This document shows positions 1-64,000 of a stretch of DNA of 64,000 nucleotides, one piece after another. The position numbers and the translations under genes are program-made. This DNA comes from a virus. Location: positions 54,012 through 118,011 of IMG/VR virus record IMGVR_UViG_3300047546_001659; one strand, 5' to 3'. The notes beneath the pieces were generated by a model. That model did no database searches, was not told the DNA's origin, and worked only from the letters and a program-made list of their open reading frames with translations. Positions within the stretch are counted from its first letter, which is position 1. The number at the start of each line of letters is the position of its first letter.

Positions 1-881
1 TCTTTAACAAAATCTTGACTAATTTGTGCCATGCAACAGTATTGACTTACTAATTTTTTATCAAAGAAAGGATATAGTATTGATCCTGGTCTTAAGAATC
101 TTCCTATAATACCAATCTTTCTTCCTTTCATATAAGGAAGCATTGAAACATCCCTTACCACATTACCCATATCTTGATAAGTAGTTTGTGATGTTACTTT
201 AATATCAGTAATAGTTTGTTTAACATCCATGGCCCAGTAATTGGTTTGACCACTCTCACCTGTTTGTTTAGGTGCACTATAGGTGGTATCAATATCCTTG
301 AAAGCACCATTAGCAGCAGCATCCTGCCAATTTTTAGCTTGGTCAATTGTAATCGTTTGAGGTGCTTGTTGAGTGGTTACATTGGTACCATCATAGTTTG
401 GATAACAGTGTAAGGCACCCTTGTAATTGTAAAATGTTTCTGCACAATTTCTATACATAGTCGCATAGGGGTTGCCGCCAAGTTTGATGCTGTTGTAGTT
501 CAACATCATTAGACGACCACGCCATCCAACAGCAGTAGTATTAGTTTCATCAACTATTAAATCATTATATACTTCACCGAAATTAGGTCTAGCAATTGAT
601 TTAGAAGAACTAATAGCCATGTTAAATTCAGGATCATTAGTTCTTCCAATTGTACCGTCATTAAATGGATCTGCAAAGATACCATTTTTAAATCTTTCCA
701 AACCACTTCCATCAGCTCTAGGAAGAGAAAGAGTCTTTGTATCCAATGCTAAGGCATTCAAGACAGAATAGTATTCAAGGGCTTTAATTCTTTGCTCAAG
801 AGCAAAGATTTCTTTCATTGTATAGCCCTTAGTTGTTTGGATGTTTACTCTAACAGCAAGATCTTGTCTTTTGTAACCCAT
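1..881 (-). CDS. VrlC/DUF4815-like virion structural protein, C-terminal part (runs off window start; absent from ORF track)
   Basis: Manual translation from ATG at 881: MGYKRQDLAVRVNIQTTKGYTMKEIFALEQRIKALEYYSVLNALALDTK...GLERFKNGIFADPF, matching the YTMxxIxxLExRIxxLEYY..RFKxGxFxDxF motif of T4-like VrlC proteins. Confidence 0.75.
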   Translation of the reverse strand, partial: MGYKRQDLAVRVNIQTTKGYTMKEIFALEQRIKALEYYSVLNALALDTKTLSLPRADGSGLERFKNGIFADPFNDGTIGRTNDPEFNMAISSSKSIARPNFGEVYNDLIVDETNTTAVGWRGRLMMLNYNSIKLGGNPYATMYRNCAETFYNYKGALHCYPNYDGTNVTTQQAPQTITIDQAKNWQDAAANGAFKDIDTTYSAPKQTGESGQTNYWAMDVKQTITDIKVTSQTTYQDMGNVVRDVSMLPYMKGRKIGIIGRFLRPGSILYPFFDKKLVSQYCCMAQISQDFVK

Positions 882-883
882 AA

Positions 884-3800
884 TTATTCTGCTTCCGAAA
901 ATGTTAAGGATGGATATGGTGTAACATACACATCTGCAATTTTTAATCCCGTATCATTTACAATAGGTGGTTTTGAATTATAAGAAGGTGCACTTGATTT
1001 GACACTTAATAGACCATCTTTATTTATTATAAGGGTATCAACTCGTGGCAGATAATATTCAATGTTATAAGTCATGTTAGTATCTGGTTCAATGGCCATT
1101 TTAACACTTGGTGAAGAATAATATACTAATGATGTGTTGGCTGGATTGATTGTATAATTTGGAAAAACTGCAGATACAGAACTAACAGCTGTATTTTTCA
1201 TTACAGGTCTAAAATCAATGTGATTTCTAAGATCATAAAGATTACCAGAGATATCTTTGTAAACTGGAATCTGTGCAGTAACAACAGCTGTTGTATTTGC
1301 AGTATTAGCATCATCAATTGAGTAGGAATCTACAGAGAAGAATGTTGCCTTTGTTGAGGTAACATTAGGTGTAAAATGATCTAGTCTTACAAATATTCTT
1401 GATGTAGAAGAGATAGCATTTTTAAATTGCGGAAGAATGGAGATGTAACTTAAACCATAGAAATTATCTCTTTGTCCATTATCAAAACTAAACCAATCTT
1501 TTCTATCAGGATTGGTATTAGCAAAATTAGCACCAACATATATTGCTTTAATATTATATACATCAGGAATACCAAGAGACCACGGACCACTTGTTGATGC
1601 TGGATGACTTGCGCAATTAATAGCTACATAAGCATCTTTTGTAACAACTTTTTCTATAGGTGTTGCTTGATTTCTTACTAAAGGAACTTGTGCTCTTATT
1701 TGATATGTTTGACTTGTATCTAAATCAAGAGCAACAGTGATACCCATTTGATTTACTTTAGGAGGTGAACCAGATGTTGAGAATGAAATAACATTACCAC
1801 CACCATTGAAATCAACGTGTGTGCCTACCTTAAAAAATCTTTGTAGAGTAATAGAACTTGCATCAGCTACACCTGATAGAGGTGGTGTAATTGAAATACT
1901 ATTAGCAGAATTGATAGCTGTGATTGTATGATAAGAAACTGTAGGAACAGTTGCAACTTTATAGGAAGCTTTAATACCATCACCTACCTTAGGGAAAATA
2001 CCGGAAGTTGTTGGCGTGGTAATAGGATATGATAATGAACCCCAGTTATTGATAAAGCTACCAGTTGCAGCAGTAACAGCAGCACAAGTAACGTTACTGT
2101 GAGTAGCGTTAGAGACACCGCCCTGTGAACCCAAACTTATAGTAGTTGTTGAATAACAGTTGGCTAATGTATCTTGTGCAAATTGTACATGTATATCAGT
2201 AGAAAGACTATCATCAAGCCCTGCAGTAGCACCATAATTAAATTCGTCTGTTCCCGATGTAAATGATGCTGTAAAAGATCCTGATCCACGAGTTGCATTT
2301 ACTGCATCTAATGTTGTTCTATAGATGTAGGAGGTATTGTTAGCACCAGTTGAACTTAATAATCTTTTAGTTCCATCTAGACCAGTATAGAACAATAATG
2401 ATTTTTGTGTTGTATCACTTTGATATAGTTGATTAAATGATCCAGTAGTTGTTCTTGTTTCTGGAACAATATCACCAAAGATTTTTGTAAATGTACCACT
2501 TACTTTACCGATACTTTTTACGTTTGCCTGAAAACTATTTCCTGGTACTAAATTGATATTAGTAACATAAACAAGATATTGAGCTTGTGCGGTTCCTTTA
2601 ATACCTGAATAATATTTTACAGCACGGATGGTTGCATTACCAACAATTGTTCCTGTTGGATTTACACCACCTGCAAAGTTTTTAGTAAGTGAGTATTGAT
2701 TGGCGCTATAAAGATCAACTGATTCTATTCCTCCAACATCAACTATACCGGAGAAATCCGCAACCTTCATATAGTTACCGAAATTTACTGTTACTCTTTC
2801 ATTAAGTGATGAATTAGAATCAATACCTCTTCTTACTTCAATTCTTCTTGGTGATCTAAATTCAACTCTGTAACCATCAACATAAGCAACACCTGGTGAA
2901 ACAGTATAATACATTGTTTGTGTATTAGAAGTAGGTTCAACATTTACTTGAAATGGTTTTACAACATAATCACCAGATTCTTCTTTGGTTCTTTTTGCCA
3001 TAACATCCCCAATAATTGAATAAAGAGGATCTTCTTGAATAGTTACAGCAGTACCTGTCCCACCACTGAAATCTACTACAGGTACAAAATCTTTAGGTAT
3101 AATAACATCTGTATTAGTAGTATCATAAGCAATAAGATCAGGAACTAGTTTAAGTCTGTAAGCACCAGGAGCGTTATAATTAGGACTTCCTAATGAGTTA
3201 TCATACAAAGATGGATCTTCGTGAGGTGTTACAATATATTCTTTTGTATTGAACCCAACTTTAATACCTACAGCATTAGTACTGTGTTCTTTAATCATGA
3301 AATTTTTTGGATTTGATTTAAGGAAGAATCCTTTTTGATAAATTATACCTTGGCCAACGTGAAGACCAAATCCAGTACCTAAAGCATTTACTGTATTATT
3401 ACTTGGAAGTGTATAGATATCTCCAACATAATAATTAGGATTCAACGCACCTGTTTTGTCTTGCAGAGGTGAATATACATTTATCTTTTCACCTGCTGTA
3501 CTAAATGTATAAACAGGAGTACCAGTACCAGTCAATGATCCGCCACTTGAAGCGTCTGAACGACCTGTATTAATATAAATTACATAGGCTCTATTAGTAT
3601 CATTACTACCACGATTTACAGCAGCTTCTGCACCACTAAATGCCTCAAAAATTGCAGCTCTTAAAAGTGTATTATTTGAAACCAGAAGATAAGAATCTGA
3701 CATATGTGACTGGACATTGGCAACATCAGTTACTTCTCTAGTTAACAATTTAAAATCTAAAGTTGCAGTGTTACTATCTTTAAATTTAACTTGTGGCAAT

Positions 3801-4021
3801 GCGGGATATTGAGTAAAATTGCAACCTTCAACCACAGAACCATCTTTGTAAATACTAGAACCAAATCTTGAGATTTGTTTCTGCATCATTGTTTGAAGCT
3901 GAGTTAATTCTCTCGCTTGCACGGCAGTTGATGGGCGGAACAAAACGCGATAATACATTTTGTCTTCATCATAATCATCATAAAAAGGTGCAACATTAAA
4001 ATTCGTTTGTAACTCAGCCAT
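884..4021 (-). CDS. VrlC/DUF4815-like baseplate/virion structural protein, N-terminal part
   Basis: N-terminus NVAPFYDDYDEDKMYYRVLFRPSTAVQARELTQLQT, plus APGAYRLK and RTKEESGDY motifs. Confidence 0.8.
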   Translation of the reverse strand: MAELQTNFNVAPFYDDYDEDKMYYRVLFRPSTAVQARELTQLQTMMQKQISRFGSSIYKDGSVVEGCNFTQYPALPQVKFKDSNTATLDFKLLTREVTDVANVQSHMSDSYLLVSNNTLLRAAIFEAFSGAEAAVNRGSNDTNRAYVIYINTGRSDASSGGSLTGTGTPVYTFSTAGEKINVYSPLQDKTGALNPNYYVGDIYTLPSNNTVNALGTGFGLHVGQGIIYQKGFFLKSNPKNFMIKEHSTNAVGIKVGFNTKEYIVTPHEDPSLYDNSLGSPNYNAPGAYRLKLVPDLIAYDTTNTDVIIPKDFVPVVDFSGGTGTAVTIQEDPLYSIIGDVMAKRTKEESGDYVVKPFQVNVEPTSNTQTMYYTVSPGVAYVDGYRVEFRSPRRIEVRRGIDSNSSLNERVTVNFGNYMKVADFSGIVDVGGIESVDLYSANQYSLTKNFAGGVNPTGTIVGNATIRAVKYYSGIKGTAQAQYLVYVTNINLVPGNSFQANVKSIGKVSGTFTKIFGDIVPETRTTTGSFNQLYQSDTTQKSLLFYTGLDGTKRLLSSTGANNTSYIYRTTLDAVNATRGSGSFTASFTSGTDEFNYGATAGLDDSLSTDIHVQFAQDTLANCYSTTTISLGSQGGVSNATHSNVTCAAVTAATGSFINNWGSLSYPITTPTTSGIFPKVGDGIKASYKVATVPTVSYHTITAINSANSISITPPLSGVADASSITLQRFFKVGTHVDFNGGGNVISFSTSGSPPKVNQMGITVALDLDTSQTYQIRAQVPLVRNQATPIEKVVTKDAYVAINCASHPASTSGPWSLGIPDVYNIKAIYVGANFANTNPDRKDWFSFDNGQRDNFYGLSYISILPQFKNAISSTSRIFVRLDHFTPNVTSTKATFFSVDSYSIDDANTANTTAVVTAQIPVYKDISGNLYDLRNHIDFRPVMKNTAVSSVSAVFPNYTINPANTSLVYYSSPSVKMAIEPDTNMTYNIEYYLPRVDTLIINKDGLLSVKSSAPSYNSKPPIVNDTGLKIADVYVTPYPSLTFSEAE

Positions 4022-4030
4022 TTCTATTCC

Positions 4031-5527
4031 TTAGAATTTAAAATATATTTTAACATCTTCAGATTTAATACCTGTTCTACTGATAGGTTCAATATTTTTA
4101 TAATATAAAACCTCAGATGAATAAGGAACAAGATCTTTATTATTTATTGTTGAAATAACAACTGTTTTTCCTGACGATAATGAAGTAATTGTTTCATAAG
4201 GATTGAAAGTGCCCACTTCATTAAGGACATATATGCTTGAAGTATTCATGAAAGCAACAGTAGCTTTAGCTTTACTATTAAATCCCTGTATTTCTTCACC
4301 AACAGAAAGAAGAGACGGTGCAGTTAAGACACCAAAATTTAACATTTGATTAAATGTTCTTCCCTGAAAGTTAGCAAGATTAGCAGCGGCTGTTGGATTC
4401 TGAATAAGTGAAACTTGTCTATATTTACCCCAAGGTGGTAAATTATCAAATGAAGAAGTTGAAACTGAAAGACCAACAGTATCACCACCTAGTTCAGAAG
4501 TGGGATTAGATCCGTGTCCTTCCTCGGGAGAAATTATAGCATAAGCTGTTGCATTAGATCCAAAATATGTATTACATTCAATTGAAATATTTGCGTAAGT
4601 ATAATTTCTACCTCTAGCTATTACACGAATAGAAGAAATATTACCATTAGCATTTACTTCTGAAATAGCCTTAGCACCTGAACCATCACCTGTAATATAA
4701 ACTTGTGGACCAATTTTAAATTTAGAAGTGCTGCTTAATCCTGTTATGGATTTATCTGTAAACACATATTTTCCAGAACTATTAACAATATAATCCTTGA
4801 TAAGTGTTAATGCACCTGACCCTGAACCAGCTGAAATATAAAAATAAGAATTAGTATAAGCCCCACTAATTGAGATAACACCTGAATTTGATACTTTAAA
4901 TTTTTTATCACTTATTATACTATCAAATGTACCGTTTCCAGAAATATAGTTGTTACCTGAATTGCTAGGTAGAATGACATGAAGTGCACCGGGCTCTGCC
5001 GTTGCAACAACTGTTGGATTGGGAATTATAGGAAAATATACATCAGTGGAAAATTTCTTTACATTTTTATTATTAATGGCAAACATAAATTTCCATTTGT
5101 ATCCATCGGAGGTATTGAAATCCCCTTTTGACACAGTCAAATTTGGCTCTACAGTTGATGGAGCACCATAATTATTAAACAAACATTTATAAACACGATT
5201 TAAACTATTAATAACATAAAAGTTTTTACTATAAAGATTAGGATCATTATGAGTATAATAATCATAAACGGTTCCTGAAGTCCAATTAATTTTCTTTCCA
5301 ACACACACAATATCATCTGGTGTTACTTTTTTACCAAAAATCATTTCTTTATTAACATCAATAAATGATGTCTGTACAGAAGTGTTTGGTAATGGAGGAA
5401 TTGAATCATCATCCCATTCAAAATATTTGCCAAAAGCAATATAAAAATTAGAAGCAGTATTGCCGACACTTTCTTTAAATGCCTCGACAAATTTATTTTT
5501 AATGTTTTGTGTAAAGGTGCCTGCCAT
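4031..5527 (-). CDS. gp8: baseplate wedge protein gp8-like
   Basis: NWTSGTVYDYY, FYVINSLNRVYKCLFNNYGAPSTVEP, DGYKWKFMF motifs; synteny. Confidence 0.85.
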   Translation of the reverse strand: MAGTFTQNIKNKFVEAFKESVGNTASNFYIAFGKYFEWDDDSIPPLPNTSVQTSFIDVNKEMIFGKKVTPDDIVCVGKKINWTSGTVYDYYTHNDPNLYSKNFYVINSLNRVYKCLFNNYGAPSTVEPNLTVSKGDFNTSDGYKWKFMFAINNKNVKKFSTDVYFPIIPNPTVVATAEPGALHVILPSNSGNNYISGNGTFDSIISDKKFKVSNSGVISISGAYTNSYFYISAGSGSGALTLIKDYIVNSSGKYVFTDKSITGLSSTSKFKIGPQVYITGDGSGAKAISEVNANGNISSIRVIARGRNYTYANISIECNTYFGSNATAYAIISPEEGHGSNPTSELGGDTVGLSVSTSSFDNLPPWGKYRQVSLIQNPTAAANLANFQGRTFNQMLNFGVLTAPSLLSVGEEIQGFNSKAKATVAFMNTSSIYVLNEVGTFNPYETITSLSSGKTVVISTINNKDLVPYSSEVLYYKNIEPISRTGIKSEDVKIYFKF

Positions 5528-5540
5528 AATATCAGCCGTA

Positions 5541-7130
5541 TTAAGTGGTTGTTACTGAATCATAAACTAATTCTGTATTTAAATTTTTACTATCTAAAAT
5601 TGTCGGATGACCAAATACTTTATTACCTACTGGGTGGTAAACTTGTTTAAGAACATCAATATATTTATCCAAGGATTTTTCAACCTGAATTTCATATGAA
5701 AATTCTTGGTAATAATCACTATCTTGAATATATTTGTCGGCGTTTAAGAAACCACTAGTATCAGTCCATTCACCTTCCGATTTACCTATAGCACCAGATA
5801 TAATAGTCAACTCTGCAGAACATTCAGAATTAGCAGTATTATAAAATTCTAATGTCTCATCATCATTAAATCCAAAGCCTGATGATATTAATTCTACAGT
5901 TTCTATTACACCGTTACCAGTTGTAGGTACACCGTGTATAATACTATCATTGCCCCAGAATTTGCCCTTAGGATCTTTTATTCCATATCCCTTAACTTTG
6001 TAATCTATAACTTCAACTGTAACATCACCATCATAACGATGATCACCTGAGCTTATAGACCCTAGAGAAGCAATAGTACCTACTTGAACAATACTATCAG
6101 TTAATGCGTTACCGATTACGGATCCAACTGAAGCCATTTTTAAATTTGATCCATACGAGGCAGCACTAATTAATGTATTCATTTCTGGATCAAGTAAATT
6201 TGTATTATATGTAAAATTGACCGTATTAGAAATAGATTTAACTTTGAATACTGCTCCGGAACCCTTTGTATTAGCACCTTGTGTAATCAATATAGTAGAA
6301 TTGGTTGAATAACCATACCCACCGTCTCTCAATATAAATCTTAAATAACCTCTTAACTTATCACTATCAGTTAAAGTGCTTACATCATATATTAGACCTT
6401 CACCAGATGTACTAGTGGTTTGCAAAGGATCACCTGGTGTATTATTTTCAGATGATGTAAATACAGTTGCACCTATTGCAGATCCTTTTACTTTAGAAGC
6501 TTCTAAAATATTAATTCCATCAGTAAGAAGATATTCACCTTTAACAAATAATGAACCAGAAGGACCTGGAACTAAATCTTTTACATAAAGAACATGGGCT
6601 ACTTGAAGACCTGTATAAATTTGTACTGAGGAAGAGACAAAGGCAACTGCACCTGACGTAGTACCCTTTATATATTTTTTATGATAAAGGTGATTGATAT
6701 CTGTTTCTTCAATTTCAATATATTGATTAGATTGCCATGTACCATCAGAGGTTCTTAACATATCCTCTTGAGGAACAAATAAAAGTATTTCTAGATCGTA
6801 TAATAATCTAAAAAGTAATTTGAGACCTTCGACAGATCCTTTTGATCTATAAACATCTAATATATGTTTTTCTAAAAGGGCTTTATCTGATAATACTTTT
6901 CTTGGTATACCAAACATAAACTTTGAAAGGTAGTTATCAATATATTCCGTTGATACTTCATCAACATCCGAATATTCAAGTAATCTTCTTGATTTGAATA
7001 TAGGACCACCTTCATCCATCCATTCATAATAAGCTTTGACAAAAGTGACAAAATCATCACCCTCTTCCCTATAAAATTCAGGAAATTGTCTGCTAACCAA
7101 TGATGATATTTTTTTAAGTTCAGCTTCCAT
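5541..7130 (-). CDS. gp7: baseplate wedge initiator gp7-like
   Basis: QFPEFYREE..FVKAYYEW, YRSKGS..LFRLLY, C-terminal IQDSDYYQEFSY..HPVG. Confidence 0.7.
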   Translation of the reverse strand: MEAELKKISSLVSRQFPEFYREEGDDFVTFVKAYYEWMDEGGPIFKSRRLLEYSDVDEVSTEYIDNYLSKFMFGIPRKVLSDKALLEKHILDVYRSKGSVEGLKLLFRLLYDLEILLFVPQEDMLRTSDGTWQSNQYIEIEETDINHLYHKKYIKGTTSGAVAFVSSSVQIYTGLQVAHVLYVKDLVPGPSGSLFVKGEYLLTDGINILEASKVKGSAIGATVFTSSENNTPGDPLQTTSTSGEGLIYDVSTLTDSDKLRGYLRFILRDGGYGYSTNSTILITQGANTKGSGAVFKVKSISNTVNFTYNTNLLDPEMNTLISAASYGSNLKMASVGSVIGNALTDSIVQVGTIASLGSISSGDHRYDGDVTVEVIDYKVKGYGIKDPKGKFWGNDSIIHGVPTTGNGVIETVELISSGFGFNDDETLEFYNTANSECSAELTIISGAIGKSEGEWTDTSGFLNADKYIQDSDYYQEFSYEIQVEKSLDKYIDVLKQVYHPVGNKVFGHPTILDSKNLNTELVYDSVTTT

Positions 7131-8923
7131 TATTGTCTTACAACGTTAATTGAAATGAGTAGTTTGGAAAAATCAATTTTAAGATATTTACTTTCTTGAA
7201 CAACAATATCATCATTTAAAGTAATAGCATAAAAATCAATATAGTTAATATAATCTTGTACGGTAATATCTAAAACTACAGCACCTGTATCATAATTAAC
7301 AGTTCCTATATTTTCATTTAAAATGATTTGTTTAGAATCAGGTGTGAGGTAATATAGTCTTAAAAGACCTTCACCATTATCTGAAATGCGGGCATTGTAA
7401 GATACATTATCTTTAAGGTAAGTAAAGAAATCAGATCTTACTGTTTCTTCTTCACCTTCTATATAAGGTTTTTTAAATGGTCTATATAGAGGATTTGAGA
7501 AGGAAAAAGATAATCTTTGTGAAATTCCTTTTGGAGGTGCGGTTCTGTATATTGCTCTTAAGTATGTTTGATTACTAATGATTGCTGGATCTGCTTCATC
7601 AATCATTGATGATAATCTTGATTTTCTTAAATCGTTACCAAAATCTGTAAGATAAAGATCGCTATATTCTTGAATTTTTGAAATAACTTCTGTTTTTAAT
7701 TGTTGTAAACTTTTTGAAGTGAGAGTAGGATCATATCTAACATCTGATACTACTTCAACATAGAGATATTCAGGATCTATAATAACAGGTTCTGTGGTAA
7801 TACTTTTTGTTTTTAAATAAGTAATAATATTTGTTTTTAACTCTGAAGCTACAATTGGATTGCTTCCGTAAGGAATCATACTAATAATAACCTTACCATA
7901 TTGTGGAGGATCTGCAAGTTCACCCCCATAAACATTTACTGTTTTGATTTGTGGATAACTTTCAATAATTATATTTTTATAATCATCTTTGGTCACAGCA
8001 CGATTTTGAGATGCAAAGTGTCGAGGAGCGTTATACTTAATTGATTCAATAGTTTCTCTTTCAGATCCATCAGCAGCAGGTGTATTTGTTGAAACTGCTA
8101 CCGAATATAATCCATTTTCTACTTTTGTAGTAGGTGTAAAAGTATAAGCCTTGTTACCTAATTCACCGTTGGTTGATCTATATTTGATATTTACAATGTT
8201 TCCATTTGTTAATTTTTTGCCCAATATTCCATCACCGAATATGATTTCATATTGATTTGCACCATATCCTTGAATAAAATAAATTTCAGAATTAGAATCT
8301 AAACCGTACAGATTTTCAGCGTAAGTGTAAACAGAATTTGAGGAATCTGTGGTCGATTTAACAACAGTTACCTTTATACTATTGGTGTCAACATTCTCTG
8401 AATTAATAATGTATCTTACACCATCAGCCACATTAAAAAACTCATTTACGATTTTGCCTTCATAAATGTAAACAGGATCACTTGTATATGAAACACCATT
8501 ATATGTTAAAACAAGTGTTTCATCAGTAGTAAAATCTAAATTGGTATTATCAACAACTGCCCTTGTTGTATAATTTTCAGGTATGGTAACTGTTGGAGGA
8601 GTATCTTGTCCTGTATTAACAGTAAAAGAAACAAGAGCTCTGGCAGATGTTCTAGATCTCGGTAAGTAATTTAATTCTTTAGCATGTGAAACAACTGAAT
8701 TTTTAATTTGAGCTGAATCTAAAAACATTTCACTTCCTATCATATTAAGATAGTAAGCATTCATATAGGAATTATATGAAAGAAGATCAATCAAAGCATT
8801 AAGATTTGATCCTTCAAAATCATAGTCTTTAAATTCAGTTTTACTCTTCAAAAAAGTTTTTAGGTTTTGTTTAATACCATCAAAACTTAATTCGGATACA
8901 CTTAAGAATCCTGTGTTTGCCAT
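7130..8923 (-). CDS. gp6: baseplate wedge protein gp6
   Basis: FKDYDFEGSNL..LSYN, EMFLDSAQ, QNRAVTKDDY, PPQYGKV. Confidence 0.9.
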   Translation of the reverse strand: MANTGFLSVSELSFDGIKQNLKTFLKSKTEFKDYDFEGSNLNALIDLLSYNSYMNAYYLNMIGSEMFLDSAQIKNSVVSHAKELNYLPRSRTSARALVSFTVNTGQDTPPTVTIPENYTTRAVVDNTNLDFTTDETLVLTYNGVSYTSDPVYIYEGKIVNEFFNVADGVRYIINSENVDTNSIKVTVVKSTTDSSNSVYTYAENLYGLDSNSEIYFIQGYGANQYEIIFGDGILGKKLTNGNIVNIKYRSTNGELGNKAYTFTPTTKVENGLYSVAVSTNTPAADGSERETIESIKYNAPRHFASQNRAVTKDDYKNIIIESYPQIKTVNVYGGELADPPQYGKVIISMIPYGSNPIVASELKTNIITYLKTKSITTEPVIIDPEYLYVEVVSDVRYDPTLTSKSLQQLKTEVISKIQEYSDLYLTDFGNDLRKSRLSSMIDEADPAIISNQTYLRAIYRTAPPKGISQRLSFSFSNPLYRPFKKPYIEGEEETVRSDFFTYLKDNVSYNARISDNGEGLLRLYYLTPDSKQIILNENIGTVNYDTGAVVLDITVQDYINYIDFYAITLNDDIVVQESKYLKIDFSKLLISINVVRQ

Positions 8924-9312
8924 TATCTTACTCTTCTAAGAATTAAATCTAAAGTTATCGGAACAGTATTATTTGTTAAATAAAATACTATTGTGGCATA
9001 ATAAGCATTTTCATCGGGAAGAGCTTTAACATTTACAGAATAAAGACTAGCTCTTGGTTCATAATTTCTAATAGTTTCTGATATTTTTTCTTTTATGATA
9101 TATTCAGTATCTCTACTAATATTTTCAAATAATGTGTTTCTAATACCCGCACCCAAATTAGGATTAAAAAATCTTTCGCCTGGGTTTGTTAAAAGAAGAT
9201 TGCGAATGGATCTTTTTACTGACTGCTCATTAGTAAGCAGCACCAGATCTCCCTTGATCGGATGTACATCAAAATTAGTAGGTATATCTGAATAAAATAC
9301 AGTTGTTGTCAT
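8923..9312 (-). CDS. gp25: baseplate wedge subunit gp25
   Basis: VKRSIRNLLLTNPGERFFNPNLG..LFE..YEPR. Confidence 0.9.
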   Translation of the reverse strand: MTTTVFYSDIPTNFDVHPIKGDLVLLTNEQSVKRSIRNLLLTNPGERFFNPNLGAGIRNTLFENISRDTEYIIKEKISETIRNYEPRASLYSVNVKALPDENAYYATIVFYLTNNTVPITLDLILRRVR

Positions 9313-9317
9313 TTAAA

Positions 9318-9325
9318 TATTTATA
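9318..9325 (-). promoter_or_regulatory. T4-type late promoter TATAAATA
   Basis: Exact TATAAATA on minus strand just upstream of gp25. Confidence 0.7.
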
Positions 9326-10799
9326 ATGATGTCTGACATGCGCGTAGATACTGTGGATTGTATTTTTGAATGTCGTTTGCTGTTGATGCAGCTAGTTGCC
9401 AGCCTTGCATTATAGGTTTTGATCCAAGAGGAGAGAAATTTTCGCCCATCATAGTAGCATTCATTCCTAACATAAAGGGGATAGCATTATCAGATCTTCT
9501 CATTTCTATTGTTGAAGTAACAGGAACATTTAAATTACTACAAAGATTAGTAGCCATTTGAGATACTTGTTGACCGTAATAAGTAGAAGATGGAGGCATT
9601 TCTGGTGAACCCGTAATCATTCTTGATACCATGGATGTAATAGGGATTGAACCACCCATCGAAGCAAAGTTTTGCATACCAAAACTTACCACCCCAGTAC
9701 CACCTTGATTTGTACCAAATGCACCAACTCTTCTACAAAATACTTGATCAATGGCAGGCAGAGAAACAGGAGCTTCACCAAAGAAACTTTTACCAGCATA
9801 TGAAGGTGGGGTAAGCATTGGGTTATTTGCTCTGGTTGATGTAGCTATTCTATTGCCCGTAATAACTTCTGACATCATACCGCCAATAGCAAGTCCTCCT
9901 CCCTTACCTAATAATGATGCCATGGCAATACCACCAAGAGAACCAAGTGATGCTAATGATCCACCAAGTGGTGTTTGATTAAGAAGACTTGCAATTGCTG
10001 AGGCTCCGGCAAGTGTTGCCAATCCTTGAGTTGCAACTGCAGGATTAGTTACAGATGCAAGTTGTACTGCACTTAATGTTCCTGCAGCTAATCCTGCATA
10101 AGTGTTAACAGCATTTGTAATAGATGATTGTGAAAGATCGGAAGAAGCTCTTAGATAATTAGTACCAGGATTTTGATTATTATTAAAAGCTGTTCCTATG
10201 ATAGATGAACCAATTACACCCAATGATATACCGAGAGCTGCTGCAGATAAAGTATCACCTGAACTACTTCTTGAAGGATCATCATATTGGCGCATTGATT
10301 CATATTGATTAGAATATCTTTGATCAACAGAATATACAGCTTGACTCAAATAACCAATATTAGAAATAGAATGAATTTGTACTACACCTAAAATATTACG
10401 GATGTATCTTTGATTTGCTAATTCAGGAATGTTTACAGTATTTGCAATATATGTTAGCTGTTCTATATTAGAAACAGAGGCTAATATATAAAAAAATTTT
10501 TCTAAGGCATCATAAGGAATGACACCATAAGATGACAATTCTTTTGATTTGGATTCTATAGCTTCAATTTCTTTTTCAGTAAGTTTATAATTCTTATCAG
10601 TTCTTACATAGTCCGCTGGTGCTGGTCCATATGATTTTAAAATAGAAGCCGGACCTGCCATAGCAGCACCTATAGCAACAGCGTTATTAAATTGTTCATT
10701 AGAAGGTTTTAATTCTTGACTACCATAAAACCCTGGTTGTTGAATTACACCTCTTTGAATTAAAGCAGTAATATCTGGGGAAATATTGTAATTAGGCAA
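9321..10799 (-). CDS. virion/hub-associated protein with Gly/Ala-rich hydrophobic middle; C-terminus possibly a degenerate lysozyme-like domain
   Basis: Long ORF in baseplate operon; RANNP motif and helical C-terminal pattern. Confidence 0.45.
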   Translation of the reverse strand: MPNYNISPDITALIQRGVIQQPGFYGSQELKPSNEQFNNAVAIGAAMAGPASILKSYGPAPADYVRTDKNYKLTEKEIEAIESKSKELSSYGVIPYDALEKFFYILASVSNIEQLTYIANTVNIPELANQRYIRNILGVVQIHSISNIGYLSQAVYSVDQRYSNQYESMRQYDDPSRSSSGDTLSAAALGISLGVIGSSIIGTAFNNNQNPGTNYLRASSDLSQSSITNAVNTYAGLAAGTLSAVQLASVTNPAVATQGLATLAGASAIASLLNQTPLGGSLASLGSLGGIAMASLLGKGGGLAIGGMMSEVITGNRIATSTRANNPMLTPPSYAGKSFFGEAPVSLPAIDQVFCRRVGAFGTNQGGTGVVSFGMQNFASMGGSIPITSMVSRMITGSPEMPPSSTYYGQQVSQMATNLCSNLNVPVTSTIEMRRSDNAIPFMLGMNATMMGENFSPLGSKPIMQGWQLAASTANDIQKYNPQYLRACQTSL

Positions 10800-12573
10800 C
10801 TCTACCCTCCAATGCTGCTACTGCATATGATAATTTAATTCCTGCAATTGCTGATTGACAATGTGGATCAGCACATGTTAATACACTACCTCCACCTTGT
10901 TGACCAGGTTGAGCAGATTCAACATGACAATGAATACCACCTTGATCATTTTTTTCAAGAAGTATTTTACTATAAGGAAGAAAATCTCTCACGTAAGCTG
11001 CCATCTCAGCCGTAAATCCATAATCAGGTTTATTGGAACATCTAATATCTACCGCACCACCTTTGATATGATTAGATGAGTTATCTCTATACCAAGAGGA
11101 GATATACATACGACCCCCAAATTTTTCGTATAAAGGATCTAATATGTTCCAAGCAACATTCATTGCTTCTTTGAGTATTTGTTGATGTTGTGCGGCTGGA
11201 GCACTTCTGATGTTTATAATTTGTCCTACAGTGATATGCTTTGATATCTTCTGTGATGAATTGTATATTGAGGTAGGAATAGGTAAAGGATTTTTCTCTG
11301 CTGTTCCATTATTACTTGATACACCAGCTGGTCTATCATATATGCCTGTTGCAATAGCTTCAGCTGTAATGCCTGAATCTTTAGCCTGATAAGTGACACC
11401 AGATCCTTTGTTGCCTGCAGCATAAGCTTCTGCCTGAGGATTTGGTCTACCGCCTTCATTTTTATAAAGAGAAAATTCTTCAGCTGACATACCCGCAGCA
11501 TTCTTTGGAAAATCAGGAGCCAATCTTACTGAAGTAATTGAATCTATAATAGTGTTAGTTGTAGGATACTGTGCAAGTTGTGCTGCATTTATATTAGCAT
11601 CATCAACAGAAGGTGATCCACCTGTTTGAATATCCGTAGTTGATCCTTTGATATTAACTTTTGCAGATGCTAATAAATCTATAGTTGATGAAGAATGAAT
11701 AGAAGCAGCACTTGTTGATGAAATTTTTGTTGTGCCGTTTGCTCTTACAGATAAGTCAGCTTCTGTAGCAATTCCTATATCATCCTTTGCGTCAATTTCA
11801 ATTTTTTCTTTAGCATAGATACCTACATTTTTCTGTGCGTTCACTTCTACGGTCTTATCAGATCTAACAGTAATTTCTTTTCCTGCATCTACTTCAAGTG
11901 ATTGAGGTGTTTGTATTCTCATTTTACCAGCAGATGTAATTCTATAATCACCTGCAATCATTGTACTAGAATCTTTAGCTACTTCAATTATCTTACTGCC
12001 GTTTTGAATTACTTCTTCAATTGATCCATCGTGAACTGTAGTAACCATATCACCACCAACTGATATGTTCAAACTACCTCCGACATTGATATCTAAATCC
12101 CCAACCGTTTCAATTGTAATTTTACCATCACCTTTCAATATCATATGACCTTTTGCAAACATAGTCATATCACCTTTTGGTGCAACTATGCCAACACCCT
12201 TTGATCCGGAAGATATCATATGAATAGAACCATCAGCGTCAATCATAATAGTTGCACCTGAATGATGTTGCAATGTAATAGTATCAGAACCAAATGTGTT
12301 ATCAATTACAACTTTGTTTCCTGTAGCAGAAACAAATCCTTGAACATCAGTTGAATCACCAATGCCTCCCATAACACCTGCACCAGGTCCTGTATGAGTT
12401 ATGGTATTATCAGAAGCAGAACCGGGTTTATCTTTTACTGATACTTCATAATAAGGTGCTGGATTACCAGATCCAATTATTTGTGGTCCTTCATTTCTCC
12501 CTACGCCATCACTTTCAATATTGGTGACGGCTTTTACTAATTCAGGATCTGATGCAAATTTATCAATTGACAT
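10792..12573 (-). CDS. gp5 C-terminal beta-helix spike fused to peptidase M15-like domain
   Basis: LQHHSGATIMIDADG then beta-helix repeats; C-terminal ISSWYR..NHIKGGAVDI..IHCHV (Zn peptidase M15). Confidence 0.75.
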   Translation of the reverse strand: MSIDKFASDPELVKAVTNIESDGVGRNEGPQIIGSGNPAPYYEVSVKDKPGSASDNTITHTGPGAGVMGGIGDSTDVQGFVSATGNKVVIDNTFGSDTITLQHHSGATIMIDADGSIHMISSGSKGVGIVAPKGDMTMFAKGHMILKGDGKITIETVGDLDINVGGSLNISVGGDMVTTVHDGSIEEVIQNGSKIIEVAKDSSTMIAGDYRITSAGKMRIQTPQSLEVDAGKEITVRSDKTVEVNAQKNVGIYAKEKIEIDAKDDIGIATEADLSVRANGTTKISSTSAASIHSSSTIDLLASAKVNIKGSTTDIQTGGSPSVDDANINAAQLAQYPTTNTIIDSITSVRLAPDFPKNAAGMSAEEFSLYKNEGGRPNPQAEAYAAGNKGSGVTYQAKDSGITAEAIATGIYDRPAGVSSNNGTAEKNPLPIPTSIYNSSQKISKHITVGQIINIRSAPAAQHQQILKEAMNVAWNILDPLYEKFGGRMYISSWYRDNSSNHIKGGAVDIRCSNKPDYGFTAEMAAYVRDFLPYSKILLEKNDQGGIHCHVESAQPGQQGGGSVLTCADPHCQSAIAGIKLSYAVAALEGRVA

Positions 12574-12575
12574 TG

Positions 12576-12956
12576 TTATCCACAATAATTGTTATACAAA
12601 GTGTTTAAATTATGTTCTAATTTATTATGATCTGCAGTAATTGTTGCATTATCAGTAAACATAGATAGATCTTTCATAATTTTATATAGTGTAATTTTTT
12701 GCTGCTCAGTAAGATAATAATTAGAGTGTAAAACGTTTAATTTGCTATTGACGAATTTATTCAACCCACCAATAATACATACAGTTGCATTCTTTTCACT
12801 AGCTTGTGATCCCTGATAAACCGATCCATCTACATCAATTATAAATGTAAAGTTACTATAGTCATTTAAATTTACATTCTCACCTCTTGTAGTATTAGAA
12901 AAGGTGAAATTTAAATTTGTACTGTAGGATACTGCAGTTGGGGCAACTCTATTCAT
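12576..12956 (-). CDS. small hub-cluster protein, degenerate amidase-like fold
   Basis: FIIDVDGSVYQG..VCIIGG..TEQQKITL resembles T7-type amidase but lacks obvious Zn His ligands. Confidence 0.4.
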   Translation of the reverse strand: MNRVAPTAVSYSTNLNFTFSNTTRGENVNLNDYSNFTFIIDVDGSVYQGSQASEKNATVCIIGGLNKFVNSKLNVLHSNYYLTEQQKITLYKIMKDLSMFTDNATITADHNKLEHNLNTLYNNYCG

Positions 12957-13909
12957 ACAAAATTACCTGTATAAGAAAATGATGAGAGGGCAGCTCTTGC
13001 CTTTACAAGTTTTTTCTGGTAGAAAGGTGATTCTCTATCAACTGCCCATACTTTATTACTTATTTGTTTATAAGAGTCATCTCTTTCATAACAAATAATA
13101 GCTGCAGTAGCATCCTGAATAGTAGTTGCTACTAACAATTTTTTATATGCTTCTCTTTCAGAAACATGAAATTCATGCCATACATAATCTAATTGTTGTT
13201 CTAGAGGTGGCAAATTAGGAGGTTTCACAAGACCTGATATACCACAAAATTTAAGCATTGGAGTTGCTCTGTCATATTTGCCGGTTCTCCATTGTGCTAT
13301 ACCAATTGAAATTTCACCTTCATCATTTGGATTATATGCTTGTGGATTTATATTATCTGATGCGGATTCAATTTGAAAATTACCTACTATGGCTGCACAC
13401 ATGAGTTTGATGTCACCCGAAGCTGAACCTTCTTTAGATATTTTTTCCCAGAAATAATTATAAACTTTTTGAGCATTACTTCCACCTGTTAATTGTGTTG
13501 TGGGTGTAGTATTGGTGTCAGTAGGAATATTATTTCCTGGACTACTCACTTCTCTAGAATCATTTCGGGTGCCGCTGCCAGCTGGTGAATTATTAATCGA
13601 ACCAGGTCCACCATTTATTACACCCATAACAATAGGTTGTTGACTATCTTCTCCGTCAACAAACATCCCAAATACCCAAGTGCCAACCTTTAAGCCATGG
13701 CTCACATTACCACTTGATGTTTGTCCACCCGTTGTAGGATATAAAACCATCGCCCAAGGTAATATATCATTAGGTACTCTCAAAGTATCTTCTATGTGAT
13801 GAATACCAAATATTCTTACACGCACACGAGATCTATCATCGGCAATGTCTTGAACAACACCAATGAACCATCTAAATCTATCTCCGTAAAAATCGTCGTT
13901 TAATATCAT
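12953..13909 (-). CDS. gp5: gp5 N-terminal OB-fold fused to phage tail lysozyme (Phage_lysozyme2-like)
   Basis: WFIGVV..RVRVRIFGIH..LPWA..GTWVFGMFVDGEDSQQPIVMG; AAIVGNFQIES..GIAQW..QQLDY. Confidence 0.85.
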   Translation of the reverse strand: MILNDDFYGDRFRWFIGVVQDIADDRSRVRVRIFGIHHIEDTLRVPNDILPWAMVLYPTTGGQTSSGNVSHGLKVGTWVFGMFVDGEDSQQPIVMGVINGGPGSINNSPAGSGTRNDSREVSSPGNNIPTDTNTTPTTQLTGGSNAQKVYNYFWEKISKEGSASGDIKLMCAAIVGNFQIESASDNINPQAYNPNDEGEISIGIAQWRTGKYDRATPMLKFCGISGLVKPPNLPPLEQQLDYVWHEFHVSEREAYKKLLVATTIQDATAAIICYERDDSYKQISNKVWAVDRESPFYQKKLVKARAALSSFSYTGNFV

Positions 13910-15312
13910 GCGTGACCGTATTTTACTACTGGTGAAGAGATTGAAGAATTATATTCAGACTCTTCTAATAACTGATTAAGATAACCATCTTTGTAAATTC
14001 TAATTGATGTAGCAGCTTTATCCCCTGCTGAGAATACTGTTTTAATTTCAGAAATAATAAACATACCTGAAATATAAATGTCGGTTAAAACATTATTAAA
14101 CCCATGCATTTCAGGAATGTCACAGTATATTATATCTCCTGCTTTTAAATTTATATTTGCTGGTACTGTAGCTGATAAATCAATTTGATTTAAAGCGTGA
14201 TTATATTTTACAGTATTACCAAATTTCAATCTATAGCCAGGTTGTGTCTTTCCAATATCATCATTAAAATTATCATAATTATTTACAATATATCTGATTC
14301 TATTTGTATATTCAGATTTTGCATTTTCATTTTTAACATAATCAATATATTTTTGAGTATTCAAAGGATATTTTTCAAGTGTGAAAGGTTTGTCTTTTGT
14401 TCCTGTATGTTCAGTAACTTTACTATTGTAGGCTTTTTGTAACATACTAATTTCAAATAGTTCGTTCTGATAATATCCACTAGCAATTTTTTCAATAGAT
14501 GAAAATCTTTTATTATTAATTAAATTAGTAATAATTCTTAAATCTTGATCCGGATCACCAGTAGGTGAAGCATTATTTAATTCAATATCTGAAATATAGA
14601 CATATTTTTTCTGTCTTAAAGATTCTCTTTTCTTTAATGCTTCTTCAATTAATTTTTGAATAGTTATAAAATTAAACTTTTCAGTATCTTCGTAAAAAAG
14701 ATAAGTAAAATGATTATCAGGATCAGCTGATACAGCATGTTTGGCTAACCATTTAATACCCTGAAATGGTCTCAAATTTGGAACTATAAGTGTTCTAACT
14801 TTACTTGATGTTTCTTTAACAAATGGTTTGCCAATATTATATAATGCTTTTGTATCTTCTGCAAGATATTCATCGAATAATTTTTCAGCAGCGTCCTCTA
14901 CTTTTTCATTATAACCATGTGAAACATATTTTCTAACATTTTGAAGATAGTACGGACTGATTAATTCAACAACATACATTAAAGATCTTGCTTTGTCACC
15001 TAATACGATATTTCTTACACCTTTAATAATAAATTTATATTCTTTTACTGTCTTAGCAGGACCTATAGCTGATGCAAGATTTGTGTTATATTCATAAGAT
15101 ATTGTAATTAATTCTTCACCAGTAAAAGGATAATTGACAAATAATCCTATCTGGTCATTTATAAGCATCTCTGCTTTAATTGATGATTCAAAAATAGATT
15201 GGTATACTGACACTTCCACAAATTGAGGAAGCAAACTCATTTTATCTGTTTTATTAAATTTTTCAATTGTTATAGCAACAATTTTAATATCAAGTGGATT
15301 AAAATTAGCCAT
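13906..15312 (-). CDS. baseplate hub protein gp27-like
   Basis: YQSIFESSIKAEMLINDQ..PFTGEE, FYE, AGDII..P..SGMFII; located between gp53 and gp5. Confidence 0.65.
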   Translation of the reverse strand: MANFNPLDIKIVAITIEKFNKTDKMSLLPQFVEVSVYQSIFESSIKAEMLINDQIGLFVNYPFTGEELITISYEYNTNLASAIGPAKTVKEYKFIIKGVRNIVLGDKARSLMYVVELISPYYLQNVRKYVSHGYNEKVEDAAEKLFDEYLAEDTKALYNIGKPFVKETSSKVRTLIVPNLRPFQGIKWLAKHAVSADPDNHFTYLFYEDTEKFNFITIQKLIEEALKKRESLRQKKYVYISDIELNNASPTGDPDQDLRIITNLINNKRFSSIEKIASGYYQNELFEISMLQKAYNSKVTEHTGTKDKPFTLEKYPLNTQKYIDYVKNENAKSEYTNRIRYIVNNYDNFNDDIGKTQPGYRLKFGNTVKYNHALNQIDLSATVPANINLKAGDIIYCDIPEMHGFNNVLTDIYISGMFIISEIKTVFSAGDKAATSIRIYKDGYLNQLLEESEYNSSISSPVVKYGHA

Positions 15313-15865
15313 TAAATAGATCTTTAATTTGCTGTTTAAAATCACTTATATAATTTGGTCTTAACAATTTTATATCTCTCTTCAATTCATTTAATTCATA
15401 TTCATATTCCCAGATTGATACAGGTTCCCATCCTGGAGGATTACCAAGTTTAGAATATGTTAATGGAGTCATTTTATAATTGTAAGAATTTATTGTTGCT
15501 TGATCGTCTGAATTTAAACCTTTATAGTAATAGTAAGCAATAGTATCAGATGATAATGTAGAATTTAATCTTGAGGCAGTAGTATTATATTTTGTTTCCA
15601 TATAATCTTTAAATGAATTGTCATCCATCAACCAATCTTTATAAGGATCAACTATTTTATTCGTAAGATAAATGACCCAATCAAGAGTTGGATCATTATA
15701 TTCTTGATAGGCGATAGCATCTGCACGCTCATTACCTTTTATTGTATAAGAATAAAATTTATTATAATCATTTAAATATTGTGTTACGATTTCAGGTTCA
15801 ACTAATATGTTGATACCTTGATTGCTATTATATTGGAGTCTAGGATAATAATCGAATATTGACAT
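15305..15865 (-). CDS. gp53: baseplate wedge protein gp53
   Basis: FDYYP, ERADAIAYQEY..DWVIYLTNKIVDPYKDW, YEYELNELKRDIKLLRP. Confidence 0.85.
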   Translation of the reverse strand: MSIFDYYPRLQYNSNQGINILVEPEIVTQYLNDYNKFYSYTIKGNERADAIAYQEYNDPTLDWVIYLTNKIVDPYKDWLMDDNSFKDYMETKYNTTASRLNSTLSSDTIAYYYYKGLNSDDQATINSYNYKMTPLTYSKLGNPPGWEPVSIWEYEYELNELKRDIKLLRPNYISDFKQQIKDLFNG

Positions 15866-15867
15866 TT

Positions 15868-16662
15868 TTACGTATTATCTCTCTTGTAGTGAGAACCTGC
15901 GGTTGCCGTTGTTCCGTCAAAATTATCTCTTGTTTGAATATTGATTTCTTGGAATGACATAGCAATCTCAACTGATATAGGTTGTCCGTCTTTATAAAAA
16001 GCAGGAGTACCAGTACCAGCACCATTAATATCCAATCTAGTAATAAATGAATCGTTTACATTTGGCATTATTGAATAAGGAAGACCTATAAAATCAACTG
16101 TTGCAAGATAAGGATACTCCAATGCATATCCGCCAGGGATAATTTTTGGATGCATATATGTTTTTACATGGTCAATAATTCTGTTTAACGATCTTGCTTC
16201 ATCAGAAGATTTAGGAGCCAGCTTCCACACAAACTGATAAGACTTAGGTCTTACACCTTCGAATATAGTTGTAAGATGTGGGTTGCGAACCTGACCACTT
16301 ACGGATTGTGCATACTTACCTATAATAGTATCAGATATACCAGGAGCAATTGCTGCAGCTTGTAATGATATGTCTAAAATTTTACTTACTGACATATTGC
16401 CTGCTTTTGTTTGATTTTCATATTCTTGCAATTGTGTTTTACCCGCCGATAGTAAGTCAGTTGGTGAATTGCCAAATAATTCAAAAGCAGGATTACTCAC
16501 GTCCATGTTAAATGAATCATGTAACCCTAAAGGTAAAGGTAAACGTATTGAAGAAGCCAGGGTTACAGTAGGTTGTGTTCCCGGTTTTCTTTCATATTTT
16601 CTTAAAGCCAGTCTAGTATAGAACTGGGGTTCTTGTAAAGGAAAAGCAAATATTTCAGCCAT
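15868..16662 (-). CDS. gp48: baseplate tail-tube cap gp48
   Basis: NPHLTTIFEGVRPKSYQFVWKLAPKS..EA, LEYP, SFQEI. Confidence 0.8.
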   Translation of the reverse strand: MAEIFAFPLQEPQFYTRLALRKYERKPGTQPTVTLASSIRLPLPLGLHDSFNMDVSNPAFELFGNSPTDLLSAGKTQLQEYENQTKAGNMSVSKILDISLQAAAIAPGISDTIIGKYAQSVSGQVRNPHLTTIFEGVRPKSYQFVWKLAPKSSDEARSLNRIIDHVKTYMHPKIIPGGYALEYPYLATVDFIGLPYSIMPNVNDSFITRLDINGAGTGTPAFYKDGQPISVEIAMSFQEINIQTRDNFDGTTATAGSHYKRDNT

Positions 16663-16671
16663 TTTACTCCC

Positions 16672-16694
16672 TATAAATATTCTTATTATTTATC
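16672..16694. promoter_or_regulatory. divergent late promoters (TATAAATA on +, GATAAATA on -)
   Basis: TATAAATA at 16672-16679 before gp4; variant on minus strand before gp48. Confidence 0.65.
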
Positions 16695-16706
16695 GGTATT
16701 TTTGAA

Positions 16707-17150
16707 ATGGCATATAAAGGTAAATTTAAACCTAAGTTCCCTGAAAAATATAGAGGGGATCCTACCAACATTATCTATAGAAGTCTTTGGGAGATGAGGT
16801 TCATGAGATATTTGGACCACCACCCAAGTGTTATGCAATGGGCTTCAGAAGAAGTTATTATTCCTTATATAAGTCCTATTGATAAAAGAGTTCATAGATA
16901 CTTTCCTGATTTTTGGGTAAAGATGAAGGCTGCAAATGGTGAAATAAATACTTTATTAATAGAAATTAAACCTTCTAAGCAAACTAAAATACCGATAAGA
17001 CCTGAAAAATTAACTCGCAAATTTATTAACGAAGCCCGTACATATAGTGTCAATATAGCTAAGTGGAAAGCTGCACAAGAATTTTGCGATGATAGAAAAT
17101 GGCAATTTAAAGTACTTACAGAAAAAGAATTAGGATTAGATAAAATTTAA
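16707..17150 (+). CDS. gp4: head completion nuclease gp4 (TnsA-like)
   Basis: YKGKFKP..KYRGDPTNIIYRSLWE..HRYFPDF..EIKP..KWKAA. Confidence 0.9.
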   Translation: MAYKGKFKPKFPEKYRGDPTNIIYRSLWEMRFMRYLDHHPSVMQWASEEVIIPYISPIDKRVHRYFPDFWVKMKAANGEINTLLIEIKPSKQTKIPIRPEKLTRKFINEARTYSVNIAKWKAAQEFCDDRKWQFKVLTEKELGLDKI

Positions 17151-17755
17151 TGGGAATTTTTACTAACGTTCTTAAAGATGGTAGAACTTCTAGTTCATCT
17201 ACTGGCATTTTAAGACCAGGGACAGTTGATGCTCGTGATTGGTTTAGAGATAAAGCCAGAGAAGTAAGATCAGTACAAGTGGATTCTATAATAAGAAAAA
17301 ATCCTACTTACACAAGAACTACTATTAGACCTGGATTCATGTATCTTTTTAATTATGATCCAAAGATGAAAGATGAACTTCCTTACTATGATAGATTTCC
17401 TTTAGTGTTTCCTTTTGAGGCAACACCTGATGGGTTCTTGGGAATGAATATGCATTACATTCCTCATATCTACAGAGCAAGATTGATGGATAATCTTTAT
17501 GATCTAACCAATAATGAAAGATATGATGAAACAACCAAGCTCAGAGCATCGTATTCTATGCTTAATTCAGCCGCCCGCTATAAATACTTTAAACCTTGTA
17601 TTAAAAGATATCTATACTCTCATGTGAGAAGCAGATTTCTTTTGATACCAGCAAATGAATGGGATATAGCTTTATTTTTACCACTTGAAAGATTTGCTAA
17701 ATCAACAAAAAGTAAAGTATATAAAGATTCAAGGAATTATATAAATGGCCTTTAA
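17150..17755 (+). CDS. gp2: DNA end protector gp2
   Basis: YDPKMKDELPYYDRFPLV..GMNMHYIP..KPCIKRYL..HVRS. Confidence 0.9.
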   Translation: MGIFTNVLKDGRTSSSSTGILRPGTVDARDWFRDKAREVRSVQVDSIIRKNPTYTRTTIRPGFMYLFNYDPKMKDELPYYDRFPLVFPFEATPDGFLGMNMHYIPHIYRARLMDNLYDLTNNERYDETTKLRASYSMLNSAARYKYFKPCIKRYLYSHVRSRFLLIPANEWDIALFLPLERFAKSTKSKVYKDSRNYINGL

Positions 17756-18482
17756 TATTAGAGACATGATGGGGGCAATGAATGCCTCCGGAGGTCTAAC
17801 TAAAACTTCTAAATTTTTTGTTGAGGTTTATCCTCCAAGAAGTTTAGCTGTTAATCCTAATCTTTTCTTTTTGTGCGAGGCTGCAACATTACCAGGGGTA
17901 TCATGGCAAACTGATGAAATAAGAATGTCTGGATATGGTAATCTAGAAAAACGTCCGTATACACCAATTTTTCAAGATGTCAATTTAACTTTTTATAATG
18001 ATTCAAATAGTAAAGTGATGACATTCTTTCACAGATGGATGCAGACAATATTTAACTTTAATGCTTCTATCAATCCCAATTCAACAACTGCCGCAGGTCA
18101 ACCCATTAATACCCTTAACTATCCTAATGAATATAGAGGTATTGTTGAAATAATTCATTATGATGATGCAGGCGAACAGGTAGTTAAATATACAATGCAA
18201 GATGCATATCCAATTGCAATTGGTGATATTAATGTTGACTGGAATCAATCAGATCAGCTTGTAAGAATACCTGTAACATTTGCATATACTTATTGGTCTT
18301 CAGAAACACTTGATCCAGGGTTAGCCTCTTATAAATCACAAGCTATTTTCAATGCTACTCAATCTACTGCCTCAAGAGTAGATATGGAAAACAAAATTAT
18401 TTGGGAACTTCTCAACTTTACATCACCAGCCATAGTACAAAATAAAGTAAACATTCTAGCTGGTGTTTTATCATTTTTATAA
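17745..18482 (+). CDS. gp54: baseplate tail-tube initiator gp54 (gp19-like fold)
   Basis: CEAATLPG, LTFYND, WMQTI, DAYPIAIG..W..VTFAY. Confidence 0.7.
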   Translation: MAFNIRDMMGAMNASGGLTKTSKFFVEVYPPRSLAVNPNLFFLCEAATLPGVSWQTDEIRMSGYGNLEKRPYTPIFQDVNLTFYNDSNSKVMTFFHRWMQTIFNFNASINPNSTTAAGQPINTLNYPNEYRGIVEIIHYDDAGEQVVKYTMQDAYPIAIGDINVDWNQSDQLVRIPVTFAYTYWSSETLDPGLASYKSQAIFNATQSTASRVDMENKIIWELLNFTSPAIVQNKVNILAGVLSFL

Positions 18483-18499
18483 TATAAGGACTATTTGAA

Positions 18500-19198
18500 A
18501 TGGCACTACCTAAAATTAAACACCCAACATATAATGTTACTATACCTTCCAATAAACAGAAGGTTAACATTAGACCCTTTACTGTTCAAGAAGAAAAACT
18601 TCTTCTTATGGCAAGACAGTCAGAAAATGCTGAAGATTCCATCAATACAATTAAACAAATAATTACCAATTGTGTAATTGAAAGTATTGATGTTGATAAA
18701 TTAGCTACATTTGATATAGAATATTTGTTTGTCAAATTGAGAGCTAAATCAGTAGGTGAAATTGTTGAATTGGAATATAAAGATACTGAAACAAATGAAT
18801 CAATAAAATTCAAAGTAAATCTTGATGATGTGGAAATTAAATACAATCCAAACCACACAAATAAATTCATTATAAGTGGTGAGGTTGGAGTATCTATGAG
18901 ATATCCATCAATAAGCGAATTAAAACAAATAGAAAATGATATGATTGCAGATAAAACTATTACTGGAATCCTTAGTAAATGTATAGATAAAATTTTTGAT
19001 AATGATAATGTCTATACAGATTACACAGATTCAGAATTAGAAGAATTTATCAACAGTTTACCTGTTGAAGCTATGACGAAAATTAGAGAATTTTTTGAAA
19101 CAATGCCTTCACTTGAATATACAACAAAGGTTAAAAATAAAGCTGGTAAAGAAATAGATGTTGAATTGCGAGGAATCAACAATTTTTTTACGTATTGA
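18500..19198 (+). CDS. gp26: baseplate hub assembly protein gp26
   Basis: MALPKI..P..RPFTVQEEKLLL..FDIEYLFVKLRAKSVGE..MRYP..FFETMP. Confidence 0.9.
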   Translation: MALPKIKHPTYNVTIPSNKQKVNIRPFTVQEEKLLLMARQSENAEDSINTIKQIITNCVIESIDVDKLATFDIEYLFVKLRAKSVGEIVELEYKDTETNESIKFKVNLDDVEIKYNPNHTNKFIISGEVGVSMRYPSISELKQIENDMIADKTITGILSKCIDKIFDNDNVYTDYTDSELEEFINSLPVEAMTKIREFFETMPSLEYTTKVKNKAGKEIDVELRGINNFFTY

Positions 19199-19371
19199 CC
19201 GGATATTCTAATATCTCGGTCTATTACAATACGTTGTTTTCTTTAGTACATCACCATAAATATTCATTGACAGAGGTTTATGATATGTATCCTTACGAAA
19301 GAGATCTATTTTTAGAATTGCTAATGATGCATATTAAGGACGTACAAGAAAGAAAGACACGTAATGGCTAA
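19189..19371 (+). CDS. gp51: gp51-like hub assembly/chaperone segment in the -1 frame of gp26 (absent from ORF track)
   Basis: Translates YVLTGYSNISVYYNTLFSLVHHHKYSLTEVYDMYPYERDLFLELLMMHIKDVQERKTRNG*; HKYSL.E...M.P.ER motif; reached by slip at T TTT TTT (19183-19189) or a TTG start at 19195. Confidence 0.8.
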   Translation, partial: YVLTGYSNISVYYNTLFSLVHHHKYSLTEVYDMYPYERDLFLELLMMHIKDVQERKTRNG

Positions 19372-21727
19372 AAAAGAAACAGGCGAAGATATTCTCCGAG
19401 CTATTATGGAAAAAGGTGGTAAGGGTGGTGGTAGAGCTCAGCAAGCAGCTGCAGAGGCTCTTAATGATGCTGCTGAAAGTATTAAAGAAAATACCAGACA
19501 ACAGGCAAAAATTGGTGAAACCTTAGGTAACGTTTTTAATAATTTTAAAAATTCATTTTCCAGTGCTGGTGGTGGAGGCAGAGGTACGGGTGACGGAACA
19601 GGAGGCCTTGGTGGCCTTGGGGGCGGCGGAAGAAGAAATAATGTTCCAAATATATTATTAGATATCCTAAATGTAAATAGAAGTATCTTAAAATTTACTC
19701 ATTCTAATAATGATGTTCTTTATGATATTCTTGACGCTATTCGTGGCAATGAAAGAAGTAAAATTGAAGAACGTAGAGAAAGATCCACAAGAACTCAACC
19801 TACTGAAGGTACAGGTGCAGGAATAGGCAAAACTTTAACTGGTGCTGGTAATCTCTTTGGTGGTATGGGTAATTTATTGAGTGGATTGGGTGGCGGACTA
19901 GGTAAACTACTTGGTGGTGCAGGCATTGCAGCTTTTCTTTTATCAGAAGCTGATGCAGAAAAAATCAAAAAAAATATTGAAACCCTCTTATCAATTGGTG
20001 AGGGATATGAAAGCAAGCTTGATTTCCTAAAAGAAGGTGGAACTCTTGCTTTAATGTTATATGGAATAGGAACCGGTCTTTCTACATTTGCTATTGGACA
20101 ATTTGCAAATGTTATTACTCAATGGACTACTGGATTTTTAGGTAAAGAAAATTGGGCTGAAACAGTAAAAGATAATGTTGCTGATCTTTTAGAAATAGCT
20201 AATTTACCAAATAGTAATGTAGGTAATGTTGCTTGGCTTACAACGGCTTTGGTTGGTATAGGAACAGGGTTAGCTGTTTTTGGAATTGGTAAAGGCGTTG
20301 AGGGTGGGATTGAAGGTATAGTAAAGGGAATAGATTTCTTTACAAAAGATCAACCATTTGCCCAGAGGTTAAAAGATGAACTTGGAACTTTACTTTCAAT
20401 AGCAGATTTACCACACCAAAATGACGCAGGATGGTTAGCAGGTGCTTTGACTAAAATAGGACTTGGTTTAAGTGTGTTTGCATTAGGCAAAGGTTTAGAA
20501 GGTATTGCATATGCAGGTCAAGAAATAGTTGATTTCTTCACAGGACAACAACCCTTTGCACAAAGAATATATGATGAAGTAAAAACTCTATTATCAATTG
20601 CGGATATTCCTCATGCATCAGATGATGTAACATGGTTTGCTAATATGGCAGCAGGCATCACAGCCGGTTTGGGAGTATTTGCATTAGGAAAAGGGTTAGA
20701 AGGTGGCGTTAATGCTATAACTAGAATTGTTGATTTCTTCGCAGGTCAACAACCTTTTGCTGATAGAATTTATAATGAAGTAAAAACTTTATTATCAATT
20801 GCTGATATTCCTCACGCTTCTGAAAATGTAAATTGGTTTGCAGATGCAATGGCTGGTATAACTGCAGGACTTGGAGTGTTTGCATTAGGTAAGGGTTTAG
20901 AAGGCGGGGTCAATGCAGTAACCAAGATTATTGACTTTTTTACTGGAGATAAACCTTTTGCTCAGAGAATATATGATGAGGTTTCAAAATTATTATCAAT
21001 TACTAAAATTGACGCAGATGGCAAATCTTTCTTCTTAACGATGTCTGATATAGCTGCTGGTCTTGCAGCCTTTACTGTATCAGACTTTGCAAGTTCATTA
21101 GTTAATGTCGGAACTAGTATTTTAAATTTTATATCCGGAAAAAGTAGCCCGTTTGATAAGATTAAAGAATTAGCTAATGATGCTGATAAGTTAGAAAAAG
21201 GTGCCAATGCTTTAGAGAAAATTGCAAATGCATTGTCAACATTTTCTAATATTAAAACCGGTAATTTAGGTGATATTGATTTTGAAGGTATGGCAAAAAA
21301 TCTAGGTCAAGCCATACCATTATTAAATGCTCTCGCAAATGGTGGAACTTTATCTGCAGGTGGTTTATTCAGTTGGCTTAAATCAGATTTAGATTTTGGA
21401 AAAGGTATTCTTGATCCAAATCTAAAACTTGATCAGATGGCATCTGCAATTAGTAAGATTAACTACGTATTAGGTAGAACAACTGATATAACACCTGTTC
21501 AAGGCAATGCTCAAAACGTAAATGCAGCAACTAGACAAAACGCTGTTGATGGTGAAAGTCAAGGTAATAACATCATAGTTGTACCACCAGCAAATGGAAC
21601 TTCAAACGCTTCACGTGAACCACCTATGGTTCCTAGAAGTTCAGGGGCAGTTCAGACCGCCCCTGTTCCATCTTTATTTGATCGTCATATGTACGATAGT
21701 GCTTACTTTGGTGCTGGACACCCTTAA
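19364..21727 (+). CDS. tape measure protein (gp29-like)
   Basis: Follows gp26/gp51; helical Ala/Gly-rich with 66-67 aa tandem repeats. Confidence 0.7.
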   Translation: MAKKETGEDILRAIMEKGGKGGGRAQQAAAEALNDAAESIKENTRQQAKIGETLGNVFNNFKNSFSSAGGGGRGTGDGTGGLGGLGGGGRRNNVPNILLDILNVNRSILKFTHSNNDVLYDILDAIRGNERSKIEERRERSTRTQPTEGTGAGIGKTLTGAGNLFGGMGNLLSGLGGGLGKLLGGAGIAAFLLSEADAEKIKKNIETLLSIGEGYESKLDFLKEGGTLALMLYGIGTGLSTFAIGQFANVITQWTTGFLGKENWAETVKDNVADLLEIANLPNSNVGNVAWLTTALVGIGTGLAVFGIGKGVEGGIEGIVKGIDFFTKDQPFAQRLKDELGTLLSIADLPHQNDAGWLAGALTKIGLGLSVFALGKGLEGIAYAGQEIVDFFTGQQPFAQRIYDEVKTLLSIADIPHASDDVTWFANMAAGITAGLGVFALGKGLEGGVNAITRIVDFFAGQQPFADRIYNEVKTLLSIADIPHASENVNWFADAMAGITAGLGVFALGKGLEGGVNAVTKIIDFFTGDKPFAQRIYDEVSKLLSITKIDADGKSFFLTMSDIAAGLAAFTVSDFASSLVNVGTSILNFISGKSSPFDKIKELANDADKLEKGANALEKIANALSTFSNIKTGNLGDIDFEGMAKNLGQAIPLLNALANGGTLSAGGLFSWLKSDLDFGKGILDPNLKLDQMASAISKINYVLGRTTDITPVQGNAQNVNAATRQNAVDGESQGNNIIVVPPANGTSNASREPPMVPRSSGAVQTAPVPSLFDRHMYDSAYFGAGHP
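20333..21005 (+). repeat. degenerate 198-201 bp coding tandem repeats within the tape measure gene
   Basis: DFF-x-G-xx-PFAQRI units begin at 20333, 20531, 20732 and 20933. Confidence 0.85.
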
Positions 21728-22650
21728 TCAGAAGCTAACTTCTTAAAGAAGCTAAGATCCTCATCGTCTTCATCCCAAGGTGCTGAAGACTCTTGCTTAG
21801 CTGCTGGGATAGAAGGTGCAGGAGCTGCACGTTGAGGTGTTGGGAAAGCTTCATCTTCATCATCAAGAGAAGGAGCCATACGCTGAGGTGAATCAGTGAG
21901 TGTTCCGAGAGCCTTCTCAAGACGCATCTTCAATTCTTCATATGACTTGAAGTGCTTTGCATCAAGAAGTTCTTGAAGTGAATGTTGCTTACCCCAGATA
22001 GCTTTAATCTGCTCATCATCATTTGCAATAGAAGATGGTGAATCAAATTCAGACTTATCATAGTTACGATAGCCTTCTACCTGACGAATCTTCAACTTAA
22101 AGTTTGCTCCATCCCAGAAATCAAAAGGATTAACAGCCTTCTCATCTTGGAATTGTGGATGCATAGCTTCGTTGATCTTATCAAAGATCTTTTTACCATA
22201 CTTAAACAAGAATACCTTGCCTTCGTTTTCTGGACGAGTAGGATCCTTAATAACAAGAATGTTAGAGAAGTATGAAAGGCGACGCTTTTGCTTGCGTACA
22301 ATTTCCTTATTTGATTCAATACCAGAGTTCCAGAGTTTTGTGTTCATCTCTGATACTGGATCTGGTTTATTGAATGTGGTTAGGCTTTTTTCGATATACC
22401 AACCACCAGGACCTTGGAACCCATGGTCCCAAATGCGTACGAACGGCATGTCTTCACCAGCTGGGGCGGGAAGAAAACGAATGATCGCATAGCCATTGCC
22501 GGCTTTGTCGACATCTGGTTTCCAGAAGCGATCGTCGTTGTTTGAACCGTCTTGTTGGGAAACTGTAGAATTGAGCTTGTTGAGCTCGGATGTGAGTTTG
22601 TCAAAGTTAGACTTACGATTTTGTTTAAGTGCTTCGAAATTAATAGTCAT
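21724..22650 (-). CDS. gp32: single-stranded DNA-binding protein gp32
   Basis: DDRFWKP..DKAGNGYAIIRFLP..HGFQGPGGWYIE..NYDKSEF; acidic tail. Confidence 0.95.
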   Translation of the reverse strand: MTINFEALKQNRKSNFDKLTSELNKLNSTVSQQDGSNNDDRFWKPDVDKAGNGYAIIRFLPAPAGEDMPFVRIWDHGFQGPGGWYIEKSLTTFNKPDPVSEMNTKLWNSGIESNKEIVRKQKRRLSYFSNILVIKDPTRPENEGKVFLFKYGKKIFDKINEAMHPQFQDEKAVNPFDFWDGANFKLKIRQVEGYRNYDKSEFDSPSSIANDDEQIKAIWGKQHSLQELLDAKHFKSYEELKMRLEKALGTLTDSPQRMAPSLDDEDEAFPTPQRAAPAPSIPAAKQESSAPWDEDDEDLSFFKKLASD

Positions 22651-22704
22651 AGTATTCTCCGTTGTGTTACGATATATTAATTGTATGATACGTTGTATAT
22701 GAAA

Positions 22705-23280
22705 TCACGAGAATTTATTTCTCAAGATCCCACAATATTTATCTTTATTATACTCCATAAAAGGGTATAATTTTTTACAGTTCATGGCAATTTGAGGCCA
22801 TAGAACTGGGTCATTTATCTGCTTGTTCCAACTACCAAAGAATCGTACACAGTCTTGAATAATAATAAAGGATTCTTTGGTAATCTTTTTACGAACAAGC
22901 AAATTCAGTAGATAAGGATACCCACCATCGTCAGGTACCTTAAAATTCTCATCAAAATTTTCTAATAGATGATCTATATCTGATTCAAACATATATTGAA
23001 GTGTTTGCTTACGCCTCAAATAATCATTATATTTAAATTGATGATCTGTATTAAACATATCACCTATCCAAAGTTTTTGATTCTCTGAAAGATTAGCAAC
23101 CAGAAATGTCTTAGGATCTTCGTGTTTAGACAACTTATAAAACATATATTTGTCTTTGCGTGTTTCAAAAGAGTGTTCTGAAACGTTTGTTTTACCATTA
23201 TACTTTACAAAATCATATGATGGTGAAGTAAAATGATTTTTCAAAGCTACAAATAATTTATAGGCTTCAAAAGGTGTCAT
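22705..23280 (-). CDS. gp59: helicase loader gp59
   Basis: AYKLFVALKNHFT..YDFVKYNGK..RKDKYMFYKL; adjacent to gp32. Confidence 0.85.
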   Translation of the reverse strand: MTPFEAYKLFVALKNHFTSPSYDFVKYNGKTNVSEHSFETRKDKYMFYKLSKHEDPKTFLVANLSENQKLWIGDMFNTDHQFKYNDYLRRKQTLQYMFESDIDHLLENFDENFKVPDDGGYPYLLNLLVRKKITKESFIIIQDCVRFFGSWNKQINDPVLWPQIAMNCKKLYPFMEYNKDKYCGILRNKFS

Positions 23281-23510
23281 ATAGGTAATCTACCCGATCT
23301 TCTTACAAGGTTAAGATTTTCAGCTTCTATTTGAATTTTTGCTTTTAATACTGTACTCTGTTTAATTAGTGAAGCAGCAGTTTCAACTTCAATGTTATTT
23401 GACTCACAGTAATGCATTACAGCGTCAAAATATGTCAAACCTTTAACTGAAGCTAACCTGTCAATTTCTTTTACAAAGTCAGCAGAGGATTTTATATTAC
23501 TTATTTTCAT
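23277..23510 (-). CDS. gp33: late transcription coactivator gp33
   Basis: YFDAVMHYCESNNIEVETAASLI..LKAKIQIEAENLNL. Confidence 0.85.
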   Translation of the reverse strand: MKISNIKSSADFVKEIDRLASVKGLTYFDAVMHYCESNNIEVETAASLIKQSTVLKAKIQIEAENLNLVRRSGRLPI

Positions 23511-24666
23511 CTATATTTCTTTTAAATGCAAGTGTTATGTTTGTGCCACCAAAACCAAATGAATTATTGAGAACTATATTTTGTTCAGTTTCATATGGAA
23601 CATTTGGTAGGAAAATTTCTTCTGATATGCTTTCGTCTTTTTCATCTAAATTCCAATTTGGAATTATTACACTATTTTCAAGAACAGTAATACAGGCTAA
23701 TGATTCAATAGCACCGGCTGCACCAAATAAATGTCCGTGCAATCCTTTAGTAGAGCTGATGGGAATATTCGATGTATATTTACCAAAAATATTTTCTATG
23801 CTTTTTAACTCTACAAGATCACCAATTGGTGTACCAGTTCCATGAGCATTAATATAAGTTACATCTTGAATATCAAAATCCTTTAAAGCAAGAGACATAC
23901 ATTTAACCTGGCCTTCAGTGTTTGGTTTAGTTACAGATTCAGAACCATTTGATACACCATATCCAACTATTTCACAATATATTTTTGCATTTCTTGCAAT
24001 AGCTTTATCGTAATTTTCTAGAATGAATATTACTGAACCTTCTGACATTGTAATACCATTTCTATTTTTAGAAAAGGGTTTACAATCACTACTTAGCGCA
24101 TTCATAGCTTTCCAATAGGCAAATTGCAATTCATTAATACAAGCCTCAGAACCACCAGCTGCTAGACAATCATATTCACCATAAGCAATCTTCTTATAAG
24201 CTTCACCTATAGCTGTAGAGGAAGATGAACAAGCTGTCGAATAAGTAAAAGCGGGACCTTTTAAACCATCTTTAAGAGCTATAAAGTTAGCACCCATATT
24301 AACAACAGAACAAATTAATGCAGAGGGTTTAACTTTTCCTTTTGCAAATAAAGATTTATATGACTCTTCATAAGCTATAGCACCACCACCATATCCAACA
24401 CCTAATAATATTCCCTCTGGATAATTGGAACTATCATTAATAGCATCTTTATAAGATAACCAAGCAAGCCTTGTAAACCTATCTGTAATGTTTAGATCAA
24501 ACCTATCAAAATGACTATCAACATCCTCAGAAACAACATAAGAAGATGAATCAAACATATCTTGTTTAGATCCAAATACACCTCTTATAAATGAATTTTT
24601 TACTGTGGGGTAATCATTGCCAATTGGCGTTCTGCAACCTATACCTGTAATTGCAACTCTGTTCAT
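23497..24666 (-). CDS. beta-ketoacyl-ACP synthase (FabF/NodE-like)
   Basis: RVAITGIG, TACSSS (catalytic Cys), NAHGTGT (His), GHLFGAAG (His), NSFGFGGTN. Confidence 0.9.
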   Translation of the reverse strand: MNRVAITGIGCRTPIGNDYPTVKNSFIRGVFGSKQDMFDSSSYVVSEDVDSHFDRFDLNITDRFTRLAWLSYKDAINDSSNYPEGILLGVGYGGGAIAYEESYKSLFAKGKVKPSALICSVVNMGANFIALKDGLKGPAFTYSTACSSSSTAIGEAYKKIAYGEYDCLAAGGSEACINELQFAYWKAMNALSSDCKPFSKNRNGITMSEGSVIFILENYDKAIARNAKIYCEIVGYGVSNGSESVTKPNTEGQVKCMSLALKDFDIQDVTYINAHGTGTPIGDLVELKSIENIFGKYTSNIPISSTKGLHGHLFGAAGAIESLACITVLENSVIIPNWNLDEKDESISEEIFLPNVPYETEQNIVLNNSFGFGGTNITLAFKRNIDENK

Positions 24667-24923
24667 TTATGATCCATATTATCATAAATGTAATCAACTA
24701 ATCCATTCAATGTTGTTGCAATGTCTTCTATTGTAATTGAATTTATTTCAAAAACATCTTCAAGTTCAAAAAGAATATTAATGACTTCCATAGAATCTAA
24801 TTTTTCATTTAATTCTTGAAGTCTGTTGAGAGGGAAATCACTATCTAAAACATTTATGTTAATATTATAATTTTTATTAAAGTAGGTAGCAATGGTTTCA
24901 CGGATTTCATCTTTTGTCATCAT
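24663..24923 (-). CDS. acyl carrier protein
   Basis: LDSMEVINILFELEDVFEI phosphopantetheine-site motif; acidic; GAGG RBS before ATG ATG at 24923/24920. Confidence 0.8.
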   Translation of the reverse strand: MMTKDEIRETIATYFNKNYNININVLDSDFPLNRLQELNEKLDSMEVINILFELEDVFEINSITIEDIATTLNGLVDYIYDNMDHK

Positions 24924-24937
24924 AACCTCATAATAAA

Positions 24938-25225
24938 TGGTGGAGAGATTCTGTTTCCAAGCTCTCTCCGGGCTCATATCAAGCAGCGAGTGCTAGATTA
25001 GGTGCAAAGTTATCGTTTGCATTTAGTTTTGTCGCTTCAGTCTCGATCTTGTCTTTACTACACCTGTCGATCCTATTTCGCCCCCATCAAAGATACAGCA
25101 AAGAAGATTTATTTACTGCTGACTCTAATCTTCTATCCAGCATCACTTCTGTATCTATGGTGGAGGCGGAGGGTATCGCACCCTCGTCCAGTATGTCTAT
25201 TCTACTAGATGTCAACAACATCAGC
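24938..25225 (-). ncRNA. ssrA: circularly permuted two-piece tmRNA (alphaproteobacterial type), tag (A)ANDNFAPNLALAA
   Basis: T-arm GAGGG-TGCGATA-CCCTC plus CGCCTCC-A-CCA (ends 25158) precedes 5' acceptor strand GGGGGCG (starts 25085) with G3:U70; tag ORF at 25020-24979; 5' boundary approximate. Confidence 0.92.
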
Positions 25226-25230
25226 AATTA

Positions 25231-25261
25231 TATTTATAGCATATAATTAATTAAATGTCAA
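25231..25261 (-). promoter_or_regulatory. composite sigma70 / T4-late promoter for tmRNA
   Basis: TTGACA-17 bp-TATAAATA. Confidence 0.75.
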
Positions 25262-25269
25262 CTGTAATT

Positions 25270-25971
25270 TTATACACCATTTCTGGTTCTATATACTTCA
25301 CGCCAATGCATCAAATCTTTAACATAATAATCTCGACGATCCTCAAATACCTGAGGAGGTTCATTGTCAACCGAAATAAGAATAACAATTCTACTTACGG
25401 GAATATTGAATCTTTCTTCGTACATAATAGCATAGGCAGAAGCTTGACAGAAGTAATTTAAAATATGATCTCTGTTTTTTAATTTACGAGCTGTTTTAAA
25501 ATCTATAATTGAAAGTTTACCTTTCCATTCAGCAACACAATCAACAGTGCCAGCCATCTTTAAATAATCAGAATAAAGTCTTACTTCTTGTAAATGTATG
25601 TTATCAATATTTCTATCCAACTCAGGTTTAAGTTCATTGAAATTAATGACATCATTAAAATTATATTTGCTTACATCTATCTCATTATTGTTTAGATAGT
25701 CTTCACACAACTGATGTATACGTGTTCCACGAGTAGCAGCTTGTGTGCTTATTTTATTGGCTTCTTCATTACCAACTCTTTTACGCCAAGCTCGAATCGC
25801 ATCTTCACTCATTAATCCAGTTACAGTAGTCACAGAGGGATATAATTCACCGGAAGGAGTTTTATAATACCTTCCGGTGTCTGTATTGACTTGTTCTAAT
25901 ACATCCTCATTAAGGGTCTTTTTGAGATGAGTGAAGTGCTTGCGTTGGGCTAAAATGTCCTTGAGTAGCAT
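25270..25971 (-). CDS. PD-(D/E)XK exonuclease (Cas4-like phage exonuclease)
   Basis: YPSVTTV..WRKRVG..RGTRIH..AGTVDC..IIDFKT..Q..AYA. Confidence 0.85.
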   Translation of the reverse strand: MLLKDILAQRKHFTHLKKTLNEDVLEQVNTDTGRYYKTPSGELYPSVTTVTGLMSEDAIRAWRKRVGNEEANKISTQAATRGTRIHQLCEDYLNNNEIDVSKYNFNDVINFNELKPELDRNIDNIHLQEVRLYSDYLKMAGTVDCVAEWKGKLSIIDFKTARKLKNRDHILNYFCQASAYAIMYEERFNIPVSRIVILISVDNEPPQVFEDRRDYYVKDLMHWREVYRTRNGV

Positions 25972-26710
25972 TATGTAATATTCCGTTCTCTATCATATTT
26001 CTTTTAATTATAAAGTCTTTTACGAGACCGGATCTCACAATATCATTCTCGCTAAACTCAATACATGAAAAATATTTTGACATTCTATCAAGTATTTTCA
26101 TAAATCTATGAATGCCTTCTTTTTCATCATCCCATTTTAAATCAGTTTGTCTATAATCTCCACAGAAAATAATCTTAGAGTTATGTCCGACTCGGGTGAT
26201 GATTGTATTAAGTTCTTGATATGTCATATTTTGACATTCATCAACTATTATAATTGTATTGTCTAATGTAAGTCCTCTTAAGAAAGAAGATGTTTCAAAT
26301 TGTATTAGATTTTTTTGTTTAAGTATTTCGTAAGCATCGCCTCTATTATAAAGCTGAGAGCATATTGCTTGATAGGGGGCTTCATATACTTTAGATTTTT
26401 CTTTTATGGAACCGGGTAAGAAACCCATATCTCGAGAGGGGACTACTGAGCGTATTATTGTAACACTATTATATTCTCTATACTCTTCTATTTCTGATAA
26501 GGCAAGATAAAGTGATATAAATGATTTGCCTGTACCAGGAAGACCGTGAATTAAAAGATTTTTACCATTAATAAATTCTTTAAATACTTTTTCTTGATTT
26601 AATGTTTTAGGTGTTACAGTCTTTAGTTCGAGGTTATTTTTTGTTTGTTTTTGCTCCTGACGCTTTTGTTGTTTCAGTAGTCTCTTTTCTGCGCGAGATA
26701 GTCTTTCCAT
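25910..26710 (-). CDS. phoH: PhoH-like ATPase
   Basis: GLPGTGKS, MGFLPG, LRGLT, DECQN, TRVG, GDYRQTD, DIVRSGLV. Confidence 0.93.
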   Translation of the reverse strand: MERLSRAEKRLLKQQKRQEQKQTKNNLELKTVTPKTLNQEKVFKEFINGKNLLIHGLPGTGKSFISLYLALSEIEEYREYNSVTIIRSVVPSRDMGFLPGSIKEKSKVYEAPYQAICSQLYNRGDAYEILKQKNLIQFETSSFLRGLTLDNTIIIVDECQNMTYQELNTIITRVGHNSKIIFCGDYRQTDLKWDDEKEGIHRFMKILDRMSKYFSCIEFSENDIVRSGLVKDFIIKRNMIENGILHNATQGHFSPTQALHSSQKDP

Positions 26711-26723
26711 ATAGCACCTCGTG

Positions 26724-26960
26724 TTACCATGTGTTGATAGTATTATTCCTCCCACTAGCTTTTTTAACACGCTTTAAAACATCACGAAACCCTCCATCAG
26801 GTTTTCTCAAACCTAATCGAGTTGGATCTGCAATAGCAGGAGCCGATAATACTTGTTGAAGATGTGGATTGTTTTCTATGTAGGTGTCTAGTTCAGAGAT
26901 TGGCATTGAGATGTCAAACTCTTTGTTGGTCTTAGTATCGTAGAACGTATAATTAGCCAT
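26724..26960 (-). CDS. FmdB-like small protein
   Basis: MANYTF..NPHLQQ..P..GFRDVL pattern typical upstream of phage phoH. Confidence 0.55.
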   Translation of the reverse strand: MANYTFYDTKTNKEFDISMPISELDTYIENNPHLQQVLSAPAIADPTRLGLRKPDGGFRDVLKRVKKASGRNNTINTW

Positions 26961-27150
26961 TAACTACTACACCCTTAGACTTCCAGTATGCCTGAATGTC
27001 ATCTTTATTTAGGGGATCATACCCTTTAGAACGCATTTCTTCTTCAACTAAATCTTCCAAATAAGCCTTTTCATTAAGGTTTCTTGGATTGTAATATTCA
27101 TCAATAATCTTATTAACTACTTCTTTGTTGCTATTAAGAATCTGAGACAC
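26953..27150 (-). CDS. hypothetical protein
   Basis: Overlapping ORF chain. Confidence 0.55.
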   Translation of the reverse strand: MSQILNSNKEVVNKIIDEYYNPRNLNEKAYLEDLVEEEMRSKGYDPLNKDDIQAYWKSKGVVVNG

Positions 27151-27319
27151 TTAACATCTCCCTAAGTTTGGTTTGAACTCTTTTTAATGCTTCTGGTTCG
27201 TGTTCTTTAAAAACTACTAGTGTTTCATGAACGCCTTTTTTATGGCCTTCAAACCAATAGTATACTGCTACAGCTGCTAAAAGCAGTGTATATAGAATTG
27301 CGCTTGTTAAATTGTCCAT
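27134..27319 (-). CDS. small membrane protein
   Basis: N-terminal hydrophobic helix; coupled overlaps. Confidence 0.55.
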   Translation of the reverse strand: MDNLTSAILYTLLLAAVAVYYWFEGHKKGVHETLVVFKEHEPEALKRVQTKLREMLSVSDS

Positions 27320-27510
27320 CAGTCGTCTTCGTATGAAAGGAGTCTATCTAAATTTTTAGAACGAAGAGCATTATCATAATTACGATAATGCTTTTGCATT
27401 TTTTCTCGCTTTACTTCTCTAAAGCTGAGATTTTCTTCTTCTATAAAATTATTTGGAGGTTTCTTTTTATTTTTAAATTCGGTTTTATGGAATTTAGACG
27501 TATTGCTCAT
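27319..27510 (-). CDS. hypothetical basic protein
   Basis: Coupled overlaps. Confidence 0.55.
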   Translation of the reverse strand: MSNTSKFHKTEFKNKKKPPNNFIEEENLSFREVKREKMQKHYRNYDNALRSKNLDRLLSYEDD

Positions 27511-27935
27511 TCGGAAATTAACCCTGGGAAAGCTGCCATTACTACTTCTTTGTTTATTCCTTTATAAGGACATTTTTTATCCTTCATGTTGATTAAGAGT
27601 TCTGCATCATCAGGACTTACTGCTTCAAGCATTTGGATAAAAATTTGTTCACGTCTTATTTTTGTTAGATTAGGATTACCTTGTTCTGCTAACAAATAAA
27701 AACGAGAAACTTCGTTGTGTAGAGCTTTAGGCTCATCAAATTGATTTGGATTGAAAGGAGGTTTCCCTTCTGGTAAAGGAAATTTGACATTAGGATCAAA
27801 CATGCCCTGCAAGATAGATCTGAGCGTGTAATTACTATTTTGTTTTAAAGCTTCTATTCTATCTTCTTTTTTCTTTATTTCACTAATTTTTGCTAACAAC
27901 TTTGCAGTTGAGTCCATCTTAAATTGAAAAGCCAT
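27507..27935 (-). CDS. conserved T4-like hypothetical protein
   Basis: FDP..LPEG.PP..RREQIFIQMLE..AELL..MKDK. Confidence 0.65.
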   Translation of the reverse strand: MAFQFKMDSTAKLLAKISEIKKKEDRIEALKQNSNYTLRSILQGMFDPNVKFPLPEGKPPFNPNQFDEPKALHNEVSRFYLLAEQGNPNLTKIRREQIFIQMLEAVSPDDAELLINMKDKKCPYKGINKEVVMAAFPGLISE

Positions 27936-28780
27936 TAAAAATCACCTACGTTTTCCATCATGAGTTTAAGTTTATGTGTTATAAAATAATTAAACAGTTT
28001 ACTTCTATCCTTGCCCTGTTCGTTTAGATATTTATTAATAACTTCATTTTTAATACCTTCAGGAACCATAGAAAGATCAACCATATGTTTATTACGCATA
28101 AAGTTTCTATCAGTGGTGCTATCTAAAAGAACAGCTCCATCGTTATATATCTTATTGATTTTCTTTTGTGTCAAGGGTTTCTGACGTTTGTCTGTAACAA
28201 ATGTATCGTCATCAGATAGCACATTAGGAACACCATCCCCGGCATCACCCTTGAGGATATGTTCCAAAAGAAATCTTTCAGGATTATCATGATTGATCCA
28301 TTTCTTACGAACAGGATCATACTGTTTGACATTAGAGTAAGTTTGAAGCTGAACGAAATCTTTATCACCAGATAGAATAAGGATTTTATGCCCATCATTG
28401 GTGCATTTTACAAGGGAAGCAATAATATCATCCGCTTCCGCTGAATCAACTTGAATAACAGGATATGGAAAATTATCTTTAATTTCAGTCTTTATCTTAT
28501 TAAAGATTTCAAATACCTGTGTCCAATTAATCTCAGACTCTTCACGATTCTTTTTGCGATTGGCTTTATAATAAGGAAAGATCTGCTTACGCCAATAATT
28601 TTTATCGTCACATGCTATAACCATCTCACCATATTCGTCACCAAATTTCTGCTTGTATGAACGAAGTGAGTTGATTACCATATGACGAAACAGACCTTCT
28701 TCGATAGGAATGTTTGTGTGATTTCCCAACTGCATCATTAGGTTGGAAATCATTACCTGGTTAAAGTCAACTATTATCAT
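27935..28780 (-). CDS. rnh: T4-type RNase H (5'-3' exonuclease)
   Basis: IIVDFNQ, YWRK..PYYKANRK, AEADDII, SGDKDFVQL, GDAGDGVPN. Confidence 0.92.
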   Translation of the reverse strand: MIIVDFNQVMISNLMMQLGNHTNIPIEEGLFRHMVINSLRSYKQKFGDEYGEMVIACDDKNYWRKQIFPYYKANRKKNREESEINWTQVFEIFNKIKTEIKDNFPYPVIQVDSAEADDIIASLVKCTNDGHKILILSGDKDFVQLQTYSNVKQYDPVRKKWINHDNPERFLLEHILKGDAGDGVPNVLSDDDTFVTDKRQKPLTQKKINKIYNDGAVLLDSTTDRNFMRNKHMVDLSMVPEGIKNEVINKYLNEQGKDRSKLFNYFITHKLKLMMENVGDF

Positions 28781-28828
28781 GTTATATGTTCCACTTAATC
28801 TACTATAATTTATTATATAGTAATTAAT

Positions 28829-29185
28829 TTAAGTGTTCAACTGTTTTTCTTCAATAATCCCTTGTAAATCTTGATGAGCTTGTGGTGTCAATGAAATTAT
28901 TTTTTGTGCCAGATCTTGGAAGTCATGATTTAAATTTTTTGTTGAATAAATCATAGCCTTCAATGCTTCTTCTACAAATACAATATACTTGACATTATCT
29001 TCGTCAGGTTTTACTGTAATTCCATATGAAGATAATACTGAGAAAGCTGCTTCCATAACATCTGAACAAACTTCGTCACAATAATCGCGTCTTACGTTTT
29101 CAATATGCTCATAAGATTGTTCAAGAGAAACTGGGAAATTTTTATCATCAATTTTTTTGGGAAACTCTAATATGTTATCCATCAC
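28829..29185 (-). CDS. hypothetical protein
   Basis: ORF with NILEFP N-terminus. Confidence 0.55.
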   Translation of the reverse strand: MMDNILEFPKKIDDKNFPVSLEQSYEHIENVRRDYCDEVCSDVMEAAFSVLSSYGITVKPDEDNVKYIVFVEEALKAMIYSTKNLNHDFQDLAQKIISLTPQAHQDLQGIIEEKQLNT

Positions 29186-29199
29186 TCTGCCGTGTTAGA

Positions 29200-29237
29200 G
29201 GGGCATACACATTTATTTATGGTTTTGTGTATGCCCC
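29200..29237. promoter_or_regulatory. 12-bp hairpin with late-promoter-like CATAAATA (minus strand) in its loop
   Basis: GGGGCATACACA (29200-29211) / TGTGTATGCCCC (29226-29237). Confidence 0.6.
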
Positions 29238-29243
29238 ATAATA

Positions 29244-30359
29244 TCATTTAATGACCCTAAGCAGAATCATGTTTGTATTAATACGGTCTGAAAAGTTGGT
29301 GGGTTCAGATTTAATTTCTTCCATTAGTTTACGAAGAACAATCTTACCACCGTTAAGAACTTTCTTAACATACTCTTCAGGTTTACGTCCAATGCGTTTT
29401 GTCAAGGAAGCATCGCTATCATAGCCATCAATGCTAGCGCGCCGTATATTGAGACCAGAAGGCCCACGAGCCCTGAAAACACTAAGAGTTTTAGACTTAG
29501 TGTTAAAACACCAGAGTTCTTGAGAGCCAATAATCGTTGCGGGGTCACACGATTGTAGTTTATACTCATTGCTTTCTTTCTGATACTGGAAATGTTTCAA
29601 GAGTTTTTCGGTAGTAGGAGCTTTCTTCTTACGAGGAGCACGAGCCTTCTTCACATTACCTGCAAAGCGTTCGCAGTCTTCGATAAGCTTAGCGACATAT
29701 GCTAACTTAGCTTTTAGTTGAGGTTTCGAATAGTGAGTGTAGCCCTCATTACTCTCGGTATAAGCATAAGCATACTCATCACGAAGAGGCTTATAGTAAT
29801 CAGCGATTTTATTGGAATGCTGTGCTGGAATCTCATTTTTCTGTAACCACTCATAAATGTTGACTTGTTCACCGGAATCGAGAATAGCTTCTATATCCCC
29901 AATAATATCAGAGACACGTTCCCTGATACGTTCTTGAATATTAGGCTTGACTTTAGGTTCAGAAGGTTTCTCTTCTACCTCTTCACCAAAGCCAGAAGCA
30001 TCCTTAATATCATCATTAACACGAACCAAATCATTTGCTTGTAATTCTTCTTTGCGATTAGTAGCAATACGACAAAGCCAAGCAGATGTCAAAGGAACAC
30101 GCTTATCAGGAATACGATCAATAATCTTGATCATGTTCTTGTCATTTTTAAAATAGTCTTTTAGATATTGTCTAGCCTCATTGTTATCACACATGTAATT
30201 ATACCATGTGAAAGCACGAACCAGATCAATATTAGTCTCTATCTTGTCAGCCTTAGGTTCGTCACCCAAATACTTCCAATTGACTAAATATGTTTCACTC
30301 TTTGTTGAACGTTTGGTCTTAGGTTTCTTTGACTTTACACTAAGTAGTGATTTAGCCAT
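29244..30359 (-). CDS. conserved T4-like hypothetical protein
   Basis: YLGDEP, WYNY, PNIQERI, IIGSQELWCFNTK, RKPEE, RIN motifs. Confidence 0.65.
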   Translation of the reverse strand: MAKSLLSVKSKKPKTKRSTKSETYLVNWKYLGDEPKADKIETNIDLVRAFTWYNYMCDNNEARQYLKDYFKNDKNMIKIIDRIPDKRVPLTSAWLCRIATNRKEELQANDLVRVNDDIKDASGFGEEVEEKPSEPKVKPNIQERIRERVSDIIGDIEAILDSGEQVNIYEWLQKNEIPAQHSNKIADYYKPLRDEYAYAYTESNEGYTHYSKPQLKAKLAYVAKLIEDCERFAGNVKKARAPRKKKAPTTEKLLKHFQYQKESNEYKLQSCDPATIIGSQELWCFNTKSKTLSVFRARGPSGLNIRRASIDGYDSDASLTKRIGRKPEEYVKKVLNGGKIVLRKLMEEIKSEPTNFSDRINTNMILLRVIK

Positions 30360-30567
30360 TCAATTTCTCCAAACGATCTAAAATGTCATTTATAAGATCT
30401 ATTTTATCTTTAGCGGCTGACTTACGACCATTATAAAAACCAGACGAGTAGTCATGCATATTATACCAATCAGGCATTGGTTCATCTGCAAGAACCTTAT
30501 AGGAATGAGCGAGTGTCTGCAGATATTCTCTTAAATTTTCAATCTTCAACTCTTCTACTAAATCCAT
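30352..30567 (-). CDS. small early hypothetical protein
   Basis: GAGG RBS; early gene chain. Confidence 0.55.
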   Translation of the reverse strand: MDLVEELKIENLREYLQTLAHSYKVLADEPMPDWYNMHDYSSGFYNGRKSAAKDKIDLINDILDRLEKLNG

Positions 30568-30576
30568 AATAACCTC

Positions 30577-30870
30577 TCAATCACAAGATGTCCAGCGTGA
30601 GCAGGCAGCATAATGTTCACCGTTTAAATATACAAAGCTAGCACGACCATTATAACCCATACGAGTAGCTTCAGTATAGTCTTCACAATACTGTTTACAC
30701 TCTTCTAATGTATCAAATGGTCCAATGTAATAGTCTAGTATACCACCTGATACCTTTTCATTATACACACCAACTTCTTTACCATTGGCTAGTTTCTTTG
30801 CATAATTAAGTTGCAAATTAATTTGCATACACATCTTCCCCATTAATGAATCTGTGTGCTGTGTAATCAC
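30577..30870 (-). CDS. small early hypothetical protein (start uncertain)
   Basis: ORF in chain; C-terminal RWTSCD. Confidence 0.45.
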   Translation of the reverse strand: MITQHTDSLMGKMCMQINLQLNYAKKLANGKEVGVYNEKVSGGILDYYIGPFDTLEECKQYCEDYTEATRMGYNGRASFVYLNGEHYAACSRWTSCD

Positions 30871-31096
30871 AGATTGAGGCTCTACAATGTTTTATATTAT
30901 CTGATCCAGGGAAAAATGTCAACACATACCCGCCTGTAGAGACACAGGTTGAATCGAAATTACTATGCTGTGATGCAACCCAACGCATCCAATCATATAC
31001 ATCTTTCCAACCAGTAAACTTATCATGAAGGGCGTCATTCATCTTATACACAGCCATTGCTGTTCGCTTGAATGAGATATCATCTATTTCTAACAT
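30818..31096 (-). CDS. small early hypothetical protein
   Basis: ORF in chain; STGGY motif. Confidence 0.55.
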   Translation of the reverse strand: MLEIDDISFKRTAMAVYKMNDALHDKFTGWKDVYDWMRWVASQHSNFDSTCVSTGGYVLTFFPGSDNIKHCRASICDYTAHRFINGEDVYAN

Positions 31097-31097
31097 A

Positions 31098-31292
31098 TCA
31101 CTTCACCATCACTGAACGAATGTAACCATCTTTATCTACAGACTGAGATTTAAGCTTCCAGCCTTCTTCGACTAGCAAGTCAATACGCTTACGAACATAG
31201 TTACGATTCTTGCTAGTAACTACATACTGATCGATATAGTTCTGCTGCATACGAAAGTAATCTTCTGCTAATGCTAAAACGTGATTGCTCAT
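31098..31292 (-). CDS. small early hypothetical protein
   Basis: ORF in chain. Confidence 0.55.
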   Translation of the reverse strand: MSNHVLALAEDYFRMQQNYIDQYVVTSKNRNYVRKRIDLLVEEGWKLKSQSVDKDGYIRSVMVK

Positions 31293-31293
31293 A

Positions 31294-31557
31294 TTAAGCT
31301 ACCTTCTTCTTTTCCATTTTATATTCGAGTTCTTTTGATAGAATATACTTTGCGATATTCATCAACTTACGAGATTGATCTTTAGCACGTTCCACATTAC
31401 CATATTCAAGAACATGCTGCGCGTCAGAAAGAATTGACATAACTGTCATCTCAATCCCTGACATCATCGTGGTAAAGCTCTTAATATACTCTTGCTCAAT
31501 CTGCCCTTTAGACATACCGAACATCTGAAATTCTTCGTCTGTCATTTCTTTCTCCAT
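31294..31557 (-). CDS. small early hypothetical protein
   Basis: Directly below a repeated early promoter with GGAG RBS. Confidence 0.6.
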   Translation of the reverse strand: MEKEMTDEEFQMFGMSKGQIEQEYIKSFTTMMSGIEMTVMSILSDAQHVLEYGNVERAKDQSRKLMNIAKYILSKELEYKMEKKKVA

Positions 31558-31595
31558 TCCTTATATTATTAATATACGGTATTTTGAAAATAATG

Positions 31596-31703
31596 TCACG
31601 CTTTATCTGTGATGAGCTCATACAAAGTTGTTATAGCCAGGATACCAAATCCTAATATAAAGACCCATTGATATGTAGAAATGATTGTAAGAATTGTGTC
31701 CAT
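31596..31703 (-). CDS. 35-aa single-TM early protein (absent from ORF track)
   Basis: MDTILTIISTYQWVFILGFGILAITTLYELITDKA*; own promoter copy and GGAG RBS. Confidence 0.6.
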   Translation of the reverse strand: MDTILTIISTYQWVFILGFGILAITTLYELITDKA

Positions 31704-31773
31704 TTGTTTTCTCTCCATTCCTTATAATATTAATATACGGTATTTTGAAAATAAAAGCCACATAAAAATTATC

Positions 31774-31907
31774 GTTATTTTTCAATGGGTTAGCCGGGAA
31801 CCTATTTTAACCCCTTGTTTTTATTGAGATTTTTTGGTCAAAAAAAGCTGTTATTTTTCAATAACTTAGCAAAAAAGCTAACCCATTGAAATCATTAGCT
31901 TTTTTTT
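31774..31907. repeat. inverted/direct repeat block between the divergent promoters
   Basis: 15-bp inverted repeat TTTCAATGGGTTAGC (31780-31794) / GCTAACCCATTGAAA (31877-31891); direct repeat GTTATTTTTCAAT at 31774 and 31850. Confidence 0.8.
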
Positions 31908-31969
31908 CTGTTGCTATTTTTTTCAAAATACCGTATATTATTAATATGATGAAACGAAAGGAAAAATAT

Positions 31970-32113
31970 ATGCCAGATTTTATTCATAATATTCTATATA
32001 CATTTACACCTAAATTTCATCTTTTTTACATGGATTCTACTTGCGAATCAATGGTCTATAACTATAACACAAACTTCTTCAAAATCTTAAAAGAATATAT
32101 GGCAATCAAATAA
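31970..32113 (+). CDS. small early hypothetical protein
   Basis: AAGGA RBS then MPDFIH; follows a promoter copy. Confidence 0.45.
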   Translation: MPDFIHNILYTFTPKFHLFYMDSTCESMVYNYNTNFFKILKEYMAIK

Positions 32114-32172
32114 AAAGGTTGCTATTATTTTCAAAAGATCGTATTATAATAATATGATGAATGGAGGTAGTA

Positions 32173-32391
32173 ATGAGTAATAATGACGTTGAATTGACTA
32201 TTGAGCAGATTCGTTTTGCTTTGTCTCAGATGGAACTTAATTATAGCTTAGCTATTGATTCTGAGGCATATGGTCTTGCTAATGCTTTTTCCTCTAAGAT
32301 TGATCGTCTTAGGGAAATGCTTATCAATTTAATTCAGATTCAGGACCAATATACATCTGAAGCAGATGCTCGTTACTTTGAAGGAGTCTAA
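32173..32391 (+). CDS. small early hypothetical protein
   Basis: GGAGG RBS then MSNND. Confidence 0.6.
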   Translation: MSNNDVELTIEQIRFALSQMELNYSLAIDSEAYGLANAFSSKIDRLREMLINLIQIQDQYTSEADARYFEGV

Positions 32392-32394
32392 AAT

Positions 32395-32544
32395 ATGATT
32401 AAAACTTTTACCGGTCAACCTCGCTATTGCGTGAAACGTCTTCGTGACCTTCATGGTCAGGGATATAAGATTATACGTTCACACAAGCATCCTGATGGGT
32501 CTGAGACCTATGTAATGGAATATGTTGGAAGGAATAAAACATGA
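32395..32544 (+). CDS. 49-aa early protein (absent from ORF track)
   Basis: AGGAG RBS; MIKTFTGQPRYCVKRLRDLHGQGYKIIRSHKHPDGSETYVMEYVGRNKT*. Confidence 0.6.
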   Translation: MIKTFTGQPRYCVKRLRDLHGQGYKIIRSHKHPDGSETYVMEYVGRNKT

Positions 32545-32714
32545 CTATGAAACTCGATCCAAGATTTGACCATCACGTCATTGTTGAGTTTAAAGATGGT
32601 CGCAAATTTGTCAGACAAAATCTATCTAAGAAAAAAGCAACCTCTGAAATAGATCGGTATCTAAGAGATAGATTGATTCTGGGTATTAAAAGTGTTAAAA
32701 TGGGATCTAAGTAA
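32541..32714 (+). CDS. 57-aa early protein (absent from ORF track)
   Basis: ATGA overlap with previous gene, AAGGA RBS; MTMKLDPRFDHHVIVEFKDGRKF... Confidence 0.55.
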   Translation: MTMKLDPRFDHHVIVEFKDGRKFVRQNLSKKKATSEIDRYLRDRLILGIKSVKMGSK

Positions 32715-32728
32715 GATCCCATTTTTTT
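32696..32728. terminator. bidirectional intrinsic terminator
   Basis: AAAATGGGATCT-AAGTA-AGATCCCATTTTTTT between convergent genes. Confidence 0.75.
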
Positions 32729-33657
32729 TATACTAAAGAATTGAGCAGAGCTTCCCACTCTTGCTTTCTTCTATCCCATCCATAAAAATAATCAAAATAT
32801 TGTTTTTGAAACTCAAGGTAGGCATCAGGCTGACCTTGAGTGTTTCTTATAGTATTAATAGCATGCTCTAGTGTATGTGCAAATTGTACAGCATGAGCAT
32901 TTTTATTTTCATTCCATGGATACATCATTGCAAAATTAGCACAGGTCTCTGGAAGAGCGGCATAGTTAGGGCATACAACCAAATTCATTGCTGACATAGC
33001 CTCGATTACTGAGAGGCAGCTCGTCTCTGGCCAAATGCTGGGGTAAGCATAGATATGTGATTTCTTAAGAGCCTCTCTAACCTCTTCATTAGGTACAGCA
33101 CCATGATAGGTTATCTGAGGATGCGTTTTACATCTTTCAAATATTGGTTTGTAAGGTTCATCTTGAATACTCCAACCATAAATGCTAAAAGATGAATATA
33201 CATCAAGATGAATATCTTTATGTTTGTTGGCTAATTCAATAAAAACAGGAATTAATATCTCTAATCCACGATGTGGGGTTGTATGATATATTAACCGAAT
33301 TGTTCCATCAAACGGTTTAGTTTCTATCTCTATTGGGTGTATTGCATTTTTTATAACAATAGCTTCACTATAAGGTACGTTGGTTACCAAATTATATAGA
33401 TTCATTTGATAATCAGAAACACAAACAATCTTATCAAATCGTTTACGTGAATTTGGATCTTTCAAATGTTCTGATTCAGTATCAAATGGTAGATCATGAA
33501 GCCAGAGAATATGCTTCTTACCTTCTTGCAACTCTCTAACTCTAGAAGGTATGATTTGAAATTTATCTAATAAATCAGCAGGCAAGGAACTATGAAGACG
33601 TTCCTGCATCAACTCGGTGCCACCCCGAGCGTTTCTATTTAATTCATTCTTTTCCAT
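32728..33657 (-). CDS. GT-B glycosyltransferase (GT4/Glycos_transf_1-like)
   Basis: GGTE, LWLHD, YHTTPHRGL, YPSIWPETSCLSVIEAM. Confidence 0.85.
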   Translation of the reverse strand: MEKNELNRNARGGTELMQERLHSSLPADLLDKFQIIPSRVRELQEGKKHILWLHDLPFDTESEHLKDPNSRKRFDKIVCVSDYQMNLYNLVTNVPYSEAIVIKNAIHPIEIETKPFDGTIRLIYHTTPHRGLEILIPVFIELANKHKDIHLDVYSSFSIYGWSIQDEPYKPIFERCKTHPQITYHGAVPNEEVREALKKSHIYAYPSIWPETSCLSVIEAMSAMNLVVCPNYAALPETCANFAMMYPWNENKNAHAVQFAHTLEHAINTIRNTQGQPDAYLEFQKQYFDYFYGWDRRKQEWEALLNSLV

Positions 33658-33684
33658 AACAAATCCATAATAAAAAAATCAATC

Positions 33685-34017
33685 TTATTTTTTAAAGATT
33701 GATCCTGGTAAATTTAATTTAACTTTTTCATCTTGAAGACCGATAAGGGTACGGGCTGCAAAAGAAATAACACTCCAAGCACAAAAACCCAAAGCCACAG
33801 AAGCAGCTAAAAGATTATCAGAAGTTATATGCCACTGCATCCATTCTAAAAAAATAGGTGCAAATACAACTGCTGCTAAAACACTAAGTCCTGATCTAAT
33901 GGCTGCATCCCAAACATTACAAGGTGTATAAAAAACCATGAATGATACTCCACCAATAAGTCCGCCTAGACCGGATAATAATTTAGCCATGAGCGGTGTA
34001 GATATTGGGTCTGACAT
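33685..34017 (-). CDS. multi-TM membrane protein, holin candidate
   Basis: About 3 hydrophobic helices and a basic C-terminus. Confidence 0.45.
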   Translation of the reverse strand: MSDPISTPLMAKLLSGLGGLIGGVSFMVFYTPCNVWDAAIRSGLSVLAAVVFAPIFLEWMQWHITSDNLLAASVALGFCAWSVISFAARTLIGLQDEKVKLNLPGSIFKK

Positions 34018-34055
34018 CGTTTTTCCTAGGTATTAAATTATAGGTATTATAAGAT

Positions 34056-34301
34056 TTATTTATGAATACTAATAATTGAATCAAATCTGAAAGAACGCCA
34101 ACCTTCTTTATCTACATCCCATACTGAAACAACATTCTCATTTATCTTTTTTTCACGATCAGTTTTCTTTTCGTGAGGTTTAATAAGATCATCCATGAGA
34201 GTACATTTCATTTCTCTCTCAGAACCATCTGTCTTAGTAAATTTAACATTTACAATACTAGACTGAAGCATATGCATTATGGTTGATTTAGATAGCTCCA
34301 T
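34056..34301 (-). CDS. WYL_2/Sm-like protein conserved in T4-like phages
   Basis: VKFTKTDGSEREMKCTL..VWDVDKEGWRSFR. Confidence 0.75.
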   Translation of the reverse strand: MELSKSTIMHMLQSSIVNVKFTKTDGSEREMKCTLMDDLIKPHEKKTDREKKINENVVSVWDVDKEGWRSFRFDSIISIHK

Positions 34302-34539
34302 CACCAAAGCCTCCTGATGTTTCTTCAAGATAGGCTTTGAGCTCTTCATAACCCCCAATACGTTTACCGTCTACAACAACAATGGGAACGGTTCTCACAC
34401 CAGGAAACATCTCTGTTATTTCATTGATACCAATATCTTCACCAACATTTAAATAACTATAATTCAATCCATATTGATTTAATATTTGCTTTGCTGCAAC
34501 ACACCAATTGCAATTATGTTTTCCGTATACTTCAATCAT
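34288..34539 (-). CDS. nrdC: glutaredoxin
   Basis: CNWC, RTVP, IGGY. Confidence 0.9.
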   Translation of the reverse strand: MIEVYGKHNCNWCVAAKQILNQYGLNYSYLNVGEDIGINEITEMFPGVRTVPIVVVDGKRIGGYEELKAYLEETSGGFGDGAI

Positions 34540-34819
34540 TTGATGTCCTTATTCCTACTTCTTTATCAGATCTCTTCCAAGGACCAAATGCAGCAGGGTG
34601 ATTTCCTTCTACACGAATGAATGGTTTATTTGTTTCATTCTTATTAGGATTAGGTATAGTAACCATTGTACGTCTACCCTTAGCCCATTGTTTAAGTTGA
34701 GCTTGCATCTTGTCTACAAATGTGCGATCGCGTTTCATAGCTTTAACTGTTTCTCTAGAAACACTTCCGTATTTACCTTTAGAAACATATGTCTTTCTTT
34801 TACTCGCTGCCATAATCAA
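34532..34819 (-). CDS. conserved hypothetical basic protein
   Basis: YVSKG..W.KG..TIPNPN.NETNKPFIRV. Confidence 0.6.
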   Translation of the reverse strand: MIMAASKRKTYVSKGKYGSVSRETVKAMKRDRTFVDKMQAQLKQWAKGRRTMVTIPNPNKNETNKPFIRVEGNHPAAFGPWKRSDKEVGIRTSND

Positions 34820-35037
34820 TCATCCTCTGAAACTTCAAGAATATTTTTTTCAATTGTACTCAGGCAAACAATGCATTTAAAATAAACCATGCTTGCCTGA
34901 GGATTTCTACCATTCATTGCAAAGTTTGTGAGAACTAAAGATCTATTACCAGAACCACATTTGGGGCAACTGCCTATCACAACAGGAACATTGCTACCTG
35001 GTTCTGCACAGACCTTTATATCATCACTTTTTTGCAT
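34816..35037 (-). CDS. zinc-ribbon protein
   Basis: CPKC..CIVC. Confidence 0.5.
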   Translation of the reverse strand: MQKSDDIKVCAEPGSNVPVVIGSCPKCGSGNRSLVLTNFAMNGRNPQASMVYFKCIVCLSTIEKNILEVSEDD

Positions 35038-35293
35038 TCTTTTTTGTCGTCTTTGCTTTTACTTTTTCTGCAGTTGCTTTAGCTTTTGTTTTTACAGCCT
35101 TAACTGCTTTTTGTTCTGCAGCTACTGCACCTGCAATTGCTTCAGTAACTTTAGCTTCTACTTCTTTAAGTTCTGCTGATACTGCTTTTTCTACTTTTAC
35201 TGCTTCTGTCTTAACAACTTCAGCTGCTTTGTTTACTTCAGTCTTAACTTCATTAAGGCCAATTCCAAAAAATTCTTTAAGCCAATTCAACAT
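35024..35293 (-). CDS. Lys/Ala-rich small protein
   Basis: Amphipathic N-terminus WLKEFFG, histone-like tail. Confidence 0.55.
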   Translation of the reverse strand: MLNWLKEFFGIGLNEVKTEVNKAAEVVKTEAVKVEKAVSAELKEVEAKVTEAIAGAVAAEQKAVKAVKTKAKATAEKVKAKTTKKNAKK

Positions 35294-35834
35294 TTTTTAA
35301 CTCCTGTTCATATCCATATTTACAAATAAAATAACTGTCAATAATGTCAGAAGAAGGATTCCATTGCTTATCTGTTAATCCTAGCTTCTTTTTAATATTA
35401 TAGCCAGTGGTTTCTTCGAATACATCCTGTAATAATTGTTTGTTGGCATTACCTTTGCCAGTAGCAGACTTCTTAATTACAGTAGGTGGAACTATATAAT
35501 AATCATAACACCACCTGAATAAAAAGTGTTTAAGTAACCCAGCATTCTCGGCTATGTTAAACACCTTACCTATTGATCCCATTGAGTAACCTTCCATATA
35601 CACTTTGGCACCCTCTGGAATCTTTGACATTGCCCATTTAGCAATGTTATAGTGTCTTTGTTCTTCACTATAATAATCATCGTGTAAATCACCTTGTATG
35701 TTATCAAAATCTACATCAAGTTTTTTACTACTTGTAAGATAATAAAATTTACACTTTGAGAATCCAAAACTATTAGAATCACAAACGCAAATACAAGGTG
35801 ATGTTAAACTATAATCAATTCCTACGATAATCAT
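35277..35834 (-). CDS. RuvC-like Holliday junction resolvase
   Basis: VGIDYSLTSP, MEGYS, AENAG, PTVIKK.ATGKGNANK, DIIDSY. Confidence 0.8.
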   Translation of the reverse strand: MIIVGIDYSLTSPCICVCDSNSFGFSKCKFYYLTSSKKLDVDFDNIQGDLHDDYYSEEQRHYNIAKWAMSKIPEGAKVYMEGYSMGSIGKVFNIAENAGLLKHFLFRWCYDYYIVPPTVIKKSATGKGNANKQLLQDVFEETTGYNIKKKLGLTDKQWNPSSDIIDSYFICKYGYEQELKNVELA

Positions 35835-36061
35835 TATTCATCATCATAATCAAAACCATCTTCATCTTCTTCATAAAGAGAATCATCTTCATCATCAGAT
35901 ACATAGGCTTCATATACATCATCAAATAATGGATCTTGGTTCAAACTTTCATCTGCATCATGAGTACCTACTAAATCAAACAATTTTTTATAAATTTCGG
36001 ATCTAGCATTTTCATCTTTAACAGTTTCTAGTAATACTTCAATTAGTGCATCCCAATCCAT
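35834..36061 (-). CDS. acidic hypothetical protein
   Basis: ORF with Asp/Glu tail. Confidence 0.55.
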   Translation of the reverse strand: MDWDALIEVLLETVKDENARSEIYKKLFDLVGTHDADESLNQDPLFDDVYEAYVSDDEDDSLYEEDEDGFDYDDE

Positions 36062-36236
36062 ATTTTTTATCCCTTAGTTGATTGATGATTATAATTCTCT
36101 GATCATCAGTATATATGCGCCATTTTTGAATCTGTTCTAAAGTCCTGCCACATCCTGTACAGACGTTTGTGGCAGGATCAATTTTACATAATTTAACACA
36201 GGGTGTTAGAATAACTCGCATCCACCACCTACACAA
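36039..36236 (-). CDS. DUF1289-like Cys-rich protein (start uncertain)
   Basis: PCVKLCKID..CTGCGRTLEQI..W. Confidence 0.75.
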   Translation of the reverse strand: MCRWWMRVILTPCVKLCKIDPATNVCTGCGRTLEQIQKWRIYTDDQRIIIINQLRDKKYGLGCTN

Positions 36237-38419
36237 GCAGCAGATCCAATAGTGTCAACATCAATATATTTAACTTCTTTCAATTCATCTTCCCACTTAA
36301 TATCCTGAATTGTTTGCTGAATCTTTTCCCACTTGTGAAGTAGGTAAACATCCTTAAAGCAGTATTCAGCCTTCTTGATATCACCGTTGAAGTAATTAGT
36401 AGCAAACTTTTTAAATCTACGAATCCAATCTTTCTTGAGAGTATTCTGATGATTATCTGCTGTAAGATCTTCACCATAACCATTAGCAGTCATACAGGCC
36501 AACCAAAGATTATCGAAACATTTCAAAGCTTCAACAATAAGACCAGATGCCATAATTGCACCTGCACCGTACTTTTCAGTAAGCTGAGCTGCATTTAATA
36601 CTTGAGTGTTTGGTGCTTGGAAATAATCTTTATCGCCTGTCATTGGTAGAAACGAAATACCAGCAAAATAATCACGGTTATTAAATACGTAATCCTCAAT
36701 AGCATCCCAGTCGTCAACAATGACAGTGTTAGAAACATTATGGCGTATGCCGGGATGAGCGCATCTTTCAATATTTGTTCCAGCATTGACCCAGAACTCC
36801 TGTGCCTTCTTAATAAGATCTAAATGCTTAATACCAATAAGATCATCCTTGAAGATTGATCCTTCCTTAGCAACTACTGGGAAAGAAACAACATAATCAG
36901 TCTTTCCAGATGACCAAGCAGATTCTTCAACCATATTAGGATTGATTCTCTTGATAAGCTTTGCAACTTCAGTATCTTTGTTCAGCTGAATGTTGCGAAT
37001 ATACATTGGGGAGTGATCAGCATGAATACCAGAAGCTGTCATCAATAGGACAGAGGCATTCCCGGAAGGCTTAACACAAGTAGTACGAGCAGCAGGGTTA
37101 ATCCCAAGTAGTCCAGCCACTTCTCTATTTGTTTCTTTAACAATTTCAGCTCCTCTTTGTAGAATCTTTTCATCAAACAATGTCTTTGGATTATTCATCC
37201 AACCTGTTACAGAAACACCAAGAAGTGCTTCTCTATCAAAGATAGCCTTTGATGCAGGTGAAAGAAATTTAAAGTCAGTATAACCGGCTTGCAATGTTCC
37301 TAGGATAGAAGCGGCACGACAAGCCTTGTAGAATGTTTCTTCGTTATCACACATACCACCATTGATCTCAGTTAGGTTGCATCCCTGCCATCCTGATTGA
37401 CCATCAATTTGCGGATACATACCAATTTCAACACATGGATTGGTTGTAATATCTTTATCATCAACAAAGAAAAAACCTGGCTCACCAAATTGCTTAATTG
37501 ATGTCATAAGGTTTGCAAATTGTTCTTTTGTTATTTCATTACGAACAATAACAGCACTATTATTACTGCGACCACGTTGTGGATTATCAATATACCAATT
37601 TCCAGTCTTAGCTCCTGCCATCTCATCGTCTGTAGCGCTGAAAAGACAAATAGTAGCTGAGCGGCGAACACCACCAGCCAATACAGCATCAGCAGCGTGC
37701 ATAACAATATCATATACATGGATTGGCCTCAATGTTGCTGACTTCTCATTAAGAGTAAGCCCGGTTAAAATATATTCAATACGATCAAGAGAACGACGAA
37801 GAGGTTCTGGACCTGGTGCCTTAAACCCTCCAGAGATCTTTGCTCCTTTTGGACGAATGGCTGAAAGATCAAAAGCTACCTTACGACCAGCATATTCAGG
37901 ATACTTACCACCATTTTCAAAGAAAGAAGACATAAGAACATCAAGAGCTGTTGCCCAACCCTCAACAGAATCTTCTACTGTATGAAGCTTAGGTGCTTTT
38001 GTACGATGAATGATTTTAGGAAGCTTACCAACATGATGTGATTGTACAGAGAATCCAGCACCTGCACCACAAAGAAGAATGTAAAAAATTTCACCAAAGA
38101 ATTCTGGACGATCAGCATAGGATGATGTGCAATTATACATTCTCATTTGATGCTTGAATAGTTGTTCACCACCAAACTGAAGAGCACGTTGTGCACCAAG
38201 AACAAGTTTTTGTTTATATGCAGCTGCAGCTTCATCCATATAAGCCATCAATTTTGACGACATCTTATCAGCATAAAAACCGGAATGCATTTTCATAACA
38301 CGGTTCACAGCTTCTGACCATGTTTCGTATCTACCTTCATCCTCAATAAATCTTGCATAGCCTTCATAGAATTTGGCGTCTGAAAGTAGTTTCTTAGTAT
38401 CTTTATAAGTTGCAGCCAT
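36206..38419 (-). CDS. nrdJ: class II (adenosylcobalamin-dependent) ribonucleotide reductase
   Basis: YNC, GGVRRSA, TNPCVEI, CNLTEIN, TTCVKPSG, C-terminal CxGGxC; no nrdB adjacent. Confidence 0.85.
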   Translation of the reverse strand: MAATYKDTKKLLSDAKFYEGYARFIEDEGRYETWSEAVNRVMKMHSGFYADKMSSKLMAYMDEAAAAYKQKLVLGAQRALQFGGEQLFKHQMRMYNCTSSYADRPEFFGEIFYILLCGAGAGFSVQSHHVGKLPKIIHRTKAPKLHTVEDSVEGWATALDVLMSSFFENGGKYPEYAGRKVAFDLSAIRPKGAKISGGFKAPGPEPLRRSLDRIEYILTGLTLNEKSATLRPIHVYDIVMHAADAVLAGGVRRSATICLFSATDDEMAGAKTGNWYIDNPQRGRSNNSAVIVRNEITKEQFANLMTSIKQFGEPGFFFVDDKDITTNPCVEIGMYPQIDGQSGWQGCNLTEINGGMCDNEETFYKACRAASILGTLQAGYTDFKFLSPASKAIFDREALLGVSVTGWMNNPKTLFDEKILQRGAEIVKETNREVAGLLGINPAARTTCVKPSGNASVLLMTASGIHADHSPMYIRNIQLNKDTEVAKLIKRINPNMVEESAWSSGKTDYVVSFPVVAKEGSIFKDDLIGIKHLDLIKKAQEFWVNAGTNIERCAHPGIRHNVSNTVIVDDWDAIEDYVFNNRDYFAGISFLPMTGDKDYFQAPNTQVLNAAQLTEKYGAGAIMASGLIVEALKCFDNLWLACMTANGYGEDLTADNHQNTLKKDWIRRFKKFATNYFNGDIKKAEYCFKDVYLLHKWEKIQQTIQDIKWEDELKEVKYIDVDTIGSAACVGGGCELF

Positions 38420-38439
38420 TTTAAACCTCTTTATTATTC

Positions 38440-39027
38440 TTATTTGTTCTCGTAAAAACTTGTATTAAATGCAATTGATATTCTATCTTCACCAGAAAGA
38501 TTCTGTGTTACTTCATGTTCAATCCAACTTGGAAATATAACCAATTTACCTTCTTCAGGATCAACTGTCCACTTAGAGCAATTAGATTCATCATATGATT
38601 TAATTACTCCTTGGGGTGTAAATAACGGTTGTAAAATTGATGGATGTTTTAAAATTAATTTGCCTGAATTTTCTGGAACCTTAACATAATAAACACCCGA
38701 CATATAAGAATTAGGATGTGTGTGCGGTGAATTGTAACTATAAGGGTGATTTATATTAATCCACATACTTTCTACTCTAAGATCCAAATCATCTCTAAAT
38801 TTAATGTTTTGTCTTAGAGCTTCTAATCTGCCATTTATTTCTTCAATTAAAGGTTGGGCTTCAGGCAATTCATCAATAAATTCACTCTGCCAACCACCTC
38901 TGTTAGTATATCTACGACCATCAGTAGTCCTCATTAAATTTTGAGCAAATGTATCCAATTCAATATTATTAAGATTGAGATTATCAACACAGAATAAATT
39001 AGAAAATAAAAACTGTAAATACATCAA
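38440..39027 (-). CDS. 2OG-Fe(II) oxygenase (TIGR02466-like)
   Basis: GGWQS, HTHP..SGVYY, FPSWIEHEV..RISIAFN. Confidence 0.85.
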   Translation of the reverse strand: MMYLQFLFSNLFCVDNLNLNNIELDTFAQNLMRTTDGRRYTNRGGWQSEFIDELPEAQPLIEEINGRLEALRQNIKFRDDLDLRVESMWININHPYSYNSPHTHPNSYMSGVYYVKVPENSGKLILKHPSILQPLFTPQGVIKSYDESNCSKWTVDPEEGKLVIFPSWIEHEVTQNLSGEDRISIAFNTSFYENK

Positions 39028-40073
39028 ATTTTACTCCACTGTTGTAATCTCATCTTTGCGGCAAGACCTGAATATGTATTTTGATCAATAATAGCTTGTA
39101 TAGCGGGACCCGAAAGATCCTGTTTCAAAATCATATCGTTTATATCTTTTTGTTCAATAAAATCTGGCCAGATACAGACTTTATAACCCTGATCCACTGT
39201 CTTGGAAATTTTATTGACAATTTCTTTGTTTCGTGGTTCATTATCATATATTACCGTTATATTATCTCTGTCTGTTATATTATTCAAGTTTATATCAGCG
39301 CCGGCCATTGCAATACAATTATCTAAGAAAAGGCTATCAATTGGACCTTCAACTACATAGACATTCTTTGTCTTGTCTATTGTTTCTAATCCAAACACCT
39401 TTTCTTTTGTATCATCTAAGATAATTGTAGAGTAACGCATGTTGGAAGTCTTACTAAGGGATCTCCCAGTAAAACCAAAAACATAACCTTTAGAATCAAT
39501 GAACGGGAAAACGATGCGTGGTTCATCGAGCTTCAATGCTTTATCGGTGAACTTATTTGGCACTATCGAATTTACCCAAGTATAGTATATAGGAGAATAG
39601 TAAATTCTAAAATGAACGTTGGGAGGAATCTTTCGGTTTTGAACATATATTTTTGCAGGATGATCATGCTTTAATTGTGATATTTTCTGCAAATTCTTAA
39701 AAGGTTCAAAAGAATCTATACGTCTGCTAGAGAATTTTTCGATAGCAGGTATAAATTTTTCGCTTTCGTTATGAGTATTTGCACCACCTGTCTCTTTTAA
39801 AATTTCCAACCGATATTCGGTATATAAAACAGGATTTTGTGTCTTAATAAATTTAGATAATGATGTACTGGCACTACAATTAAAACATTTAAAATTAATG
39901 TGACCTTCGTATTCATAAAAATGACCACGAGTTTTAAATTTATTTTTAGTAGAATCACCACACATAGGACATCTAAATTGTGCTATGTAAGGTTTTGATT
40001 TTTTTACTTTAAATTGTTGTAGTTGTGTACCAACCAATGAAGCATATTTTTGTTCTATCCACAATGTACTCAT
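39024..40073 (-). CDS. gp61: DNA primase gp61
   Basis: RCPMCGDS..KCFNC zinc finger; EGPIDSLF, DNEPRN, KDINDM. Confidence 0.93.
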   Translation of the reverse strand: MSTLWIEQKYASLVGTQLQQFKVKKSKPYIAQFRCPMCGDSTKNKFKTRGHFYEYEGHINFKCFNCSASTSLSKFIKTQNPVLYTEYRLEILKETGGANTHNESEKFIPAIEKFSSRRIDSFEPFKNLQKISQLKHDHPAKIYVQNRKIPPNVHFRIYYSPIYYTWVNSIVPNKFTDKALKLDEPRIVFPFIDSKGYVFGFTGRSLSKTSNMRYSTIILDDTKEKVFGLETIDKTKNVYVVEGPIDSLFLDNCIAMAGADINLNNITDRDNITVIYDNEPRNKEIVNKISKTVDQGYKVCIWPDFIEQKDINDMILKQDLSGPAIQAIIDQNTYSGLAAKMRLQQWSKI

Positions 40074-40101
40074 GTAACTCTATCCTTATATTGAACAGAG
40101 T

Positions 40102-40130
40102 TATTATACCATAGTTATAGAAAAAAGCAA
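40102..40130 (-). promoter_or_regulatory. sigma70-like promoter upstream of primase
   Basis: TTGCTT-16 bp-TATAAT with extended TG. Confidence 0.55.
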
Positions 40131-40133
40131 CAA

Positions 40134-40412
40134 TTATTTTTGTTCTGATACAGTTTTTTCTGCATCATCATAAAATTGTTTGACAGCGTCCATCTTCTGT
40201 TTGCAAGTCATATTATTCTTTTGCAGTTTTAGGATAAGAGCACCGACCTGTTTATTTGTCAATGTATCAGGTTTAGGAAACTTTGTTTCAACTGGGCACT
40301 CATACATATCTGCTGGAGCTTTTACAATTTTATATTCAGGTGCTAATAATTGCACCGCTGTTTGAGAACAACCTGTAAGTAACAAAGGTAATAATAAAAT
40401 CAACTTTTTCAT
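40134..40412 (-). CDS. o-spanin (lipoprotein)
   Basis: Lipobox LLTG-C, Pro-rich, two further Cys. Confidence 0.7.
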   Translation of the reverse strand: MKKLILLLPLLLTGCSQTAVQLLAPEYKIVKAPADMYECPVETKFPKPDTLTNKQVGALILKLQKNNMTCKQKMDAVKQFYDDAEKTVSEQK

Positions 40413-40813
40413 TTCTTTTTCTCACCATAAGTTGCATCAAGCTGTTTTACAATACTTTTTAAATAAGGTGCCGCATCATCGGACACTGGAACTGTTGTAG
40501 GGGTTTTGGGTTTAGTTTCCTCGTCAGCTTTCTTTTCAATTTCTTCTAATTGTTTCTTAGCAGCTGCTTCTTGTTCAGCAATTATTGCTCTTATGCGATC
40601 AGCATTGGTGTTAATTTCACCAGTCTTTTTTTGAAAGTCTTCTTCTTTTTGTTGTAACAATTGCTGTTGCATTTCATTAAATTTATTGGTAGCTTCGTTC
40701 CATAAATTATGATCATGTGCAGCCAACCAACCAAAGAAAATTCCTGAAAGTAAAATAGCAGCGCCAATAAATTGACCAATTTTATTATTTAAAAAAAATC
40801 CAAGTAATGGCAT
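40409..40813 (-). CDS. i-spanin
   Basis: N-terminal TM plus coiled coil, directly upstream of the lipoprotein. Confidence 0.65.
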   Translation of the reverse strand: MPLLGFFLNNKIGQFIGAAILLSGIFFGWLAAHDHNLWNEATNKFNEMQQQLLQQKEEDFQKKTGEINTNADRIRAIIAEQEAAAKKQLEEIEKKADEETKPKTPTTVPVSDDAAPYLKSIVKQLDATYGEKKK

Positions 40814-42183
40814 TATGGTCTTCCCAATGATAAAATTTTATCTTGCTTTGTTTTCTTATAATCGTTAAGCTTATCTAAATAGCCTGCATTACGAAGATCC
40901 TTAAATATCAAGTTACCAAAAGCAAACTCACCATCTTTTGCAATTGAATCACCACGCATCTTTTTAATTTTATCTTTTAATATGTCAATAGAGTCATCAC
41001 TAGCATTATCAGCAATCATCTTATCAATCATATCTTTATAAAACTGAACTTTTTTCTGTAAATGGTAATCATCTTCAAAATGAAGATCTAGCATTTGAGG
41101 ACGAGCTAACCATCTATTTTGAATAAGAGAATATACGCCCTGATTTGAATGAGGTTTCTCATCAATATCTTGTGCATAAAGTTCTACTGGATAACCATAT
41201 ATTGAAATATCCGGATGTTGTAATGTCCAAAGAATTTTCTTATCTTGAAGATATTCATCTACAAATGCACGATCCGGATTGATAGCAGATCTTGACATTA
41301 CAATATGAAGATCAATATCTGAATTTGGTGTGTAATTATAATTTACATTACCACCCGTAATTACAACATCGTGTATAAGACTTGGTGGTATTTTTGTAAA
41401 GGCTACCCACGCATCAGCAATTTGTAAAAGCTTATCTCGTACCTGATCTTTTAAAGAATTAGTAGCATCCCATAATTTTGAATTTAATTCTTTATGATAT
41501 TGTAATGTAGTATCTTCTTTTAGATAAGATTCTACTTTATTCTGTACAGTAATAATTTCAGTTTTACTTTTACCATCAGAGCCCGATTTTTTAGTATTTA
41601 ATGGTAAAGCATTTTGTGAACCCTGTACAATAGCTTGTTCGGCCTGTGAAATTTGTTTTGCTCTTTTAATATAAGCAAGAATGGGCTGTGATGTTTGTTT
41701 AGATTTTTTTTGGTGTTTTCTTTGTACTGCTGGTGATATACCGGGTTCACCCTTCCAGGATCCGGGAGGCTCACCGATACCAGCTATAGCCCCACCTCCT
41801 GCAGCATTAACAGGAATATCTTCGTTTAAATTTAATAGGTTATCATAAATGATATTAAATTCTTGCTCTACTATATTTTCAATTTCTTCCATAGATGCAT
41901 CTTCATGAATAGGCTTTGATCTTAACAATAAGACAGTTGCAGCAATTGTTCCAAGCCTTGAAGCACCACCAGGAATTTTAGCTAAAAGCTTCTTTAAATT
42001 TATCACCATAATATCAAATAACCCAAGAATTTTTCTTTCTTCGGGTGAAAATTTACTTCTGTCTTTTAAAAAATTACCTTTGTCATCTATAAGATTGTAC
42101 TTATAGGCCGGCATTTGATTAAATGGAGTAGTAAGTTTTTTAATAAATTGATAAGTTAAAACCGTATCAAAGATACCAGCCAT
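40813..42183 (-). CDS. conserved head-associated N-domain fused to Pol-beta-type nucleotidyltransferase
   Basis: YQFIKKLTTPF N-domain; ITGGNVNYNYTPNSDIDLHI..PVELYAQD..GVYSL. Confidence 0.65.
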   Translation of the reverse strand: MAGIFDTVLTYQFIKKLTTPFNQMPAYKYNLIDDKGNFLKDRSKFSPEERKILGLFDIMVINLKKLLAKIPGGASRLGTIAATVLLLRSKPIHEDASMEEIENIVEQEFNIIYDNLLNLNEDIPVNAAGGGAIAGIGEPPGSWKGEPGISPAVQRKHQKKSKQTSQPILAYIKRAKQISQAEQAIVQGSQNALPLNTKKSGSDGKSKTEIITVQNKVESYLKEDTTLQYHKELNSKLWDATNSLKDQVRDKLLQIADAWVAFTKIPPSLIHDVVITGGNVNYNYTPNSDIDLHIVMSRSAINPDRAFVDEYLQDKKILWTLQHPDISIYGYPVELYAQDIDEKPHSNQGVYSLIQNRWLARPQMLDLHFEDDYHLQKKVQFYKDMIDKMIADNASDDSIDILKDKIKKMRGDSIAKDGEFAFGNLIFKDLRNAGYLDKLNDYKKTKQDKILSLGRP

Positions 42184-42572
42184 TAGATTTTCCTCAATTC
42201 TAATAGTATTTTTATGTCTTCTTGAATATCTTTAATATTTATGGTTCTGTTTTCTATCCCTATATTTTCAACTTTTTCTGGTAGAATACCCAGAAATGAT
42301 AGGAATGATTTAAGTTGAGATTCCATGCCTTTACATTTTAAAAACAGCATTTTTGTAGTTGCATGGGCACCAAATACATTATTTAATATAATAATATGAT
42401 TTAAAATTAAACGTTCTTTTAAATCACCCTCTTCAAGATAGCGATTTAATAATCTCTTGATATATTTGAATCTTTTTAAATCATCATAAAATTCTACAGT
42501 ATCATAACACTGGGGATTATCATAATGTTTAGCAGCATATAATAAAAAATTAAATTCGTCTACTTTATCCAT
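42183..42572 (-). CDS. conserved T4-like hypothetical protein
   Basis: FLLYAAKHYDNPQC..EFYDDLKRFKYIKRL..LILNHII. Confidence 0.75.
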   Translation of the reverse strand: MDKVDEFNFLLYAAKHYDNPQCYDTVEFYDDLKRFKYIKRLLNRYLEEGDLKERLILNHIIILNNVFGAHATTKMLFLKCKGMESQLKSFLSFLGILPEKVENIGIENRTINIKDIQEDIKILLELRKI

Positions 42573-42581
42573 ATCACAACA

Positions 42582-43910
42582 TTATACTAAACTACTATAG
42601 GGTACGTGTTTACTTGAAATTTCTGATGGTGTTAATACACCACTCCAAATATTTATATCCTTAATAGTACTATCAAAATAATCAGTAGAATCCCATCTAC
42701 GTGAAATTCTAATACCTGCATTATCAGATGATGCAGTTCCTGGTGCGGTAGTATTAGATACTAAAACACCATCTAAGTATACTCTAAGTTCTTTTGTTGG
42801 ACCGTAGAATGTACAGACAACATCATACCAAGTATTAGCAACAGGTGAAGTTTTTGCGGATAGGACATTCCAATAACCTGCATTACTATCAAAGAATCCT
42901 GCATCTAATTGATTATTACCATTTACATAACCAATAGCATAATTAATTTTTGTACCTGTTCCAGGCCAATTTTCAGTAATTAAGCATGGAGCTATAGATT
43001 GATTTGCTGTTTGTACTTGGAATACACCTTGGATAGTATAACTGGATAATGGTGAGAGACTATTTCCAGCTCCTGTATCACCCCATTCGGAATTAGCAGC
43101 TCTAAATCTAATCTGACCACCGTTAGTATTACTATAAACTGGATTGTTATATATTGTAAATGCTTTACTACTTATTAAATCTGTCCAAGTGCCGTTACTT
43201 GTATATGTGTTAGCATGTAATGCAAATACTTGTTGTGCTTGATATTTACTCTTTGTAGAGTTGTATCTAGATGAAGTGCTAGTTGTAGCACCATATATTG
43301 GTTCAATATAACCTTGATAACGATTTGAGGTAAACATAGCAGTAACACTATTGAATCCAATTGCAATATATGAAGCTCCTGGACCAGATCTTGTTATACC
43401 TGTAGCTGTTACTGCAGTTCCGCCATTAACTTCTAGACCTAATGTACCGCTGTTAAAATAAAAGTAAATATGATTCCATGCATTTAATGTCACTTTATCA
43501 GTAGATACTATACTTGAAATGTTACCACCATTCCATGTTCCGGCATAGATGTGACCGTCATTGTCGATCTCCATCATATTATAATAATAACCAGGTGATG
43601 CATTATTATCCATTTCAGTTAGAATAGCAACGCCAAGACTAGTTGGATATATCCAAAAATCTAACCAAAAATTTGTAACTGCACCTAATGTGGGTGTGGT
43701 TTGATATCCTCCACCAGTAAATCTTGTCGTGCTGGCAGTTGTTTCATTAGAAAAATTGTAAGATAATGTATTAATACTACCTGGTGTACCTTCTGCATAG
43801 TAATAATTATTTGGAGAACTATTCCAATAAAAACTTCCAACTGGTGAAAGAGAAGGTGCACCACCACTAAGAAATGAAGTACCTATGATTGATTGTGCTA
43901 AACCAACCAT
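42582..43910 (-). CDS. LamG/concanavalin-like virion protein
   Basis: Two LamG-like units (FWIYP..WNHI; WTDL..WYDVV..YLDG..LTPSEI). Confidence 0.7.
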   Translation of the reverse strand: MVGLAQSIIGTSFLSGGAPSLSPVGSFYWNSSPNNYYYAEGTPGSINTLSYNFSNETTASTTRFTGGGYQTTPTLGAVTNFWLDFWIYPTSLGVAILTEMDNNASPGYYYNMMEIDNDGHIYAGTWNGGNISSIVSTDKVTLNAWNHIYFYFNSGTLGLEVNGGTAVTATGITRSGPGASYIAIGFNSVTAMFTSNRYQGYIEPIYGATTSTSSRYNSTKSKYQAQQVFALHANTYTSNGTWTDLISSKAFTIYNNPVYSNTNGGQIRFRAANSEWGDTGAGNSLSPLSSYTIQGVFQVQTANQSIAPCLITENWPGTGTKINYAIGYVNGNNQLDAGFFDSNAGYWNVLSAKTSPVANTWYDVVCTFYGPTKELRVYLDGVLVSNTTAPGTASSDNAGIRISRRWDSTDYFDSTIKDINIWSGVLTPSEISSKHVPYSSLV

Positions 43911-46144
43911 CAGTCAATAGCCAAACCGGCTCCAGACAGCATCCACTTATCTGTGCCTATCTTTAATAGGGTAGCCATAGAGTTATTTGGAATGTAGAAA
44001 GAAGTACTTGTCTGATTATATCCGGCACCCCATACTTCAGTAGTCATACCATCTACTGGATAAATGTAGGTCCAACCATTTCCACTAACTATAGTGATTG
44101 TAGTTCCTATTTCAAATGGGACTGATGCATCAGTAGGCACTTCAACACCATAACCATCACCATCGTTTTTGTAGATATGTTTACCAGCATCTGAAAGAGT
44201 TAGGGTGTAATTATTAAATCCACTTTGTAGATTCTGAGGTATTGATTTGATTACTGATACACCGTCAGAATTTTTAATATCACCGTTTGCTGGTAGAGTT
44301 ATATTACCTGATTCTAAAGTCCATTGGTAATTAGTTGCAGTATTTACATTATATGTGTATAACTGAATTTGACCTATACCATCTACATCATTACCACCAG
44401 TAAATGTTACTGCAGACTGCCATGTATTAGAAGCAGCAGTCTTATAAACAACTGATATTGGTAACCCTGATGGGCCATTGCTCAATCCAGACCAACCCAT
44501 TCCTTCTGGACCAAGAGTACCACCAGCTGGGATGTGAAAATAACCGTCCTCTTTAAATGCCCAAACGTTTGTGTTTGATTGAATTGAAATATCGCTGCTA
44601 GAATAAATGGAAGAAATAGCAGGACTTGCATTTAATGGAACTGCAGGAAGTGTAAGAGTGCCTGAACTTTCAAAAGCCCAAGTGTATGTTCCAGAATTAA
44701 TAGAGAATGATGAATTACCATACAATTCTGCTCTTATATCATTACCATACTGACCACCACCATTATTTGCACCACCTGCACCATATACTCTGAAGTTAGT
44801 TGCACCATAATCACCTAATGTGACTGCACCTCCTGTACCACCTTCATACAAATGTATATCATAGTCACCAGTTGGTTTAATTATTAATTCATTTATCCAA
44901 GAGTTATTAGGTTTAATACTTAGAGAAATATTATCATGGGGTCTAAACTGATAATTCCAGTTTATACCTAAAGTGTTATCGGTACCATAATATTGTATTG
45001 TACCATTTGAGTAGTGATACATGTTAGAATAACTAGCGGCATTCTGAACATATTGGCCAACTTCTGCATAACCTGTGGATTGATAAGTCCACATCCATGC
45101 TTGATCATCACCACCTCCATCACCATCAGTAGTAGATGACATCTCTGCTAAATTAATTGAATATAAATCGAAATACGGTGTTGTAGAATGTATATCTGAA
45201 TTAACTGTAATACCATAAGAATTAACAGTCATTCTTACATTTTCAGCATTAGTATTACCAGCTACAAACTTAATAGTATTATCCGTTTGCGGACCTATAA
45301 CAAGGTCTCCGCCTGTATTATAAAGATAGGCATCGTTAGGACCCCATACGTTACCGTATGTTGTATCTGTATAGTTTGAACTATTGATACCCATATCAAT
45401 AAATGGGCCAGTACCCTCACCATAATTGCCCTGATCATTATAAACAACAAGATCCCCAGATGCGTTATTGGCATTAGAAGTGTTCTTTAAAACAACTTGA
45501 TGATAAGAATTTGCTGAAGTTAAAAATACAGGTGAGTTAGAAAGTCCACCCAAACTTCTATAATAATTTCCATCATGAATCCAAGATTCAGTATCACCAG
45601 AATACTGAATATGATAAGAACTGACTTGTGTTCCAAGATGAGGATCTTCAATGAGACCTGTGTTATCAGTTGTATTAACTATTACTGGATATTGGCCATT
45701 ACCACTATCAATATTTCTAATAGTATACACTTTACCTACTGGCACATTACCAGGAAGTGTAATTGTGATAGGTTGATATAAAGTAGCAGGAACAACTAGA
45801 AGAACACTATCATCAATTGTTGCTGTGTAATCTGTTGTTAAATAGATAGCTCCAAGCGCACGTACATCTGGATTATATTTCCAATTAGCATTGCCTGTGT
45901 TATTTGCAACTAATATTTTACCAGCGGTAGCCCCAGCTGGTAAACCGCCACCAACACCCGCTGAACCAGTATAACCTGCACCAACAGATCCTGTGTAGCC
46001 TCTTAATTGTGAGCCTACAGAAGAAATAAAGTTATTTACAGTAATTTTATTAGTAGAGGGTAATCCGCTAGGATCATGAACAACCATCAATAGGTCATTA
46101 TTAGCAACCGATGTAATGGCATTTAATTCAGAAATCTTAGGCAT
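43910..46144 (-). CDS. tail fibre/receptor-binding protein
   Basis: PKISELN N-terminus, GYTGS repeats, W-x-F-xx-G-xL-P repeats, C-terminal YTLTLSDAGK..WMLSGAGL. Confidence 0.65.
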   Translation of the reverse strand: MPKISELNAITSVANNDLLMVVHDPSGLPSTNKITVNNFISSVGSQLRGYTGSVGAGYTGSAGVGGGLPAGATAGKILVANNTGNANWKYNPDVRALGAIYLTTDYTATIDDSVLLVVPATLYQPITITLPGNVPVGKVYTIRNIDSGNGQYPVIVNTTDNTGLIEDPHLGTQVSSYHIQYSGDTESWIHDGNYYRSLGGLSNSPVFLTSANSYHQVVLKNTSNANNASGDLVVYNDQGNYGEGTGPFIDMGINSSNYTDTTYGNVWGPNDAYLYNTGGDLVIGPQTDNTIKFVAGNTNAENVRMTVNSYGITVNSDIHSTTPYFDLYSINLAEMSSTTDGDGGGDDQAWMWTYQSTGYAEVGQYVQNAASYSNMYHYSNGTIQYYGTDNTLGINWNYQFRPHDNISLSIKPNNSWINELIIKPTGDYDIHLYEGGTGGAVTLGDYGATNFRVYGAGGANNGGGQYGNDIRAELYGNSSFSINSGTYTWAFESSGTLTLPAVPLNASPAISSIYSSSDISIQSNTNVWAFKEDGYFHIPAGGTLGPEGMGWSGLSNGPSGLPISVVYKTAASNTWQSAVTFTGGNDVDGIGQIQLYTYNVNTATNYQWTLESGNITLPANGDIKNSDGVSVIKSIPQNLQSGFNNYTLTLSDAGKHIYKNDGDGYGVEVPTDASVPFEIGTTITIVSGNGWTYIYPVDGMTTEVWGAGYNQTSTSFYIPNNSMATLLKIGTDKWMLSGAGLAID

Positions 46145-46172
46145 TATTACCCTCTACTTATTTTTTTAATTA

Positions 46173-46658
46173 TCAGGAATTAGGAAATACTGTATTTTCA
46201 GCATCACCTGAAATTGTACCAGTGGCAACAAGTGTTTCAAATTGAACACGACCTGCACGGCCACCTGAGCCAACCTTACGAAGAACCCAACCAGAATGGG
46301 CAACTTTTTTACCGTTTCCAGCAACTCCAGCTTCAGTTGTATCAACACCAAAAATATTATTTGATGATTCACCAGTTGCATGTGAATATGCAACATACTT
46401 AGGCTTTTCACTTAAAATATAAGTGTTGCCAGCACCAACGGCGGCAATAGATCCACCATTTGTACCTGATCCTACTGTAGCTGATGTATTATTAGCAATA
46501 GCAGTAATAACGTAGTCAACATTTGCTGCAGTAATAAAATTACCTACAGCTGCTTGCGTTGTAAATAGAGTACCTGTTCCAGTTACAGCACCTGCAGTAT
46601 TAATTGCAATAGTTCCACTATTTGCATTTTTATTATCTTTATTTCCCCAAAGTGACAT
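46173..46658 (-). CDS. virion structural protein
   Basis: MSLWG..HSGWV..GRVQFETLVA. Confidence 0.6.
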   Translation of the reverse strand: MSLWGNKDNKNANSGTIAINTAGAVTGTGTLFTTQAAVGNFITAANVDYVITAIANNTSATVGSGTNGGSIAAVGAGNTYILSEKPKYVAYSHATGESSNNIFGVDTTEAGVAGNGKKVAHSGWVLRKVGSGGRAGRVQFETLVATGTISGDAENTVFPNS

Positions 46659-46711
46659 TTTTTTCTCCTTTAAGTAGAATTACAGACTTCTACGTAGGTA
46701 TTTATGAAACC

Positions 46712-47146
46712 TTATTGGAGAGTAGATCTTAACATCCAAGCGTGTTTTTTATGAATATCAATACGATCTTGCAAGAAATTAGCTAACCCATGCTCAGAAT
46801 TTTGTTCTGCTGAAAGATAAGCCTGAGTTAAAGCATCTAATACTTTATCATTATCCTGAATAGAAATTGATATCATTTGTTCTGCAGGAACCACATCAAT
46901 TTGATCTTTAATCAATGTCATGTCCATAAAACGAGAAAGAGAACCGGGAGCAAATCCTTTTACAGATCTAATGTGTTCTGCAATATCATCATTGGCTTCC
47001 CATACTTCTGTATAAAGCTTTTCAAAAAATTCATGATATTGAGGGAAATTAGGTCCTGTAACATTCCAGTGAAAGAAATGTAATTTTAAGTAAAAAGAAA
47101 AATTAGTTGCTAATAACACTTTAAGTTTTTCTAATAGTTGTTCCAT
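46712..47146 (-). CDS. dps: Dps ferritin-like DNA protection protein
   Basis: HFFHWNVTGPNFPQYHEFFE..DDIAEHIR..HKKHAWML. Confidence 0.9.
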   Translation of the reverse strand: MEQLLEKLKVLLATNFSFYLKLHFFHWNVTGPNFPQYHEFFEKLYTEVWEANDDIAEHIRSVKGFAPGSLSRFMDMTLIKDQIDVVPAEQMISISIQDNDKVLDALTQAYLSAEQNSEHGLANFLQDRIDIHKKHAWMLRSTLQ

Positions 47147-47328
47147 TATTCGTCTCCGCTTCCAGCTGCGCCACCACCGCTGCCGCCGCCTGAGCTAGCA
47201 CTTTTTCCGGGATAGGCTGTATGTATTTTCATATCAGATCCTCTATAAGGGATCTTCTTTAATTTAATTAATTTACCATTAGGATCTCTAACAGCTAATT
47301 CTTCTATATGTTGTTTAAAGGTTTTCAT
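47146..47328 (-). CDS. small putative internal head protein
   Basis: MKTFKQHIEE N-terminus resembling a capsid-targeting peptide. Confidence 0.55.
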   Translation of the reverse strand: MKTFKQHIEELAVRDPNGKLIKLKKIPYRGSDMKIHTAYPGKSASSGGGSGGGAAGSGDE

Positions 47329-47610
47329 ATCTCTTCAACTTTAATTTTTAAATGACCTTGGCCTTTGATTACTCTATGAAACTCTTCAGGGGGAATATTG
47401 ATTCGTGTTCCTGTTTTTATATCAAAAGGCAATTCGTTATCAAATTGAAATTGCCAATCATCTCCACAATCAATGACTTCAACCACCCTATATTTTTTAT
47501 CTCTATGCCAAATCAGATCACCCGATTCAACATTTTCTTCAAATACTCTGCTAAAAGTATTTTCAGATATTCTTATATCCAAATATGGATTACCAGTAGA
47601 AACTGCCGCC
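47325..47610 (-). CDS. cupin-like conserved phage protein (start uncertain)
   Basis: LIWHRD..WQFQFDNELP..FHRVIKG. Confidence 0.6.
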
Positions 47611-48156
47611 ACCTGAAAGCCCCAATGATTTAGCATAACGAGGAAGATTACATGACCAGTAAGCCGCTGATGTTCTATCTTTTTGAAGATGACATTGATG
47701 ACGTGCTGCAAAAGATTTACGAGCTTCAGGATCATTCATCTTTACTGAGAGAGTACCACCGCCTGCTGCACCACCCTTATCACCAAATGTTACTTTCTTA
47801 ATTCCACCATCTGGTTTACGAACATATACATAGAATTTCTTTGGACCACCTCTTTTTGGTTTTCCGATAGGAGGATTCTTTTCATCCTCCTCTTCTAACA
47901 TTGGAAAATCAAGAGGAACTTCCTCACCTTCATAAATGTCAAATGAACCAATATCAGTTCTAATTAATTCAATATCACTATAAGATAAATCAATTACTTC
48001 TTCATTATAAAGACGACGAGCTTCATTAATAGAATTGAAATATTCTTTTGAACCATAACGAAAAATATTTTCAGCTAAAGGTATTTTATTTTCTAAATGA
48101 TAAGAAAGGCCTTCATGTATTACTTCTTCATTAAAATGTTCTTTAAATGATTTCAT
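47590..48156 (-). CDS. conserved putative internal head protein
   Basis: MKSFKEHFNE; KKFYVYV..KVTFGD..ARKSFAARHQC..YWSC. Confidence 0.65.
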   Translation of the reverse strand: MKSFKEHFNEEVIHEGLSYHLENKIPLAENIFRYGSKEYFNSINEARRLYNEEVIDLSYSDIELIRTDIGSFDIYEGEEVPLDFPMLEEEDEKNPPIGKPKRGGPKKFYVYVRKPDGGIKKVTFGDKGGAAGGGTLSVKMNDPEARKSFAARHQCHLQKDRTSAAYWSCNLPRYAKSLGLSGGGSFYW

Positions 48157-50834
48157 TTGTCTTTTACCTTGCCTACTTCTGATTTATTTCTTACTTTTTC
48201 TACTGCTTTATTTAATGTCATGGCACCCGCCGAAGTTTTATGGGGTGTTGGTTTTACACCTTTGATAATATCTGGACCCAATGATCTAAGCTTATTTACT
48301 TTGCCTACAAGTTCATCTGATATTTCGTTAACAACTTCTTCGTTGGTGCTCTTCCAACCACCACCTTTTGATTTATACCACTTTGCTGCCCAACCATTTG
48401 CATAAGCAGAAGGATACACATCAAACTTACTCTTTGCTAAAGCTTTAGCTTTTGACCAAAGAGATGGATTGGTAGGAGTATTCTTTTCTTCTAATTGCTC
48501 TATATCTTCTTTTACTTGTCTTCTAGATGCAACACGTGCAAAAAATTTAGCTTGTTTATTCTTTACTTCACTATGCTTTCTGAGATCATTAATGTCTTTA
48601 GAGAGATCATCAGCTTCTTTTTCTTTACCTTTAATGATTTTATTAGAATCAGGATCTGTAATTTTATTTAAATCTTTTACTTTTTGGTTAGCTTTTTCTC
48701 TAGAAATTTCTGATTGATCTAAAGAAGATTTTGCTGCTCTAACTATCAATTGAGTAGATACTTCTTTAATTTCAGTTTCTTCATTCTTTGGTTTCTTTTT
48801 TGCTTTCTGCATAGCAATAGCAATAGCAGCCTGTTGTGCCCAGTTTGTAGCTTCTGTTTTTACAAAGACCGGAGACTCACCTTTTCCTGATCTATCAGCA
48901 ACTGGATCTTCTCTTCTTTTTCTACGGGTGGCAGCTGCTCTATCTTCTTTATCCATAGCCTTAGCTTTTGCCATAGGAAGGCATTTTGGTTTACCTTCAC
49001 CTTCTTCTCTAGCACAAGGACCCTTAATGTTTCCTTTTGTATCCATACGGACCCATTTATCCTTAAACCATTTACGAAGATCTTCTGATACAACTAATTC
49101 TTCATTTTTCTTTTTCTGATTCATTATTTGATCTTGTGTATCAGAATCAGGTGTATCCATAGCGTCAGAGTTATTAGTGTGCATACCAACGTGTGATTTA
49201 ACAAGAGCCTTAATAATATTATCTCTTGTATCTGCATCAGCTATATTTTTATCCACATATTCACCACTTTCACCATCAGGATTGCCTGAAGTATAACCCA
49301 TACCTCTAACACCACCAACACCCGCTGAATTTACGGATTCATTTTTCTTTTCTTTTTCTTTTGCTTCTCTATCCAATATAGCTTGATAGTCTGCTGAATT
49401 TTGTTTTAAACGTTCAGCTGCATCAGACATACCTTTGAGTGGATCAGGTTTACCCATTCTTCTTGCAGCATCTGCAATCTTTTGTGCTGGTGATTTATAA
49501 CCTTTACCATATGCTTCTGATTTAAACATATCAGGTGTGTAATCATTTACATTAGGAAGTTTTGCAGTTGATTTTGATTTAAAATCAGGCATAGTAGCTT
49601 TAGGAAGCTTCACTTGTTGTTTCTTCAAATCGTTGGAAGGTGAAGACATATTGCTAGGAGGACCCTTACCAAACGTCATTTCAAAATCATCATCAAGAAT
49701 TTTTTTTACTACTGACTGCTGTCTATAAGGCTTATCAGATTCTTTTCTATCGGCATCATCTCTTGGGACAAGATCAATTTCTTTTCTATCTTGGCCTGAA
49801 CGAGGAACAGCTTCTCTATACTTACCAAATCTCTTATTAAATTCTGAATCTGTTGCTTCTTTTACTGATACATTAGGTTTAGTAGTTTTGGCAGGAGCAG
49901 GGGCGGTATTTTTACCAACTACCTTAGATGACTTAGGCTCACCAGGTGTAACATGTTTTGATAATGTCACAACTGTATCAGAACCATCTTCTCTAAATTT
50001 AGTTTCGTCATAATTGATATTTTCTTCTGCCATTACTTGATCATAGATTGATCCTATTTCTTCAAGCATTGCTTCCATAATAAATGAATCAAATTCATTA
50101 TCAACATCTTCTTTAATAGATTTAATATGGTCCATCATTTCTTTTGCATGTGGATGTAATGCTTTTGGAAGACCAGACTTAAATGCTATCATATTACCTG
50201 ATCTTGCATGTTCACGCATTTTTGTACCTGACATACCTTCGGCACCTTCTGCATCAGGATCTCTATGACCAGCCGATACCACACTTACTGTTTTAAAATT
50301 AAAGAGACCATGAGGACCTTTTTTACCATTATACTTGTTAATTAAAGAATGATATTCTTTTACTCTATCATCGCCTGCAACCATAGTAATATGCTGAATA
50401 CCGCTCTTATGAAGACGGGAAAGATGATGAAGAAGAGTAGGATGCTCAGAAGAAGAACTAGAAACATTAGTGCCTTCTCCAGCAATCTTTTTAAGATACT
50501 CAACTTTCTTTTCCTTTGGAAGTGGGTTCTTTGCATTACCTTCTGTATGAGAAGCAATGATATGGGCTTCAGCACCTTGTGACTTAGCAGTATCTTCTAC
50601 TTTATGAATTAATTTTTCATGGCCGATAGTTGGAGGATTGAAACGACCAAAAGCAAATACAGCTTTTTTTTCTTTAGCTTCCAACACAGGATTTAAAATG
50701 ATTTCATCGGGTTTATTACCAGTAGCAGTTCTACCCTTAGAAATAACATCCTTGACAATCTCTGTCTTACCTTTTTTTGCAGGTTTATTGTCAGGTCTTA
50801 ATGTGTTTTGTTGAGGATCGTTATATTCTGGCAT
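48153..50834 (-). CDS. HIGH-family (cytidylyl/NMN-adenylyl) nucleotidyltransferase fused to several small head-protein modules
   Basis: FGRFNPPTIGHEKL..KNPL..AGDDRV..SAGHRDPDAEG..MSGTKMR; LRKWFKDKWV and KFDVYPSAYANGW modules. Confidence 0.75.
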   Translation of the reverse strand: MPEYNDPQQNTLRPDNKPAKKGKTEIVKDVISKGRTATGNKPDEIILNPVLEAKEKKAVFAFGRFNPPTIGHEKLIHKVEDTAKSQGAEAHIIASHTEGNAKNPLPKEKKVEYLKKIAGEGTNVSSSSSEHPTLLHHLSRLHKSGIQHITMVAGDDRVKEYHSLINKYNGKKGPHGLFNFKTVSVVSAGHRDPDAEGAEGMSGTKMREHARSGNMIAFKSGLPKALHPHAKEMMDHIKSIKEDVDNEFDSFIMEAMLEEIGSIYDQVMAEENINYDETKFREDGSDTVVTLSKHVTPGEPKSSKVVGKNTAPAPAKTTKPNVSVKEATDSEFNKRFGKYREAVPRSGQDRKEIDLVPRDDADRKESDKPYRQQSVVKKILDDDFEMTFGKGPPSNMSSPSNDLKKQQVKLPKATMPDFKSKSTAKLPNVNDYTPDMFKSEAYGKGYKSPAQKIADAARRMGKPDPLKGMSDAAERLKQNSADYQAILDREAKEKEKKNESVNSAGVGGVRGMGYTSGNPDGESGEYVDKNIADADTRDNIIKALVKSHVGMHTNNSDAMDTPDSDTQDQIMNQKKKNEELVVSEDLRKWFKDKWVRMDTKGNIKGPCAREEGEGKPKCLPMAKAKAMDKEDRAAATRRKRREDPVADRSGKGESPVFVKTEATNWAQQAAIAIAMQKAKKKPKNEETEIKEVSTQLIVRAAKSSLDQSEISREKANQKVKDLNKITDPDSNKIIKGKEKEADDLSKDINDLRKHSEVKNKQAKFFARVASRRQVKEDIEQLEEKNTPTNPSLWSKAKALAKSKFDVYPSAYANGWAAKWYKSKGGGWKSTNEEVVNEISDELVGKVNKLRSLGPDIIKGVKPTPHKTSAGAMTLNKAVEKVRNKSEVGKVKDK

Positions 50835-50863
50835 CTGTTTTCCTAGAGTTTATTTTATATTTA

Positions 50864-52171
50864 TTAAGTAATTTCTTCCCAGGTCATTGCCCCAATAGCA
50901 TCATTGCCGTTAGAAGCACTTGTAGCTGCTAGTGTAATAATTATGCCATTATTACTTGCAGCAAGTCCATCTCTTTCTAACTGATAGGCAAATAACTCAG
51001 CCCTTGAAAGATTAACTGTCGCCCCACCTGCACCTGCTGATACGTTAACATAACCTACTTGTGCATCTCTACCACCAGAAACTGCAGAAGCTGTAATATC
51101 ATATTCTACAGGTGAATCTGCAGCTGCAGATACCCAAGAAGCGCTTGTTAATGTCCCACCTATTATAATCTTATAACGATAACTTGTATTGTTAGTGACA
51201 CCAAAAAATTCTACATCTTTTAAAACAGCTAATGCATCTTTAAATGAATCTTTTAGTCTTATTGAAATTACAGGAGTAAATGTACCCGCAGTTGGTATAT
51301 CTTTAGGTGATGTAATTGGAATGCCAACACTTCTTGATTTACCTTCTAGTGTATAGCCGCCTTCGGACACAACAGTAGAGCAAATTTGTTTCATTTTAGA
51401 TGATGAAGCGGACGTACCGGTATTCTCTATTTCATAACGAACTGGCAATATAGCAGTAGTCATATATGTAGTCGTGTTCAAATTATCATTATGAAATATG
51501 TGTGCAGGAATCATTAAACCATCTACAACAAAACCACAACGAACATCACCAACGCCCAACCATTCAATATCCATCCAAAAAATATTTGCTTTAGTAATAT
51601 CTAAATTGCCGTGTTCAGGGCCACTAGATTGAGCTGATTGCCCAGATCCATCAAATTTATCCACATTCCAATTTGCTTGTGCCACTCTAGTTTCCACAAC
51701 AGAACCTGTAACATAACTTCTCTTAACTAGATAATTGCCTGTACCGTCATTTTCGAAGAAAATACCATTATAATAATTAAAGTAACCAACACGTTGTCTA
51801 ACGTTTGTCTTTTGTTGGTTCATTACAAACGTATTCATAATCAATAATGATTTGCCGGGTTGATATGCAAATACCCTTTTTGATTCTCTAATGACTTTAT
51901 CACCAGATGCAGTATTAACATTCATATCAACTACTGATTCGTTTGTTTGATAAACTGTATTAGAAGAACCAGTTGTGCTTGTAATAAATTTACCATTGTC
52001 TTGATAACGATGATAAGAATCAAATAGTGTCAATGGATTAGATACTCTGAGACGACCAAATGCATCAGCTCCAGTTCCTGTGGCAGTAAACCTGTTGCTA
52101 AGCATGCTGACTTCATAGATAGTAGTGCTATCTGCAAGAAATTTATTTGTATCTATACGATATTGAGCCAT
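50864..52171 (-). CDS. virion structural protein
   Basis: DAFGRLRVSNP.TLFD, YQPGKS, EWLGVG, W.E C-terminus. Confidence 0.65.
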   Translation of the reverse strand: MAQYRIDTNKFLADSTTIYEVSMLSNRFTATGTGADAFGRLRVSNPLTLFDSYHRYQDNGKFITSTTGSSNTVYQTNESVVDMNVNTASGDKVIRESKRVFAYQPGKSLLIMNTFVMNQQKTNVRQRVGYFNYYNGIFFENDGTGNYLVKRSYVTGSVVETRVAQANWNVDKFDGSGQSAQSSGPEHGNLDITKANIFWMDIEWLGVGDVRCGFVVDGLMIPAHIFHNDNLNTTTYMTTAILPVRYEIENTGTSASSSKMKQICSTVVSEGGYTLEGKSRSVGIPITSPKDIPTAGTFTPVISIRLKDSFKDALAVLKDVEFFGVTNNTSYRYKIIIGGTLTSASWVSAAADSPVEYDITASAVSGGRDAQVGYVNVSAGAGGATVNLSRAELFAYQLERDGLAASNNGIIITLAATSASNGNDAIGAMTWEEIT

Positions 52172-52179
52172 TACAAAAT

Positions 52180-53313
52180 TTATCCTCTTCCAAATCTAGG
52201 ATTGTTCAATATTGCTGTAGATACTTTTCTAGGAACTAATTTAGCAACAGGTCTTCCGCCTTTTTGAAGAACTACACCTTCACCGGCTGATTTCTTTCCA
52301 TCAATAGATGTTTCCATATCAGGATGATGAACACCTTTAAGAACATGTTCAGTTGCTTGTTCTAAATGATGATGAATATCTAAAGACTTTTGAAAATGTT
52401 CTGCATGCTTATCAACATGAGCAATCATAGCAGCATGTTGATCTCTTACTCTTTGTTGAGCGGCGGCAGTCTTTAACTTACCAGCTTTCTTCTCAGCAAC
52501 AGCCTTAAGATGATTCTTATATCCTTCAACAGTAGGCAAAGAGTTTCCGCGTGTTGTACTATTCATATAAGTTGTAAAATGAGTGACATGTTCAGGTGTC
52601 AAATGTTTTGTTGTATGCCCCTTAAGCAATTTCTCAGCAGCAGCCAAATGATGTTCGGTTGCTTTTCTATCTTCTGCAGAATAATGTTCAGGATCAGGTT
52701 TATGTTCATGTTCAGGAACAAATACATTTTCACTATGTCTCAAAGCTCCTTTTGATAAGGCAGAAGCAGTCTTACCATGAACTTCGGTATGAATAGCAAC
52801 ACCTAATGGTGCTTTTGTCTTTGCTTTATAAGTAATTCTGTTTGGTGTTGTTGCAATAGAACCACCTGACTTCTTTGTATGAGTATCAGAAGGGGTGTGC
52901 AATAGATCACCTTGAACATGATGACCCTTATTTACAATCTCATGACCATGTGCAAGAAGATGTTTAAGAGAGGCAGCATATTCAGGTGCATGACCGAAAT
53001 GTTTATCTACTTCTTCAGGAGTTCTGGCAACTACACCTCTTGCCCATCTATGCTTATCTGAAACAGCAATTCCCTTTTCATCATGAATGATATGAACAGA
53101 GGCACCACCATCAGTCTTCAAGGAAGCCTTAACTGAGCTAGGTTTGCCTTGTCTATGATTATGAAATTGCTTAATAAGATCTAGACCAAGCTTTGCATGT
53201 TTCGGATCTGCATAATGCAATTCTTTAGCATGAGTAAGGTGAGTTAAACCTTCTTCTTCAACAGATGAAGCAGGACGTGCTGCTTCGGTAATATAATTTA
53301 AAAATGTTTTCAT
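52180..53313 (-). CDS. His-rich protein with ligase-like KxDG/EG motifs (DUF6267-like)
   Basis: MKTFLNYITE; HLTH, LKTDG, QGDLL, PNRITY, GEGVV..KLVPR. Confidence 0.55.
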   Translation of the reverse strand: MKTFLNYITEAARPASSVEEEGLTHLTHAKELHYADPKHAKLGLDLIKQFHNHRQGKPSSVKASLKTDGGASVHIIHDEKGIAVSDKHRWARGVVARTPEEVDKHFGHAPEYAASLKHLLAHGHEIVNKGHHVQGDLLHTPSDTHTKKSGGSIATTPNRITYKAKTKAPLGVAIHTEVHGKTASALSKGALRHSENVFVPEHEHKPDPEHYSAEDRKATEHHLAAAEKLLKGHTTKHLTPEHVTHFTTYMNSTTRGNSLPTVEGYKNHLKAVAEKKAGKLKTAAAQQRVRDQHAAMIAHVDKHAEHFQKSLDIHHHLEQATEHVLKGVHHPDMETSIDGKKSAGEGVVLQKGGRPVAKLVPRKVSTAILNNPRFGRG

Positions 53314-54026
53314 CAGTAAAACTTACTAACTTTTCTTGAAGCCTGTGGACCAATTAAGACACGTGTTTTATTTACACCAAGATCAGATCTCTTTTGATCA
53401 CCTCTTGCATATACCATCATATGCATATCTTTAGGCACTTCACCACTCTTATAAACATGATTTGATTGTAAAATATAATGACCTTTTTTGCCGTTTGGAT
53501 GAGGAACCAATTTCATTGGACCTTGATGAATTTCATGAACATTATTTTCATGATGTGATTCATCTCCATGACCATGCCCATACATTGCTTTTTGAATAAA
53601 GCTCTTGTGTTCTGGATTAGAACTATCAAGTTTCATAGCAACTGTCTCACCTGATACACCCTCCGGATGTTTCTTCTTTAATACTGAAGCAAACTTCTTA
53701 ACAATCGGATGATCTTTAAATTTAGATACACCACCAAATTGTTGAAAGTCTTTTACAGAACTACCATCTTTATGGCTAATAAATCTTTGAGATTGGCCTG
53801 CTTTATTTTTAAGAACAAAGTCTGCTTTAGGAGTACCTGGTACTTTTTCTACAGTAGATACTTTTGCAGGACCGTGTTTTGTATGAATTGTAATTTCTTC
53901 TGATCCTGATTCTTTTTTAGCCTTTTCAATTTGACTATGAAGATCAGCTAAATGACCTTCTTCCTTTTGATAAGGATTTGAACCAGGCATTCTTCTTTCT
54001 GTTAAGAAATTTAAAAATGTTAGCAT
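53313..54026 (-). CDS. putative PD-(D/E)XK-like nuclease, internal head protein
   Basis: MLTFLNFLTE; TPKADF..ISHKD..FQQFGG. Confidence 0.5.
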   Translation of the reverse strand: MLTFLNFLTERRMPGSNPYQKEEGHLADLHSQIEKAKKESGSEEITIHTKHGPAKVSTVEKVPGTPKADFVLKNKAGQSQRFISHKDGSSVKDFQQFGGVSKFKDHPIVKKFASVLKKKHPEGVSGETVAMKLDSSNPEHKSFIQKAMYGHGHGDESHHENNVHEIHQGPMKLVPHPNGKKGHYILQSNHVYKSGEVPKDMHMMVYARGDQKRSDLGVNKTRVLIGPQASRKVSKFY

Positions 54027-54052
54027 TTGAAGATCCTTAGTTGTTTATTTCA

Positions 54053-54060
54053 TATTTATA
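54053..54060 (-). promoter_or_regulatory. T4-type late promoter TATAAATA
   Basis: Exact match at the head of the 54-41 kb late cluster. Confidence 0.75.
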
Positions 54061-54063
54061 GAA

Positions 54064-54092
54064 ATAAAAAAGAGGGCCTTTCAGCCCTCTTT
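54064..54092 (-). terminator. intrinsic terminator
   Basis: AAAGAGGGC-TGAAAG-GCCCTCTTTTTT on minus strand. Confidence 0.75.
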
Positions 54093-54110
54093 AATCCCAT
54101 TTAAAATAAA

Positions 54111-54326
54111 TCAAAGACCTATCATCTTAGAATTGTACGAGAATGAACCTTTGAAGTCTTTACGTAGCCATTCTTCAAGCAATTCAAATCGAAGAGCAGA
54201 ATCTTCTTCACCGGCACTTTCAAGATCTACCTTGGCCTTCTTACAAAACTCTACGAGAGATTTATAAGAAATCTTATCTGAATCTACCAGAGCTGCCTTG
54301 TGTGATTTACCTTGACGTTGAAACAT
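54111..54326 (-). CDS. small early hypothetical protein
   Basis: GGAGG RBS before MFQRQ; own early promoter. Confidence 0.6.
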   Translation of the reverse strand: MFQRQGKSHKAALVDSDKISYKSLVEFCKKAKVDLESAGEEDSALRFELLEEWLRKDFKGSFSYNSKMIGL

Positions 54327-54343
54327 AAAAATAGCCTCCATTA

Positions 54344-54383
54344 CTTATATTATTATAATAGAGGCTATTTGATATTAAAGCAA
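54344..54383 (-). promoter_or_regulatory. early promoter of the same family as those at 31.5-32.2 kb
   Basis: TTGCTT-17 bp-TATTAT-AATAATAT. Confidence 0.7.
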
Positions 54384-54391
54384 GTGACAAA

Positions 54392-55315
54392 TCAATTAAT
54401 TTGTGACAAAATCTTCTTTACTTCAGCTTTTTGGGCACTTGTAAGAGGAATATAGTCCAATGCCTCGGCATCTTTGTCATGGTTTAAGCCATAATCAAAG
54501 AACTTCTTTGCAATTGCAACAGCTGCAGCATCATCGTTTTGCTTGTGCATTACGATATATGAAGTAGCAACCATTGGCCAAGTTGTCTGAAATGCCTTAA
54601 GACCTGGTGATACTTTCTTACCATCTGTTCCAATCATATCAGCAACTTGTAGATTGTTTTGCTTAGCAAATGCATACTCAACATAACCAATTGAACCGTT
54701 AGTTTGGTAAACATTATTTGAAACACCATCGTTTCCTTTACCACCAATTGTGTTACCAGCCCACTCTACAGTTGAACCAAAACCATAGTTCTTCTTCCAA
54801 TCAGCATTTGCTTCTGAGAGAAACTTTGTAAAGTTCCAAGTTGTACCTGAACCGTCTGAACGACGAATCTTAATGATGCCAAGATCAGGAAGCTTTGCAC
54901 CTGGATTGATTTCTGCAATTTCTTTATCGTTCCATTTAGTAATTTTACCTGAATAAATCTTTGCTAAGATGTCAGCAGTAAGTGTAAGATGTTCTACATC
55001 TTTAAGATTAAAGATAGGAACGATACCACCAACAATCATAGGAAACTGTACTTGACCTTTCTTTTCAAGGTCTTCTGGCTTTACTGGAATATCAGTTGCA
55101 CCAAATATTACTGTCTTTGCATCAATCTGCTTGATACCTGCACCTGAACCAACTCCCTGATAATTTACAGCGTTGTTAGTTTCTTTCTTAAAGCTATCTG
55201 CCCACTTTACATAAATTGGTTGTGGAAAAGTAGCACCTGCACCATTAACTTCACCTGCAAAGGCTGAAGTAGCGATAAACATAGATCCGATTACGGCAAG
55301 AATGTTCTTTAACAT
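54392..55315 (-). CDS. pstS: phosphate ABC transporter substrate-binding protein
   Basis: Signal peptide; GAGATFP, YQGVGSGAG, RSDGSGTT, GKGNDGV, GSIGYVE. Confidence 0.95.
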   Translation of the reverse strand: MLKNILAVIGSMFIATSAFAGEVNGAGATFPQPIYVKWADSFKKETNNAVNYQGVGSGAGIKQIDAKTVIFGATDIPVKPEDLEKKGQVQFPMIVGGIVPIFNLKDVEHLTLTADILAKIYSGKITKWNDKEIAEINPGAKLPDLGIIKIRRSDGSGTTWNFTKFLSEANADWKKNYGFGSTVEWAGNTIGGKGNDGVSNNVYQTNGSIGYVEYAFAKQNNLQVADMIGTDGKKVSPGLKAFQTTWPMVATSYIVMHKQNDDAAAVAIAKKFFDYGLNHDKDAEALDYIPLTSAQKAEVKKILSQIN

Positions 55316-55332
55316 GTTAACTCCTGTGTTAA

Positions 55333-55360
55333 TAAAAAAGGACGGAATTTCTTCCGTCCC
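55333..55360 (-). terminator. intrinsic terminator-like hairpin between porin and pstS
   Basis: GGGACGGAA-GAAA-TTCCGTCCT-TTTTT. Confidence 0.7.
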
Positions 55361-55377
55361 TTATATAGATTTCTAAT

Positions 55378-55423
55378 ATGACAGTTTGATGAAAAACACA
55401 TCAATTTGTCATAAAAATGTAAA
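55378..55423. promoter_or_regulatory. two oppositely oriented Pho boxes
   Basis: Minus TTTTCAT-CAAA-CTGTCAT (55378-55395), 10 bp above TATATA; plus TTGTCAT-AAAA-ATGTAAA (55406-55423). Confidence 0.75.
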
Positions 55424-55430
55424 ATATTTT

Positions 55431-56075
55431 TTAGAAATTAAGTGCATAACCTACTGTTACTGAATCACCAGTAGCAGTCCAGCTCTTGTCATATGAACGA
55501 GCTGCTGAAATGTTTACTGATTGATCCTTAGCAAACTTGTAAGTCAAGCCTGTACCAACTTGTTGTGACTCATAACCGTAAGCTGCATCAAATGAGTTAC
55601 GATAACGATAGTTGGCAGCATTGATAACAATGTTATCAGTAAGGCTATAGTCCATACCTGCACGAAGTGCATAGTAGCCATAATTGGCACCACTGGTGAA
55701 TCTTTGACCAATGCCTGCACCAGCCTTAGCAGTGAAACCAGCAAAAACTGGAAGCTTATAGCCAGCTTGTGCTTCAATAGTCTGCTTCAATGCTCCAGCA
55801 TCAGCAGCCTGTGATGTTCCAGCCGCAACTCCAGCTGAAAAACCACCGCCAAGATTACGTGAGTATGCTACAGAATAGTTAGTAGCAGTTGACTTGCTAT
55901 ATTCACCTGTGTTATAGTCGAAACCATATCCAGCTGAAATCGTATTGTCTGCAGATGCTGCAGGTGCTGCTGCGGCAGGAGCTGCAGGAGCGGCCTTCTT
56001 ATTAGGAAGGTCTGTAGCATATGCTCCGGTCGCAAAAGCAACAAAAGCAGCTGCAGTAATAAGTAGCTTCTTCAT
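55431..56075 (-). CDS. outer-membrane beta-barrel (porin-like) protein
   Basis: Signal peptide, ATDLPNKKAAPAAP linker, alternating aromatic beta-strands, terminal Phe (VGYALNF). Confidence 0.75.
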   Translation of the reverse strand: MKKLLITAAAFVAFATGAYATDLPNKKAAPAAPAAAAPAASADNTISAGYGFDYNTGEYSKSTATNYSVAYSRNLGGGFSAGVAAGTSQAADAGALKQTIEAQAGYKLPVFAGFTAKAGAGIGQRFTSGANYGYYALRAGMDYSLTDNIVINAANYRYRNSFDAAYGYESQQVGTGLTYKFAKDQSVNISAARSYDKSWTATGDSVTVGYALNF

Positions 56076-56102
56076 TAATTACTCCTTGGTTAAAGTTAAG
56101 GG

Positions 56103-56588
56103 TTAGCCTTCAACAATTAAATTTTGTCCAGTGAGTTTTTCTTTTCTAGTCCACTGAACTACTAACCCGATTGCACGACCATGGGCTTCAATTTCCCAGG
56201 GCGTATCCCAGTAATCGACCTTTGCAGTATCAACAAGTTTACCGTTAAATTTATAAACTTTTGGTTTACTGTAAAGTTCGTAATACTCTCCTTTAGCCCA
56301 TTGCTTGACATGTACAAGCTCATGAGCTAAACTATTTAGCAAAAGAGATATCTTCTGATTAGGCTCCAATTGAATAGTAAATTCACGAGGATTGCGATGT
56401 GTGTCTTCCCAAACACAATTTCCATATGAATTACAGTCCTTAAAAAGATTCTTTTTAAAAACTACATCAATTTTCAGCTTATTTCTCATGTTTTCAGTAA
56501 AAAACTTTTTTAGAACAAAAGTTGATAAACTTTTAAGTTTTTTATAATCACTATTAGAAATTAATTTACTGTTTTTGAAATTAACCAT
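56103..56588 (-). CDS. zinc metallopeptidase-like protein (HExxH)
   Basis: LAHELVHVKQ..PWEIEA. Confidence 0.7.
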   Translation of the reverse strand: MVNFKNSKLISNSDYKKLKSLSTFVLKKFFTENMRNKLKIDVVFKKNLFKDCNSYGNCVWEDTHRNPREFTIQLEPNQKISLLLNSLAHELVHVKQWAKGEYYELYSKPKVYKFNGKLVDTAKVDYWDTPWEIEAHGRAIGLVVQWTRKEKLTGQNLIVEG

Positions 56589-56632
56589 AAAGTACCTCCA
56601 TTAATTAAATATAGTATACTTTTGATATTAAA

Positions 56633-57289
56633 TCAAGGTTCCATTAAATTGAGTTCTTTCAGTGACGGAAAATAATCAATTAATTTGTACCAACAATCGA
56701 GGGCAATCTCTCGATGTTCTTTTTGTGTGCCATTGGAACATCTTAATTGGCAATAATGTACCCAAGAACGCAAAGAACCAGACATATACATGCGTGAAAC
56801 AGTAAGACCTTCAGGTAATACGGCTCTAGCCTGTTCCTTGGCAATTCCATTATTAATAGCCCAGTCATAAGCTATTTTGGCAGAATCGATGACGTATTGC
56901 TGCCTGCCTTCCCATTGGAATGAAAGGTCATTGTTGTCAACTTCAATTGAGTTCTGTCTGTTTTTAGTATCTTGGAGACGGGCTTCACGGGTCGTAAATC
57001 CGAGATCTTTTGTGGGATCTGCATAACGTTGACTAAACTCCTGAAATGTGAAACTACGATGACGTAGAATCTGTCTAGCAATATCTCTTGTTGTGTTGAT
57101 CTCCATGACAATATGAACCATTTCAAGAGGTGACCAATGTTTATTCTTGACAAGATATTTTACAAGACGACTTGCGGTTTCATTATTATTTTGGTTAGAA
57201 GGATTTGAAACCCTTGCCACGTACGCAATAAAATCATTCACATCCAATCCACTTACTGGACGTGTAACGGCAATTACATCAACACTCAT
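56633..57289 (-). CDS. thyX: flavin-dependent thymidylate synthase
   Basis: HWSPLE, RHRSFTFQEFSQRY, EQARAVLP, TQKEHR. Confidence 0.95.
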   Translation of the reverse strand: MSVDVIAVTRPVSGLDVNDFIAYVARVSNPSNQNNNETASRLVKYLVKNKHWSPLEMVHIVMEINTTRDIARQILRHRSFTFQEFSQRYADPTKDLGFTTREARLQDTKNRQNSIEVDNNDLSFQWEGRQQYVIDSAKIAYDWAINNGIAKEQARAVLPEGLTVSRMYMSGSLRSWVHYCQLRCSNGTQKEHREIALDCWYKLIDYFPSLKELNLMEP

Positions 57290-57290
57290 A

Positions 57291-57569
57291 TTAATCTCTT
57301 AAAAATTCATAGGATTTAATCATTACAGATTCTTTTACAGGATAATAATCATTTCCTGTAACACCTTGCATAATATAATCCCCATAATGGGCTTTCATAA
57401 CACCTTCTAGTGTCATAATCATAACACAAGGTTCATCATCACGATCAAGATGAGTAATGAAAGCATGATCTTCAGACCAACGACGAAGTTCTTCGTCAGT
57501 CAATTCTTTTGTAAATTGAATTGTTTTTTGAACAAAAGGTTTTTTCTTTACAATATATTCACGAATCAT
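57291..57569 (-). CDS. PGDYG-like hypothetical protein
   Basis: TLEGVMKAHYGDYIMQGV..YPV. Confidence 0.6.
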   Translation of the reverse strand: MIREYIVKKKPFVQKTIQFTKELTDEELRRWSEDHAFITHLDRDDEPCVMIMTLEGVMKAHYGDYIMQGVTGNDYYPVKESVMIKSYEFLRD

Positions 57570-57777
57570 AAATTTCACTTTCAATTATATTAATCACATC
57601 TTTGGGAGATTCTGCTACTTCCCACTGAACACCAGTGTAACCCCCGAACACGAAAGTTTTGAACCCATGACCTTCAATTGCAGCTTCATATACAGCTGTG
57701 ATTTGATCAGCATTAATATATATAGGATTGCCTTTATGGGCTTCAGCTTCATTAGTAAGTTTAATAAATTTTTTCAT
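57559..57777 (-). CDS. FlbD-like small protein
   Basis: FIKLT..IYINADQI..VAES. Confidence 0.5.
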   Translation of the reverse strand: MKKFIKLTNEAEAHKGNPIYINADQITAVYEAAIEGHGFKTFVFGGYTGVQWEVAESPKDVINIIESEIYDS

Positions 57778-57795
57778 ATTATATCCTTAATAAAA

Positions 57796-57872
57796 TGGTA
57801 CCCTCGACCGGATTCGAACCGGTAACACAGAGATTTTAAGTCTCTTGACTCTACCTGTTGGTCTACGAGGGC
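57796..57872 (-). tRNA. tRNA-Leu(UAA) with short variable loop
   Basis: GCCCTCG/CGAGGGT-A-CCA; anticodon arm AGAGA-CTTAAAA-TCTCT; T-arm ACCGG-TTCGAAT-CCGGT. Confidence 0.85.
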
Positions 57873-57875
57873 AAT

Positions 57876-57952
57876 TGGCGATCTCAGGAGGATTCGAACC
57901 TCCGACCTGCGGATTAGAAATCCGTTGCTCTGTCCAGCTGAGCTATGAGACC
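57876..57952 (-). tRNA. tRNA-Arg(UCU)
   Basis: GGTCTCA/TGAGATC-G-CCA; anticodon loop TTTCTAA; canonical D- and T-arms. Confidence 0.9.
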
Positions 57953-57954
57953 AT

Positions 57955-58248
57955 TCAATAAAGATTAATGTTTAATTTTTCACGAAAATACTTTTTAAGT
58001 TCTTTTTCAAAAAACTCTGGTGATGTAGTCATATAAGATGTGTAGAGTTTTGTGATATCGTCGTCTTTGTGATGAAGTTTACCATAAACAGTATATCCAC
58101 GTTCTTGAACAGCGTGAACAAGGTCACGATCATCATCCCCTGGTTCATATACAGTGAACCCTCGGCTTCTTACTTCTTCAACAAGATCATAGTCATCAAT
58201 ATCATCTAAGTCAAAATCAACATCAACTGTCTGAGTAATAGTTGGCAT
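57955..58248 (-). CDS. hypothetical protein with internal repeat
   Basis: DDYDLVEEVRSRGFTVY / DDRDLVHAVQERGYTVY. Confidence 0.6.
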   Translation of the reverse strand: MPTITQTVDVDFDLDDIDDYDLVEEVRSRGFTVYEPGDDDRDLVHAVQERGYTVYGKLHHKDDDITKLYTSYMTTSPEFFEKELKKYFREKLNINLY

Positions 58249-58249
58249 G

Positions 58250-58495
58250 TCACTTGTACCTTTTGTTTATCTCATCAATCCTAATATTAAGATACTCTAT
58301 AATGAAATCTTTTGCAACAGAATTTTCAAAGTATATCTTAGCATAGTTTAGTTCATCAACAAAGGCTGCTTTTTTCATCTGATCTACTGAATAATTATAA
58401 GGCAGATCAGTCCCAGAGTGCTTCAAAGTACTTGCCGAAAAGCCTGAAACCGTTTCGTTTGCGCTCATTCCATTTCTCCCAGCCTTCTTGATCAA
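58250..58495 (-). CDS. hypothetical protein (start uncertain)
   Basis: Fills gap in the gene chain. Confidence 0.35.
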   Translation of the reverse strand: MIKKAGRNGMSANETVSGFSASTLKHSGTDLPYNYSVDQMKKAAFVDELNYAKIYFENSVAKDFIIEYLNIRIDEINKRYK

Positions 58496-58976
58496 ACTTG
58501 TGTGTATGATTAGGACCTTCTACCATTTCCCAGTAATGTTCTTTCTTGGGTTTATACTTAGGTGTTTTACCCATCTCATATAAAGTTTCGTCTAATACAT
58601 TACCTTCAATATCTACTTTTCTCCAGAGTATATCTGTTTCACCTGTATGAAATTGATCATCAGCATTCTCATCGAGTTTCTGAGCAAATGCCCAGATCAT
58701 CTCGTCAAGTACCCAATCCCAACGTTTATGAAAATTATCATCTGTATCATAATCGTGTTTTTTAGGAGGAGCAGATGTTGAACGAAGTTCTTCCGGAACA
58801 TCCTCATCATCTACAAGAGGTGCGCCATGCTTTGTAGCCTGCAACTGCACAAGCATAGGATGAATAATAAGCGCAAGAGTATGATCCATTGACCATGTAT
58901 CCCACTTGTCAATCTGAATCTTTATTTTACGTTCAACATTAAATTTATTTGGGAATTTTCCTAAATTTACTTTCAT
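58407..58976 (-). CDS. conserved phage hypothetical protein
   Basis: WDTWSMDHTLALII.PML..WDWVLDEMIWAF..GFRLFGKYF..LWD. Confidence 0.7.
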   Translation of the reverse strand: MKVNLGKFPNKFNVERKIKIQIDKWDTWSMDHTLALIIHPMLVQLQATKHGAPLVDDEDVPEELRSTSAPPKKHDYDTDDNFHKRWDWVLDEMIWAFAQKLDENADDQFHTGETDILWRKVDIEGNVLDETLYEMGKTPKYKPKKEHYWEMVEGPNHTHKFDQEGWEKWNERKRNGFRLFGKYFEALWD

Positions 58977-59782
58977 TAGAACACCAACCAACCTTTTTGT
59001 TCATCTATTTGATATTTGTCTATAGCTGTTTCTTTTATACCTCTTAGAAACCCATCTGGTGGAATCATATTATACCTAGCTGTTTCATCATTGGGCTGTG
59101 TATGTGAAATTTTCTTTTCTATTGGAACAATAACGGGTGCAGGATCAACTACAAACATGGGAAGAGCAAAACCATTTTGAACACCCATCATATGATCAAT
59201 AGAAACCCCAAGTGGTAAATTACCTCCATTACCTTGCCAATTATCTAAAGCGTTTAAACATGATCTGGCGGTATTTGGTGTTAATGCATATGCATGAGTA
59301 CCTTCAAACTTATTAATAGGAATTTTTTTATATGGTTCATCTATACACTCATAGTCATCTCTATGATCAACTCTGAATCCTAGAAATGTCCATTGATAAT
59401 CATCTACCTCTAAATCAAGAAAATTTCTTTTGACAATAGCATCATGTTCAAATACTGCTACAGCACCGGTATGTTCTTTCGCTACTTTTTTCCATATAGC
59501 AAGGTGTCCAGTCAAACACAATTGCTCTTTAAACCAAACATTATAAACTAAATGTTCCTGTAATTTAGGATGATTAGGATTGATTGTTGCATGTTCGTCA
59601 ACACGAGGATCAACTTTAAATCCCCATTTATCTCTAATTGCTTGAGTGGAGGTAGGGAGTTTCATTCCAAGAAACGGAGTGACCGGTATACCATGTTGTT
59701 CACAGGATGCTTTACACTCCTCCATATACTTAATAGCATCAGGAGTATCAATATACAAAATATAAGCATGCTCAATTTTCAT
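58976..59782 (-). CDS. glycosyltransferase family 25-like
   Basis: CLTGHLAIW..VFEHDA..GTHAYALTP..SID. Confidence 0.7.
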   Translation of the reverse strand: MKIEHAYILYIDTPDAIKYMEECKASCEQHGIPVTPFLGMKLPTSTQAIRDKWGFKVDPRVDEHATINPNHPKLQEHLVYNVWFKEQLCLTGHLAIWKKVAKEHTGAVAVFEHDAIVKRNFLDLEVDDYQWTFLGFRVDHRDDYECIDEPYKKIPINKFEGTHAYALTPNTARSCLNALDNWQGNGGNLPLGVSIDHMMGVQNGFALPMFVVDPAPVIVPIEKKISHTQPNDETARYNMIPPDGFLRGIKETAIDKYQIDEQKGWLVF

Positions 59783-59801
59783 AGGTCACCTTATTATAAA
59801 A

Positions 59802-59876
59802 TGGTTGCGGGGGATGGATTCGCACCACCGACCTTCGGATTATGAGTCCGACGCTCTTCTTCTGCGCTACCCCGCG
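59802..59876 (-). tRNA. tRNA-Met(CAU), initiator-like
   Basis: CGCGGGG/CCCCGCA-A-CCA with C1:A72 mismatch; anticodon loop CTCATAA. Confidence 0.8.
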
Positions 59877-59886
59877 TCAATTAATA

Positions 59887-60249
59887 TTATGCATCACGTG
59901 AAATATAATGCATACGAACTTTTTCTGGTTTAAAATACTTATCCACAGTTTCAATTACTGTATCATTATTAAACGGCTTACATGAAAAAACATCAATATA
60001 AAAATTACCATCAGCATCAACAAAGTGACCTGTAATGTTTGATGTTTCAATCATCTGACAGAATGAAATACCGGACTTGGAAAGATCATGAGTAGCAAAA
60101 CGTTCAATCCATGGTTCACCGAAAGCAACCATATCAATAGCAACAACAAGTTCTTTGATAAACTTATAAACGTTTTCTTTTGATGCGATGAGTTCTCTAT
60201 CACCATTTGTACAATCAAGCAATAGATGGTAACCCCAAGTCTTGTTCAT
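59887..60249 (-). CDS. speD: S-adenosylmethionine decarboxylase proenzyme
   Basis: WGYHLLLDC, G.S..QMIETSNITGHF..YIDVFSCKPF. Confidence 0.8.
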   Translation of the reverse strand: MNKTWGYHLLLDCTNGDRELIASKENVYKFIKELVVAIDMVAFGEPWIERFATHDLSKSGISFCQMIETSNITGHFVDADGNFYIDVFSCKPFNNDTVIETVDKYFKPEKVRMHYISRDA

Positions 60250-60279
60250 TCTTTTCTCCTTATTGTAAAGATCTATTTA

Positions 60280-60792
60280 TTAACTTATTTTCTTAATAGG
60301 TCTACGAATATCAACTATCTGGCTTGCAGGGTAAGAAGATATCTTTACAGAATCGTCTTGATTGCCACCTAGTAGTTGAACATATTTTTCACCATTCTCT
60401 ATATGATAACCATAAAAGAAAGCTACGTGTCTACCACTACCACCAGTTCTTCTAAGAAGAACAATATCACCTGGTTGTGGTTCTTTAACTTTCTCTCCAT
60501 AGTTATGATAGCTAGATGCTAATAAACTATTAGTAGAATAGTAACCGGTTTGTTCTAATACAAAATTAATAAATCCAGCACACCAAGGTGTCTGCACTGG
60601 ATCTACTTCTAAAATTTCTTTTAGTTCTTTTCTATTCTTTCTAGCTTCATAGCCATTATAGTTCATGGCTACTTTCATAATATCTGGCTGCTTAGCAAAC
60701 ATACCATTGAAATCAACAGAAAATGTTAATTCAAAAGCTAACACCTTGGCAGGTAACAGACATATGAGTAAAGTTGCTAGAAATTTTTTCAT
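60280..60792 (-). CDS. NlpC/P60-CHAP (TIGR02594-like) cell-wall peptidase
   Basis: Signal peptide; PWCAGF, PGDIV, GRHVAF, LGGNQ. Confidence 0.8.
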   Translation of the reverse strand: MKKFLATLLICLLPAKVLAFELTFSVDFNGMFAKQPDIMKVAMNYNGYEARKNRKELKEILEVDPVQTPWCAGFINFVLEQTGYYSTNSLLASSYHNYGEKVKEPQPGDIVLLRRTGGSGRHVAFFYGYHIENGEKYVQLLGGNQDDSVKISSYPASQIVDIRRPIKKIS

Positions 60793-61238
60793 TGTAAATG
60801 GGTAAGCATTTTTCTGCAGTATGCGGTCTTATTTGATTTTGGAATCTGACCACTGCTATAAAACGATGCTGCTTTGCAGATATCGTTGTTTGTTCTATCC
60901 AAAGCATAACGAAGATATGCCATGCTATACTCTAAGTTTACTTCAGGTTTGTAAAGTTCAGTACACTTACCCTTAAATCCCTCTGATTTAGCCGTACCGC
61001 ATCGAATTTGGCCGAGACCAATTTCTCCGAGTTTTCCGGTAACAGTGGGATCATAATTTGATTCCAAGCTGACAATAGCATGCGCTAAGTCTTTTGGAAC
61101 ATTATGTCTTTCTGCGATTATATCTACTAGTAACTGTATATCCGATTTATTAAACGATGTATTTTTCGATGTATTAGCGCTGTATGATGCAGAAGACATA
61201 CTAACCCCTATTACGAGGGCTAATAGTACTTTCTTCAT
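60789..61238 (-). CDS. SLT lytic transglycosylase
   Basis: Signal peptide; LESNYDP..GEIGLGQI..LYKPEVNLEYSMAYL. Confidence 0.8.
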   Translation of the reverse strand: MKKVLLALVIGVSMSSASYSANTSKNTSFNKSDIQLLVDIIAERHNVPKDLAHAIVSLESNYDPTVTGKLGEIGLGQIRCGTAKSEGFKGKCTELYKPEVNLEYSMAYLRYALDRTNNDICKAASFYSSGQIPKSNKTAYCRKMLTHLQ

Positions 61239-61323
61239 TTTTCTTCCTTTGGTTGACACAAAGGCTTCTAACCTTGTGCTTCTCGTGCTAGAAGGAGCAC
61301 GATTGAATATTTATTTTATCTGA

Positions 61324-62091
61324 TTATTGTAAAGACGGCCACTGTTTCTTATCTGGATCAGTATTCTCAAGCACCTTGAGATCACCAGGAATCATAGGAC
61401 TAAAGTCTAAATGTGTTTCTTGTTCTACTTTCTGAACAGAAACTACGTATTTTGGCAAATCTTTAACTTCTAACTTCTCATTAGGAAAGATAAAGGCAAT
61501 CATCTTCTTATTAGTAGGATCAATAATAACTTTAAAGAGTCTTGTAGGTACTGCTACTTTATTGGTACCAATTGTCTTGTATCCGTTATCGTAAATTGAG
61601 CCTTGAATGACGTATAAGTCAGCACCAGATACGACCCAGTTACGTACGAATACTTCTAGCTGTTTCCAGATACCTCTGTTGTTACCAGGATTCTGAGGAA
61701 CCATATTTGAAAGAAGGAACGATTCAGACATGGCTTGTTTATTAGCACCATTATTAGCTGCTGGACTCATATGTCCACGATCATATCCTGCACCATTATA
61801 GTCTTGTAGAGTTGATTGGTGTTCTGGTTTAATTTCAGGGTCAGGTCTAAAATCTTCTGTACGAGGTTCTTCACCAATACGATCTTTAGATACGTGCTCA
61901 GCAACATAAAGAGGATTCTTATATACAGTACTGTAAGCTACTGCATAACCAGTACGACAAAGGTACTGAATATTTTCTTTTACAAGCGGTACAGGTGCAC
62001 CCCATTTAACATGTTGTGGACACTTATCATCGATAGAATTAGCAAATGCTAATGTTGGAAAAAATAGTAAAGCTAATAATAACTTTTTCAT
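61324..62091 (-). CDS. DNA/RNA non-specific endonuclease (NucA/Serratia type), secreted
   Basis: Signal peptide; YDRGHMSPAA..SFLLSNMVPQ..NRGIWKQLE. Confidence 0.9.
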   Translation of the reverse strand: MKKLLLALLFFPTLAFANSIDDKCPQHVKWGAPVPLVKENIQYLCRTGYAVAYSTVYKNPLYVAEHVSKDRIGEEPRTEDFRPDPEIKPEHQSTLQDYNGAGYDRGHMSPAANNGANKQAMSESFLLSNMVPQNPGNNRGIWKQLEVFVRNWVVSGADLYVIQGSIYDNGYKTIGTNKVAVPTRLFKVIIDPTNKKMIAFIFPNEKLEVKDLPKYVVSVQKVEQETHLDFSPMIPGDLKVLENTDPDKKQWPSLQ

Positions 62092-62101
62092 CCTGTATTC
62101 C

Positions 62102-63136
62102 TTATGTAACGAGCCAATCTGGTCGACTCAAAGTCCAATCAACAACTTGTTTAATTCGTTCAGTCAATTCAATTTTTGGTTCCCAGCCCATTGCCTTCAT
62201 TCTCTCACCACTAAGAGCATATCTAAGATCATGACCTGGTCGAGATGAATGGAAGTCCACCATCTCATATTTTAATTCTTTACCCTGACAATCAGCAATA
62301 ATTTGAGCTAGTTGTAGATTATTTATTTCTTGTTTTCCAACGATATTAAACTTAGGGCATTTAACACCGTTAGTTATTTCACTATAATTTAAATTATTAG
62401 TATGAGCATTGTTTAACAAAAACAAAATAGCATCAGCAACATCTACTGCATGAATATAATGTCTGCTTCCTGGAATAGTTTTTGATGCATCAGAATGAAC
62501 TGTAATTGTTTGTCCGTCTCTGACCTTCTTGATACACATAGGAATATATTTTTCTGGATGTTGTCTTTCACCAAATACGTTCATTGTATGTGTAATAATG
62601 ATAGGAAGACCGTATGTGTTATGATATGCAACTGCTAACTCCTCACCACCAGCCTTTGTTGCTGAGTATGGATTAGTTGAATTATAACGATCATATTCGT
62701 CATAGTTAACACCAGGAGGTGCAGGACCAAACACTTCATCGGTTGAGAAGTAAATAAACTTCTCAAGTGTACCATTACAACTACGAGCATATTCTAGTAT
62801 ATTACATGTTGCCACAACATTGTCAAGAACAAACTCCATGGGATAATCAATAGACCTATCGACATGACTACCAGCGGCCAGATGAAGAATAGTATCCACT
62901 GGACCAATACGAGAAGCAGTAAGTGGTGTAATAGCTGCCTTAAGGTCATGATAAACAACCTTCACTCTGTGTTTGTTAGGATTATCTTTAATTAAGTCGT
63001 GAAGACGGTTTAGATTACCAGAGAAATCTAACCGGTCAAGACTAATAACATTCCAATCTGTATTATTAAGAAGATAGTCAATAACGTGATGTGCAATAAA
63101 TCCTGCACCACCTGTAACTAGAACATTCTTTGACAT
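62102..63136 (-). CDS. rfbB: dTDP-glucose 4,6-dehydratase
   Basis: TGGAGFI, HLAAGSHVDRSI, STDEVFG, PYSATK, RPGHDLRY. Confidence 0.88.
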   Translation of the reverse strand: MSKNVLVTGGAGFIAHHVIDYLLNNTDWNVISLDRLDFSGNLNRLHDLIKDNPNKHRVKVVYHDLKAAITPLTASRIGPVDTILHLAAGSHVDRSIDYPMEFVLDNVVATCNILEYARSCNGTLEKFIYFSTDEVFGPAPPGVNYDEYDRYNSTNPYSATKAGGEELAVAYHNTYGLPIIITHTMNVFGERQHPEKYIPMCIKKVRDGQTITVHSDASKTIPGSRHYIHAVDVADAILFLLNNAHTNNLNYSEITNGVKCPKFNIVGKQEINNLQLAQIIADCQGKELKYEMVDFHSSRPGHDLRYALSGERMKAMGWEPKIELTERIKQVVDWTLSRPDWLVT

Positions 63137-63138
63137 TT

Positions 63139-63585
63139 TTAATCTTTCAATTTATTAACATAATCAGTACAAACACCACTTACATCAAGAGTCTTAATAG
63201 TAGGAAAATCATAATGTAATTCTGGTAGTACTGCAAAACTATCTCTAAGTAGTTTTACACCAGGGTAAGCCCATAACCATCCATGATTAGTTATAGTATA
63301 TTTGTCATTTTCATGCCAGAAGTAATTGTAAAGAGACAAACGTTTGTATGCAAATTCTAATGCTTCTATTTCTTTACAATGTATTACTAGTTTAGGATTA
63401 CTTAAGTAATTAAGATCTACCTCATAGTCAGCCTTATCGTGTCCTAACCAAGGGTTGCCGTTTTTAATACGTAAATCTATTTCAACATGATAATCTAAAC
63501 TTAAAGCATGATCAATAGTTTCTGGGTTATTTTCTATAGTAGCATCCGGCCCGTCAAGTAGACCTCTATGAGATATAATAATCAT
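63139..63585 (-). CDS. GDPD/PLC-like phosphodiesterase domain protein
   Basis: ISHRG..EN..VEIDL..LGHD..HCK..GVCTD. Confidence 0.7.
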   Translation of the reverse strand: MIIISHRGLLDGPDATIENNPETIDHALSLDYHVEIDLRIKNGNPWLGHDKADYEVDLNYLSNPKLVIHCKEIEALEFAYKRLSLYNYFWHENDKYTITNHGWLWAYPGVKLLRDSFAVLPELHYDFPTIKTLDVSGVCTDYVNKLKD

Positions 63586-64000
63586 GTTCTATACACAAAT
63601 ACGTTAGGGTTAACCATATTGTTGTAATGATCCCAATTAGCAACATAATCACTTTGTTGATATTCTGGGGTTACTTTTTCTTCACGAAGCTTTTCAATAA
63701 CAAAACCGTTATTAATAGCATTTTGAGCCTGTAATCTAAATTCTTGTCTTTGACCTTTTGGTGGAGCTGGTAGCGGGGTAAATTTTGCCCATAAGTCAGT
63801 TATCTCTACTAAATCAAATACGTGAATTTTATAACCATTCTCTTCAGAGAAGACTGTTCTATAAAGTTCTGGACTAAATTGATAGAACCCATGACCCATA
63901 CAACCATCTGCAACTGAAAGACCAGCAAACATGCCTCCTACACGAAGCATACTCTTAATATTTTCCATTGTTGTTTTAATATCATAAACATGTTCAATAG
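63582..64000 (-). CDS. SAM-dependent methyltransferase-like protein (partial, starts beyond window)
   Basis: IEHVYD..ENIKSMLRVGG..HGFYQFSPEL. Confidence 0.6.
   Translation of the reverse strand, partial: IEHVYDIKTTMENIKSMLRVGGMFAGLSVADGCMGHGFYQFSPELYRTVFSEENGYKIHVFDLVEITDLWAKFTPLPAPPKGQRQEFRLQAQNAINNGFVIEKLREEKVTPEYQQSDYVANWDHYNNMVNPNVFVYRT

Follow-up and report, generated by a model that had tools for sequence, protein, structure and literature searches.

An acyl carrier protein and ketosynthase gene pair behind the tmRNA of a freshwater T4-like phage as a probable phage-specific acyl-chain module

In the genome of an uncultured freshwater T4-like phage, a gene for an acyl carrier protein (ACP) and a gene for a FabF-like beta-ketoacyl-ACP synthase (KAS) stand directly behind the tmRNA gene, and we propose, with a probability of roughly 0.6, that the two make up a functional acyl-chain module, specific to phages and reliant on the fatty-acid enzymes of the host. 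Both genes are intact and belong to recognizable families, the catalytic residues are conserved, and the pair recurs on viral contigs in the same position. Judged by gene content, the pair appears to be the smallest version of a cassette that we found on viral contigs only; larger versions also contain between one and three membrane fatty-acid desaturases. The source is a metagenome assembly whose record is 69% complete; 118 kb of the record was examined, and the window referred to below is the whole stretch of 64,000 nt that was analysed. Its relevant features are as follows.

25231..25261, minus strand: promoter-like composite site TTGACA-N17-TATAAATA (putative, consensus match only)
24939..25259, minus strand: two-piece (circularly permuted) alphaproteobacterial-type tmRNA, tag ANDNFAPNLALAA (Rfam, ARAGORN)
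24663..24920 (alternative start 24923), minus strand: ACP, 85 aa, serine of the DSM motif at residue 43 (family profile, model)
23497..24666, minus strand: FabF-like KAS, 389 aa (PF00109 and PF02801)
23277..23510, minus strand: gp33 late-transcription coactivator (PF16805, E 6.4e-18)
22705..23280, minus strand: gp59 helicase loader (PF08993, E 1.8e-13)
21724..22650, minus strand: gp32 single-stranded DNA-binding protein (PF08804, E 3.4e-46)
29186..29243, minus strand: empty 58-nt slot, in which the closest relatives have an AcpS-type phosphopantetheinyl transferase (PPTase) of 130-132 aa

On the minus strand the genes run in the order tmRNA, ACP, KAS, gp33, gp59 and gp32 (ORF list, Pfam and Rfam), with no terminator-like sites on that strand from tmRNA to gp32. 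The CCACCA end of the tmRNA at 24938 leaves 14-17 nt to the ACP start, the ACP stop and the KAS start overlap by 4 nt (an ATGA common to both), and by their ORF coordinates the KAS end and the gp33 start overlap by 14 nt. An earlier note, made from the sequence letters, had described an ACP that starts about 15 nt past the tmRNA 3' end and is translationally coupled to a KAS overlapping gp33, with the pair set beside gp33-gp59-gp32, and these coordinates together with the Pfam assignments of the neighbours bear that description out. The ACP-KAS block that fills the tmRNA-gp33 gap measures 1429 bp, and its GC content (0.335-0.338) is like that of the rest of the window.

The tmRNA scores 124 bits against the Rfam model alpha_tmRNA (RF01849; gathering threshold 50) at 24939-25259 and 111.8 bits against a second model, RF04321, and ARAGORN reports a permuted tmRNA with the tag ANDNFAPNLALAA. 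The score above gathering, the permuted order and an in-frame tag that ends in AA together mark it as a two-piece alpha tmRNA, and a tmRNA also lies upstream of the ACP in all five close relatives. The composite site at 25261-25231 joins a sigma-70-like -35 element to the T4-late-type TATAAATA; it occurs once in the window against an expected 0.02, its TATAAATA is unchanged in 5/5 relatives, and TTGAC is retained in three of them. The single composite early/late promoter that had been claimed upstream of the pair is thus matched by a site present once in the window, which we regard as putative since it is a consensus match only. Neither a glutamine riboswitch nor any other Rfam family was found between 24000 and 26000 at E ≤ 0.1.

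The ACP reading frame spans 24663-24977 on the minus strand, with the actual start at an ATG at 24923 or 24920 behind a GAGG; the ACPs of the relatives begin at the corresponding MT(K/R)(D/E). Taken alone, the window ACP gives no match to the Pfam PP-binding family (PF00550) at E ≤ 0.01, and against the NCBIfam ACP model it reaches E 2.2e-4 and 21.4 bits, with a cut-off of 66. A profile of the phage ACP family (10 members) matches solved ACPs, the best being 2n50_A at E 1.9e-9, and all 60 profile matches listed are carrier proteins; one family member, L018:5980-6258, scores 26.4 bits against PF00550 (cut-off 20.8). The AlphaFold model is a helical bundle with a pLDDT of 85 (helices 3-18, 31-36, 43-56, 64-67 and 71-82), in which Ser43 of the DSM motif opens helix 43-56, at the start of helix II. 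All 50 Foldseek matches listed for this model are ACP-type carriers or ACP-containing complexes (TM 0.56-0.76, E ≥ 0.025). The DSM serine is invariant in 10/10 family members and the window protein has a pI of 4.07; by family profile, modelled fold, invariant serine and acidity, the 85-aa protein is thus identified as an acyl carrier protein.

The KAS matches PF00109 (E 1e-34, 120.7 bits) and PF02801 (E 1.9e-32, 112.2 bits), both with a gathering cut-off of 20.8. It had been described as an intact Cys-His-His ketosynthase, and indeed its Cys, His, His and active-site Lys and the gating Phe of SFGFGGTN align with C164, H304, H341, K336 and F401 of E. coli FabF (precursor numbering). These five residues are retained in 87/87 members of the phage clade, and the two malonyl-binding threonines in 86/87 and 87/87. 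In these residues, and in being a two-domain thiolase-fold condensing enzyme, the phage KAS is like FabF (3o04_A, 5sxo_A, 1j3n_A; E. coli 1kas/2gfw), and its best solved relatives are FabF (3o04_A, 245.8 bits), with mitochondrial KAS chains 9n50_A and 2iwy_A at about 219 bits and FabB at about 175 bits. It differs from FabF in several respects: it is about 24 residues shorter, with three loops shortened by deletions near FabF residues 60-68, 96-104 and 212-220; the FabF motif DAYHMT is GSESVT; it belongs to a separate viral-contig clade and has a carrier protein of its own. Identity is 35% to E. coli FabF, 41% to Thermoanaerobacterium FabF, 36-40% to a betaproteobacterial-type group and 33-34% to three NodE proteins. 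Against the FabF equivalog TIGR03150 it scores 320.7 bits, below the cut-off of 493.75, and all 22 NCBIfam matches are under their cut-offs.

In the maximum-likelihood (ML) tree the phage KAS proteins are monophyletic with a support of 100 and a stem length of 1.03, and they stand apart from the E. coli FabF group. Nesting within ordinary FabF, which the earlier note had named among the outcomes that would count against its reading, is ruled out by this separate clade and by the TIGR03150 score. The sister of the phage clade (support 94) is a group that contains a KAS from plasmid pSBC2-3 of Caballeronia sp. SBC2 (tier-3 proteins P0073-P0120). There too an ACP directly precedes the KAS with a 4-nt overlap, and that ACP is the top scorer against the phage ACP profile, at 27.4 bits. 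In contrast to the phage pair, the plasmid pair is accompanied by KAS III-like, methyltransferase and FAD-oxidoreductase genes, and its type of KAS has 410-413 aa and only 35-40% identity to the phage proteins.

Among the sequences scanned, the KAS clade was found only on viral contigs, where "virus-only" rests on pattern-seeded scans (among the matches listed) and automated viral calls. In cellular genomes taken one per species (185,579 species), the best of the 565 confirmed matches listed has only 38% identity to a clade member; across 401 alphaproteobacterial genomes the best match reaches 256.6 bits at 40% identity, the top identity listed being 42%, and in 72,556 plasmid records the best match is at 36.4%. 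The 71 full-length clusters of the clade are on contigs of at most 147 kb, with a member of one cluster on a 364-kb contig, and the next tier of matches beyond the clade includes chromosomes of 2-2.9 Mb. PHROGs holds no family for either the ACP or the KAS, and tblastn against 50,697 phage records gave 28 matches, all below 60% identity (best whole-length match 36.4%), none of those listed being a pelagiphage record or a named T4-like phage. The claim that KAS/ACP pairs are rare in phages therefore stands for isolates, as judged by PHROGs and these records, but not for metagenomic viral contigs, on which the cassette recurs.

The order tmRNA-ACP-KAS is identical in 5/5 close viral loci, with KAS identities of 71-76%. 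On 23 distinct related viral contigs, a desaturase (PF00487) lies beside the KAS in 18 cases, an ACP is present in 13 and a PPTase of one of two kinds in eight; the slot that the pair occupies in the window also contains, in relatives, one to three desaturases of the membrane type and a PPTase, and close relatives have fabF together with a desaturase and a 2OG-Fe(II) oxygenase. Cyanophages also have desaturases. The form with only ACP and KAS is seen again in a second large record (G404, 110 kb). No membrane desaturase (PF00487) was found in the window or the rest of the record. In the relative L006, an AcpS (PF01648, 45.6 bits) at 601-993 lies between homologues of the window ORFs 29244-30359 and 28829-29185; tblastn of this AcpS against the whole 118-kb record gave nothing better than E 0.75. 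The search for a PPTase elsewhere in the genome, which the earlier note had suggested, turned up none: the 118 kb of the 69%-complete record contain no PF01648, TIGR00516 or phage-type AcpS. Likewise, Pfam detected no acyltransferase and no lipoyl or biotin gene beside the cassette in 39 neighbouring ORFs of the viral loci scanned (L004, L006, L008, L014, L018, L022, L024 and L030).

The interval between tmRNA and gp33 is a variable slot. Its length ranges from -17 to 5047 nt in the 21 relatives having both genes, and tmRNA-gp33 joints without the cassette also occur in contigs from other samples. The cassette is in 5/5 close loci and absent from all 80 gp32-related loci. The idea of capture at an ssrA integration hotspot holds as far as the variable slot is concerned, but capture of the integrase type is unsupported, no tyrosine integrase being present.

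One alternative explanation would be that the pair is an artefact or a passenger, that is, an assembly chimera, bacterial contamination or a decaying, functionless pair. The record is a metagenome assembly and incomplete, and the AcpS and desaturase known from the relatives are missing from this genome, through loss or because they were never there. However, gp33/KAS and KAS/ACP/tmRNA are each spanned by contigs from other studies, which in run X3 show 0 differences; every junction is bridged in this way, so that an assembly chimera is ruled out and the cassette is real. The stretch is present in 18 runs from 12 studies besides the possible source (in 7 runs from 6 studies with at least half of its sampled words); the habitat is freshwater or estuarine. 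The frames are open and the catalytic residues intact, the 13 KAS variants listed from other-sample contigs are mostly synonymous (8, with 5 conservative replacements), the gene order is that of all five relatives and the GC content is like that of the flanks. This explanation is already contradicted, and we find it hardly credible. In a riverine RNA library, two 151-nt contigs lie on the ACP and on the KAS start, a weak hint of ACP-KAS transcription, with DNA carry-over possible.

Among functional alternatives, the plainest is that the phage copies boost bulk host fatty-acid synthesis, replacing FabF and AcpP that decay after host shut-off, with no special product. The best HMM and solved-structure matches are indeed ordinary FabF, the ACP is acidic like AcpP, no tailoring gene stands beside the pair here, and surveys count viral fabF, fabG and fabZ among auxiliary genes. 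Yet the clade has a long stem and stays far below the FabF equivalog cut-off, a private carrier that has diverged is the rule in side pathways rather than in bulk synthesis, and most relatives (18/23 contigs) tie the pair to desaturases. At the position aligned with FabF Ile108, which we take to be a determinant of chain length, the residue moreover varies by subclade (Tyr in that of the window, Phe in two others, Ala in the largest), although the alignment round this position is ambiguous and MAFFT --auto moves the residue by one. Taken together, we consider a bulk booster rather unlikely. The same position bears on a further alternative, that the product of the pair is a chain of short or medium length destined for a cofactor or a signal, such as an octanoyl-carrier for lipoate as with mitochondrial ACP and KAS, and not membrane lipid. 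The substitution I108F in FabF shortens the acyl pocket, and the aromatic residues (Tyr here, Phe in two other subclades), like the good matches to the mitochondrial chains, would suit such a role; against it are the ambiguous alignment, the Ala of the largest subclade, the desaturase partners, which point to long chains, and the lack of lipoyl or biotin genes in the 39 neighbouring ORFs scanned, and we judge it quite improbable.

The likeness to rhizobial NodF/NodE, from which the earlier note had started, proved to be partial. The segments that it named do resemble NodE: S. meliloti NodE reads WEAMRALAPD-TCRPFS, with the same shortened loop, ALxxD-C(K/R)PFS, and has PNVP and GGTNAVLAFK, so that PNVP and GGTN..LAF are common to both. 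As in nodFE on pSymA of S. meliloti, and in R. leguminosarum and S. terangae, a dedicated ACP precedes a KAS with no other fab gene nearby, so that housekeeping enzymes are needed; the translational coupling also matches nodFE on pSymA, and one source names the clade member P0064 "nodulation protein E". This arrangement is not specific to NodE, being also that of the Caballeronia plasmid, and a specific affinity to NodE is not seen in identity (33-34%, not above FabF), in the tree or in the ACP profile, against which NodF scores 14-20 bits and AcpP 17 bits. In the ML tree NodE (support 100) joins alphaproteobacterial KAS (97), while the phage clade is placed elsewhere, with its own sister group; the AU test of a joint clade of the phage proteins and NodE gives a dlnL of 19.85 and p 0.099 and so does not reject such a clade. 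Three phage subclades (L008, L014 and L022) lack the shortened loop, and the NodE references sit with nod genes on a symbiosis replicon, whereas the phage pair stands beside tmRNA, gp33, gp59 and gp32, with no nod genes in the window. NodE chemistry works by a skipped reduction; the double bonds in the relatives of the phage pair would stem from membrane desaturases. That the pair derives from, or works like, NodFE, making a special polyunsaturated chain, therefore seems improbable to us.

Under the phage-specific module that we favour, the ACP would be phosphopantetheinylated on Ser43, here by the host AcpS and in the closest relatives by their own. The KAS would act as an elongating KAS II-type condensing enzyme whose Cys accepts an acyl chain for condensation with a malonyl-carrier, the malonyl unit being loaded by host FabD and the cycles completed by host FabG, FabZ and FabI. 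Because no other fab gene accompanies the pair, these host enzymes, and here a host PPTase, would be needed, and in gene content (no other fab gene, no PPTase in 118 kb) the locus agrees with the minimal module using host enzymes that had been envisaged. As the 118 kb contain no PPTase, the carrier may remain in the apo form if host AcpS does not accept it. We infer that the pair is transcribed from the tmRNA promoter in a tmRNA-ACP-KAS-gp33 transcript and, being read from that promoter, would be made from early infection. Its purpose is likely to adjust how long and how unsaturated the acyl chains of the host envelope are while infection proceeds, or to make one special acyl chain.

A broader reading is possible, and we put it forward tentatively: large aquatic phages may possess a mobile carrier-protein pathway of their own (ACP, KAS, desaturases, PPTase) that evolved apart from cellular fatty-acid synthesis and serves a dedicated acyl product rather than bulk lipid, the module hopping between unrelated phage backbones into flexible slots, of which the tmRNA-gp33 gap would be one. 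A chain of fixed length and unsaturation could be the product, attached to an envelope lipid of the host, to a phage protein or to a signal. If so, the Tyr, Phe or Ala at the FabF Ile108 position would set the chain length, and the two-gene form would be the smallest version still working with host enzymes.

Parts of this locus have counterparts in described phages. Freshwater pelagimyophages of group PMP-D have fabF and stearoyl-CoA desaturase genes (Zaragoza-Solas et al. 2020, PMC7029224), and that fabF and the window KAS are probably members of one gene family, from phages of the same kind, given the T4-like, pelagimyophage-like backbone and the freshwater or estuarine habitat. The window differs in having no desaturase, and in the available part of that report the genes are only named, there is no tmRNA or gp33 term, and the sole "acyl" is that of stearoyl-CoA. 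The OM43 phage Melnitz and pelagimyophages have an ssrA-coactivator operon (Buchholz et al. 2022, PMC9004378), which, in the part of the report available, likewise places a two-piece alpha-type tmRNA directly upstream of a gp33-type coactivator behind an early promoter; the window, in contrast, has the ACP-KAS block in the gap and lacks the glutamine riboswitch (Rfam, 24000-26000). Virus-encoded fatty-acid desaturases (vFAD) are described as auxiliary genes by which phages tailor lipids (Zhong et al. 2020, PMC7300359), and the desaturases of the relatives' cassettes belong to the same family, PF00487; there, however, the desaturases stand alone, the accessible text having no ketoacyl, acyl carrier or FabF term, whereas the window is without a desaturase.

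Lipid auxiliary genes of phages have been known mostly as lone desaturases or as survey entries such as "fabF". The present locus has a condensing enzyme together with its own carrier protein, in a deep clade found, among the sequences scanned, only on viral contigs. In relatives the KAS is tied to desaturases and a carrier-activating enzyme, which points to a phage-owned acyl-chain pathway, and the viruses that have such a pathway would be those of bacteria that are very abundant in fresh water and the sea. The two-gene form offers a simple test system, two small genes for expression and assay in E. coli, and the placement directly behind the tmRNA would provide a natural example in which processing of a tmRNA precursor releases an mRNA. 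If the module is active, infection would leave the host with envelope lipids of altered chain length or saturation, with possible effects on membrane function during long latent periods, on the timing of lysis and on the entry of other phages.

We show that a carrier protein (ACP) and an elongating-type condensing enzyme (KAS), both intact and kept under constraint, are tightly coupled behind the promoter-like site of a phage tmRNA gene. The record is 118 kb long and estimated to be 69% complete, with the window forming its final 64 kb, and the genes around the pair are arranged as follows.

26770-25910, minus strand: PhoH
25971-25270, minus strand: PD-(D/E)XK exonuclease
between exonuclease and tmRNA, minus strand: promoter-like site TTGACA-N17-TATAAATA, from motif search
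25259-24939, minus strand: circularly permuted alpha-type tmRNA (RF01849, 124 bits; ARAGORN tag ANDNFAPNLALAA)
start ATG at 24923 or 24920, minus strand: ACP, a small ORF between tmRNA and KAS
24666-23497, minus strand: KAS, with two ketoacyl-synthase domains
23510-23277, minus strand: gp33
23280-22705, minus strand: gp59
22650-21724, minus strand: gp32

The promoter-like site 5' of the tmRNA occurs once in the window, against 0.02 expected occurrences, its TATAAATA element does not vary across five relatives, and no terminator-like site is found on the minus strand from the tmRNA to gp32. The ACP start is preceded by GAGG and lies 14-17 nt beyond the terminal CCACCA of the tmRNA; ACP and KAS share an ATGA, and KAS overlaps gp33 by 14 nt. 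Because the ACP start, the overlaps, the lack of a terminator and the promoter-like site all agree, the description in the earlier note, of an ACP coupled to an intact Cys-His-His KAS directly after the tmRNA, overlapping gp33 and downstream of one composite promoter, is accurate. Compared at the DNA level with 50,697 phage records, the sequence matches nothing but 55 nt in the exonuclease gene of Pelagibacter phage HTVC008M, and we therefore regard the backbone as that of a distant pelagimyophage-like T4-type phage. Elsewhere in the window, ARAGORN places three tRNA genes of the phage at 57796-59876 (Leu-TAA, Arg-TCT and Met-CAT), and a 787-aa Gly-rich protein encoded convergently to gp32 (19364-21727, plus strand) repeats a unit of about 60 residues four or five times (...FAQRIYDEVKTLLSIADIPHAS...).

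The KAS fold is beyond doubt. In alignment, the protein retains the Cys, His, His and Lys of FabF together with the gating Phe. At the position aligned with FabF Ile108, which we take to have a role in chain length, the residue varies by subclade, with Tyr in the window KAS and Phe or Ala elsewhere. The small ORF is an ACP. On its own it fails the Pfam PP-binding model; the K-x-D-S motif is invariant across ten phage homologues, a profile of these ten matches solved ACPs (E 1.9e-9), and one member of the family passes PF00550. The AlphaFold model of the window protein (pLDDT 85) places the Ser at the opening of helix II, all Foldseek matches listed for it are carrier proteins, and its pI is 4.07.

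The earlier note had allowed for an assembly chimera, which is rejected in view of bridging contigs of other studies and of the same order in relatives. At 71-76% identity in KAS, five viral contigs repeat the tmRNA-ACP-KAS order; contigs of sequencing run X3, from a different study, span 22600-24101 and 24113-25195 with 0 differences, and those of run X4 also bridge the gp33/KAS and KAS/ACP/tmRNA joins. The GC content of the ACP-KAS stretch equals that of its flanks. In contigs from other samples, the KAS variants comprise 8 synonymous and 5 conservative changes, and all 12 gp59 variants are synonymous. Besides the possible source, the stretch is present at least in part in 18 runs from 12 studies (freshwater, reservoir and estuary metagenomes), with at least half of its sampled words found in seven runs from six studies. 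An RNA run, X18, yields two 151-nt contigs, at 24518-24668 and 24687-24837; its share of words is 0.10, and this small share and the uncovered parts carry no weight for or against.

Homologues of the window KAS among 5.8 billion proteins fall into three tiers: a first of 22 clusters that are 71-91% identical, a second of 49 clusters, full-length and all of 371-399 aa, that reach 45-54%, and a third of ordinary FabF-like proteins of 408-413 aa at no more than 41%, with only generic enzyme names as cluster labels in the source databases. Scanning IMG/VR with the second-tier alignment places members of the clade at 23 loci, 18 of them on further contigs, with contigs of up to 364 kb; the same scan returns 5 additional loci whose KAS is much less closely related. 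At L030:6680-9860, and also in the viral loci L033 and L034, a very divergent KAS (27-28% identical to the clade, branch length 4.5) is followed by a tandem array of three genes, each encoding about 220 aa; the one at L030:7898-8572 matches Asp/Asn beta-hydroxylase (PF05118, E 9.5e-14).

Cellular genomes hold nothing as close among the matches listed: none exceeds 38% identity in a pattern-seeded search, with the second-tier alignment, of 185,579 prokaryote species, each represented by a single genome. For 401 alphaproteobacterial genomes, a tally that includes the unpublished G043 and G243, on which alone no claim rests, the best match scores 256.6 bits, with 40% of residues identical, and the top identity among the matches listed is 42%; on plasmids the highest is 36.4%. 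A profile search of 1.84 billion representatives is dominated by giant multi-domain polyketide synthases and gives no measure of clade size, with single-domain proteins making up 2 of the 150 matches listed (P0155 and P0068). For protein P0110, taken up as sister-group context, a threshold of E ≤ 1e-130, which was too strict, left no match among 121 Pseudomonadota genomes. Every NCBIfam FabF-type model scores the KAS under its cut-off, and PHROGs contains no family for either protein.

In a tree of 77 KAS sequences (IQ-TREE quick, LG+C20, SH-aLRT), the 39 phage sequences form a single clade (support 100) on a stem of 1.03, outside both the E. coli FabF and the NodE groups. Its sister (support 94) consists of 410-423-aa proteins, including the KAS of a Caballeronia plasmid, which has an ACP of its own in front, as in the window. 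NodE, represented by three references verified by nod-gene context, joins alphaproteobacterial KAS (support 97), and E. coli FabF lies further out. Constraining the phage clade and NodE together costs 19.85 log-likelihood units, so that this arrangement is disfavoured, with the AU test not rejecting it (p-AU 0.099). Pairwise identities show no preference for NodE, and NodF is unremarkable on the phage ACP profile (14-20 bits, with 17 for AcpP and 27.4 for the Caballeronia ACP). The rhizobial NodF/NodE label is not supported.

Relatives carry a wider cassette. ORFs around KAS were clustered and then scanned with Pfam on 23 distinct contigs, some of which end close to KAS: a membrane FA_desaturase adjoins KAS on 18 of them and an ACP on 13, and the L012/L014/L022 group has an AcpS-like PPTase immediately upstream. 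Most T4-like members carry the block upstream of gp33-gp59-gp32. In L024 and in the L018 group, whose contigs measure 138-364 kb, the ACP-desaturase-KAS trio lies amid unrelated genes: a UvsW-like helicase in L024, and in L018 an NAD synthase, a SleB-like hydrolase and an Fe/Mn SOD. On the 286-kb viral contig L018 (1529-4401 and 10495-11043), a Bax1-I family membrane protein is also near the trio. L021 and L023 deviate, with neither ACP nor desaturase found beside KAS in L023 by ORF clustering. The fullest cassette, L008:4438-10474, runs from an ACP through three desaturase paralogues in tandem, of which the first has no Pfam match, to KAS, and continues 3' with a metal-dependent hydrolase (PF10118), an M15 peptidase, a 210-aa protein, a SleB-like cell-wall hydrolase and gp33.

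An AcpS is encoded at L006:601-993 (PF01648, 45.6 bits) and is present also in L002 and L004; the matching slot in the window is 58 nt. The search for a PPTase across the rest of the genome, proposed in the earlier note, returned no AcpS homologue in the whole 118-kb record. No desaturase is found there either, nor in the 110-kb relative G404, and the window therefore carries the minimal form, ACP plus KAS. L006, the closest large relative, has a 2OG-Fe(II) oxygenase (PF13759, 7406-8119) between gp33 and gp59, where the window has no gene; a weak homologue (23% identity) lies elsewhere in the record, at C1:92463-92888. The window protein at 58410-58937 (C1:112421-112948), far from the cassette, is 54% identical to the phrog_11543 protein found 3' of KAS in the L012/L014/L025 group.

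Presence and absence between ssrA and gp33 were surveyed in 80 loci drawn from a gp32 alignment (53-71% gp32 identity). KAS, ACP, desaturase and L014-type PPTase occur in none of them; gp33 is present in 68, of which 50 have more than 1.5 kb of upstream sequence. A permuted tmRNA, found in 21 of the 80, always lies 5' of gp33 on the same strand. Since the gap between the two ranges from -17 to 5047 nt, the interval looks like a general slot for gene insertion. These loci with a tmRNA, from pelagimyophage-like relatives (among L141-L220, e.g. L207, L162, L214, L190 and L211), encode widely different tag peptides (ANDN..., ANNN..., AANDN...). In phage Melnitz, the tmRNA lies directly before the coactivator (PMC9004378).

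A cassette-less joint from 23510 to 24940, skipping 1429 nt with an identical 25 letters between, is found on one contig each in runs X4 and X6, and further contigs depart from the window at precisely these positions. The flanks are only 30 and 25 nt, with likeness set to 90, and the joint may stem from related phages; because they are short, we take it as a hint, not proof, of a direct tmRNA-gp33 junction in relatives. The cassette thus occupies a flexible interval flanked by two conserved genes. In the proposal of capture at an ssrA hotspot, the variability of the interval is borne out; integrase-type capture was rejected, with no PF00589 match in the record.

We favour, with a probability of roughly 0.6, the reading that ACP and KAS form an active phage-specific module. 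Host AcpS would activate the carrier in this phage, and host FabD, FabG, FabZ and FabI would supply the remainder of each cycle. The outcome would be altered acyl-chain length, and also altered unsaturation in relatives with desaturases, with the chains going into host envelope lipids or the module yielding a dedicated acyl product. A plain boost of bulk host fatty-acid synthesis is a good deal less probable: the private carrier, the long stem of the clade and the residue aligned with Ile108, which differs by subclade and presumably influences chain length, all argue for a side pathway, none of them decisively. A pathway like that of NodFE is unlikely, and a short-chain or cofactor product is slightly more unlikely still. 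That the pair is an artefact, given the bridging contigs, is very improbable.

In sum, the finding is genuine and well described, without support for the label NodE. No publication describing a phage ACP-KAS pair came up in the literature searches; these genes may be listed in supplementary tables of PMC7029224 and PMC9004378, which lay outside their scope. For freshwater pelagimyophage genomes, a single sentence names fabF, stearoyl-CoA desaturase and a 2OGFeDO protein (Zaragoza-Solas et al. 2020, PMC7029224), and the text of that paper has 'acyl' a single time, as part of stearoyl-CoA, and no 'tmRNA'. Chen et al. 2019 (PMC6811365) contains none of the searched terms. Published surveys list viral fabF, and viral desaturases are described in PMC7300359. 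Phage lipid auxiliary genes are already known as a kind, and the cassette belongs among them; its product and role are directly testable.
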